DNA of 64,000 nucleotides from Eledone cirrhosa. Lineage: Eukaryota. The stretch is taken from assembly GCA_964016885.1 (NCBI GenBank), contig OZ024747.1, forward strand, positions 56,048,001 through 56,112,000. Direction: 5' to 3'. Position 1 is the stretch's first letter. Each line of letters starts with the position of its first letter. The position numbers and the translations under genes were made by a program. Below the pieces are notes generated by a model. It saw nothing but the letters and a program-made list of their open reading frames with translations. It was not told where the DNA came from and ran no database searches. This document shows, piece after piece, positions 1 to 64,000 of this stretch.

Positions 1-59
1 CAAAGTGTCAGTCTTGTTACATAATGCATGTATCTGAATTATATTGACAAATACATTAA

Positions 60-280
60 CCCTTTAGCATTTAAACTGGTCATATCCGGCCAGAATTCTC
101 TCACCTCTTTCTGCTCAAACTGGCCATAACTGGCTGCTCATACTGATGCTAAGGTATTGTTCTCAAAATAAATAATCTCAAAATCTCATAGATTCGATAT
201 TATGTGAGATAATTTTGTGAGGTAAAGCCTTCACCATGAAAATATAATAGTAAATATAGAGTAATGTAAATGCTAAAGGG
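60..280. mobile_element. piggyBac-like MITE
   Basis: Perfect 14-bp TIRs CCCTTTAGCATTTA (60-73) and TAAATGCTAAAGGG (267-280). TTAA precedes the left end (56-59); the right flank is TATG (degenerate target site). CCC termini with TTAA are piggyBac hallmarks. Confidence 0.75.
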
Positions 281-442
281 TATGCCTGTTTGTGGAATGC
301 TCAGCCACTTGAACATTAATTTTATGTGCAGGTCATTGTATCTATTTACATATACCTCTTCCTCTATCAATATCTATATCTTTATCTCTCTACCAAATAT
401 ATTTTATCATTTATCTAACACAGATATTTGCAGATTAAAATC

Positions 443-1208
443 CCATCATCTACCCCGATCACACAACCTCCACCACAACCATCACAACCACCACCACAAC
501 CATCACAACCACCACAACCATCACAACCACCACAACAATCAACACCGCAACTACCACCAACACAACCACCACAACCATTAACACAACCACCACCGCAACT
601 ACCACGTCAACCATCACAACCACCACAACCATCACAGCCACCACCGCAACCACCACAACCACAACCACCACTACCACCACAACCACAGCCATCACCACCA
701 TCATCACGACCACCACCGCCACAACCACAACCATCACAACCACCACAACCATCACCACACAACCATCACAACCACCACCACAACCATCACAGCCACCACC
801 GCAACCACCACAACCACAACCACCACAACCACAGCCATTACCACCACAACCACCACTACCACAACCACCACCACCACCACCACAACCACTACAACCACCA
901 CCACAACCATCACCACAACCAACACAACCACCACAACCACCACAACCACCACTACCACCACCACAACCGCAACCATCACAACCACCACAAGCACCACCAC
1001 AACCATCACCACAACTACCACCACAACCATCACAGCCACCACAGCAACCACAACCATCACAGCCACCACCGCAACCACCACCATCACAGCCACCACCGCA
1101 ACCACAACCACAACCAATACCACCACCACCACCACCATCACAACCATCACAACCACCACCACAACCATCACCACAACCACCAAGCTCTACATACTTAACC
1201 ACCAACAA
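443..1208. repeat. Cryptic (CAC/CAA/CAT)n trinucleotide low-complexity tract
   Basis: Degenerate CCA/CAA triplets. The P/Q/H-rich and G/C/V-rich ORFs on both strands are translations of it. Confidence 0.95.
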
Positions 1209-1739
1209 TTCACCAATTTAACATATTCCTCTCTGCCCACACATTCACACTAGAAGTCATCAAATGATAACAATTAAAAATTTTGCCAGTCTTTAGTCTG
1301 TCATGTTTATCATATATTATAAAATTTTCCCCTTTAACTTAATGGATTAACACAAGTCTAGACCAGTCTAATCAGCTTTGCAATAATAATCAGACACCCT
1401 GTCACACACATATATATATATGTGTGTGTGTGTATGTATACACACATACACAGACATTTTCATATGTGTGTGTTTGTTTGATTTGGTTAATTAAATTCTT
1501 TCCTTTTTACTTTATTATTTTTTTTTATAATTATAGTTTTTCCTGTTTGCTTTGTCTCAGAAAAATGTTTAAAGTAAACAAAGATAAAATTTAAAAAAAA
1601 TGTTAGTATAGGAGTAAAACTATAGAAATATAGTATTCACTATATATCATTGAATCATGGTAATCATTGGCAATCAATATATAGCTTTTACATTTATTTA
1701 AATCAATTCGTCAAACTGAGACTGAACCCTATATATGGC

Positions 1740-1802
1740 TTAAGGGCTTCATTGTATTTTGGGACCCTCACTGAGGGTCCCAAAATACAATGAAGCCCTT
1801 AA
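1740..1802. repeat. Perfect 63-bp palindrome with TTAA ends (possible minimal TIR-only MITE)
   Basis: TTAAGGGCTTCATTGTATTTTGGGACCCTCA (1740-1770), then C, then the exact reverse complement (1772-1802). Confidence 0.9.
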
Positions 1803-1880
1803 CCAAAAGCATTTAATTTTGGGCAAACATTAGTAAAGCTGTCATGTCTTTAGCATAAATGAAAAGTCTTCCTGGTCCTT

Positions 1881-2175
1881 TCTATCACAAACCAGTATAC
1901 AAGTGTACTAGGTGAATTTAATGCGTACATCACCAACTTTATGGAGGTTGTCATGTCTATGAGACAACTGAGGAGTCCTCTTGTCTCTTTGTTTGTCAAG
2001 TTTTCTATGGCTATATGTTATTTCTATCACCAACTATTGACAAAGTGTACTGGGTGAATTTATCATGTATATCACCAACTCAAGGGAGGTTGCCATGACT
2101 ATAAGACAACTGAAGAGTCCTCGTGTCTTTATGTTTAGCAACATTTCAATGGCTGGATACTCTTCTTATAACCAA
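1881..2175. repeat. Diverged tandem duplication, unit about 142 bp
   Basis: TCTATCAC...AAGTGTACT.GGTGAATTTA...AGACAACTGA.GAGTCCTC occurs at 1881 and again at 2023. Confidence 0.8.
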
Positions 2176-2817
2176 TCATTTATTCAATTATGATAATTTT
2201 GTTCATATTTTCTTTAATTATTATCAAACAATATTAAACATTGTCTTTACAAATATATCATTCTGAATTTGAAGATACATGGAAAAGAGATTAAATTATT
2301 TGGAATATACATATGCATGTTAATCAGTATTCGTTCATTTGCATGTTTCTTATTTTATTTCCCTATTTGTCCAATCCTTTCTGGCAGGGAAAACAAACGT
2401 TAAATGATGATGATTACCTTCATTTTCATTCTACTTATTGATTTTAATCATTTCATTGAAATGAAAAACCTTTACAGCTTACATCAATGTAGAGTAGATA
2501 GAAACTGTTTGGAAGGTTGTTGGATGCAATATGCCTTTTCTTTAAAGGAACACCTTTCTTACATATTATGTCATGCTGAATCTCATTAAGAATTACATTA
2601 AGTGGATATCATCATCATCGTCATCATCATCATGCCTGATTTACCATGTTTGTATGGCTTGGATTGGCCCTTCTCAGTATGGCATATCACCAAATGTTGC
2701 AGCCATTTGTCATTTCTTCTATGAATCTCAGATATTTGAAGTACATGCACCCAAGGAACATAGACCTATGCTCAGTAATGCAGTGACAACAAGCAATAAA
2801 AATATGACTAATAATAA

Positions 2818-3620
2818 AGGTTTCTGATTTAGGGACAAGGCCAACAAATTATGGAAGAGGGGAAAGTTGATTAAATCGACCCCAGTGTGTTAGTGAGATT
2901 TATTATATCAACCCTATATTGATGAAAGGTAAAACTAACCTCAATGGGATTTGAAATCAGAACGTAAAAGCTGTAACTTTATGATGCAAAGCATTGTGTC
3001 TGTTATTCTACCAATACTGCTAATCCCCTGCCCATGAATGGTTTCTGATTTAGTCACAAGTCCAACAATTTTAGAAGAGGGGAAACTCAATTGAATTGAC
3101 CCTAGTACATTACTGGTAGGGTTTTTATCAACCCCATAAGAATAAAAGGCAAAGCTAATGTTGGTGAGGTTTGAACTCAGTAAGTTCAAATCCCACAGAG
3201 ATTAGCTTTGCCTTTCATCCATATTAGGTCAAAGCTTATAATAATTGTTTCTACTTTAGGCACAAGGCCAGCAATTACCCAGTGCACTACTGGTACTTTA
3301 TTTTATCGACCCCGTAAGGATGAAAGGCAAAGTAAACCTCGGCAGGATTTGAACTCAGATCGTAAAGGGACGTAACTATGCTGGAAAGCATGGTGTCCGA
3401 CCCTCTACCGATACTGCCAATCAATAATGATTTCTGATTTAGTCACAAGTTCAACAATTTTGGGAGGGAGGAAAATCAATTAAATTGACCCCAGTGCATT
3501 ACTGGTAATTTAAAATATCAACCCCAAAGGATGAAAGACAAAGCTTGTAATGATAAAATGCAAAGTCAGACCTTATAAGATTTGAAATCAGCATGTGAAG
3601 ATATGTAACTAGATCCCACG
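2818..3620 (-). mobile_element. Cluster of 4-5 tRNA-derived SINE copies with Meta/MESC-like central domain
   Basis: The best copy (3245-3422, minus) has an A-box TGGCAGTATCGG and a B-box GAGTTCAAATCC, followed by TTTGCCTTTCATCC..GGGGTCGATAAAATAAAGTACCAG. The same family occurs at 21433 and 45345. Confidence 0.85.
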
Positions 3621-3900
3621 AGATATCGTATCTGTCAGAAACAACAAAAATAATAAAAGTTGTATTCTTAAATTCTAAGGAAACAATTTAATTGCAGTAT
3701 TTGAAGAAATATATTTATAATTTGGCAAATGATCAAAATGATATTTTAAAAAATATTTCAATATTTAATAAAAGAAAAATTGAAAGTTTAAAAAAATATA
3801 TAAGAAAAGAGAAATTTTTACCTATATATATGAATATATTTGTGAATGTGTGTGTATATATATGTGTGTATCTGTATATATTATATATATATATATATAT

Positions 3901-3939
<39 letters not shown>

Positions 3940-4001
3940 TACATATACATATATATATATATATATATAATTATATCTATATATATTAAATCTCTCTCTC
4001 A

Positions 4002-4047
<46 letters not shown>

Positions 4048-4097
4048 ATATATATATATAATTATATCTATATATATTAAATCTCTCTCTCTCACTC

Positions 4098-4168
<71 letters not shown>

Positions 4169-4847
4169 TTGTACATGTTTATTTATGCAAGTGCACAATA
4201 AAAAAATATATATGTATATGTACACACATATTTATAACTGAAGATTTACATAGATATGATTTAATTCACAAGATTTATCGATATAAATATATTTAGATTC
4301 TTTTTTTTTTTTCAATCTTAAATTTGGCATTTTCATTGGGAAAATTCTTCAGAATTTCCAACCATTTTTCATTCTTAGATAAAAATCATTTATCTGAATT
4401 TCTAAAAGGTTGGAAAAACAAAAAGCAAAGATATGTTTGGAAAAATAATTGGAATTAAAGGAAAAAAAATTCATTAATATGTTCAGCAAATAGTGAATAA
4501 AAAAACGATTATATAGTTTTCTGTTTGAAAAATATTTGTTTTTAACTTTTTTATTATGTTAGAATTTGTTTTGAATTTAAACAGCAACAACAGCAACAAG
4601 ATCATATAAACTATTTTTTAAAGACTGAAAATCATCAACAAAAACATGATAAAAAGATAAGATATATTGATGATAATCATTGTGGTGAATTTATGTACTT
4701 ATATGAAAACTTGAAAATATAGCAGGTGTTGGCAATGATAGATATATTCATACACATTCCATCACACACACACACTCATACTTTCATATTAATATTTCCA
4801 TGTATATATATACACATACATAATACATACATACATATATATACAAT

Positions 4848-4900
<53 letters not shown>

Positions 4901-6472
4901 ACCGTCCCACCCTTGCAAACAGGGAAAAGCGGACGTAAAATGATGATGATGATATATATATATACTACATACATTCATACATACATATACACACATATAT
5001 ATATATATATATATCACACCCACAAACACACACATACGTGCATACATTCACATCACATAGGTGCTAACTAGACTCTGTGTTGATGTATATAAATTTCTTT
5101 ATATCTAACTATGCAGCATACAATGTCTTTTCTTTAACCTTTAGAAAATGTATCTTCTCTTTAGCAAACAAATTTGTTTTCATCTTTAAGATTATCCTCA
5201 CACATCTATGTATATGTGTGTTTGTATGTGTATATCTGAGTGTGTGTGTCTCTCTGAATATGTGTGTCTCTGTGTATGTGTGTGCTTGTATATGTGTGTG
5301 AATATAATATAGTGTTTTGTTTGTCTGTATGTGTGTATATCTTAATAGTTTCTATATTTCAGATTTTTAAATGTTTACTATTGAAGAAGATTTAGAAACT
5401 TATAGTTGAATGAGAAAAAATGCAACATTGACAACAACAAAAAAAAAAAAAGAAAAAAACAACAACCAACAAAAATATCAGCAACACAAATATCAACTAT
5501 GACAAAATCCCCAACAATATCATCAGCATTCTCAGCAACATAAACTTCAACAACAATATGAAAAGCAACATCAACTACAGCAACAATATCAGCAGCAATA
5601 CCAACAACAATATCAACAGCAGCAACAACAACAACAATTACAACAACATCAACAATATCTATCTTTAATATATACCACAAAACAAAAAAATATATTTTAA
5701 TGAAATATATATTTTCTAGAGTTGGAAACGTGCATTTAAATCCCTTATGAGAAAAATAACAATTAAAAACTTTACATTCACATACAAAATCTCTCTCACA
5801 CACTTGGTTTACTCTTTCATAATCATATTTCTCCTGAAAGATATTGTCTATAATTTTCAAATCCTTTTGAAAATGATCAAGAATGTAGAGGGATTTCATG
5901 AAATAATGAACTTCCCCATAATCAAACAGCTGTTGGAACATAACGTAATACAAATTAAGATGGAATTTTTTAAAGATAAATATCTAGCTTAGAACAGATA
6001 CACTGTATCCCTGTGCATCATAAGAAGTAACTAAAAAGGTTAGTGTTGTGAAGGTTATCCAGCTGAAAACATTGCCTTAAAAGGTCCTGTCCAACCCATA
6101 CCAGTATAGAAAGGTTGACATAAAAATAATAAACATTTGAAAATAAACAGCTTAGAATCATGGAAGCAGAGATGACTTCAGGTAGGTAGGTATTTAAAGG
6201 GTTAATGATATATCATTGTATTCAAGTGAGCACCAGACCTGGCATTTAGAATAAACGGTTCAGCTAGCACAACAGCCCAGGGGCTCCAGAGAACCAACAA
6301 GGAGCCCCAGAGAGTCAGTGAAAGTCATCATGAATATCTGATGTCAAACTCTAAAACAATCGCTCAGTCAAAATTAATTTTTTCGAGAAGATCCACAATT
6401 TTCTCTTAATCCTGTGCTCCCCTGTGCCAAAGCAGTTCTGTACTGTCTGGAAAAAATTAACTTTATATGTAT

Positions 6473-6897
6473 GTGTTTTGGCATAGCTATGGCTCTCTAA
6501 ATGTTTATTTTAAACATACCGTATTTCTTCTGAAATACGAAATTCCAATACATATCTGTATACAACTATGCCAGAAGCTAAATTCTAATTCTATTCTATT
6601 ATAAGTTGAGCCAACTTATACAGCTTCATATGCAAATGAGATTAATCACCTTATTTACTCAGACGAGAAAACCATATATACTCGCCTGTTTTCAAAGTCC
6701 AGTAGTTGCAAGAGCGGGAGGGATCATCTTGATGAGAACCAGTTCAGTTTGAAATGTGCATCCATGATTGTCCACCTTAGTTCTGCTGGACACCGCCAGA
6801 CGGTGTTAGTCGCTGGTGTTTTGGCATAGCTATGGCTCTCTAAATATTTATTGTAAACATAGCATATTTCTTCTGAAATACGAAACTCCAATACATA
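6473..6897 (+). mobile_element. Partial-tandem ORF-less element (343-bp period) with degenerate hammerhead; Penelope pLTR- or retrozyme-like (family E)
   Basis: Direct repeat of about 82 bp at 6473-6554 and 6816-6897, with an HHR-like fold between the copies. A diverged relative lies at 44022-44285. Confidence 0.65.
6723..6768 (+). ncRNA. Degenerate type I hammerhead ribozyme motif
   Basis: ATCATC-TTGATGA-GAAC cagttca GTTT-GAAA-TGTGCA-TC-CATGAT. All three helices are present, with a C3->U change and a C.C mismatch at the base of stem I. Confidence 0.55.
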
Positions 6898-6906
6898 GAT
6901 ATATAT

Positions 6907-7428
6907 GTCAGGTCACTCTTCAGCGCTACTGGTAAAAGGTAAGCCAGTAAAACCTGTGCATGGTTGGATCGTCAGTGACTAAACGAGCAACCCCACAAAC
7001 TTGCTTGGTGAGAGGGGGGGGGGGGGGGGTTGGACACCCTGCTGGATGAAAAACAAAACCCCTTAACGGGTGGAAGAATTCAAGAGAGTCAACGGCCATC
7101 AAATAAAGTATATATTTTGTTAGGTGAGAAACTCCTAGTCTTCATTAAGACATCTCTCTAGGAGAAGGTAATTCTGATATAAAACCTGAGACTTTGTTTG
7201 CATCCAATGATATAGACTAGTTCTTCCTTTTGGTTAAATGCATTCGATGTTCAGAGAGTGGGATTGGTCCCATGCAGAGCCTTTCCTCACTTAAAAAAGC
7301 TTCCAGAACAGGCATTGTTTGATATGTGATTTTTTTTGTGGTTTATTTTATTGCTAAAAACCCACGTCTGTGAGGCTCATGCTTAAGTATCAAGTGATGG
7401 CATTAGTCAAAATCAAGTTTCAGCCATC

Positions 7429-7430
<2 letters not shown>
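6907..7430 (+). mobile_element. Probable RTE-X-type LINE 5' UTR-derived fragment
   Basis: GC-richer insert between TA tracts with the motif TCTAGGAGAAGGTAATTCTGATATAAAACC, resembling RTE-X 5' UTRs (from recall, not searched). Confidence 0.4.
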
Positions 7431-7465
<35 letters not shown>

Positions 7466-7555
7466 GAAGGAAATGTGGTAAGGAACCAGATGGACCATAA
7501 CGCACCAAAGTACTCAATACTTAGGGTAGTAGAGTGGGTAATAGGAACGAGTAGG

Positions 7556-7651
7556 ACCCCGATGGCTGAGCTCAAGCCGTTTCGACGGCTAATTCTGGAC
7601 TAAATGAAAATTTTTATCCTGGTACATGAATAGCCGAGCTTCTCAGAGGGT
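7556..7651 (-). ncRNA. Type I hammerhead fold, family A (left arm)
   Basis: The minus strand reads ACCCT-CTGAGAA-G CT CGGCTA...TAGCCG T C-GAAA-CGGCT tgagctc AGCCA-TC-GGGGT. Confidence 0.6.
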
Positions 7652-7916
7652 AATTCCATATATGGTAAAAGTGATTGTCACAAGGATTGGTCAAAAGTTT
7701 GTTGTTGAGACACATAATTCTATCATGGTGCCCTTTGGATCATGCTGTGGTTGGCACTATCAACGCACAGCTGGGTTTCCTCCCCTCCCTCTCCCTCTTT
7801 CTTCTACTGGCAGGTTCAGCTACCCCTTCCTTCCACAAATTGCCATGATAGATTGTGTCTCAACAACAAACTTTTGACCAATCCTTGTGACAATCACTTT
7901 TACCATATATGGAATT

Positions 7917-8012
7917 ACCCCCTGAGAAGCTCGGCTATTCATGTACCAGGATAAAAATTTTCATTTAGTCCAGAATTAGCCGTCGAAACAGCTTGAGCTC
8001 AGCCGTCGGGGT
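7917..8012 (+). ncRNA. Type I hammerhead fold, family A (right arm)
   Basis: Stem I is ACCCC (7917-21) with GGGGT (8008-12). The core is CTGAGAA (7922-28). Stem II is G-C plus CGGCTA/TAGCCG. GAAA is at 7985-88. Stem III is A-CAGCT tgagctc AGCCG-T. The predicted cleavage triplet is GUC (8005-07). Confidence 0.7.
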
Positions 8013-8022
8013 CCTACTCATT

Positions 8023-8058
<36 letters not shown>

Positions 8059-8089
8059 TGTTGTACCTATATTATTTTTGATGATGAGG

Positions 8090-8340
8090 GCGCCAGATGA
8101 TTCAATCAATGGAATTGCCAGATCATAAAATTAACTAGTAGGTGAGCAAGCATTCTACAGACACATGTACTTTTAAGGGAGATTCAGCACATCAGTGTTT
8201 CACTGTCTTATTGAATTAAAGGTACAACTCAGATTTGTCAGCTGATTTGGCCTGAACAACATGGAATAAGGTGTCTTGCTCAAGGACACAATGTGCTACC
8301 CACTCCAGGAATTGAACTCATGACCTTACTATCAAGAATA
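8090..8340 (-). mobile_element. Decayed CORE-type SINE
   Basis: Contains GTGTCTTGCTCAAGGACACAA (CORE-like, reverse strand) and the B-box reverse ATTGAACTC. A relative lies at about 24690-24960. Confidence 0.7.
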
Positions 8341-8662
8341 TATATCTTCTTCCATCAGTAATAAATTCTTTTTGCTTGTTTTCCAACATTCTCCACCATT
8401 TTTCCATGTCTTTTGTTTTGTCTTGTCTTTCTCTAGTTCTTACTGCAGTTCCTTTGATATTTGTATTAATGGTAAATTCTATTTAGAGTGCCATGTGTAT
8501 GTGAGTGTATGTATATATATATATATGTGTGTGTGTATGTATGTATGTATATATGTATATCATGTTTATATGTATATCAAGTTTACATATATGTGTGTAT
8601 ATGAATGTAACTATATCATTTATATACATATGTATATTTATGTATATATATATGGATATTTA

Positions 8663-8705
<43 letters not shown>

Positions 8706-8748
8706 TTGTGTGTATATTTTTATATGTATATTTAAATGTATATTTATA

Positions 8749-8826
<78 letters not shown>

Positions 8827-9218
8827 CACACATATGTGTGTATATTTTTATATGTATATTTACATTGATTATTTTTAATTTTTTTTTATAGTTGTTTCAG
8901 ATAGAAAATTGATCAGAGTTTGTTAATTAAGTGTAATCATTAACTGTTAACTATTGATTGAGTTTTGCTTCTAGAGTCAGTTTGATGAACTTGCTCAAGA
9001 AAAACAACAACAATTAAAAACCTAAAACAACATTAACAAAAAATAGGCAGAAATGAAATATTAGAGGGAATAAATAAATAAAGCAGAGGGCGGGGGGGGG
9101 GATATGATGGGGCAGAATGGGAATTAGAATGAAAATATAATAGTGGAAACACATTCATACAGATGCTGTATATATATATATATGTACATGGACCTATGTA
9201 CACATACATATACACATA

Positions 9219-9282
<64 letters not shown>

Positions 9283-9338
9283 GATAGAGAAATATATAGA
9301 TATGCATATACACATATATAATATATGTTTACACAAAA

Positions 9339-9388
<50 letters not shown>

Positions 9389-9842
9389 ACATACACAATA
9401 TATATATATATATACATAATATACAAACTTACTCACATACCAATACGTTCACAAATGCATATATAGACACATGGACACTCACGCACACACATATGTATAT
9501 ATGCACATGCAAACACACACACACACGCACAAACATATACAATCACATATACATATATATAATCAAACATGCACATACAGACACATATGCTAAAGAAATA
9601 AAGGGAAGTATCTACAACAAAAAGATATCCCAATATTAATTCTTTCGAAAATTTTTCGAGTCGTCAACAAAAGCTATGCTTAATTAGTTTGTTAAATTAA
9701 TTAAGCCAACACGTGAAACAATTGAGCATGTAATTATACTGACACATACATGCATACATATACACATGTGTATGTGTATATATCTATATATATATGTATG
9801 CATGTATATATATGTATGTGTGTGTATATATATATGTATATG

Positions 9843-9885
<43 letters not shown>

Positions 9886-9922
9886 GAAAGGTATATATGT
9901 ATATGTGTATATATATATATAT

Positions 9923-9986
<64 letters not shown>

Positions 9987-10088
9987 GTGTGTGTGTGTAT
10001 ATATATATATATACATATATGTCTGTGTGTGTGTGTATATATATATATGTATATGTATAGTGTATATATGTGTATATGTATATATATG

Positions 10089-10129
<41 letters not shown>

Positions 10130-10499
10130 GTATGTATGTATATATATATGGTTATATATATATACATATATATACATGTATATCTCTGCTTGGTTTTGTT
10201 AGTTGAAGCTTGTGTTTGATTTTTACAGCAATAATGAATAAAGAGTTAATTAAATAAATATATTAAAGAAAGATTGAAGAGGAGAAAGACAAAAGAAATA
10301 TATTCAGAGAAGGGGGCAATGAAAAAAGTAGTTAAGGAAATGTGTGATTAAAAAGATACATGAAATAAAGAATCACATATAAATATATATATATATATAT
10401 AAATGTGTGTGTGTATACTCATAAATAAAATAACATATCATGAAGTAATGTGTTGAGATAAAATGTTATATTATACATAAAAATATAAGCAAAATGTGA

Positions 10500-10602
<103 letters not shown>

Positions 10603-10605
10603 GTA

Positions 10606-10672
<67 letters not shown>

Positions 10673-10696
10673 TTATATATATATGTATATATATAA

Positions 10697-10738
<42 letters not shown>

Positions 10739-10753
10739 ATTTATATATATATG

Positions 10754-10802
<49 letters not shown>

Positions 10803-10815
10803 TTATATATATATG

Positions 10816-10864
<49 letters not shown>

Positions 10865-10865
10865 T

Positions 10866-10898
<33 letters not shown>

Positions 10899-10899
10899 T

Positions 10900-10932
<33 letters not shown>

Positions 10933-10933
10933 T

Positions 10934-11018
<85 letters not shown>

Positions 11019-11097
11019 GGTTTTGTTTCAAAAAGAAAATCTTTCAGAGATTTGATGTTGTCTTTTGTTAAAACAATATGATAAATAGTAACGAAAT

Positions 11098-11172
<75 letters not shown>

Positions 11173-12039
11173 GAGAGCGAGGGAAAGTGAATCAAGAATA
11201 TGCCTTCCCGTGAAGCTTGCAATGACTCTGTGTGTCTATGTATGTATGTATTTATGCTTGTGTGTATATATATATGGAAGTTTGTTCACAATAATATATA
11301 TGTGGTGGAATGAGGCAGGGGGGGGGGGGGGGGGTCAGACAAATTAACTGACACAGTGTAATTAAAAGATGTTCACCCTTGCTTATTGAAGTTAGGAATC
11401 AATAAAATAAAAACAAATATCTCCCATGTCAGCTCTTCTCCGCCCACATACATGTATATGTGTGTGTGTAATTCTACACACATGTATATGTGTGTATATA
11501 AAAGGGCGCATGGTTTGGATGGTTATATAAGTGAAGTATGAAAAGTGAAAACTATATAGATATTTTTCATTAAACTTGTATCCTTATATATCATCATGAT
11601 ATGCCTATATATATGTGTGGACATGTATGTGTGAGTGTATATATATATGTGTGTGTATATAAAATATATATATATATATACACACAAACATATATATATA
11701 TATATACGCATAAACATATATAAATATACACATAAACATATATATATATATATATATATATACATAAATATATATATACATATACACACAAATATATATA
11801 TACATATACACACATGAACATATATACTCTAATAAAATCAATCATATATTACATTTCCATAACATCCCTGTGTATTTTCTTAATTTGATTCCAAACTTAG
11901 GAGTAATTATGCATCCTTTTAATAATAGATTTTACTCTTATTCTCCAAGGTGTCAAAACTGACAGGAATTTTATAAGACAGTTCTTGCTCTTTATGTAGG
12001 AATCACTGACTTTGATTAAATTTAGACTTTATAACTGTA

Positions 12040-13110
12040 TTCATCATTCTTTTACGTCTGCTGTTCCATAATTGCAGAGTTTGAATGGGTCTTTTTTAGC
12101 ACAGATTCCCTCCTCCCCTTACTGTGTTCCTCGGTTATTTCCTGTGTCAGGTTCAGTATTTTGAGTTCCACTCTTACCACTTCTGCCTAAATCATCTTGG
12201 TTTTCCTCTATGTCAGCCTCTTTCTCCTCGGAACTAATTCAACATTTTTCGCCAACAATTATCTTCCATATGCCTTACATGTGTATAGCAGCACATCATA
12301 TACTCTACTACTCAAGAAAATATCCCAACATATATCATAATCTATGACATCACACTTAAACAACACATCATATACTCTACTCAACCACCATGCAGTAATA
12401 TACCATAAGACATACTTTTGATTAATCCATATATGATACTAAGTTAGTATAGGTGGCATTTTTGCAGAGTCATTAAGTTGTGGGATTAAAAATGCTTTAG
12501 TATTTGTTCCAGATTACAGGGAAACTTGGTGCTCTTTCCAATCTAGCACCTTATAATAATAATAATTTCTACTTTAAGCACAAGGCCATCAATTTGAAGG
12601 GGAAAGTCGACTAAATTGACCCCAGTACATAAGTACTACTATATTTTATCAACCCCAAAAGGATGAAAGGCAAAGCTAACCTCAGCGAGATTTGGACTCA
12701 GAACATAAAGGGGCCTAACTAAATACTGCAAAACATTTTGCTCTACTAATTCAATAATAATATTAATTATTTCTAACATAAGTAAAAGGCCATTAATTTA
12801 GAGATATGGGAAAGTCAATGAAAGACAAACTTGTCCTCTCTGAAATTTGAACATAGAATACAAATAGCCAGAACTATTATTGCTAAAGATTTATCTGATG
12901 CTCAAATAGTTCTTAATGATAATAATTTCTAATTTAAGCATAATGTAAATTATTTGTGTGGATAGATTAGCTGATTATATTGACCCAAGTACAAAACTGG
13001 TACTTTATTTTATTGACTCTGATGAAAAGCAAATGTTACCTCAGCGGGATGTGAACCCAGAACTTAAAGGGTCACAACCAGATGTTGCAAACCATTTGTT
13101 CAACACTCTT
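12040..13110 (-). mobile_element. Decayed RTE 3' fragment followed by several decayed Meta-like SINE copies
   Basis: RTE-like tail (CATCATTCTTTTACGTCTGC) and a degenerate 3' ORF end. SINE motifs GGCACAAGGCC and GGATGAAAGGCAAAG..CCTC.GC recur at about 12565-13110. Confidence 0.65.
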
Positions 13111-13958
13111 ATGATGATGGTGATGATAATACTATGTGGCTAAATCATTCCTTGGGGGAAATTATAATTTGAGAAACAAAGTTCTCGGCATGATAGAAGT
13201 GTTCCAGCTGAGACTCATTATCAAAAATATTCCAACAGTGTATTGAACCACAGGATGTCTTTTATAAAGAAAAAAACAATTCTACTGGGAATTAAAAGAA
13301 GAGAAATATAAAGAAGGCATACCTTATTCATTATAATTAAACCACTTTTGGAATAAAAAAGGCAAAATAAACAATACTGCTCAATAATAACCAATGTAAA
13401 CTAGACCTTGCATTCGTAGAATCTCCAGTATAGTTCCAGGGCAGAAAAAATATGGCTAAATTAACCTGTAAATCTTTGAATAAATAAATGAACAATTAAA
13501 TTATATACTATGTAGCAGAAAATACTTGTTATATTAGAAGACCGAAGCAAGACATTTTATTTTCAAAAACAAATGTTATACAAAATATCATTCTATGTTT
13601 GCCTTAGATATCAAACTATTTCACAGGAGGTCTAGAATATAATATATAATATATACTTGTGCATAAGTTGCACAGGTACCCATGATATAGCACCACATTA
13701 CATACAACAGTGCAAAGTACCATACATCCAATAGATAAGCTGCATGCTGGTTATTCACACCATGTTTGTGTTGGAAAAGGTAACTTACGCATGATCATAT
13801 ATGGTGTAGAAGGTGAATTGACAGTCATAAGGGTATATGTTTAAATGCTTTGGTATTTCTTCCAGTTCGCGGGGACCCTATGTTCAAATTTAGCCCAGGT
13901 CAACTTTGCATTTCACACTTTCAAGGTTAAAAAATAAAGTATTAGCCTAGTACTAGAG

Positions 13959-14008
<50 letters not shown>

Positions 14009-14295
14009 TGCTGAGTTCAGATCTGGAGGGGGATCGACTCCACCAGGTTTAAAACGCCCAAGACATGCTCTGTGTCAGAGGGAGGACCCTTACAAAGGGA
14101 TTAAGGTTCGTTCTATATATGTTGCATACAATTACGAAATTTAGGTTTGCGTATTTGTGTTAGAAATACATGTACTTACCCATAAGAAATTCACTATGTC
14201 ATAATAAAGTTTCTGTTAAAGCAGGCAAAATATATGTACAGACACTTACACATATATGCACACACAAATACACACAGACACATAGACAGAGAGAG

Positions 14296-14331
<36 letters not shown>

Positions 14332-14406
14332 TAAATGGAAACTATCTTTATAAAACCATATTTATTTTATAATTAAATAACTCTTTGCTTATATATATAT
14401 GTATAT

Positions 14407-14517
14407 AAAAAGCAGGATGGATTTAGTTTGAAACTGGTTGACCATTACTCAACAGAGTACTCAATACTCAGAGTGGTAGATTATGTTTATATTATAAAGA
14501 GTCAGCATCCCAACTCT

Positions 14518-14527
<10 letters not shown>
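14407..14527. mobile_element. Minimal fold-back element related to the family A tail
   Basis: The tail GACCATTACTCAACAGAGTACTCAATACTCAGAGTGGTAGA aligns with family A GACCATAACGCACCAAAGTACTCAATACTTAGGGTAGTAGA. It is followed by perfect 15-bp inverted arms (14488-14502 and 14513-14527) and lies in (TA)n. Confidence 0.7.
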
Positions 14528-14586
<59 letters not shown>

Positions 14587-15209
14587 GTGGTACTATTTTG
14601 CCAGGTGGTTCTATTAAGTTAGACATGGCCTGGGCCAATACTGGCCAAAACCTACCAAAGTTATCAAAGTTATATATAAACAGAAAATTATGATGGAGAA
14701 TCATAATATACATATATATATATATGTACATACGTATGTACATATATATATATATGTACATACGTATGTAAATGAATATTTACTCATGTAGCACAGTCTT
14801 GTAGCACAGTCATACTTATTATATACATGCCAGTCGACTGCAGCTCAATATTGTCAAGAGTGTTTATTCATACAGTGAAGATATTAGTTTATGCACAGCA
14901 TTTTATAGAAAAATGAGATGGTGGATGTTAGTAAGCTTTGTTGGAATGTAAAAAAAATTGAAGGCTTAATTGGAGCTGGGTGTAGTTCTACTTTAGTTGT
15001 CAAATATATAAAAGGAATGTTGCAACAACCAGATCAAGATCCACCAGTATTTTAAGAGGAATCCTATACTCCTCTCCCCAGCCATGCAACTATGTGGCTG
15101 CTATAAAAATGGCAATGATATGATTTCTAATTTCTCATTTGAAGAATACTATTAAAATAATAGATATAATAAGCATTATGTAAAGGAGCTGATAAAAATG
15201 GATGTTTCT

Positions 15210-15340
15210 CTTCTTCTTCTTCTTTGCCCACTTATTCCTGAGAGTGTCATGGGGGTAGAACCCTCAAACACTCCTTCCAGCAGGTCCTATGAGAAGAAAT
15301 CTGATATGGCTGGATTCCCAAGTGAGACCAGCGAAGCTCA
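15210..15340 (-). mobile_element. RTE (Rex3/Expander-like) LINE 3' end
   Basis: Reverse complement of the 3' end at 45780-46052 (CTCAGGAATAAGTGGGCAAAGAAGA). Confidence 0.65.
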
Positions 15341-15394
15341 TTAAAATTAAAACTTTTCTGCTCAAAATTTAATATTACTAATATTAAAATAGAG

Positions 15395-15770
15395 GTGAAG
15401 GCACGTGGCTTAGTGTTTAGTGTGTTGGGTGCTTGATAATAAGATTACTCATTTGATTCCTGGCCCTTCCAGTGCATTGTAACCTGGAAAAGTACACTTT
15501 ATTTCACATTGCTCCAGTCCACTCAGCATGAAAAAAAAATAATTCCAAAGACACTGCTGCCAAACTGTATCAGTCTTTACATTTCCCTTTGCCATTATTG
15601 GTGACATAGAGAAGGGAGACTTGCAGACATGAGTGACTGTTGATTCTTCATAAAACACCCTCCCAGGTTCTTGTCTTGGAGATTCATTTTCCAGGTGAAA
15701 ACTTATGAATTGTCATAACGAAAGTGGGCCTCTTCTTATTAAAAGAGAGGTACCAGCATGGTTGTTTGTC
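15395..15770 (+). mobile_element. Decayed CORE-type SINE
   Basis: GGCACGTGGCTTAGTG head and ACACTTTATTTCACATTGCTCCAG body. A relative lies at about 46390-46700. Confidence 0.7.
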
Positions 15771-15944
15771 CAGACTGCTTTACTTTATATGGATAATATT
15801 TTTGATATTACTAAAAACATTAAGAATTGGTATACAAGGAAAAGTAGGCACCATAAAGAATTTCTGTATTTCTGAAGGAATAGAAATTGTGTGTAAAGAA
15901 AAATATAAAATATACATTTTAATACAAACTGTGTGAGAGGGTTT

Positions 15945-16520
15945 GATAAACACATTGGAATGGAATTTGGAATTAAGAAATGTAGAGTCTTGAAAGTGAA
16001 AAGAAAGAAAAAGTTTAAAAAATGATTGAAAGTAATGGGATATATTTGTGATATAAGGAAGACATAAAACAGGTAAACATTGAGTGCTATAAATACTTAG
16101 GTATGATAGAATTAGATAAGATAAAGGAAACCTGCATGAAACAATATTTAGGAAGGATTACTTCTGGCTAAGCTATATGTGAGAAATATGATTCTGGCTT
16201 TTAATATAATAATTTATATCTGTTTTTAGTTATTGTGGAGAAAAGTTAAAATGGAAAAAAAAATAGGAAAATAAAACAAATATTGCATGTTAGTTTCAAT
16301 AGAAAAACTGTGAACAAATATGGAGTATTACACATGTATAGTGATGTTTACAGGATGTTGGCAGCTCATTGTATAACTGTTGAGGAAAGAAATTGGTACA
16401 TCAGAATGTATAAGAAAGATGTCAAGAACAACACCAGAAAAAATTGAGGAATCCCCAAAGTATAAAGATCAAACAGTATAAATGCTAGAAGAAATCAAAA
16501 TAAGATGAAATGATATCAGA
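15945..16520 (+). pseudogene. Highly decayed Dong/R4-clade LINE reverse transcriptase fragment
   Basis: Frame fragments IGMEFGIKKCRVLKVKR, YKYLGMIELDKIKE, RNMILAFN and YGVLHMYSDV match the RT C-terminal/thumb motifs of R4/Dong elements. Confidence 0.7.
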
Positions 16521-16550
16521 AATTAAATAAAATGTTTGGTTAGGTTGTTA

Positions 16551-16945
16551 TTTAAACCCAGATTAGTGTTGATTGAGCAGACTTTAGATCTAGGTCAGTG
16601 TTGATTGAGCATACATTAGACCCTGATCAGTGCTGCTTGAACATACTTTAGACATAGATCAGTTCTTCTTGAGCATACTTTAGACCCAGGTCAGTGTTCA
16701 TTGTGCAAAGGTTAGACCTAGATCAGTGTTGCTTGAGCAAACTTAAGACCTAGATCAGTGCTGATTGGGTAGACTTTAGAACTAGATCAGCATGGATTGA
16801 GCAGACGTTCAAATCAGTGCTGATTGAGCAGACTCAAAATCCTAGATCAGCATTAAATAAGCAAAAAGTTAAACCCAGATCAGTACAAATTGAGCAGACC
16901 TTAATACCATACCAGTGCTCATTAAGCAAACCCAAGATTAGATAC
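16551..16945. repeat. Diverged 32-bp minisatellite, about 12 copies
   Basis: Unit approximately TTTAGACCCAGATCAGTGTTGATTGAGCAGAC. Confidence 0.9.
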
Positions 16946-18428
16946 ATTCCAGCATTGAGCATCACATATTTTGAGGGGTATCAAGTACTACATATTCTAA
17001 TGTGTCCCATTATCTAAAGTGTGTTATAGAGCATTAGCCTTCTCCTAGGAACATATTTGCAATATTGAGAAAAGAGTCTTGTTGCATTGGTAACTGTTGG
17101 TTTTTCATTAACAGAAATTACCCAGATCTGTGCTCTAGGGAGGAACTTTCTATTGTCAAGCTTAAAAGGAGACCTTAATATATTCACCAAAGAAAAATGC
17201 ATCTGTAGAAAAAACAAACAACAAATATATATTTATGATAGTTCCACAATGATTTAGCATAGAATGAAGAGAGTTAAAACAAACCTAGCAAGTTTTCATG
17301 ATTGGTGCCTTGCTGCCTGTCTATGTAGGCAGTATCACATATCATAATATCAAGTTATCAGATAAAATGTTAAAATCACAGATTTGACAGTGAAATTTCA
17401 ACAGTCAATAATTCATACAATGCTCGCTCCATATATATAAATAGTAATAAATTTATGAAATCACACTACTGCAAGAGGCTTTGTGCACCTATATATATAT
17501 ATAACCCCCCACCCACCACACACACACATATATATATATATAAGCATCCATACTTACACACAGGCATACATAGCAAATCATATATTCACATAGGGATATA
17601 TACTAGTTCGTCAATCTGTCGGCGTCTTTAGAAATTTATATTTCTCACTGTATTTGAATACATGCCAGTGTATTAATCTATAACTTTAAATGTATGTATA
17701 TATGTATGGATATATGCTTATATAATATGTGCAGGCATGTACATGTAAATGTAATTTAAATGAAGGTCTATATCTGTGTAAATGTATATGTATAAATGTA
17801 TATAGATAAAATGTGTATGCACTTATAAAATCATATATATTTATATACATATATAATAGATGGATATAGATAAGTTTGTATGTATGTGTAAATATATATA
17901 TAATGGAGGCTACATCTTCATGATCTTGCATGTTTATAAACATTTCAATACCATAATATAAAAGAAAGAGTGTAGAAAAATAAAATATATTACAATGTGA
18001 TAAAAATTGATTTTGTTTTCATGCATTTACAGTAGATAAAATATATATATATATATACTTTTTATTATGTTTAAAGTCATTGATTTTAGTCTTCTTCATC
18101 ATCATGTCAACAACTACCCACATCACCACAAGGAACGGCGCCACTATCCGACCCACCACATGATTTTATCCACTTTGCTGCCAAAGTGTTTTGTGTAAAG
18201 GTTAAAAACTGGAACATATAACTATTTTGCTTCATAGTTTTATACGTACATGCATATATTAAAGTATATATAGATATATACATAGATAAAATAATACCTT
18301 ATGTACGTGTGTGTATATATATATATATATATATGTAATAATAAAAAGGGTGTATGTATGTAGGCACGTGTATGTATGTGTGTATATGTATGTATATATA
18401 TGTATGTAAGTATTTATGCTTATATGTA

Positions 18429-18473
<45 letters not shown>

Positions 18474-19195
18474 TTAACATAAAATGGTTTCTCTATAGCT
18501 GTCCTTTGTAATTTAATTTTTTTCCACATCCTTTTTTATTTCCTTTTCCATATACAGAGTGGGAAGGATAGCATGATAGACGATATATATATATATGTGT
18601 TTGTGTGTGTATGTATAAACTAAATGAGTAAAGTGAAATAAAATGAAATAAAATAAAGAATTTCCGCTAACCCGCCCGATAAAGGGGGAATTAAGAAAAA
18701 AAAAATAATAAATTTGCAAATACAAAGTAATTTTTATTGGCTGCCAAATAAAATTTTATCATATTGAAACTTATATATATTTATATTCTTAATTTTGTAT
18801 TTTTTCTATTTGTATGTTTTGTTGAAACATATATATTTATATATACATATTATTTCTATGTATTTGTTGATTTTTTTTTAATATATCTCTTATTTATTTA
18901 TAATTTTGATTTTTTGTTTAATCTTATATTTTATGTATTCTTATGTATTAATGTTTTTTGGGGGGATTTTTTTAAATTTATATATATATATATATAATTT
19001 AATGTATCTGTATTTAGGCTTAGATTTTATTAGATTTTATTTTCTATTTACTTATTTTTTATTATTCTTATCATCGATCTTGAGGAAATTTGAATGATGG
19101 GGAATTTCATTGGTTTGATTTATTACATTTTAAAAAGATCAATACTTGTGTGTGTGTGAATATATATATATATATATATATACATATATATATAC

Positions 19196-19276
<81 letters not shown>

Positions 19277-19666
19277 CATACATATATATATACAAACATA
19301 TATATATATATATATATATATATACAAACATATATATATATAAACATACATATATAGTTATACCCATACACACACATTGATTCTTTAGTATTTTTTTTCA
19401 CATTCAATTAATCTTAATTTGAAATCTATAAAATGACTTTTGGTAAATGGTTGTTAAAATATTTTTGTCCATTGCTGATTAGCGATTAGCTTAGCTTGAA
19501 GACTTTGGTGTTGTGGTGACTGTACTGAGGTGGTGGGGAAAGTATCGAGGTGGTGTGTCAAAGAATCAGTTATTGCTATAATATATATATATATATAGAT
19601 ACATATATATATATATATACCCACACCGACATATATATATATATATATCGAAACTTACATACACAC

Positions 19667-19715
<49 letters not shown>

Positions 19716-19744
19716 CATATGTATATATATATGTATATGTGTGC

Positions 19745-19808
<64 letters not shown>

Positions 19809-20228
19809 TTATATACACACAGTCATGTATGTATGTATACAGTATATGAATGTATGTATATATATATATATATATACATATAAGTAGAAGTATTTAATTT
19901 GTTGGAAGTATATGTATATTTATATACATACAGTCATACTTATATATATATATATATGTATGTATGTGTATATGTATATATATATTTATATATATATATA
20001 TATATATTGGAGTTTGAGATATTATCATTTGTTGCAATTGTTTAGATTTGTTTTTTCTTGACGTTAAACTTTTTATTTTATGTTCCGTTTTTGAAGAGTT
20101 TAATCATATCAATAGAAATCGATTTTATTTATCTCTATAAAGGTATTTATGTGTGTATATTTATTTATTTCTGAATGTATGCAAGATTTTTTTTAAATGT
20201 TATATTTATACTGCACCACAAGCGTCAC

Positions 20229-20279
<51 letters not shown>

Positions 20280-20448
20280 AAGTGTGTGGTGAGGTATTCT
20301 TAACAGTAGTGTACATTTTACAGCTAAGGGTCTGATGGACATTATAATATAATAAAATAAATGAATAAATAGATATTTAGACGAATAGTTTGATAAATGC
20401 AAATACAATATACGTAAAAATATATATATTTATGTATATTTATATATG

Positions 20449-20490
<42 letters not shown>

Positions 20491-21432
20491 TAGATAGTTG
20501 TGAATGTTATTAGGGAAATAACAGGGTGAAATCCTATTATTTGATTTATTTATTAAAAAAAAATTAATATAAGTCTATAATTATGTGCATATAAGTGTGT
20601 ATAATATGTATGTATATGTCTGAATATACATTTATATATGTGTGTATGTGTATGTATTATGATGTGAGTAGGAGGACCTCTTTAAGAAATTGATAAATTA
20701 TATGTTAAATTCAAACAGTTCTGTCCTCCCCTTGTTTCTATTCAATTTTATCTCAAATCCCCCACCTCTAAACTACTCTGATATGATCTATGAAGGCATC
20801 CATTTACATTACCCTTAGTATTACCCTAAATTACACTATATTTATATACACTGCTAAGTGTATACCCACACCTCTGCAATACATGTTATTAATAGAGTTA
20901 TATGATCACTATCTATTTACTTAAACAACATCTACAATGTATTCTTCTCCTTTGCTTTATTTACACATTTCATTTATTTCCTTACAATATCTTTCTATAT
21001 TGAGCTACAGTGTGGCCACTTGTTTATATTTATTTAGCATGTTAGACACAGTAGCTAGATAAACCCTCAAATCGTACTCTACTACCTTAAAAGATTAAAG
21101 ACATAATAGAAAATGTAGTTACAGATACACATGAGTAAATGGGGATGGTTATAGTTGTAACATATTTCCTTATAGATCAGCTGCACCAGATATTTCCTAA
21201 GGTAACACAACAACAACATAAATAGTATTATATAATACAGTGTTGCTGACCTGAGTAGGGCTGAGCTGAGGCAAGGCAACATCATTAACAACAACATCTG
21301 AATTAGTGTCATAGATCTACTTGATAAGGGTTTACTGTGGCAAAATGACAGCAATGGTAATATTATATGGTATAGAACTACTGGATTAGGGTTGACCTGT
21401 AGCTAGACAGCAAGAGCAATATTATTTGGCAC

Positions 21433-21620
21433 AGGTGGATTGGCAGTATCGGTAGAGGGTCGGGCACCATGCTTTGATGTATAGAGTTACGGCCCTTGAC
21501 ATTCTGAGTTCAAATCCCGCCGAGGTTAACTTTGCCTTTCATCCTTATGGGGTTGATAAAATAAAATACCAGTAATGCACTGGACCATGGCTGACCTTGT
21601 GGCAAAAGTAGAAACAATTA
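21433..21620 (+). mobile_element. tRNA-derived Meta-like SINE, near full length
   Basis: A-box TGGCAGTATCGG, B-box GAGTTCAAATCC, then CTTTGCCTTTCATCCTT..GGGGTTGATAAAAT. Confidence 0.85.
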
Positions 21621-21760
21621 TTTAGCACAAATCTACTGAATCAGGTCTGATCTGTGGCTGGATAACAATGAGGACTATATTATCTATCATAGATCTACTT
21701 GATCATGGCTAATGAAAACTAACATATGATATTTCATAGATCTGCTCAATCAAGGTTGAT

Positions 21761-24494
21761 CTGAGACAACACAACAATGATAGTAATATGTACTGTAGAT
21801 GTACTGGACCATGGCTGACCTGAGACAATACAACAATGATAGTAATATGTACTATAGATGTACTGGACCATGGCTGACCTGAGACAACACAACAATGATA
21901 GTAATATGTACTGTAGATGTACTGGACCATGGCTGACCTGAGACAACAATGATAGTAATATGTACTGTAGATCTACTGGACCATGGCTGACCTGAGACAA
22001 CACAACAATGATAGTAATATGTACTGTAGATGTACTGGACCATGGCTGACCTGAGACAACACAACAATGATAGTAATATGTACTGTAGATGTACTGGACC
22101 ATGGCTGACCTGAGACAACACAACAGTGATAGTAATATGTACTGTAGATGTACTGGACCATGGCTGACCTGAGACAACACAACAATGATAGTAATATGTA
22201 CTGTAGATGTACTGGACCATGGCTGACCTGAGACAACACAACAGTGATAGTAATATGTACTGTAGATGTACTGGACCATGGCTGACCTGAGACAACACAA
22301 CAATTATAGTAATGTGTACTGTAGATGTACTGGACCATGGCTGACCTGAGACAACACAACAATGATAGTAATGTGTACTGTAGATGTACTGGACCATGGC
22401 TGACCTGAGACAACACAACAATGATAGTAATGTGTACTGTAGATGTACTGGACCATGTCTGACCTGAGACAACACAACAACAATGATAGTAATATGTACT
22501 GTAGATGTACTGGACCATGGCTGACCTGAGACAACACAACAATGATAGTAATATGTACTGTAGATGTACTGGACCATGGCTGACCTGAGACAACACAACA
22601 ATGATAGTAATATGTACTGTAGATGTACTGGAACATGGCTGACCTGAGACAACACAACAATGATAGTAATATGTACTGTAGATGTACTGGACCATGGCTG
22701 ACCTGAGACAACACAACAATGATAGTAATATGTACTGTAGATGTACTGGACCATGGCTGACCTGAGACAACACAACAATGATAGTAATATGTACTGTAGA
22801 TGTACTGGACCATGGCTGACCTGAGACAACACAACAATGATAGTAATATGTACTGTAGATGTACTGGACCATGGCTGACCTGAGACTACACAACAATGAT
22901 AGTAATATGTACTATAGATGTACTGGACCATGGCTGACCTGAGACAATACAACAATGATAGTAATATGTACTGTAGATGTACTGGACCATGGCTGACCTG
23001 AGACTACACAACAATGATAGTAATATGTACTGTAGATCTACTGGACCATGGCTGACCTGAGACAACACAACAATGATAGTAATATGTACTGTAGATCTAC
23101 TGGACCATGGCTGACCTGAGACTACACAACAATGATAGTAATATGTACTGTAGATCTACTGGACCATGGCTGACCTGAGACAACACAACAATGATAGTAA
23201 TATGTACTGTAGATGTACTGGACCATGGCTGACCTGAGACAACACAACAATGATAGTAATATGTACTGTAGATCTACTGGACCATGTCTGACCTGAGACA
23301 ACACAACAGTGATAGTAATATGTACTGTAGATGTACTGGACCATGGTTGACCTGAGACAACACAACAATGATAGTAATATGTACTGTAGATGTACTGGAC
23401 CATGGCTGACCTGAGGCAACACAACAATGATAGTAATATGTACTGTAGATGTACTGGACCATGGCTGACCTGAGACAACACAACAATGATAGTAATATGT
23501 ACTGTAGATGTACTGGACCATGGCTGACCTGAGACAACACAACAATGATAGTAATATGTACTGTAGATGTACTGGACCATGGCTGACCTGAGACAACACA
23601 ACAATGATAGTAATATGTACTGTAGATGTACTGGACCATGGCTGACCTGAGACTACACAACAATGATAGTAATATGTACTATAGATGTACTGGACCATGG
23701 CTGACCTGAGACAATACAACAATGATAGTAATATGTACTGTAGATGTACTGGACCATGGCTGACCTGAGACTACACAACAATGATAGTAATATGTACTGT
23801 AGATCTACTGGACCATGGCTGACCTGAGACAACACAACAATGATAGTAATATGTACTGTAGATGTACTGGACCATGGCTGACCTGAGACTACACAACAAT
23901 GATAGTAATATGTACTGTAGATCTACTGGACCATGGCTGACCTGAGACAACACAACAATGATAGTAATATGTACTGTAGATGTACTGGACCATGGCTGAC
24001 CTGAGACAACACAACAATGATAGTAATATGTACTGTAGATCTACTGGACCATGTCTGACCTGAGACAACACAACAGTGATAGTAATATGTACTGTAGATG
24101 TACTGGACCATGGTTGACCTGAGACAACACAACAATGATAGTAATATGTACTGTAGATGTACTGGACCATGGCTGACCTGAGGCAACACAACAATGATAG
24201 TAATATGTACTGTAGATGTACTGGACCATGGCTGACCTGAGACAACACAACAATGATAGTAATATGTACTGTAGATGTACTGGACCATGGCTGACCTGAG
24301 ACAACACAACAACAATGATAGTAATATGTACTGTAGATCTACTGGACCATGTCTGACCTGAGACTACACAACAATGATAGTAATATGTACTGTAGATGTA
24401 CTGGACCATGGCTGACCTGAGACAACACAACAACAATGATAGTAATATGTACTGTAGATCTACTGGACCATGTCTGACCTGAGACAACACAACA
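21761..24494. repeat. Homogeneous 59-bp satellite, about 46 copies
   Basis: Unit CTGAGACAACACAACAATGATAGTAATATGTACTGTAGATGTACTGGACCATGGCTGAC with few variants and no unique spacers. Confidence 0.98.
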
Positions 24495-25520
24495 CAAAGT
24501 GAAATGTGTGTCTACTAGTGTTGATATTATGTCTGAGTTTATTTATAAATGCATGTGTTTTTTTTAAGGTTTATTATGTAATGTATCCCTGTTTGCCGAT
24601 ATTATGGCTGCGGGAAAATACCTCAGGCGATTGTTTTGCATAATAAATAGCAATATGAATTTGTTTCATATATGTGTAATATGTTGGAACTCTCTCATTT
24701 CTGCTGATGGATGTTCCATTTGTTTAAACAATGGAAGAACATTTGCATGAAATTAATGAACAAATGGCTGATGTTTGCGCACCTCATATAGTTCTCAGGA
24801 AGATTCAACATGACAAGAATTTGACAAGTATGGCTCACTGGATCTGCTGAATGGACTGGAACAATGGGAAATAAAGTGTTTTGATTAAGGATAACCAGGA
24901 ATCAAACTCACAACCTTTGCATTATGAGCTAAACACATTAACCACTAAGCCATGCACTTTCAAAATATGTAATATAGTTGAAAATTTTCTTCTCTTAACT
25001 GTTCATTGAAGATTTTCAGCACACTATATTATATACATGATACCTAATCATATTGAATACAGAAAATATGGCCTGGATAAGAGATATTGGTTTAAGATAG
25101 AGGATTAGATATTTATGTCTAAGAGAGGAAAATGATATGTGGTTTACATGTGAGCCAGAAATACTTGGTAGAGTTTTGTTGAATGAGAAATTCAATAGCT
25201 TTGAAATAATGTATTGAATAAAATAGACATATTTTACTGAAATATATAAAACATAGATTGAAGTGTAACGTATCATTATCTAAAAAAAAGAATTTGGTTC
25301 CTTTTTTCTCTTTCTCCGCACACACGTGTGTGTTTATATATTTATATATATATATATATATACAAATACACATCTCTCTCTACATATATATGCATATATA
25401 TATATATGTACACACACACGTATTTGTGTGTGTATAAATATATATATAAATACACACACACACATACAAATATATACACATAACTATCTATCAATATATA
25501 TATATATAAATACAAACATG

Positions 25521-25572
<52 letters not shown>

Positions 25573-27569
25573 CACATATATGCACACATGCATCCAATAT
25601 GTTAAGAACCCTTTGTTTTGTTCTTCATATCTTTGAGTGATCATTGACCAATTGCAAAAGGAGAAATACACCCATCAGGTCAATAAAGAAATTCTTTAGA
25701 ACATTTATCAATGGCAAGAACGATGGTATCTGATACCAGGATAATATTTTGGCAGAATTGTTAAATGGAAAACTGAAACCTAACATTATTTATATATGCT
25801 GGAATTTTATTCTATTTTATTTTATTTTTTTCAATACTTTTTTGATTTTAAATAAATAATCATATATCGATGCATCTTACACACTTACAGTCATTCTTCC
25901 ACCTCACCCACACCCAGTTTCACAAACCCACTTACAATTACACCCCACCACACAAACACACAAACAAACATCATCACCATACACAATTCCAAACACACAC
26001 ACGCTCACATCATCATCAGCACCATACACACAGTTCTATGCTCACTCACATGATGATGATCATCACATAAATCTTTCCATCCATGCATGGGTTGGATGAA
26101 TGTTTTCTAGCATAGCTCTTCTCTGTTTTTCATATTCCTGTTTCATTACCTATGTACTGTTTAGCAATTTGAGATCTGTTCTTCTTCACTTCTACCCAGT
26201 TTCTTTTCTCAGTCTTCACCTACAGCAGGTACTTTCTATTTTGTGATACCAGTGCACACTGCATCTGATTTTTGCACACTACATATGGTTCTGCTCATGC
26301 CCAGCTTTACTTTCAACTTATCTGTGTTATGGAAATCCTTTTTTCAGATATAAAATGCAAAATAACTTCCATATACACAGGTTTACCCAATTATGTAAAG
26401 CTTATTAGAATATGGAATGAAGAAAAATATATATCATATGAAAATATGATTGCTTGTTTTGTCTCATTTCCTGTATATATGTGAAGCAAAGTGAGGTTTC
26501 ATATTAAGGACTTTATTGATTATACACAGTTACAACTGTTTTACAGATGGATGGTTCAGGTTCTATATAAATGCTTATAGACCCAACTCCAGCCTGATCT
26601 GTTCATCAGACATGTTAATCAAGCAAAGCCAATTGTTCTCAATATATACACTCTGCTTTAGCATAGAGTGCTGATTTTGGTACCTTTCTCAGTAAACCAC
26701 AAATCTACCGAACCATCTAATATATATATATATAAACTTAAGAAAATTAACAAAGAAAGGACAAGATAATGAATGAAAACAAAACAAAACAAAAAACAAG
26801 TTTTAAGGGAAAACCTCAGAAAATTATTTCTTTTTATGAATATGCAAATAAAGGACACAGATCTCCATGGTCATCAGCCATTGAGATGGACTTAGACAGT
26901 TTCGACCCCTACCAACAGTATCTGACATAAGCCAATCGTTGTCCAAAGGAGTAAGAGATGAAAAAGAAAACATTAATTTATAGCCGTTAAGCAACTAAAC
27001 ATACAATTTTGTGTGACGTTTATTATTTGGAAGACTATATTTGGTAACTGGATGCCCTTCCTAACATCAACCCATTTAGTTGTCTCTTATGGTATTCAGA
27101 TATACAATGTACTTATTCTAAACCAGTCATATATAGCAGATTAAAAGAATATCAGTATATAAAATACATGGATCCTTTACAAAGAAGTATCTGTCTGTTA
27201 GGAATATATCGAAGCAAGTCAGTTTCTAGTGAAACAACAAACTAGGAAATTTATTGATATTATGGTAAATATATTAAAGTAGCTTTTATAAAATCCAACA
27301 TTGAAAATAAAGCCACACACATACATCACTCATATACACACACATAACACTAATATGACACACAAAGACACAAAAACACATATGTACATGCACATGCATA
27401 TACACACATATATATATATACACACCATCATCTAGATACACATATACATATATATATACACCATCACACACCCACGCACAGACACATACACATATATATA
27501 TACACATGCATATACATGCACATACATATACATGCATATATATATATATACACCATCATATAGACACAC

Positions 27570-27602
<33 letters not shown>

Positions 27603-27876
27603 CCATCACACACACACATATATATATATATACACCATCACATAGACACACACAAACTCCAATGAATAAACAAATATAAAAAAATGTAAACCTAAAAATA
27701 TATTTCTTGGATCTAAGCTATTATTTCAATGGTTAAAACCTAATCTGAAATAAGGATGATGGAACAACAACAACAACAACAACAAAAATAGAAATGGTGA
27801 CAACAATGCCAACAACAATAATGATGATGATGATGATGATGACGGTGAAGATGATGACCATGATAGCAACAACAGC

Positions 27877-27926
<50 letters not shown>

Positions 27927-29074
27927 CAACAACAACAATAAACGTACTGTGAAAAAAAACAAAAATGTGAAAAAAAATAAAAATGACAGTGAATATATAA
28001 ACCAAAAATCCTATCAACACTCCATCCCCACCCCCCACTATACCTATCCTTCCCCCTCACAAAAACACAATTTAGCAAAGAAAAAAATATCGATTTTATT
28101 TTATTTTATTTATTTTATATATATATTTTTTTTACATAACCAAAATATTTTCTATGAAGCAATATGGCCATAAATTCTTTCAGATAAGAAGACAAAGAGA
28201 ACAAGAGGCAGCAACCATTCCAGAAATTTCCTCACTTTCTTACCAAAAACTATAATCTATGGAACATTTATGTTTCATTAAAAGAGCTCTATGATTTTCT
28301 CCACTCTTTGGTGTTTTCTATTTTATACATTTTGTGGTATTATTTGGTTTCTTTTATTTCTATTTCAAAAACCGAAAGATTGACTAACTGAGATATGCAT
28401 GTTATTATTTTTCAGAACCTTTAGCCAATCATTTTTGATAGTTGGTTGTGATAATGGAAGAGACTAGGATTCCAAAAAATTTGATAATTCTTACTTTCAC
28501 TTCAATTTTCTAACTGCTTTGCTCAACTCTGCTCTCATCTGTTCTATTCCTGTATTTTTGTTGTTGTTGTTGTTTTTCATTACACATATCAATGCCTATC
28601 TTCTTACATATCACATATTTATGTATATGTATGTATCTATGTATATGCACACACTTACACTCACACACACATACACACACACACATATATATTGTATATT
28701 TATGTATATATATATATTGTATATTTATGTATATATATATAGTATATTTATGTATAATATATATATATATTATATATATATATATAAATAATATCTACAT
28801 ATATATATTATATATATATATAAAATATATTATATATATATATTATGTATATATATTATTTATTTATGTATATATATTATATAGTTATGTATATATATTA
28901 TATATTTATGTATATATATATATTTATATATATATATATTTATGTATATATATTATATATTTATGTATATATATATATTTATGTATATGTATATATATTA
29001 TATATTATATATTTAAGTATATATATATTTATGTATATTTATATATATATATTATATATTTATGTATATATGTA

Positions 29075-29128
<54 letters not shown>

Positions 29129-29377
29129 ATATATATGTGGGTGGGTGTGTGTATGTAGTCAATTGATATTTGTTTAGGCAGAGCTGAATACATTTTCTGA
29201 ATTTCAACAAATCATACTTAGGTATATGTGAGGGATGCCTTAACATTCATTGCATGAATCACAAAGCTACATTTCAATTAACAAGATAAAGTAATAATAC
29301 ATCTCTGTCCAATTATGTGCAGCAATTATAGGATGTACATAGAAATTTTAAAATTTCCTAGCTATCTTAAACTACAG

Positions 29378-29407
<30 letters not shown>

Positions 29408-29410
<3 letters not shown>

Positions 29411-29613
29411 GAAGGAAATGTGTTAAGGAAACAGATTGACCAGAACGCACCAAAGTACTCAATGCTTAGGGTAGTAGAGTGGGTAATGGGAACAAGTATG
29501 ACCCCGACAGCAGAGCTCAAGCCGTTTCGACGGCTAATTCTGGAATTTGTGGTTTTATTTGGTTTCTTTTAGCCGTCGAAACGGCTTGAGCTCTACTGTC
29601 ATACTTGTTCCTA
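29408..29613. mobile_element. Fold-back element, family A (short arms)
   Basis: Tail at 29408-29488, inverted arms at 29489-29537 and 29569-29613, (TA)n on both sides. Only the GAAA/stem III half of the HHR remains. Confidence 0.85.
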
Positions 29614-29639
29614 TATATATATATAAATATATATATATA

Positions 29640-30006
29640 TCATCATCATCATCATCATCGTTTACCGTCCATCTTCCACACTAGTGTGGGTCTAGACGGG
29701 AATTGTCCCACTTGAGGCAAGATTGGTTGTCTTGCTCAGAACTGTCTGGCAGGTTTTCTACGGCTGGATGCCCTTCCTAACACCAACCATGTTTACAGTG
29801 TGGACTGGTAGGTTTTTATCGTGTTACCTACACGGCCACATTACAGTGTGGACTGTGTGTTTTTTTGTCGTGACACCTACACGACCTCATTTATTTAGGG
29901 CTGGATGTTGTGGTACCAACATAGCTTTACATCGAAAGGGGTGGTGTAGATGGCGGTGGTGCTAGGGGTAGTGGGACGGGGGTGTATTTTGGTTAAGAGG
30001 TGCCTA
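29640..30006 (-). mobile_element. RTE LINE 3' UTR/tail fragment with (CAT)n end
   Basis: Reverse complement of the 3' UTR at 53695-54068 (GGATGCCCTTCCTAACACCAACC, TTTACAGTGTGG). Confidence 0.85.
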
Positions 30007-30326
30007 CTGAATATATATAGATATATATATAGAGATATAGATATATATTTCGATTTTCTTTTGTGTCTTTACAGGACATTCTTTCTGTTTCCCCATTCTG
30101 ATCCTGTCTCTATTTTGTACTCCTGAAGAAGGGCTTAAGAAAACATTGAGCTTTCTATCCTCTTTCCAATATAAAGTGTGAAACAAATAAGACTAGAACT
30201 ATATATATATATAAATCATTGACTGAATTGGCATGTGTGCTTTTTTCCTCCCCTTTTCTCCATTATTTCCCCATGCCTTCCTATTCTCACTCTTTCCTTT
30301 CTATGTATCTTCTATTTGTAACTTAA

Positions 30327-30362
30327 TCTTCTGATGAAGGATATGTATCTGAAACGTTAAGA
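30327..30362 (+). ncRNA. Minimal type I hammerhead (Penelope type, palindromic stem III) inside a short insert at 30215-30425
   Basis: TCTT-CTGATGA-A GGATA tg TATCT-GAAA-CG-TT-AAGA. The core is intact, stem I is TCTT/AAGA, and stem III (ACGT) is self-complementary. Confidence 0.75.
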
Positions 30363-31339
30363 CTCTTTTCCTGCTATTTAAAGCATTAAACTGTGTAGTT
30401 TCCTTTGTTATTTCTGTTTACCTTTTACACACACACACACACATGTATATATATATATATATATATGTATTGATTCCTAAGATTTATCAGAGAATCACCC
30501 CAGCTAAGAAAGGTACTCAATATGTTGGTAGAATATAAGCATCTATATTATATATAGAAATGACTTTTACAGGTCTAGAACAGTTTCATTTGTATAAAAT
30601 TATCAGGAATGTCCTGATGATTTCATATGATACAAATATGTTATGTTAGTTTCATGCTTGGGAGAAATGAATCTTAATATTTTTGACAATAGTCTTTTAT
30701 ATAAAATGAAAACTGGGAGGATGTTTCAAAGTGAGAAGAAAAAGAAAAACAGTAAAGAAAAGAAAAAAAGAAAAACAATCACTTGAAGTTAGTCAGCCAT
30801 CTTATAAAAGAAATGTGTGTCTGTGTGTATATCATGACTCAAACACTGTTCACTTTCCTGACATTTGTACATTACTCTAGGTACTACACACACACATTTG
30901 AAGAGTTGTAGTGCATCTGAGCACTGTACACAATAATTTCCATTATTATTAGTAGTATTATTAATGTTTTAAAAGGCTGAATATTTGTAGAGGTGTAAAA
31001 CATGTACGTATGTGTTAGTTGATTTATCCTTTTTCTTAAAACATGACCATGTTGTATTAAGAAAACATGTTTTCTCTAAGTTTCATCCTGTACCATGTTC
31101 TTCGATAAACCTTACTGAAAACATTTCTAATAGAAACATCTAAACCTTGTTGTAAGTATAGAAATAAATCATCTGAAACAGTACTCTGTTAACAATATTG
31201 AGTTCTTTCTTATTTGTGTTGTTACCCGAATTATAATATCTGAACCAATTGGGCATACATACACTCACATTCAAACAAACATCACCATCGCTATCATTTA
31301 AAGTTTGTTATCAATATATTTCTGTATATATATATATTT

Positions 31340-31588
31340 TGTAGGGCGGGTAAAATTCCTGACATCCATGGACGAGTTCTCTCCAGCGGTCTCTGTCCTT
31401 CATTATCGCTGCTATGTCCTGCAGCTCAAACAGATGAGTGTCTGTCGTTAGGGCATCAACATACATTAACCTTGGTCTTCCTCTTCCAGTGTGTCCATGT
31501 AGGGGCTCCCACAGGAGCACTGAGTGCAATGTCAACTTTGGATGTCGGTGACCATGTCCAGCTAACCTCAGTCTCCGCTGTGTCACAT
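31340..31588 (-). pseudogene. RTE/RTE-X LINE ORF 3' fragment
   Basis: Translates to [15 protein letters not shown]...[23 protein letters not shown]...[10 protein letters not shown] second, shorter copy lies at 54074-54195. Confidence 0.8.
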
Positions 31589-31589
31589 A

Positions 31590-31606
<17 letters not shown>

Positions 31607-31647
<41 letters not shown>

Positions 31648-31707
31648 TATATATGTAAATATATATATATATATATATGCATATATATGTAAATATATAT
31701 ATATATA

Positions 31708-31765
<58 letters not shown>

Positions 31766-31944
31766 TATATATATATATATATATATGCATATATATATAT
31801 ATATGCATATATATATATATATATATATATGCATATATATATATATATATATGCATATATATATATATATATGCATATATATATATATGCATATATATAT
31901 ATATATATATATGCATATATATATATGCATATATATATATATGC

Positions 31945-31975
<31 letters not shown>

Positions 31976-32061
31976 TATATGCATATATATATATATATGC
32001 ATATATGTATGTATATATATATATATATATATATGCATATATATATATATATGCATATATG

Positions 32062-32092
<31 letters not shown>

Positions 32093-32130
32093 GCATATAT
32101 GTATGTATATATATATACGTATATATACTA
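31607..32130. repeat. Compound (TA)n array punctuated by GC
   Basis: Repeated ATATATGCATATAT units over about 520 bp. Confidence 0.95.
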
Positions 32131-32330
32131 TAATTGAATATAAAAGAGAGATAAACACAGATATATACATATGTTCAAATCTCTTTCCTTGAGCTTTTTA
32201 AATGTAAGAGACTTTGATATATGTATATATATATGTATGTATATATATGTGTATGTATGTGTGTATATATATATATATATATATGCATATATGTACGTAT
32301 GTATATATATATATATATATGCATATATAT

Positions 32331-32688
32331 GACTTAGTGGTTAGAGCATTGGCCTTGCAATCGAAAGGTTGTGAGTTCATTTCTCAGACCGGGTGATGTG
32401 TTGTTTCCTTGAGCAAGACACTTTATTTCACATTGCTCCAGTTTGCTCAGCTGTAGAAATGAGATGATAGGAGTGGTTGTGGAGGTGCCACGGCAAAAAA
32501 AGCACCCAGCCCACACTGTAAAGTGGACGTGTAGGCGCCATAGCAAAAAAGCACCCAGCACTCACTGTAAATGAGGTTGGTGTTAGGAAGGGAATCCAGC
32601 TGTAGAAATCAAGCCAGAATCAGTTCCCGTCCCACCCTTGCAAGCAGGGAAAAGCGGACGTAAAATGAAATGATGATGATGATGATGA
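32331..32688 (+). mobile_element. CORE-type SINE with RTE-derived tail and (ATG)n end
   Basis: tRNA-like head, CCTTGAGCAAGACACTTT CORE-like motif, and tail GGTTGGTGTTAGGAAGGG..CGGACGTAAAATGA. Nearly identical to 47113-47507. Confidence 0.9.
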
Positions 32689-32820
32689 TATATGTACGTA
32701 TATATATATATATATTCATATATGTACGTATGTATATATCTATCTCTATATATATATATATGTATATATGTACGTATATATATATATATATATGCATATA
32801 TGTACGTATATATATATATG

Positions 32821-33040
32821 AAGGCGTATGGCTGAGTTGGTTAGAGAATTGGGTTCACAATCGTGAGGTTATGAGTTCGATTCCCGGATCGGGTTATGCG
32901 TTATGTCCTTGAGCAAGACACTTTATTTTTCACATTGCTCCTTCTACCTGGAGTTGCGACCGATAGATAGTATCAGCAATTGGAAAGACCAATGGAAACA
33001 TTGTTTCCTTGGTCCGATTTGACGAAAGTCGATCGAAAAA
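32821..33040 (+). mobile_element. CORE-type SINE, second tail type
   Basis: Head GGCGTATGGCTGAGTTGG..GAGTTCGATTCC and tail TTCTACCTGGAGTTGCGACCGATAG..GACGAAAGTCGAT. Other copies are at 38050-38222, 38388-38500 and 39333-39545 (minus). Confidence 0.88.
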
Positions 33041-33144
33041 AAATATATATATATATACATATATATATGCATATATGTACGTATATATATACATATATAT
33101 ATATATATATGCGTATATATATATATATATATACATATATGTAC

Positions 33145-33195
<51 letters not shown>

Positions 33196-33276
33196 GAGTT
33201 GTAATAAGATGAAAACGAAATTTCATTTCTCACTCTTAAACTGATGCGTACATATATGTATGTGTACCTGTATGTA

Positions 33277-33309
<33 letters not shown>

Positions 33310-33362
33310 GCATGCTACTGTACGTCTGTATACATATATGTATGTACATATACATACATACT

Positions 33363-33394
<32 letters not shown>

Positions 33395-33789
33395 TATATG
33401 CATATATGTACGTGTATATATATACATATATGTACATATATGTACGTATATATATATATACACATAAAATATAGAGTTATTAACTCATATAGGTACCCTG
33501 CAATTAAAACATGCTCAAAGTATAAATACTTTATAAATTAATATATCATACAGTATGGTTAAGATTAAATTTTTAAAACATTAGTGGTATTTTATACCCT
33601 CCTAATTTTAGACACGAGATTTACTGTGTTTATTTATACGCATATATATATGCATATATCTACGTATGTATATATATATATGTATATATATATATATGCA
33701 TATATGTGCGTATATATATATGCATATATGTACGCATATATATATATATATATATATACATATATATGTATGTATATATACATGCATTA

Positions 33790-34978
33790 TTCCATATCAA
33801 ATCACCCAGTTTCAGATAAATTTCCCAGGTCACCCCCTGAGATCCCCCCTGAAAAAATTCATACTAACTCCTGTACTTATATGATGGAAAAGTATCTAGT
33901 ATTAGGTCAGTATCTTTGATAGTTTTGAAATTGTAGGCCTTTAAAATATTAATTATATATTTTTTCCGAATGAGCCTCTCGGACCAACTTGAGACTGCTA
34001 TATTTCCTCTAATAAGTTAAGCACAACTTTGAAATCATGTGTTTGGGGCTAACTTTTTCTGTAGAGTTCAAATCTCTTATCAAATCAAGTGTATCTTGCA
34101 AATTCTTCCATCTATAGGCCTCTGAAAATTGCCAAGAATTAAACGTACAGCAAATCTATGCCTCTTTTAGGTATTTATATCTCAATAGGTACTCTAGATA
34201 AAACAACCACAGTTGTTTTCTTGTTACTTAGCATATTGTAGACCATTTCTGCCCAGTAACCATGTTAGTTACTATTATGGGAGTGTCAGAATAAGTTTTC
34301 TCCAAAAATGCCCATTTTGATGCCCTTAATTGACTATGTGGACAGTTCACTATCATTTTCAAATTTTTACCATTGAGTTTTTGTTTGTTTCAAAAGATCA
34401 AGTACAAGAAAAAGCTGTCAAATTCAAACTTGCTGAATGGTTTGATGCTTGCAAAACAATAGTTGGAGTTATGTTGGATCACAGTTTCATTCCATGCCTA
34501 GGAAAGAAGCTTCAGATGAGAAGAGTATCCCTAGATGATATGTACTCTGTTGTGAATGTAGGGGATGAAATGGATGACCAGGCTTGTGTAAACTGGGATG
34601 ACTATCAACCAGGCAAGTATGTAGCCTGCGCGTATGATTCCTACTGTTATGTGAAAAACATTAGTGAACACTCATTTGAACATTCTGATGTTCTTGTTTC
34701 CTTTATGAAAGCATGAAAAAATAATGTACTTTCTTGGTCAGCAGCATCCTGTAAGGATGAATGTTGGGTTCCTTTACAACATCTCTACATGTCTTGTGTG
34801 TAATCAGTGCACCAATTGTTCAAGGTAGAAGTGCCTGCACCAACACAATTAGTTCAAGTGACTTGAACTAAATTCTCACTCTATTCCCACAATTTGTGCA
34901 GAATTAATAGCTATAATTTTCTGAAAAATCAAGTAAAGTGACAGCGAACTGCCCACATGGTCAACTAAGGGCATCAAA
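33790..34978 (+). mobile_element. Internally deleted long-TIR DNA transposon, probably Sola2-like
   Basis: Transposase C-terminal relic at 34370-34830 (KTIVG..HSFIP, PGKYVACAYD, DVLVSFM, W...DECWVP). It is bracketed by inverted repeats at 34316-34357 and 34936-34978. The left TIR probably extends to about 33790; the right TIR is truncated. Confidence 0.55.
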
Positions 34979-34979
34979 G

Positions 34980-35372
34980 GTCCTCCGCTGGTGCTGACAA
35001 ACAGCGTCTGTGTAAGACCCTGTATTAGCAAAGCTGGACTGAAAAACTTATCTTCTAAAGTTAAACCAGTGGTTGACTACCAGGATGCTATTGGAGATGC
35101 TACTTATCATACCTGCCCAGCATGTGGGAAAGAATGTAGATCAGCAGGGGGGCTCAAACGACATGCAAAAGTACATGAATACCAACTACATCCAGCTATT
35201 GCCAGTGAATGCTTTTCTTATGTGTGCAAGATATCTTAGATCATTGGCTGGATTAAAACTCCACATTTGATCACAGCACCATTAATATTATCAATATATA
35301 TGTGTGTTTTATTTTGTTGTTTTTTTTAATCGTGCAATGGCCATACTCAATAATAAGGGGGAAGCCATCATA
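34980..35372 (+). pseudogene. RTE (BovB-like) LINE 3' end with C2H2 zinc fingers
   Basis: HTCPACGKECRSAGGLKRHAKVH is flanked by broken fingers (CVRPCISKAGLK; VCKI..SLAGLKLH). The fragment ends GAAGCCATCA in (TA)n. Confidence 0.6.
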
Positions 35373-35698
35373 TATATATATGTATATATGTATAGAGTTG
35401 TACACAAACGGCAGACAACAGAGGCCACGTATTGTTCCTCTCCGACTAAAACTTTCCCCCTCGGAAAACTCCCAGTTAATGGATGTGAAATCCGAAATAT
35501 AGGGACAATTAAATCACTTCCAAGGTAACTATATCACGTGTTATTATTTTTACACTCTTTTCTATGTTCCTCTACACCCTATACGCCTCATTTTACCATT
35601 TTACATTTCCTCTTGCATCTCTCTCATTACCACCTGATTCTGTTACCCGGAGATTTACCCATCTGCATTGTTGAGGCTTCCAAAACGACCAATTATAT

Positions 35699-35731
<33 letters not shown>

Positions 35732-35981
35732 CATCATCATCATCATCATCATTTTACGTCCGCTTTTCCCTGCTTGCAAGGGTATATATATATGTATATA
35801 TGTATGAATATATATATATATATATATAGATAGATTTTGATTATATGTTGGTTGTATACCAACACCTCAGTATGCAGGCTGGAGCACTCGACGAAGTGCG
35901 CAGGTTGGTTTGGTTACTCCAGAGTAATGTAAAATAAAGTTAGATAAAAAGTCAAATGTTTAAAATTTAGCTTCGTTTGTT

Positions 35982-36036
35982 ACTGCTATATATATTTCAG
36001 TGACAGCCATCTTTGGCTGTGACCTCTTCAGGCAGT
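35982..36036 (-). ncRNA. Type I hammerhead ribozyme, family B
   Basis: Minus strand: ACTGC-CTGAAGA-GGT c ACAGCCA aaga TGGCTGT c ACT-GAAA-TATATA-TA-GCAGT. Confidence 0.85.
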
Positions 36037-36215
36037 CCGAATTAGTGTGGTATAGACAAGTACATATGTTGTTGAGGTGTGTAATATTGTCAATACTCTG
36101 ATATGCCCAGTTCCTCAGTGAAATAACAACCCAACCAGGAACTGGGCATATCAGAGTATTGACAATATTACACACCTCAACAACATATGTACTTGTCTAT
36201 ACCACACTAATTCGG

Positions 36216-36270
36216 ACTGCCTGAAGAGGTCACAGCCAAAGATGGCTGTAACTGAAATATATATAGCAGT
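36216..36270 (+). ncRNA. Type I hammerhead ribozyme, family B (inverted arm)
   Basis: Stem I is ACTGC (36216-20) with GCAGT (36266-70). CTGAAGA is at 36221-27 and GAAA at 36254-57. Stem III is the palindromic ATATATAT. Predicted cleavage is after 36265. Confidence 0.85.
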
Positions 36271-36320
36271 AATAAACGAAGCTAAATTTTAAACATTTGA
36301 CTTTTTATCTAACTTTATTT

Positions 36321-36353
<33 letters not shown>

Positions 36354-36671
36354 TCATATGGATTTATATATGTATATATACTCTCACACAAAAGATAATA
36401 AATATAAATCATATCTTATATATAAACATATGCTCACATAGGCAAACAATGACTTATTCATCACATACAACCACAAAGATACATGCGTCAATTCATGACT
36501 GATATAATGAATGTATACAAATTAATTACATAGAGAATATTGTAAAGACATTCGCGAATAATATATATATATATATACGGGATAACAAGTTATCGTTATA
36601 GGCAATCCACTTAGACAACCATATTACTCTTATTTCTTGAATTATATATATATATATATTTTTTTTTATCT

Positions 36672-37620
36672 TTTTATCATCTACATTAATGACATTACTG
36701 ACATCATCAAGCACAGCAACATAAGAATCTTCGCAGATGATTCCAAGCTCCAAAGTGTCATCAATGAGGTGGGTGACCAAACATGCCTTCAGTCAGACCT
36801 ACTGGCTGTTATCCAATGGGCAGAAAAGAACAATATGCTCTTGAATGAGGATTAGTTTGAGTTAATCCACTTTGGATAAAAGGATGCCCTGAAACTCCCT
36901 TACTCTCTTCTTTCAGGTGAAACTCTCGTGGCATCCAACAACATCAGAGACCTGGAAATAATTGGGGACAACATAAGCTGAGCCACTCACATAAACAGCA
37001 AAGTTGACATGGTCAGCAGAATGTTTTCCTGGATTCTCAGAACCTTCCAGTCAAGAGATATCCACACTGTTATCCTTCTCTACTCCACTTTTGCCCAACC
37101 CCACCTTGAATACTGTTGTCCACTGTGGTCTCCCCACACGAAACAAAGTATCATGAAAGTTGAAGCACCCCAAATGTCAATTACAAAAAAAGATAAATGG
37201 CATGACAGGCCTTGACTATTGGAGTCGATTACAAAAGCTCAACCTTTATTCTCTTCAACGTCGCCATGAGCGCTACATTATCTGTATGATGTGGAAAATA
37301 TTCCATCAGCTTTGCCCAAATGATGTTGGCATTACCTTTAAGGTGCACCCAAGGCTTGGGCCCCGTGCTATCCACCCATGACAAAAATCTCACCCGCATC
37401 TCATGACAACAATATGGTATGTCAGGGTGGGCTAGAAAAACTCAAACTTTATTCTCTCGAACGTTGCTATGAGTGCTACGTCATCTACATGATGTGGAAA
37501 ATATTCTGTCAGCATTGCCCAAATGATGTTCGCACCACCTTTAAGGTACACCTAACCCTTGAGTCCCATGCTATCCACACACAATAAAAATCACATTTGG
37601 ACACCATGGCCCCTCAAGTA
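36672..37620 (+). pseudogene. CR1-group LINE reverse transcriptase, 3' portion, decayed
   Basis: FIIYIND..IRIFADDSKL, LQSDL..V.QWA..N.M.LN, PHLEYCCPLWSPH and RLQKLNLYSLQRR are present with stops and frameshifts. Confidence 0.9.
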
Positions 37621-37624
37621 GAGA

Positions 37625-38050
37625 GTTATTGTTTACAGAGAAATATCTGTGTGTAGGAGGTTTATCTGGAATTTCTTGAAGGAATTTGTCCAAAGACTTC
37701 TTGAACTTGATGGGGTCTGTTTCTGTTTTAATGTGATTTGGTGGTATGTAAGGGACTTGTTTCCCTTTTTGAAAACTGGGACAACAGACTGGGAAAGAAA
37801 GTTTTCAGGAATATAACCAGCATCCAGTGAGTTCCTCCACAGATTAGCAAGAGGAGATGCAAGTTGGTGTCGACATACCTTCAGTACACACATCACTGAT
37901 ACAGCCTAGATCGGCCATATCAGGATTTCTGAAAACAGAGCAGTATTGTTTCTGCAGTATCTCACACATGGTTTTGGCATTAACTTGGAGAGTGCCATTT
38001 TCATCAATTAGAGGGACAACAGTGGAGACAGTGACCTTGCATTTTTTCGC
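37625..38050 (-). pseudogene. Inverted, rearranged fragments of a CR1-group LINE
   Basis: [19 protein letters not shown]...VVPVFKKGNKS and [12 protein letters not shown] (pre-RT region) are fused to the ORF end (FKKSLDKFLQEIPDKP). Confidence 0.8.
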
Positions 38051-38239
38051 AAATGAGGTTGTGAGTTTGGTTTCTGTTCTGGGCGATGCGTTATGTCCTT
38101 GGGCAAGACATGTCATTTCATGTTGCTCCTTCTACCTGGTGTTGCGACCAATAGATAGTATTAGCAATTGGAAAGACCAATGGAAACATTGTTTCCTCGG
38201 TCCAATTTGCCGACTGTCGATGTATATATATATGTACAC

Positions 38240-38315
<76 letters not shown>

Positions 38316-38354
38316 ATATATATATGTATATATATATATATGTATATATATATG

Positions 38355-38385
<31 letters not shown>

Positions 38386-38558
38386 ATTATTTCATGTTGT
38401 TCCTTCTACCCGGAGTTGCGACCGATAGATAGTACTAGCAACTGGAAAGACCTACAGAAACATTGTTTCCTCAGTCCGATTTGACGAAAGTCGATTGACC
38501 CTTCAAAAAATATATATGTATATATATATAGGAAAATATATCCTATATATATATATAT

Positions 38559-38760
38559 ATAGGAAAATGTATGACCCCGACGGCAGAGTTCAAGCCGTTT
38601 TGATGGCTATTTCTGGACTAGTCCAGAAATAATCGTCGAAACAGCTTGAGCTCTGCCGTCGGAGTCATACATTTTCCTATCACCCACTCTACTACCCTAA
38701 GTATTGAGTACTCTGATGCGTTATGGTCCATCTGGTTCCTTACCACAACTCCTTCGTTTT
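38559..38760. mobile_element. Fold-back element, family A (spacerless)
   Basis: 61-bp arms at 38559-38619 and 38620-38680 meet at GGACTAGTCC. The tail is at 38681-38760 and the flanks are (TA)n. Confidence 0.85.
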
Positions 38761-38932
38761 ATATATATATATATATATATCATCATCATTGTTTAACATC
38801 TATCTTCCATACGAGCATGGAATATATATATATATATGCATATATATATATGTATGATGGATATATTTATATATGTATATATATGTATATATATATATAT
38901 ATGTGTATATATATATATATATACATGTATAT

Positions 38933-39040
38933 CAGGGGCGAAGGGTGTGTGCATGCGTTATGGAATCTTGAGTTGATCAATTGCGTCGGTTGAAGCAAGC
39001 AGAAATTTGGCTGCCTACTAAATCGTAGACACATAAAAAC

Positions 39041-39075
<35 letters not shown>

Positions 39076-39210
39076 GATAACACTACATGTGGCTTTGACC
39101 GGGAGGGTCATTTAGAGGGAATTGGGGGGTGGGGTGAGGCTGCACCACCCCACTTTCCGCCATGGCGAATGGACTGCATGCCCTACTTTCCAGGTTACCC
39201 TTCGCCACTG
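38933..39210. mobile_element. hAT-type MITE
   Basis: 14-bp TIRs CAGGGGCGAAGGGT and ACCCTTCGCCACTG (1 mismatch). The 8-bp flanks ATGTATAT and ATGTGTAT are consistent with a target-site duplication. Confidence 0.75.
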
Positions 39211-39276
39211 ATGTGTATATATATATGTATATATATGTATGTACTTGTATATATGTATGTATATATATGTACTTGT

Positions 39277-39330
<54 letters not shown>

Positions 39331-40119
39331 ACAAGTCGATCGACTTTCGTCAAATCGGACCGAGGAAACAATATTTCCGTCGGCCTTTCCAGTTGCTAAA
39401 ACTATCCATTGGTCACAACTCCAGGTAGAAGGAGCAACGATAAAGTGTCTTGCTCAAGGACATAACGCATCGCCCAGTCCAAGAATCGAACTCACAACCT
39501 CAGGATTGTGAATCTAATTCTCTAACCACTCAGCCATGTGCCTTTACCTGTATATATATATGTATACATGGTGGCTGCCAACTCGTTTTTGAGTACAGCC
39601 ACTACTTTATATCCATGTAGGAGAACCCCTACTGATGCGCTGAACGAGTCTGACTCTTTAGTCCAGCCAGCGACTTGAAAACTCTGGTACAAACACTACA
39701 CTTGTGACAATTATTGACACATAGTGCTGGGCCCATGGTACCATGTGAGGACAAGTGCAGAGAGATCTCCAGATATAAAGCAATGCCTGTGCCGTGAAGC
39801 TTTTATAGTGAGCAAAGGCACTGCACAAAGCCAGTCCCACACTCTTAACATGTATATATATACATGTATATATATATATATCATCATCATCATCATCCTC
39901 ATTTAACGTCCACTTTCCACGCTAGCATGGGTTAGACGGGAGTTGTCCCACTTGAGGCAAGGTTGGTCAGGTGACCGTGTCTCGCTCAGATAGGACTATC
40001 TGGCAGGTTTTCTACGGCTGGACGCCCTTCCTAACAACAACCACATTTACAATGTATATATATATATATTTACACACACATGTATTATACATGTACATAT
40101 TATACATATACATACATAC

Positions 40120-41408
40120 ATCATCATCATCAGCGTTTAATGTCCATCTTCCATGCTAGCATAGGTTAGACGGTTTTGTTCCATCTGATGCAGGATTGGT
40201 CGAGAGACTGTGTCTCGCTCGTATGGAAGTGTCTCTGGCAGATTTTCTATGGTTGGATGCCCTTCCTAACACCAACCGCTATTACAGTGTGGACTGGGAG
40301 CCTTTTTACCGTGTCTCCTACATGATGACTTTACAGTGTGGACTGGGTGCTTTTTGTTGTGTCATCAACACAGTGGACAGAAATGGGAGGATGGGGTAGG
40401 GTGCGTGGGCGTGGGGTGTATATTGCGTTAAGAAGTGCCTACTGACTGTAGCTTTGTATCCAAGGGAAGGTGGGTCTTCTGTACAACTGCATAGCACCAA
40501 AGATGTCGATCCAGTGACATTGTCTTAGAGAGATGTAAGTGAACAAGGTCAGTTTTTATCACCTCATCCCGGGTTTTTCTTGGTCTACCCACTCCGTAGC
40601 TTCCATCGATTTTCATTGTTCTGCAATTTTTTATACAGCTGTCATCCTTCATATGCATCACATGTCCATACCAGCGCAATTTCCTCTCCTGAACACAACA
40701 TTTGATACCTGTTATGCGTAGTCTCTCTCTCAATTCGTTTATGCTTCACCGTTTGCCCATAATACTATTACACATCCATCGGAGCATGCAAGCTTTATTT
40801 CTTTCTAATCTAGGAAAATCTTCAGCACACAATGGCCAAGTCTCACTACCATGTAATATCGCCATTTGTATACACACATCATACAATTTGCCTATCACTT
40901 TTAGAGAAAAACCCATTGTGGCCAACAGCGGTATTAGCTCTCTGAACTTTTTTCCATCCCATTCTAACTCTGGCTACTACACTTTCAGAGCACCGCCCTC
41001 CACTGCTGAATTTGTCACCAAGGTAACAGAAAGTGTCTACTATTTCTATAGAACCATCTGGGCAGTTTAAGGAGATAGCATCCAGTGGGCCCTTGCTACT
41101 TACTGCACCTGAGCATCGGTCACATATAAAATCTACATTCTTAGATCATTTGCCTGTGATCCCACTACATCTTTTATGTACCCATAGTTTGCATTCGGGG
41201 CATAGGATGGAATTTCTACCTACTCCTTTCTTTCACACTGAGCATGGCCATTTCCCAGATGGTCCCTGTGCCCTATTCCCCTTTTTACATACTAGAACTT
41301 TAGTCTTAGACAAGTTAACTGTAAGGCCTTTTGATTCTAGGCAATGCTCCCATGTTTGGAACTTCTTCTCTAGTTCCACCATGGTGGAGAGTTAGATCAT
41401 CTTCATAT
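40120..41408 (-). pseudogene. 5'-truncated RTE-clade LINE with PHD-like finger and 3' UTR
   Basis: LESKGLTVNLSKTKVL, then C-x2-(C)-x10-C-x2-C-x4-H-x2-C-x14-C-x2-C, then RKLRWYGHVMHM...GRPRKT. Ends in a (CAT)n tail at about 40120. Confidence 0.9.
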
Positions 41409-41727
41409 ACATATATAAATCCATATATATGTGGGATTATTGAATAAATACAGAGAATACATCCAAGAAATTTAATTTCTAGATAAATTTGTAAACGTTT
41501 TCCTCTCTCTCTCCCTTCCTTGCTCCCTCTCTCTTTGCCCTTTCTCTCCTTTTTTCTTGCTCACCCTCTCTCTTTCTCATATATATATGTATGTATATAC
41601 ACCCACAGACAGACCTGTGCAAACACTTTCTTTCTCTCTTTATATATATATATATGTATGTGTGTGCATGTGCATGTGTATTTGAGTGTAAGTGTAGACA
41701 TACTGTCTAAATATGCTTATAAATAAT

Positions 41728-41765
<38 letters not shown>

Positions 41766-41893
41766 AATGTATTCACTTCATTTTCTTTCAAAAGTAAATA
41801 TTTATTTTGAAACTCCTGTTATTGTGTTGTTGAGTAGGATGCTTATACACTGTCATGAACATAGTGTGCATATATGAATATATACAAACATAT

Positions 41894-41980
<87 letters not shown>

Positions 41981-41982
41981 CT

Positions 41983-42020
<38 letters not shown>

Positions 42021-42687
42021 TAGATAGATATATATAGATATATATAGATATTTACATATACATACTTGTATAGATAGATAGATATATTTATATATACATA
42101 TATATCAGTACACACATACATTTATATATATATATATATACTTATATACATACATAAATGTGTGTGTGCATATATTTATATATATAAGAGAGTGTTGAAG
42201 TTTGCTTGTGTGTGTGTGTTTGTATGTATGACTATCTCTATATGTTTGTGTTTCTCTATATATGTCTGTGGATGTCTGCACATTATATTGCACAAATGTT
42301 TTCAACTGACTGCACAAATACAAAATGAAATTAATACACTTTGCACAATGTTGTTTACTAAATATCCTTTTTCTCTGTTGATATTTCATTCTCAATTCAT
42401 TTATTTTATTCTCCTTTTATTTCTTGCTTTTCTTCAATCTCTCCCATTTATTTTTTTTTATTCATTTTTTTAACAAATTTTTTTTCAACTTGAAATAACT
42501 GAAAGCAGATTTTTGCATCTATTTATCTCTGTATACCTATATATTTTTTCTATATATATATTATGTCTGCCACATCATATCAAAATTTGTTTAATCAGTC
42601 AAACACTATTTTATTTTTCCTAGCAATACATTAGCTGCCTTTCATTTTTATTTTCATGTTAATTTTTATTTTGCATTTAGATTTCTG

Positions 42688-42728
<41 letters not shown>

Positions 42729-42769
42729 AATGTATTTGAAAGATAATAATAATAGTAATACATTATATG

Positions 42770-42835
<66 letters not shown>

Positions 42836-44021
42836 TAAATATATATACATACACATACACACACACACCTATATATATATATATCATTATCATCATCATC
42901 ATCATCATCATACATCTGTTTTACCCTGCTTTCAGACAAACAGATAGATGTATCAGGCTGTGTTGTGTATTCTATTTAGAATAGGTACACTGTATCTGTT
43001 TGTCTTAAGAAGTAACTAAAATGTTTGGTTCCAGGAAGGGCATCCAGCTGCAAAGGAAAGTTTAAAAAAAGACCTTTATGATAAATGTAGAGCGTGACAG
43101 TGGCTCCCTCAAGTCTAAGTGCTATTTTAGTAGGGAAAATGGTCTTAAAATACTCACTGTTTATTTCCTATATATACTAAGAGTATTTTGTCAAGCAAAA
43201 ATGGTAATATATATAAACATAGTTTAAACACAATAGCATATAGAAACCTATTCAAAATATATACATAAAAAAACATATTATATACTGACACAGGCATAAT
43301 TATATGGTTAATGAGTTCACTTCGTAACCATACTTCTGAATTCAGTCCCACTTTCTGTCACTATGAGCAAGTGTCGTCTATCGTAGCTCTGGGTTGATTC
43401 ATGTCTTATGAATGGATTTTGTAGACAATGGATGTACCCCAGCATGGCCTCAGCCTCTTGGCTGGAACACATAATAGAGTAAAATAGAAACTGCAATATA
43501 AATATGTATATATGTGCATTAAATATATATATATATGCACATATATATGTGTTTGTGGAGGGGTGAGTGGATGTGTGAGAAAGATTGTCTGTGTCTTGTT
43601 TTATGTCTGTATCTGAGTTCAATACCCTTGTAAAACGTAATTGATAAAATATGTACCTGCCTTGAGGCCACAAATACTAATATGACTATATTCGACTAAA
43701 TAAAGGCAGTGACTCAGCTTTCCCACAGTCTAATGAGTGAAAACAATAAAATAATAAAAGAATATCCTTTTCCAAATCTTGGCTCTAAGTTTCTAGCAGA
43801 AATTTGTATATGAAATTATGCAGATACACCATGTCTTCATACGTAGGAGATTGAGTAAATAGTTAATTTGTAGATAATACTTGTTTTACACATACCAGTA
43901 TAGTTTGAATTTTTCAAACTCAGTATCTGCTGGCACTACATGAAAATATCAGAAAATTCAGCTTAACATGAATTGAAATTCAGTTGAACTTTAAAATAGA
44001 CAATAAAATATACTATATATA

Positions 44022-44285
44022 TATCTGCCTGTTTTCAAGTTCCAGCAGATAGCAGAGAAACACTGTCCAGATGAGAGCCACTAACTCTAAGTATACCTAG
44101 ACAGTTGTCCCTTTTTGCTTCTGTTGGAATCTGCTACATGGTGCTGGCCGTCAGCCTTTCAATATCCATAGCTGGGCTTTCAAAATGTTTATTTATTAAA
44201 CATACCGTATATCTTTATATATATATACGAAATTCACATACATATATGTATACAGCTATGCTGAAGTTAAATTTTAAATATACCA
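44022..44285 (+). mobile_element. Diverged relative of family E with hammerhead relic (44062-44105)
   Basis: Shares GCCTGTTTTCAA, TTGTCC, AAACATACCGTAT and TGTATACA.CTATGC with 6473-6897. The relic reads ACTGTC-CAGATGA-GAG ccactaa CTC-TAAG..TA-GACAGT. Confidence 0.6.
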
Positions 44286-45172
44286 TTTATGGTAAAATGG
44301 AATTTAAGATGTTTCCTTCTATGCAATAGTGTGATGTTTGACTTTTTGAAGCCTTTGTTGATACAATTAAATATTTTTTCCTACTGGTACACCTCCAACA
44401 GCATTATTGTTGAAGACACTTGTCCAAGGTGCCGCTGACTACATCCAGATCCACATGGTTGCAAGGTGAATCACTGAACAACACAGCCATACACACATAC
44501 ATATCTTCTTGAGTCATTCCTCTTTCAAAAGTGAAGCATTCATTTTGTTTTTTCTAATGGTTAGAATATATGTGGCTCATCATATCTGAATTTAACAGGA
44601 AGCTAAATGTATTGAATGAAACCAAGCAGAAATTGAACTTTGATTCAAAGTAAACTTTCAGACCATGAATTTCTTTTAAACACCACTAAAAGTTTATATA
44701 GGATATCTATATATATATATAAATGGAAACAAAACCATTAATAAAACTACCCTGAAGTAATGAAGCAATGATAAATAGAGTTCTATTCTCAAGCCAGTCC
44801 ATTATTTCTAAACTTCAGCAGATGTTAATTTACTCAGCTTCCATTTTGTGTATAAGAAATATTGAAAAAATATTAAAATATTAAATATATCAAATAGTTA
44901 ATGAAATGTCAGCCAAGATAAACACAAACTATGTCCTTTCATTTAGTTTTTATACATATACTAGATACAAAACCGATAATTGAAATGTGTGTGTGTATAT
45001 ATGTGTATGTGTGTGTGTGTGTGTGTGTGTATGAATGTGTGTGTGAATATTTACGTTTTAAGTAATTTATATTATACACAATATTTATTTATATTCTGAT
45101 ATATATATATTTGCATATATGATGAAATAACTTTATATATGAATACTTTTATATAATTAACAATTATCTTTA

Positions 45173-45247
<75 letters not shown>

Positions 45248-45344
45248 TACATTTATATATATATATAAAAATATATTTATATTTATATTTATATAGATAG
45301 ATAGATATATGTGCATATACATTCATCATTATATATATATATAT

Positions 45345-45526
45345 AGGGCGGTGGATTGGCAGTATCAGTAGAGGGTTTGACGCCATGCTTTCCAGCATTA
45401 CGTCCCTTTATGATCTGAGTTCAAATCCCGCCAAGGTTGACTTTGCCTTTCATCCTTACGAGGTCGATAAAATAAAGTACCAGTAATGCACTGGGTAATT
45501 GCTGGCCTTGTGCCTAAAGTAGAAAC

Positions 45527-45530
<4 letters not shown>
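45345..45530 (+). mobile_element. tRNA-derived Meta-like SINE, full length, in (TA)n
   Basis: Same A/B boxes and body as 3245-3422 and 21433-21620. Confidence 0.9.
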
Positions 45531-45571
<41 letters not shown>

Positions 45572-45779
45572 AGAAGATGTCTGTGATTAAATGGTTATGT
45601 CAACTGCAAATATTTATTGCTTATCCCTAAAAAAACTGTTAATTTCATTCAATTAATTTAAGATACCCAGAGATTATGTGTACAAAGCTTTCAATTAGAA
45701 GCAATAGCCAAATGATTATTTTTTATCTTTCACCATCAAATATTAGGTATTCATGCCAACCCTTACCTATAATCATATG

Positions 45780-46052
45780 AAGGGTCTTTGGAGTAACGTT
45801 ACTTGATAGGGTACATGATGGGAAATCAGAATGTCACTCGAGGTAGACCCACTACTTCTCCAAATTGAGAGATTACAGCTCCGATACAATGGGCCTATTG
45901 TTAGAATGTCTCAGGAAAAACTTTGTGATGGTTTCTCTTGGGGATCCAGCTGGATCAGTTGGAAGGGGTTATTTCTGACATGACTCGCTGGAAGGTATGT
46001 TAGTGGAGTCTGCTCCCATGACCTTCTCAGGAATAAGTGGGCAAAGAAGAAC
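45780..46052 (+). pseudogene. Decayed RTE (Rex3/Expander-like) 3' end
   Basis: TRGRP...LGIQLDQLEGVISDMTRWK..SLLP*PSQE resembles RTE C-termini. A second copy lies at 15210-15340. Confidence 0.6.
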
Positions 46053-47112
46053 ATCGAATATTTATTTTCTAATCTATTGCATTTGGAATTCCTGAGTTGA
46101 AATCCTTCCACACAGATACTGTTGGTGAGACAAGGCATCTTAGTTTAAATCTCATTTGTGTTTAATTTACATTGTAATTGCTGTAAGCTTTCTTTCTAGA
46201 CAGAAGGATAAGATTACTTGACTTCTGATGAACAACCAACTAGCTGTGAAATGTATTTTTCTGTGAAAGAATTGTCTTACCTTAAATTTACATTATCAGA
46301 ATGAGGCTTGCAATTTATGTAACCATAGTTATACTTACATTTAATTTATTTTAGATTTTATAATGTCTGCTGAGCTGTGTATAAATGGTAATGGGTTCAT
46401 TATCATAAAGTTATGAGCTTCATTCCCAGATTGAGTGGTATGCTGTGTCCTCGCGAAAGAGACTTTACATTATATTGCTCCAATCTGCTACATTGGAAAA
46501 AATGAGTTACAATTAAACTATTGCTAAGATCAATCAGTTTTTGCCTTTTTCTTGGAGTACATTGATAGTATGAAGAAGGGAGACTGGCAGGTTCAACTAC
46601 TAGTCTTCTAAAGAACGTCATATCCAGCCTTGTGACAAGGGGAAGAACTTTCCAGGTACAAACAACACAAGGTCGATCATGAACAAAGAGACCTGTTTTT
46701 TTGTCCGCAAATATTTATTTTTCATATATATATATTTATGTAATAAACAACATAAGACAATTATTTCATTTACTAGTGGTTTCTTGAAAGCAAACGAAAT
46801 TTGCTTTCATTCGTTAGAATGAAAAAATCCTGGTGTATTTATTGACCAGATTTTAAAAACAAAAATATAATCTATATGAAAGTGAGGCTGGAAAAGGAAG
46901 AAGAAGGGGAAAAGAAGAGAGAAAAAAAAAGAAGAGGAAAAAGAATAAATATAAAAGTAGATAAACAGACATGCACACACACACGCATATACATACATAC
47001 ATATAAACACATACATATACACATACACACACACACATATATATATATATACATACATATATACATATATACATATACACACATACACACACATATATAT
47101 AGACACATATAT

Positions 47113-47507
47113 GGAGGCACATAGCTTAGTGGTTAGAGCATTGGCCTTGCAATCAAAAGGTTGTGAGTTCAATTCTCAGACCGGGTGATGTGTTGTTTCC
47201 TTGAGCAAGACACTTTATTTCACATTGCTCCAGTTTACTCAGCTGTAGAAATGAGATGATAGGGACTGGGGTCCCTATCATTCCACTGCAAAGTGGTCGT
47301 GGAGGTGCTACGGCAAAAAAGCACCCAGCCCACACTGTAAAGTGGACGTGTAGGCGCCTCGGAAAAAAAAACAACCTAGCACTCACTGTAAATGAGGTTG
47401 GTGTTAGGAAGGGCATCCAGCTGTAGAAATCAAGCCAGCATCAGTTCCCGTCCCACCCTTGCAAGCAGGGAAAAGCGGATGTAAAATGGAATGATGATGA
47501 TGATGAT
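47113..47507 (+). mobile_element. CORE-type SINE with RTE-derived tail
   Basis: Near-identical to 32331-32688, with an (ATG)n end. Confidence 0.9.
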
Positions 47508-47656
47508 ATATACATATACACACATACATACATATATATATATATAACCTACATAGTAACCTACATGTAACCTACATAGAGCACTCTTTTTTCCTGGACC
47601 TTTCCAACAGAATTACTTCATTCACATATATATATATATATATATATATGTGTGTA

Positions 47657-48871
47657 CAAGGGGGCTTCAAAAGGTTCATGGAAAAGGTCAGTTGGAAAAA
47701 AAGATTTAAGTTTTTAAGTTATGATGTTTATTTTTCAAAATATGCTCCATCTAAGTCATCACACTTCTGCAAGCGTTATTACCAGCCTTTAAATCCAACT
47801 GTGTAAAACTGGGGCGGGGGCATGTGATTTAAACTATGTTAAAGCAGCTTTTTTTACATCTTCAATTGATGGAAAATGGGTACCTTTCAATGATTTTTTC
47901 AGGTTTGGAAACAAAATGAAGTTAGATGGGGCTAAATCAGGACTGTAAGATGGATGTCAAATGATTTCCTGTTGAAATTCATGTAACTTGTGTTAGCTGA
48001 ATGTGATGAGCAGCCACATTATCATGGTAGAAGAGGGTCTGCCAATGCAGCTTCCCAGGGCATCTTTTCTGTGATTTTCTGAGCCAGTTTTCTAAAACGC
48101 CTCATAATATGCAGCTGTAAATGTTGTCTTGTTCTCAAGGACGTCAACCAGCAAAATCCCCTATGCAACACAAGACAGTGACCATGACCTTCACTCATAA
48201 ACACTTCGATTTTGCCTTGACTGGCAGGGTCTTCATCTTCAGGGTCTTCATCCCACTTGTTCAGATTCCTATCGAAATATCTGCCCTTGTTTGCTGCTGT
48301 TCTGGGTGCAACAGCTTTGGGACCTATCGAGCGGAAAGCTTGGTCAGCCCTAAACCCTCCACCAGAATTGTGTGTGCAGAACTCATAGAGATGTTGAGTG
48401 TGTTGGCTATTGATTCAGTGGTTATTCACCTACCCTTTTCAATTAGGTCCTGAACAGCATCAATGTTTTTCACACAGACTGACGTGGATGGCCTGCCACT
48501 GCAAAGATCATGTTCAATCTCATCTCTTTCACTTCCAAAACGTCTTAACCATTTATAGGATGGTGATTTTTTGGGGGCATTTCCCCATAAATATGCTCCA
48601 GAACGTCAATGATTTGGCTGCTCCCCACCCCCCTCATTACTTCACCATCAATTTGATGTTTGTCCTGACCTCAATTATAATGGAAACCATGTTGTTTGAG
48701 TGGATGCTGACTTTCGACTGGTGGTGCTACATTGCAACTTGCATTTAAGGGTTCATGCTAGAACATATTATGACATGTTAGTACAAAATTGTACAGGTAC
48801 ATTGATGTTAAAATCCCTGTATAAGATTCTTAGATATGTACTTTTTCCACAAACATTTTGAAGCGCCCTTG
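47657..48871 (-). mobile_element. Near full-length decayed mariner (Hsmar2/irritans-like)
   Basis: About 29-bp TIRs CAAGGGGGCTTCAAAAGGTTCATGGAAAA and TTTTCCACAAACATTTTGAAGCGCCCTTG, with TA target duplication. Minus-strand motifs are KLSAR*VPKLLHPEQ, YHDN and HPSYSPDLAPSNF. Confidence 0.92.
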
Positions 48872-49924
48872 TATATATATAAACACACATATATATTTAC
48901 ATGATGAGACTTGACCAGTCTGGTGACTCGGTCGAACTCTGACACATTGTTTTGGCTTGGTTTCTACAGCTGGATCTCCTTCCTAATGCCAACCACTTTA
49001 CAGCATGTACTAGGAGTAGGGCATCTACTGCAAGATGCCCTTCTTTGCAACAACCACTTTACAGTATGTACTCGGAGCATTTTATATTGACTCCAGCACC
49101 ACCACCACCTTACTGGATGGACTAGTTGCTTCTTTAAGTACACTACCACTACTTCCTAACGCCACTGAGGCATTTAATGTACATGGGTCATCCTGGTTGG
49201 AGGATTTATTTTTATCTTTAGATCCAAGTAGTTTTTGAGAGTTTAATTTCAACTTTAATGCAATATCCACACTGAAAAGTGCTAGTGCTGATACAACAAT
49301 AAAATGCACTCAGTCAACTTTGTTAAGTGGTAGGGCTGCTGACATGGTCAAATGCATCCATGAGACCCTGTAAAGAGGTATTGTGGTTGTTATGATAAAA
49401 TGCACCCAGTACACACTGTAAAGTGGCTAGTGTTAGAAAACATGCCAAAATGGAATGTTTGAGTAATACATGGTTTTCCTCCCTATATTTCAGAATGTGA
49501 CATCATATTTAATCCATGCTGGCAAAGAAAATAGGTGTAAATTGACAATAATGAGTATGATAATTTTAATCATAGCCATATCTGATTAGTTTGGGGAGCA
49601 AATATGGCACCTGTGACTGTCCAACAAGCCTCTCTATGGCAGTGCCATATTAATCATAAAGTTAAGGCTGAAAATTAGGGACCAAATAGGGATAGAGACC
49701 CATCAATTATTTTTTCTTTTTGCTAGTAGGATAGACCTGATGTATATGATGTATATGAAAGTGGACCTGATGTATATGAAAGCCTAGGGGCCTTGGGTGG
49801 GTTAAAATGGTCCAACTCTATCATAAATCCTTATAATTGCTGACTAAAAAAGAAAGTTTACAGATGCCAAATATTTTCAAAGTCAGGAACAAAATAATGC
49901 AATATAGAATATGAACAAGAAAAT

Positions 49925-50282
49925 GCTAATGGTGATGAATATGTTTAGGATGATGTTGATGGTAATAATGGTGGGGAATGTTTTTGAATGTTGGTAGTGA
50001 TGATGGTTATGATTTTGATGGTAGTGATGATGATGTTATGAGAATGATGATGGTGGCTGTGATGGCGGCGATGTTGATGGTTGTGGTGATGGTGTTGATT
50101 TTAGTGGTAGTGATGATGATGGTAGTGATGGCGATATTGGTGATGTTGATAGTTGTGGTATTGGTGATGATTTTGATGGTAGTGATGATGTTATTCATGA
50201 GAATGACGATGGTTGAGGTGATGGTGGTGGTGTTGGTAATATTGACGATAGTGGTGTTATTTACGATGATGTTGATGATGAG
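49925..50282. repeat. Cryptic (GAT/GGT)n tract
   Basis: Degenerate trinucleotide repeat. Confidence 0.9.
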
Positions 50283-50362
50283 AAATATATGCACTATCTA
50301 GTTTTGCTCTCTATTTCTTCATTTTATTTTAGTAACCATAATGCATTATCTGGAGTATATAT

Positions 50363-50405
<43 letters not shown>

Positions 50406-50414
50406 TATATATAA

Positions 50415-50489
<75 letters not shown>

Positions 50490-50663
50490 TAATAATAATA
50501 TAATAATAATAATAATTAAACACATAGACATCGAAGTTTTGGGAGGACTTAGACGTAAACACATAGATTTATGTGCATATACATGTGTGTTCAACACATA
50601 GACAGCCAAACACACACAAACATAAACATATATATACACACACACATATATGTATGTGTATGT

Positions 50664-50721
<58 letters not shown>

Positions 50722-50725
50722 GTAT

Positions 50726-50788
<63 letters not shown>

Positions 50789-51054
50789 GATATATACATA
50801 AATATATGTGTATATATAAGTATAATGATTCTATTTTTTATCTCTGAAATACCAAATTTATGATAAAAACAAACGCATAAGAAAGAAATAAAGGTTGATG
50901 TATGACTAAAAATAAGAATTATCAAATATATGTATAAATCAATGGAAGAGGGGAATGAAAAATAAGTGAAAATCGAAGATTCTACACTGCATCACCAGAA
51001 TATACTGGAATAAAATGTGACATATTTTTATTGATGATGCTGGTGATGGTGATA

Positions 51055-51097
<43 letters not shown>

Positions 51098-51505
51098 CTG
51101 TGTGTGTGTGTGAGTGCGTATGTATGTGTGTGAGTATATGTATGTATATAAGTATATGTGTGTGTTTATGTATGCAAGTATATGTATGTATGTGTGGATG
51201 TCTATACATACATCATGATGATGTATATATATATATATATATATATGTTGTTGAGTGTCTTTGAGTGTATATACACACACTTTATTTTATATCTGTCGGA
51301 ATATAAAAAAAAATGGGTCTTAACACATTTAAGACATCAGCAATGATGATGATGGCGTTTGTGGTGATGTTAATGATGATGCTTTTTGTAAGGATGTCCA
51401 TGGTGTATATTTTCATATACATACATGCATATATATATATATAGAGAGAGAGAGATTATCAAAATATATAAGCACGCAAAACATATCCATCATGACACCA
51501 GAAAT

Positions 51506-51572
<67 letters not shown>

Positions 51573-51575
51573 GTA

Positions 51576-51629
<54 letters not shown>

Positions 51630-51636
51630 CTGTATA

Positions 51637-51764
<128 letters not shown>

Positions 51765-51775
51765 CTGTATATATA

Positions 51776-51814
<39 letters not shown>

Positions 51815-52257
51815 TTGTGTGTGTGTATGCTGTTGTATGTTCCTACATACATTTTATAAAATTCTATAAAGAACTTCTGAAGAGAATTTTTAGATCAAAC
51901 AGAACTAACTTTATTGAAAGTTTTAAACCCCCTATCTTAATCAATATATATATATATATATATATATACCTACATATATATATACCTACATATACATACG
52001 CTGATGATGGTACACACATATACATATAAATAGGATCTCACATTCTGAGTATGTTGAGTGGGGAAAGAATTCAATTAAATATGTCTATTCTCACAATTTT
52101 GAGATTGAATCTTCCTCTAGGGTTGTTCAGATCACATGAACCAAACAAGAGATAGAGAACACCTTTAGACTAAAAGACTGAGTTGATGCCTGCTTTTGGA
52201 ACAATTTTAGATAATATAGTGGAGGATCCCTTAGATATATATACATATATATATATA

Positions 52258-52573
52258 TTTTGAGTATATGTTGGTTGTATACCAACACCTCAGTATGCAG
52301 ATTGGACCACTCGATGAAGTGCGCAGGTTGGTTTGGTTATTCCGGAGTTATGTAAAATAAAATAAAATAAATAAGTCAAATATTTAAAATTTGGCTTCGT
52401 TTATTACTGCTATATATATTTCGGTGACAGCCATCTTTGGCTGTGACCTCTTCAGGCAGTCCGAATTAGTGTGGTAGAGATGAGTACCCATGTTGTTGAG
52501 GTGTATAACTTTGTCAATACTCTGATATGCCCAGTTCCTGGTTGGGTTGTTATTTCTCTGAGGAACTGGAATC
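52258..52573 (-). mobile_element. Family B HHR element, single arm plus tail, in (TA)n
   Basis: Collinear with 35833-36115. Ends with the hairpin CCAGTTCCT-21nt-AGGAACTGG (52531-52569). Confidence 0.9.
52406..52460 (-). ncRNA. Type I hammerhead ribozyme, family B (best-preserved copy)
   Basis: ACTGC-CTGAAGA-GGT c ACAGCCA aaga TGGCTGT c ACC-GAAA-TATATA-TA-GCAGT, with the canonical G10.1-C11.1 pair. Confidence 0.9.
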
Positions 52574-53015
52574 ATATATATATATATATATTGTTATACT
52601 TACGATGGTCAGGCTGCCAATAAAAACACACGCATCTATTTGTTTTCAGTCCATTATAATATAAACTACCAGTCGATTAGTTTAATTACCAGATGCTTGT
52701 TTAGTTGTTGATTGTCAAAGCTCTTTCACCACACACTCTGTGAACTCCTCAGTGACTAATTTGCTATTTTGTATCCCTCCTTTTTTCTGTCTTATACCAT
52801 ATTGTTTTTGTGAGTTGTGTGCTGTGTGTGTGTGTGTGTGTGTGTATATATCATCATCATCACCGTTTTACATCCGTTCTTCCACGATAGCATGGGTTAG
52901 ACGGACTGTTGTGGGTAGTGTCCAGTCAGCTACGGCCAGCTGGAGAAAAATTATGCTATAAGTCTAAACTGGTTATTCATTCTTAATTTATTTTATATAT
53001 ATAATATATATATAT

Positions 53016-53310
53016 CATCATCATCATCATCATCATCACCGTTTTACGTCCGTTCTTCCCCGCTAGCATGGGTTAGACGGGTTGTCCTGTTGTGGGCAGT
53101 GTCTGGTCGGCTGACCATGCCTTGCTCATACAGGAACTGATTTGTCTTGATTTCTACAGCTGGATGCCCTTCCTAACACCAACCTCATTTACAGTGAGTG
53201 TTGGGTGTTTTTTCGTGGCATCTACACGTCCACTTTACAGTGTGGGCTGGGTGCTTTTTTGCCGTGGCACCTCCACGACCACCTTGCAGTGGGGAGTGTG
53301 GGGGGCATAT
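53016..53310 (-). mobile_element. SINE/RTE tail fragment
   Basis: Reverse complement of the 3' half of 47113-47507. Confidence 0.8.
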
Positions 53311-53330
53311 TGTCTATATGCTTCAGCTTG

Positions 53331-53363
<33 letters not shown>

Positions 53364-53440
53364 GTAAGTATGTATGTATACGTACATACATATATGCATA
53401 CAGACGTACAGTTGCATGTATATACAGTTGCATGTTTACT

Positions 53441-54068
53441 CGAGAGAAGGCTACGTTGGTATGGACACGTGATGCGCATGAAAGTCGATAGCTGTATAAC
53501 AAAGTGCAGGGCAATAAAGATAGACGGTAGTCACGGAATAGGCAGACCTAGAAAAACCTGGGACGAGCTGATAAACTCCGACATCACACACTTACACCTC
53601 TCCAAGACAATGTCACTGGACCGAGACCTGTGGCGGTACTCAGTAACAGAGAAGACCCGCCTTACCTAAATATATAGTAAAACCTACTCCAGCCAGTAGG
53701 CATCTCTAACAAAATACACCCCGTCCCACCACCACCACCCCCACCCCATCCACACCACCCCGTTCTATGTAAAGTTATGTTGGTGCCGCGCCATCGAGGC
53801 CGAAACAAATGAGATCGTGTAGGTGTCACGACAAAAAAACACACAGTCCACGCTGTAATGTGGCCGTGTAGACAACACGGTAAAAACGTCCCAGACCCAC
53901 ACTGTAAATGTGGTTGGTGTTAGGAAGGGCATCCAACTGTAGAAAACCTGCCAGACAGTCCTATGCGAGCAAGACAATCACTCTTGCCTCAAGTGGGACT
54001 ACCCCCGTCCAAACCCATGCAAGCGTGGAACACGGACGTTAAACGTTGATGATGATGATGATGATGAT
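53441..54068 (+). pseudogene. RTE LINE 3' fragment with 3' UTR and (GAT)n tail
   Basis: ERRLRWYGHVMRM...GRPRKTWDE...DRDLWR; same family as 40120-41408. Confidence 0.9.
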
Positions 54069-54270
54069 CTATCTAAGGCGGGTAAAATTCCCGAGATCCA
54101 TGGACGAGTTCTCTCCAGCGGTCTCTGTCCCTCATTATCACTGCCATGTCCTGTATCTCCAACAGACCAGTGTCTGTCCTTAGGGCATCAACATATGTAT
54201 ACATACAGGCACACATATATATATGTACGTATCAGTTTAGCGAACATTTATTATAATGCTCGCTTTGTCC

Positions 54271-54311
<41 letters not shown>

Positions 54312-54370
54312 TATATACATATATATATATATATATAAAGTCAATTACATGAACTCATAATCCTTTATTT

Positions 54371-54426
54371 ACTGCTATATATATTTCGATGATAGCCATT
54401 GAACGGCTATGACCTCATCAGGCAGT
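54371..54426 (-). ncRNA. Type I hammerhead ribozyme, family B-related subfamily (insert 54338-54500)
   Basis: ACTGC-CTGATGA-GGT c ATAGCCG ttcaa TGGCTAT c ATC-GAAA-TATATA-TA-GCAGT. Confidence 0.9.
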
Positions 54427-54525
54427 TAGTCAGTTCTTAGATATGCCAGCTCTGTGTTTATAGTGTTGATGGTATCAGAGCCTTGGGACATAGGGAGGGA
54501 ATATATATATATATATATATATATG

Positions 54526-54626
54526 TAACATTTATTTATGTTCTTACACAGAACAAAATTTTACTATACATCCTGATATCTGGATGTATAGTAAAATTTT
54601 GTTCTGTGTAAGAACATAAATAAATG

Positions 54627-54629
<3 letters not shown>
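54526..54629. repeat. Near-perfect 104-bp palindrome in (TA)n
   Basis: Perfect 48-bp arms at 54526-54573 and 54582-54629 around TGATATCT. Confidence 0.95.
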
Positions 54630-54687
<58 letters not shown>

Positions 54688-54690
<3 letters not shown>

Positions 54691-55495
54691 CCTCCTTGCT
54701 TCGTTTTCCCAATAACTTATCCAGTTATTGAAGCCCTGGGGTGAAGTGGTATCTTGTCTTTAAAGCATAGAAATATCCGAGACCCCCAGTAGAAAACTGA
54801 TGAGGACCCCTCCCCCCCCCCCCCCCGCGTTCTTTCTATCTTCATATTCCCACAGCATTTTAAGTTACCTTAAATAGCACCTACACAGCCATTTCTATTC
54901 TCCATATATTTCATCATGTTTTTCGCTGTGACTGTTCTTCTCTCCCCATCTACCTTCCTATTTCTCCTCTTTATACTCTCACCACTCTTTCTCCCTATCT
55001 ACTCTTAACCCACTTTCTTCCCCTCCCTTTCTCCCTCTCACTTTCACCCCCTTGTCTGACCGTTTAGCTTACCGTCTGACCGTCTCACTTACAACTGCGG
55101 CGATTGGACGTGTGACTTGTTCCTCTCGACCACTCAGTCTTGAACTTAAGTTCTCTTATCGAGTGGTCTTGGATTTCCTAACTATAGTTGCTCGCACATT
55201 GCTCGGTTTGTTGTTGTTTTTTTCGCTGTTTTGTTACTCTTTTCTCTTTTCTTCCCCTTTGCGTTCCTTCCCTCCTTCCTTCATTTTCCCAATAACTTAT
55301 CCAGTTATTGACGCTCTAGGGTGAGGTAACTTGTCTTTAAAGCGTAGAAATATCTGACACCCCCAGTAGACAACTGATGAGGAAACACCCCCATCTCATT
55401 CTTGCTTTCTTCGTATTCCCACTGTATTTTAAATTATAAGTGCCATGGACTGAGTGCTCTACTACTTTGGATATAACCTCCCAGTGTTCCACCAC
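54688..55495 (+). mobile_element. Partial-tandem ORF-less element (580-bp period) in (TA)n
   Basis: A diverged direct repeat of about 170-180 bp starts at 54688 and at 55268. The interior is pyrimidine-rich. Confidence 0.65.
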
Positions 55496-55528
<33 letters not shown>

Positions 55529-56109
55529 GTTTTGAAGTCCATTTTGCTTATTATTAATGAAAACGCCATTATGATGTGTTTGTATGCAGTGTGTGAATGT
55601 TTTTGTGTATATGTGTTTTTTGTGTGTGAGCACAGGTGCGAATATATGTGAGTGTATATTTAACTCAGATTGTTCACACACACATACCCTCACACACACA
55701 TGCATAATGCCATTATGAGCATGCACATGTGTATACCACTATAGAAAATGAGGTATGCATGGATATATGATATTTGGTCATCTAAGTATTCTCTGTATTT
55801 TTCTCATTTTATTAGCTGAAGCTTTGAACAATTGTCACATCAGACACATGTTCATAAAACAGATATCCAGTAGGATAATCCATGGTTCAATGCAGCTTAG
55901 ATACACATGATGAAGCACAGCAGTTGATAACCTCTGTCAGCTCAACATATCACATATATATGAGCAGCATAAGCCATATATGGGCAAATAGATGCATGTG
56001 ATTTCCTCTAGAATCTCATATTTTCCTGTTATGAATCACTCTGCAAAGAATGTCAGTGGTCATTATATATACTATATATGTATGTGTGTGTATATATATA
56101 TATATGTAT

Positions 56110-56146
<37 letters not shown>

Positions 56147-56292
56147 TGTGTGTACATATATGTAAGTACAAGGTATGGTCAATAAGTAATGAAAACATTT
56201 CAGGTCAGACAGTATTTCATATCATAACTTTACAAAACTTTGTCTCCTTCAAAAATATTACGTCATGCATCTACACACTTGGACAGAACTTG

Positions 56293-57580
56293 CTCACCTA
56301 CACAGACCTCTCACATCTACACACCTTCACAGACCTGTCTCACCTACACACCTTCACAGACCTCTCACATCTACACACCTTCACAGACCTGTCTCACCTA
56401 CACACCTACACAGAGCTCTCACATCTACACACCTTCACAGACCTGTCTCACCTACACACCTTCACAGACATCTCACATCTACACACCTTCACAGAGCTCT
56501 CACATCTACACACCTTCACAGAGCTCTCACATCTACACACCTTCACAGACCTCTCACATCTACACACCTTCACAGCCCTCTCCCACCTACACACCTTCAC
56601 AGACCTCTCTCACATCTACCACCTTTAAAGCACTCTCACATCTACACACCTACACAGCACTCTTACATCTGCACACCATCACAGAACTCTCACATCTACA
56701 CACCTTCACAGACCTCTCACATCTACACACTTTCACAGAGCTCTCATATCTACCACCTTCACAGACCTCTCTCACCTTCACAGCTCTCTCACATCTACCA
56801 CCTTCACAGACCTCTCATATCTACCACCTTCACAGACCTGTCTCACCTACACACCTTCACAGAGCTCTCACATCTACACACCTTCACAGAGCTCTCACAT
56901 CTACACACCTTCACAGAGCTCTCATATCTACCACCTTCACAGACCTCTCTCAACTACACACCTTCACAGACCTCTCACATCTACACTCCTTCACAGCCCT
57001 CTCCCACCTACACACCTTCACAGACCTCTCTCACATCTACCACCTTTAAAGCACTCTCACATTTACACACCTACACAGCACTCTTACATCTGCACACCAT
57101 CACAGAACTCTCACATCTACCACCTTCACAGAGCTCTCATATCTACCCATCTTCACAGAGCTCTCACATCTACACACATTCACAGAGCTCTCATATCTAC
57201 ACACCTTCACAGAGCTCTCACATCTACATACCTTCACAGAACTCTCATATCTACACACCTTCACAGAGCTCTCACATCTACACACCTTCACAGAACTCTC
57301 ACATCACACCTTCACAGACCTCTCTCATCTACACACCTTCACAGAGCTCTCACATCTACACACCTTCACAGATCTCTCACATCTACACACCTTCACAGAC
57401 CTCTCACATCTACACACCTTCACAGATCTCTCACATCTACACACCTTCACAGACCTCTCACATCTACACACCTTCACAGAACTCTCTCATCTACACACCT
57501 TCACAGACCTCTCACATCTACACACCTTCACAGAACTCTCTCATCTACACACCTTCACAGACCTCTCTCATATCTACACT
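56293..57580. repeat. 27-bp minisatellite, about 47 copies
   Basis: Unit CACAGACCTCTCACATCTACACACCTT. A variant block at 56571 recurs at 56992. Confidence 0.97.
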
Positions 57581-57581
57581 C

Positions 57582-57985
57582 AAGGACACTTCTCTTCCGC
57601 ACACCTGAAAGACTTCCTCCCAGTCTTCTTCTACAATCCTCTCAGGAAATTCCCCCAATTCCACCTTCAGCTCCTGTGTTGACTGCAATCCGATACTTCT
57701 GGGTCTTTCATATGTAGGAACAGGCTGAAATTACAAGGAGCCAGGTCAGTTCTGTAGGATAGGTGTTACACTACTGTCATTCCTCTTTTGGTCATCCAGA
57801 TGGCCACCAGCATTGATTTCTGGCATGGTGCATTGTTATGGAGGAACCACTACTCTTCACTGCTGTGGCCTCCTCTTTCTCATCCTCTTCCTGAACCTTC
57901 TCGGAATTTCATGGTAATAACCCTTCTTGAGGCCTAACCCTAACTCTCAGGCCCTCATTCAATGTAAATCATCCCCTGGGAGTTA
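57582..57985 (-). pseudogene. Decayed mariner transposase 3' fragment
   Basis: The minus strand reads WFLHNNAPC and HLSYRTDLAPCNFSLFLHMK, equivalents of HHDNA and YSPDLAP. Confidence 0.75.
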
Positions 57986-58015
57986 CAAATTTATATATAT
58001 ATATATATATATATA

Positions 58016-58307
58016 CAAGCAAATTATAAACGTAAACATGTAAGTATGTTTTTGAAATGGTGCGCGAGTTTGAAATTAGAAATTAGAAATAAGCTTTCAC
58101 CGTATTTTAGACTAAAGAAATTTCTAGCCTGATAGTGGGGTTTATAACCCTCGGAGAAATGGAAAAAGATGAGTGTTGCCGTACATGGAGCAACACTCAT
58201 TTTGTACGGCATCATGTACGGCAACACTCATCTTTTTCCATTTCTCCGAGGGTTATAAACCCCACTATCAGGCTACAAATTTCTTTAGTCTAAAATACGG
58301 TGAAAGC
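58016..58307. mobile_element. Fold-back element, family C, in (TA)n
   Basis: 95-bp inverted arms at 58093-58187 and 58213-58307 (1 mismatch seen), with a one-sided tail at 58016-58092. Confidence 0.8.
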
Positions 58308-58323
58308 ATATATATTTATATAT

Positions 58324-58681
58324 GTGAGAAGGAATTTGTAGTTTACTTGAAGCATTGAATATGGTATAAAGAATTCGAAGTTTGAAAGCCACAGCAATGT
58401 GAGTTTGGACGGAGAATAATTAAATCATATGAAACAGGGCTTGTTTTTTTTCCTTAATTTATTTATATGTCTTGATATTTCAAGATTAATATCTCTTCTT
58501 CTGGGGTAAATAAAGGAACTTTTCCAGTGTTCGATGTGGCTTGGTAGAATAGATATTAATCTCGAAATATCAGGACATACGAATAAATTAAGGTAAAAAA
58601 AACAAGCCATGTTTCTTACGATTTAATTATTCTCCATCCAAACCTGCATTGTTGTAGCTTTCAAACTTTGAATTCTTTATA
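58324..58681. mobile_element. Fold-back element, family D, with minimal hammerhead relic
   Basis: Diverged arms of about 130 bp at 58365-58494 and 58551-58681, with a tail at 58324-58364. The minus strand at about 58467-58507 reads CCC-CAGAAGA-A GAGAT atta ATCTT-GAAA-TA-TC-AAGAC. Confidence 0.75.
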
Positions 58682-58682
58682 T

Positions 58683-58743
<61 letters not shown>

Positions 58744-58747
<4 letters not shown>

Positions 58748-58966
58748 AACCAGTAAGACCCCGACGGCTGAGCTCAAGCTGTTTCGACGGCTAATTCTGG
58801 ACTAAATGAAAACTTATCCTGGTATTTAAATAGCCGAGCTTCTCAAGGGGTAATTCCATATATGGTCAAAGTGATTGTCAAAAGTCAGTAGTAATTCTGT
58901 GATTGCAAATTAGTAGGGGAGATGGTGGCTAAACCTGCCAGTAGGAGAAAAAGGAGAGGGGGTGGA

Positions 58967-58968
<2 letters not shown>
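58744..58968 (-). mobile_element. Family A element, single tail-less arm
   Basis: Collinear with the 7.5-kb element and starts at the same TAGGAAC boundary. Confidence 0.85.
58758..58851 (-). ncRNA. Type I hammerhead with U3-A8 variant core
   Basis: ACCCC-TTGAGAA-G CT CGGCTA...TAGCCG T C-GAAA-CAGCT tgagctc AGCCG-TC-GGGGT. Confidence 0.75.
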
Positions 58969-59043
<75 letters not shown>

Positions 59044-59089
59044 ATGGGTGTATACTCTTTTACATATTTATACATATGGACTATAACCA

Positions 59090-59320
59090 TGTTGAAGCTT
59101 CAGCATTGTTGCTGCACTTCTGATGGAAATATATGTAGAGGTATCAGAGGAAAGGGAGGACCAAGAGAGACATGGCTGGGAATGGTAGGGATGAACATGA
59201 AAGCCAGGGAGTCAGTGAGAGTTGATGTAGCTAATAGTGCAAACTGGCAAAACCATATGATGGGGCCTGCCTGATTAATCACTACTTTAGCAGGAAAAGG
59301 GGCCATAAAACATTTGTTTT
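59090..59320 (+). pseudogene. Old RTE 3' fragment
   Basis: GIRGKGGPRETWLGMV..M......V..ANSANW resembles the RTE GRPRKTW region. Confidence 0.5.
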
Positions 59321-59429
59321 TGTTCAACCAAAAGTCTTTGATTGTTTCTAATTGGTCAGTGTGACAGATATGTTAAAATAGGAACTGATGGACTATAATA
59401 CATGTGACAGGTAACATGGTAAATCTACT

Positions 59430-61350
59430 TTGATGATGGTGATGATGATGATGTTGGTATCGTTGTTGTTGTTGTTGTTGGTGGTAGTGTGGGTCAGATT
59501 GATGATGGTGGTCTTGTTGCTGTTTGTGGTTGTGGTGGTGGTGTTGGTGTGGTTTGGATTGATTATGGTGATGACGGCAGTATCGTTGGTGGTCTTGGTG
59601 CTGGTTTGTGATGATGATGTTGGTATTGTTGTTGGTGATGGTGGTGGTGGTGGTTTGTGATGATGATGTTGGTATTGTTGTTGGTGATGGTGGTGGTGGT
59701 GGTCTGTGATGATGATGATGATGATGTTAGTATCATTGTTGTTGATGGTGGTGGTGGTGATGGTTTGTCATCATGATGGTAATGATGATAGTGTTAGTGT
59801 TTCATTTGGTGGTGGTGGTGTGGTTTGTGATGATGATGATCGTAGTGTCATTGTTGTTGGTGTTGATGATGATGGTGATGGTGGTGGTGGTGGTGATGGT
59901 GGTGGCAGTGGTTTTTCATCATGATTATAATGATGATTGTGATGTTGGTGATTGTTATGGTAGTGGGGATGATGGTGTTGCTGACAACAATTATGAAGAT
60001 GATGATAAAGCTGGTTGTGTTGATGGTGATGATGTTTGTGGTTGTTATGGTAGCAGAGGTGGTAGGGTTCATTAACGTTGTGGTTATGATGATGGTTTTA
60101 GTACTGGTTACAATGGTGATGATGATGATAATGATGATGATGATAATGGTTGTGACAGTGTGAAGATGAGGATAATGGTGTCAGTACTGGTTATGATGGT
60201 GGTGATGATGACGAAGATGATGATGATGATGATGTTTGTTAGTACTGGTTATGATGGTGGTGATGGTGATGATAATGATAATAGTGTTAGTACAGGTTAT
60301 GATGGTGATGATGATGATATTGATGGTTGTGATATTGAAGGATGATGATGGTGATGGTGGTGATAATGATAATAGTGTTAGTACAGGTTATGATGGTGAT
60401 GATGATGATATTGATGGTTGTGATATTGAAGGATGATGATGGTGATGGTGATGATAATGATAATAGTGTTAGTACAGGTTATGATGGTGATGATGATGAT
60501 ATTGATGGTTGTGATATTGAAGGATGATGGTGGTGATGGTGATGATAATGATAATAGTGTTAGTACAGGTTATGATGGTGATGATGATGATATTGATGGT
60601 TGTGATATTGAAGGATGATGATGGTGATGGTGGTGATAATGATAATAGTGTTAGTACAGGTTATGATGGTGATGATGATGATATTGATGGTTGTGATATT
60701 GAAGGATGATGATGGTGATGGTGATGATAATGATAATAGTGTTAGTACAGGTTATGATGGTGATGATGATGATATTGATGGTTGTGATATTGAAGGATGA
60801 TGGTGGTGATGGTGATGATAATGATAATAGTGTTAGTACAGGTTATGATGGTGATGATGATGATATTGATGGTTGTGATATTGAAGGATGATGGTGGTGA
60901 TGGTGATGATAATGATAATAGTGTTAGTACAGGTTATGATGGTGATGATGATGATATTGATGGTTACAATTTTGAAGGATGATGGTGGTGATGGTGATGA
61001 TAATTATAATAGTGTTAGTACAGGTTATGATGGTGATGATGATGATATTGATGGTTGTGATATTGAAGGATGATGGTGGTGATGGTGATGATAATGATAA
61101 TAGTGTTAGTACAGGTTATGATGGTGATGATGATGATGATATTGATGGTTATGATATTGAAGGATGATGATGGTGTTAGTACAGGTTATGATGGTGGTGA
61201 TGGTGATGATAATGATGATGATGATGGAGGTAGTTGTGATAATGAGTATGGTGATGATGATAACTAGCAAAATTTAGACGAAGGTGACAGCAATTATCAT
61301 GATGATGACAATGATAATGATGATGATGATGACAACTATGTTGATAATGA
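59430..61350. repeat. (GAT/GGT)n field containing a 91-bp tandem repeat (about 10 copies, 60245-61200)
   Basis: AGTACAGGTTATG recurs every 91 bp from 60289. Confidence 0.95.
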
Positions 61351-61613
61351 ACTACCGGTAAATACTGAAATAAACAAAAGAAAAAGAAATAACATTCAAA
61401 AGCGACGTCGTTTTTTATTTACTGTTTTACCAGGATTTACCCATATTTTCTTTTATTTCTTGTTTACTCTTCCTACAACATGATGAATGGGCTTTTATAT
61501 ACATATATATATATATATATATGTGTGTATATATATATGGAGATATATATATATATATATGTATATATAGGTATGTATATATATGTATGTATATATATAT
61601 GTACAAAAATATT

Positions 61614-61652
<39 letters not shown>

Positions 61653-62119
61653 TGTGTATATATATATATATGTATATACATATGTAGATATATATATATA
61701 TATTTGTATATATATAGATATATACATATTATGTACTTTTGTTTATGCCAAGTATTAGAGTATTACATTTACATTAGCAGTGTTTGAGATAAGCTTCAGA
61801 TTATTAGAAATGTATGAATTAGTGGAGAGAAAGTTCCTTTGGCAAAGCGGGAAGGAGAGGAGGAGGTTAAAGAGGGAGGGAGTGTGGGGGGGGGGGGGAG
61901 AAGATCATAGAAAATGTTCTTAATTAGTAGAAGACCTTGATGGTGGAACTGCAACCACTTGTGTTGTTTTAGTGCGCTTCTTTCTACACATATTATTACA
62001 TGTAAGTAACTGTCAAGTATACTATGAGAGTACATTATATATATATATATATATATAAAAATATATTATATATATGTATATATATATATATATAATATAT
62101 GTATATACTTATCTCTATG

Positions 62120-62163
<44 letters not shown>

Positions 62164-62269
62164 TGTAAATAAATAAAAACAATGAAATAAAAACAAAGAA
62201 CAAGTTCCTTATATATATATATATATATGTATGTATATCTGTATGTATATGTGTATATATATATACACA

Positions 62270-62459
<190 letters not shown>

Positions 62460-62988
62460 TTCTGTGTCCCTACTATTTTATTACGTTATGCTATATATTA
62501 ACTGAAATAAGATGAAAAGGGAGGGTATTAGGAGAGGAGAATGAAACAACATTTTGAAAGGAAAACACTAGATGAGTCAACAGATGACAAGAAAAGAAAA
62601 CAAAAGAAAACACAGATGAAAAAAGAAATAATATTCAAACCCAACCCACCTCTTCTGCCTTCCCAGATACATTAATGATTATGATGTGGATGATGGTGAT
62701 GATGATGATCATGGTGGTGATGTTGGTTATAATGATTGTGATGATGGTTGTGATAATAATAACAAAAACAACAAGAATACTAATAATGATAGTAGTAGTA
62801 GTAGTAATGGTAGCAGTAGTAGTAGTGCTGGTGGTGGTGGTTGAAAGAACTGGAAAAGAAGGGAAATTTGTAAAAAGTTTCTAATTAGTTTACCTAGCTT
62901 ATATTTAACTCTGTTGACATTAAAACTTTCTGGGCTGAGAATGATCTAAGACACTGATATATGTATATATATATCTTGAACATTTTCC

Positions 62989-63042
<54 letters not shown>

Positions 63043-63236
63043 CACACATAATTATACATACACACATACACATGTATACATGTGTTTATGAAGTAAGCAA
63101 TATTGCATATTATTCTACTTTTGTTATGAAGAAACATACAACAGACTATATACCTATATACACTTGCAACAAGAGTGTTTATATAACAAAAATAAATGTA
63201 TGCAGTACATGCACACACACACATGCATACACACAC

Positions 63237-63309
<73 letters not shown>

Positions 63310-63349
63310 TACATACATATATATGTACATATATATGTACATATATTCG

Positions 63350-63390
<41 letters not shown>

Positions 63391-63932
63391 ATATATAAAC
63401 ATATACACAGGTATAAAGTAGCTTAATGCATTGAGAAAAGTATCTGACCATGATATTTGCTTGACTGAAGTAAGATTAATGTTTGTTAATTCTGGTTGAT
63501 TAGAAGAGGCAAAGATTGTGTGAGGTTTATTATAGGATTTTTAAGGTTCGGAGTGAGGGGTTGGTTGGTCGGTTGGTTGGGCTGTAATAGGTGTGTGTAT
63601 GTGTGAGACAGAGAGAGTTGGGCATCTATTGTGGGTCCATGTGTTCCAGTATCCATGTGTATGTGTGAGAGAGATGGTGGTGGGGTATGTTGTATGTCTA
63701 TGTGTGTGAGAGATACTTGTGGATCTGGGTGTTTCTGTATGCATGTTTGTGTCTGTGTGAGAGAGAGTTTGATGTCTGTGTATTCCTGCATGCATGTGTG
63801 TGCATGTGTGTGTCTGTATGCGCATGTGTGTGCGTGTGTGTGTGTGTGTGAAAGAGAGAGAATTGGGGATCTACTGTATGTTACTGTATGCATTTGTGTG
63901 GGAGAGAGAGAGAAAATGTTGGGTCTGTTCTA

Positions 63933-64000
63933 GATCAATGTGGTACTGTATTGGTAAATGTGGTACTGTAGAGATCTGTGTGGTACTGTATTGGTCAATG
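63933..64000. repeat. Start of a roughly 21-bp tandem repeat at the window edge
   Basis: TGTGGTACTGTA recurs three times. Confidence 0.7.

What the first reader, a model, noticed from the sequence alone, without database searches (positions are those of the whole stretch)
58758..58851. Large hammerhead with non-canonical UUGAGAA (U3-A8) core in family A
Seen: a complete type I topology with stem I ACCCC/GGGGT, a long stem II, GAAA, a 6-bp stem III whose loop carries the palindrome GAGCTC, and a GUC triplet. The core is UUGAGAA here and CUGAGAA in both 7.5-kb arms, instead of CUGANGA. Established: positions 3 and 8 form a Watson-Crick pair, and the U3-A8 swap is a tolerated variant. Inference: the family consensus is an active U3-A8 variant that CTGANGA-based searches would miss, and the C3.A8 copies are inactivated.
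Basis: partly seen in the sequence, partly recalled or inferred. Interest (0 to 1): 0.75.

Follow-up and report, generated by a model that had tools for sequence, protein, structure and literature searches.

The report
Mismatched hammerhead core still apparently cuts
This is a damaged copy of a hammerhead (self-cutting RNA) motif at the end of an abundant Penelope-type jumping gene; its U-A core pair is a published variant, but the family spread for a long period with that pair mismatched, and inserts from that period still end exactly at the predicted cut site, so the mismatched RNA was likely still being cut.

Summary
The motif is real but lies on the minus strand, and this copy's stem III has an A.C mismatch. 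It sits in the pLTR of a Hydra-clade Penelope-like element (intact 719-aa ORF elsewhere). Exact-pattern counts of positions 3/8: U3-A8 5,312, C3.A8 1,768, U3.G8 47, C3-G8 11, A3.G8 1 (7,139 matches). U3-A8 is the majority and is published for PLE hammerheads (2014). C3.A8 copies are not decayed offshoots: an ORF tree places them along the trunk, between old and young U3-A8 subfamilies (C3 clade rejected, p-AU 8e-46). About 120-bp fold-back inserts have both arms ending on the first base after GUC (188 strand matches; 2 at +2, 21 that include C17), a likely footprint of cleavage in the germ line. They also occur with tails of the C3.A8 period (68 matches; 8 of 17 fetched loci carry tail types seen only with C3), at roughly 0.4-0.7 of the young rate. 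Cutting in trans by a U3-A8 partner is not excluded; no cleavage was measured. This scan already noted the family, the mismatch phase and cut-site ends on other DNA; none of the notes shown breaks the footprint down by core state.

The parts
58746..58968 (-). Truncated, tail-less pLTR fragment of a Hydra-clade Penelope-like element, between two (TA)n tracts
   Evidence: 98-99% identical copies elsewhere
58847..58851 (-). Hammerhead stem I, 5' strand (ACCCC)
58840..58846 (-). Core U3 U4 G5 A6 G7 A8 A9 (U3-A8 variant)
   Evidence: family counts
58786..58839 (-). Long stem II: G10.1-C11.1, internal loop, 6-bp helix, inner hairpin
   Evidence: constrained fold
58800..58805 (-). TTAGTC inside stem II; likely transcription start of the pLTR promoter (inferred)
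   Evidence: 87 of 171 short arms end 38-45 nt before the cut; 10 of 39 truncated 5' ends at -43..-34
58782..58785 (-). G12 A13 A14 A15.1
58764..58782 (-). Stem III with palindromic loop (GAGCUC at 58775-58770); A.C mismatch at 58780 in this copy
58762..58765 (-). GUC triplet and predicted cut between 58763 and 58762
   Evidence: genome-wide arm ends at this base
58758..58762 (-). Stem I, 3' strand (GGGGU)
58746..58751 (-). GGTTCC, fixed end of tail-less arms about 20 nt after the cut (likely first reverse-transcription start)
   Evidence: 151 of 437 copies end at +20..24 and 173 of 437 at +100..104
7464..7728 (-). Arm with tail of a two-armed insertion; C3.A8 core at 7646-7640, AUC triplet
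7787..8025 (+). Tail-less arm of the same insertion; C3.A8 core at 7922-7928, stem III mismatch
29408..29610 (.). Fold-back stub of an older subfamily; both arms lack the 5' core half
38560..38765 (.). Fold-back stub of an older subfamily, turning near TAGTC in stem II; no 5' core half

Best explanation
The stretch is a truncated, stem-III-damaged copy of a type I hammerhead motif in the pLTR of a Hydra-clade Penelope-like retrotransposon, whose family carries mostly U3-A8, passed through a long C3.A8 phase, and likely cut a minority of its RNAs after GUC in both states. Shown: motif, host element, core counts, order of subfamilies, two fixed 3' ends, and a sharp set of 5' ends on the first base after GUC. 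Inferred mechanism: most transcripts start inside stem II (about 41 nt before the cut), so their 5' copy has no core, and only the 3' pLTR or read-through RNA forms a whole ribozyme. The element's RT primes at two sites 20 and 100 nt after the cut, one from each strand of a (TA)n break, and runs to the RNA 5' end. Uncut RNA gives ordinary copies. Cut RNA gives 120-bp two-armed inserts, or copies that start at +1. A cut in the 3' pLTR would part the ORF from both priming sites, so cutting is not needed for copying; a weaker C3.A8 core could therefore persist for about 0.06 substitutions per site before U3 returned and later changes improved the predicted fold.
For: Host: ORF in the same sense as the motif, with RWR, DKT, CxCx5C, CxxC and CxH motifs as defined for Hydra; intact 719-aa ORF with ATG 190 nt after the cut. 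Counts. Ladder: ORF tree of 51 elements, C3.A8 rows on the trunk, young U3-A8 clade 100/95, C3 clade rejected p-AU 8e-46 (33-row version p 2e-5 and 0.002). A pLTR tree with positions 3 and 8 masked gives the same order. Divergence falls 0.067, 0.067, 0.043, 0.023, 0.018, 0.017, 0.004 along the ladder. Cut footprint: of the first 50 of 748 short fold-backs, 21 have both arms at +1 and 9 more have one arm there (counted by eye); young tails 188 strand matches at +1, 2 at +2, 21 including C17; joints mostly carry extra A/T; 6 of 39 truncated 5' ends of near-full-length copies lie at -2..+1 against 0.9 expected (P 2.5e-4). C3 period: 68 matches; 8 of 17 fetched loci have tail types found only with C3 cores (13 of 13 and 5 of 5). 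Published in vitro work shows core mutants do not affect PLE insertion (PMC11167929).
Against: No cleavage was measured. The mini-inserts lack the core, so their core state is read from tail SNPs; 9 of 17 carry a tail type shared by C3 (23) and U3 (8) copies, and the table of tail types includes best-hit-selected loci. In a dimer through the palindromic stem III (-26 to -31 kcal/mol for intact copies) a U3-A8 core of another RNA could do the cutting. The footprint rate does not track the 3-8 pair simply: the oldest tail class, mostly U3-A8, shows the lowest rate (31 per 14,252). In C3 and early young copies an alternative hairpin that hides GAAA is predicted to dominate (median P 0.54-0.75). 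Single C3/G8 mutants abolish cleavage in vitro (PMC11167929), and only the G3-C8 swap rescued in one scan (PMC9901934). The oldest U3.G8 rows do not form one group, and protein outgroups give an unsupported root (0.096).
Confidence: 0.72

Rival explanations
1. C3.A8 cores were catalytically dead. RNAs of that period were cut only in trans, by U3-A8 cores of older transcribed copies pairing through the palindromic stem III.
For: Stem III plus loop self-dimerises strongly in prediction. Dimer action is the published model for metazoan PLE hammerheads (PMC4209133). About 2,000 older U3-A8 core copies were present. 3/8 single mutants are inactive in vitro.
Against: C3-period inserts arise at 0.4-0.7 of the young rate and above the rate of the older, mostly U3-A8 class, which is a lot to ask of incidental old transcripts.
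Confidence: 0.2
2. The +1 ends are not ribozyme cuts but a second transcription start, a protein nuclease site or an RT stop at the helix junction; the motif may be kept as a structure the element's protein recognises.
For: Footprint rate is not highest wherever the 3-8 pair is Watson-Crick. No RNA reads ended at the cut in Anolis. A minority of joints carry an extra C, as a cap could give.
Against: Single-base sharpness at the predicted site (188 against 2 and 21). A stall at stem III should include C17. Extra A/T at joints fits run-off at an RNA end (inference). The core letters stay fixed while N7 and loop II change.
Confidence: 0.08
3. One reading: U3-A8 is the active form and C3.A8 copies are inactivated derivatives.
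For: U3-A8 is 74% of core copies; young U3-A8 tails give 2.5-fold more cut-site inserts per uncut arm than CC tails (Fisher p 1.4e-11); U3 returned on the trunk.
Against: 1,768 C3.A8 copies; trunk position; ORF-bearing two-armed C3.A8 insertions; cut-site inserts with C3-only tails.
Confidence: 0.05

Closest known systems
U3-A8 minimal hammerheads of Schistosoma mansoni Cercyon PLEs (Cervera and De la Pena 2014, PMC4209133; parts 1-2 of 4 of the text read)
   Same: Type I motif in a pLTR, U3-A8 instead of C3-G8, conserved G10.1-C11.1, short stem I, palindromic helix III region, opposite-strand pairs close together.
   Different: Here stem III is 5-6 bp and can close in a monomer; stem II spans 54 nt with two helices; a quarter of copies are C3.A8; host is Hydra clade, not Cercyon.
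Hydra clade of C-terminal EN+ Penelope-like elements (Craig et al. 2021, PMC8557442; passages, section 11, File S1 Hydra sheet and File S2 read)
   Same: RWR(K), DKT, CxCx5C, CxxC/CxH motifs, C-terminal GIY-YIG, (TA)n targets, sense hammerhead near the 3' end, inverted truncated copies with a tail at one end.
   Different: All 26 Hydra rows in File S2 read CUGANGA (found with a descriptor that asks for it) with short stem II; the listed Hydra-1_oBim motif is another sequence; the unit here is 3.1-3.5 kb rather than under 3 kb.
PAc Poseidon element of Anolis (Frangieh et al. 2024, PMC11167929; passages and second part of main text read)
   Same: Two internal RT start sites that bound the tail; hammerhead not needed for insertion.
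   Different: They found no RNA reads ending at the cut; here genomic inserts end there. Their 3/8 single mutants were inactive; here a natural 3.8 mismatch spread.
Natural core variants of Perreault et al. 2011 (PMC3088659; passages read)
   Same: U3-A8 covariation reported in nature.
   Different: No C3.A8 family was mentioned in the passages I saw; supplements not read.

Membership tests
Type I hammerhead ribozyme | Three helices around the core, stem I open | tested here: met
   Constrained fold possible for window and family copies; it is the MFE in the youngest subfamily but not in this copy
Type I hammerhead ribozyme | Core U4 G5 A6 N7, A9, G12 A13 A14, A15.1-U16.1, H17 | tested here: met
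   Unchanged in the majority letters of all 7 subfamilies while N7 varies
Type I hammerhead ribozyme | Watson-Crick pair between positions 3 and 8 | tested here: inconclusive
   Met in this copy and 5,323 of 7,139 matches; not met in 1,768 C3.A8, 47 U3.G8 and 1 A3.G8
Type I hammerhead ribozyme | Match to a curated Rfam hammerhead model | tested here: not met
   long stem II and variant core
Type I hammerhead ribozyme | Self-cleavage 3' of H17 | not testable with these tools
   Indirect only: genomic arm ends at +1
Type I hammerhead ribozyme | Stem I / stem II tertiary contact | not tested
   Both stems have internal loops; no conserved pairing was established
Hydra-clade PLE | RT with RWK-like and DKT motifs, C-terminal GIY-YIG with CxCx5C linker, CxxC and CxH | tested here: met
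   Read in P0001 and the 719-aa ORF against the definition; Pfam gave 0 hits for 6 of 7 frames and one weak RVT_1
Hydra-clade PLE | Insertion in (TA)n, pLTRs, inverted truncated copy, tail at one end | tested here: met
Hydra-clade PLE | Placement in an RT phylogeny with named Hydra elements | not tested
   No named reference proteins in hand; homologues were almost all unnamed
Non-LTR retrozyme | Non-coding tandem unit of a few hundred bases | tested here: not met
   The unit is a 3.1-3.5 kb coding element

The most novel reading that the evidence does not exclude
A natural hammerhead with a C3.A8 mismatch, a state expected to be dead from in vitro work, self-cleaved in the germ line at about half the rate of its Watson-Crick descendants. 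The genome preserves a dated series of its own cleavage products, giving an in vivo fitness record of a ribozyme core that went U3-A8 to C3.A8 and back, with later changes that improved its fold.
Probability: 0.4. Interest if true: 0.72.

Novelty: new variant of a known kind. Interest (0 to 1): 0.5.

Why it matters
Whether Penelope hammerheads cut in vivo, and whether cutting matters for transposition, is open: the one biochemical study found cutting dispensable and no cut ends in RNA data. This family offers over a hundred inserts that end on the predicted cut base, and natural core states of known relative age. That makes two things directly testable with natural sequences: tolerance of a 3.8 mismatch in a cellular setting, and cis versus dimer cutting. 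The U3-A8 variant as such is not new.

Tried and rejected
Rfam scans found no hammerhead. An alternative register (N7 deleted, extra A before G10.1) was rejected because the position after A6 varies over all four bases. A C3-G8 subfamily was sought and not found: 81 loose G8 hits were partly chance, and the tight pattern gave 11 C3-G8 of 59. A small old subfamily is U3.G8 in most copies (24 of 30 G8, 23 of them U3). Direct IQ-TREE run timed out. Protein outgroup rooting was unsupported, so direction rests on the divergence gradient. over-merged loci (21 instead of 38) and was replaced. Rows dropped: ORF tree used 51 of 120 loci (10 had no single core label, 4 of them mixed; 14 too short; the rest lacked the ORF segment); one search left out loci L001-L030 and L061-L120, which were picked by best hit or by G8. 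Four papers on the 3-8 pair and PLE dimers were not held, so kinetic values for C3.A8 are not cited. Paper searches that found no report of a natural C3.A8 family or of genomic cut-site inserts; subscription papers and most supplements were not covered.

Full report
Observation. The window is C7:56048001-56112000 of a 3.0-Gb animal genome; earlier notes of this scan call it octopus-type, which I did not test. The motif reads on the minus strand from 58851 to 58758: stem I, UUGAGAA, G10.1, a 54-nt stem II region, GAAA, stem III with GAGCUC in its loop, GUC, stem I. In this copy position 15.3 is A facing C, so stem III is broken; the hammerhead fold lies 5.6 kcal/mol above the free ensemble. Rfam has no match.

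Host element. The motif lies in a 220-bp fragment between (TA)n tracts with at least 2,237 candidates in the genome. Loci with two copies hold an ORF in the same sense. Its product has RWR, DKT, a CxCx5C linker, a C-terminal GIY-YIG region and CxxC/CxH, which is the published definition of the Hydra clade of Penelope-like elements (PMC8557442 section 11). An intact 719-aa ORF starts 190 nt after the predicted cut, and one tandem array has 3,531-bp units that differ at 1 base. 402 of 7,996 scored proteins match at E<=1e-20, nearly all unnamed. Clade placement rests on motifs, not on a tree.

Positions 3 and 8. With one 20-nt pattern design: U3-A8 4,182 + 1,130, C3.A8 585 + 1,183, G8 59, of which 47 U3, 11 C3, 1 A3. 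That is 74%, 25%, 0.7% and 0.2% of 7,139; purine-3 with A8 and pyrimidine-8 were not counted, and exact patterns undercount old copies. Position 7 takes all four bases in different subfamilies, which fixes the register. The other core letters are the same in the majority of all seven subfamilies. All 26 Hydra rows in the published table read CUGANGA, so U3-A8 is probably derived here. U3-A8 in PLE hammerheads was reported in 2014, about 1,300 hits in Schistosoma (PMC4209133), and in nature in 2011 (PMC3088659).

C3.A8 is a phase of the lineage. A tree of 192 pLTR pieces with positions 3 and 8 masked is a ladder. A tree on 918 nt of ORF from 51 elements gives the same order: old U3-A8 and U3.G8, then 18 C3.A8 elements along about 0.06 substitutions per site of trunk, then 24 young U3-A8 elements (100/95); a C3 clade is rejected at p-AU 8e-46 (33-row version). 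The group was defined by the core base, though I had seen earlier trees. Direction comes from divergence to subfamily majority, 0.067 to 0.004 along the ladder, since protein outgroups did not root the tree. The youngest subfamily gained an A10.2-U11.2 pair and a G.U in stem III; its hammerhead helices reach P about 0.75, against 0.09-0.36 for stem III in C3 and early young copies, where a hairpin that hides GAAA is predicted to win. The old U3-A8 group also folds well (0.77).

Ends of copies. 3' ends fall at two sites, +20..24 (151 of 437) and +100..104 (173 of 437) after the cut; 7 of 437 fall at 0..4. This matches the two internal RT starts shown for an Anolis PLE (PMC11167929). About 53,600 arms run across the cut site, far more than hold the whole core; short arms peak 38-45 nt before the cut, at TTAGTC in stem II (87 of 171). 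I read this as a transcription start; an RT stop is possible.

Footprint of cutting. 748 fold-backs turn within 30 nt around the cut. In the first 50, counted by eye, 21 have both arms ending on G1.1, 9 have one arm there, 9 run past the cut, 10 end downstream and 1 is unclear. The 15 fetched are about 120-bp inserts with one tail arm and one short arm. For young tails the both-arm pattern has 188 strand matches, against 2 at +2 and 21 that include C17; patterns with a 0-nt joint or a G after the first arm are not in the 188. Joints mostly carry 1-3 extra A/T. Among 83 near-full-length 5' ends, 44 include the whole core and 6 of the other 39 lie at -2..+1 (expected 0.9, P 2.5e-4). I infer RT run-off at an RNA 5' end made by cleavage after GUC.

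By core state. CC-type tails (late C3.A8 plus early revertants) give 68 matches and CA-type tails (old U3-A8 plus early C3.A8) 31. Per uncut arm: 0.91%, 0.36%, 0.22%. Per core-bearing copy, using rough splits, I estimate 6.5%, 4.3% and 1.2%. Of 17 CC loci fetched, 6 carry a tail type seen with C3 in 13 of 13 core-bearing copies and 2 a type seen with C3 in 5 of 5; 9 carry a type shared by C3 (23) and U3 (8). So RNA of the C3.A8 period was likely cut at the same bond. Whether its own core did so, or a partner through the palindromic stem III, cannot be told from DNA.

Against. No cleavage was measured and this copy is probably a poor cutter. Single 3/8 mutants were inactive in the Anolis motif, and a pairwise scan of a type III hammerhead rescued only G3-C8 (PMC9901934). 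The oldest, mostly U3-A8 class has the lowest footprint rate, so the footprint is not a clean activity meter. Kinetic papers on the 3-8 pair were not held.

Earlier notes. After my own tree was built, look-ups showed that this scan had already described the family, the mismatch phase with restoration, the start inside stem II, and cut-site ends in other genomes. These are unchecked AI notes and not independent support. None of the lines shown reports cut-site inserts from the C3.A8 period.

Verdict. A real motif of a known kind in a known class of element. The U3-A8 headline is published and the 'inactivated copies' claim is wrong as to history. The interest lies in the trunk-level mismatch phase and its cleavage footprints. 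Interest 0.5.

Noticed in passing
L360 (G000:C1:437199000-437208900); also G000:C1:91476608-91487253: Head-to-tail arrays of the whole 3.53-kb element, four units each; two L360 units differ at 1 of 3,531 bases and keep 718-aa ORFs. Fits read-through or circular templates.
   Followed up: partly
L281-L290: Youngest subfamily (A10.2, G.U in stem III), end branches 0-0.011, about half of the 4,182 matches; predicted to fold better than its ancestors; probably still active.
   Followed up: partly
window 35950-36300, 52370-52480, 54340-54445: A second hammerhead family with canonical CUGA(A/U)GA core and an AT-palindrome after GAAA; 35927-36325 is a fold-back.
   Followed up: no
window 54770-54870, 55350-55440, 6850-6950: Further CUGANGA motifs in repeated sequence, not checked for the second core half.
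   Followed up: no
window 58089-58311 and 58365-58681: Two palindromes (91% and 81%) just beside the finding, unrelated in sequence to this pLTR.
   Followed up: no
window 21757-24494 and 56295-57571: 59-bp satellite (46 copies, 96% matches) and 27-bp satellite (48 copies).
   Followed up: no
window 47122-47179: tRNA-like match at the head of a repeat with several copies in the window, probably a SINE.
   Followed up: no
L017, L235, L244, L338, L443: Arms that share stem III and the 3' strand of stem II but have a different upstream sequence; possibly a related family.
   Followed up: no
L171-L200: Small old subfamily in which 23 of 30 copies are U3.G8, a possible trace of the path from C3-G8 to U3-A8.
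   Followed up: partly
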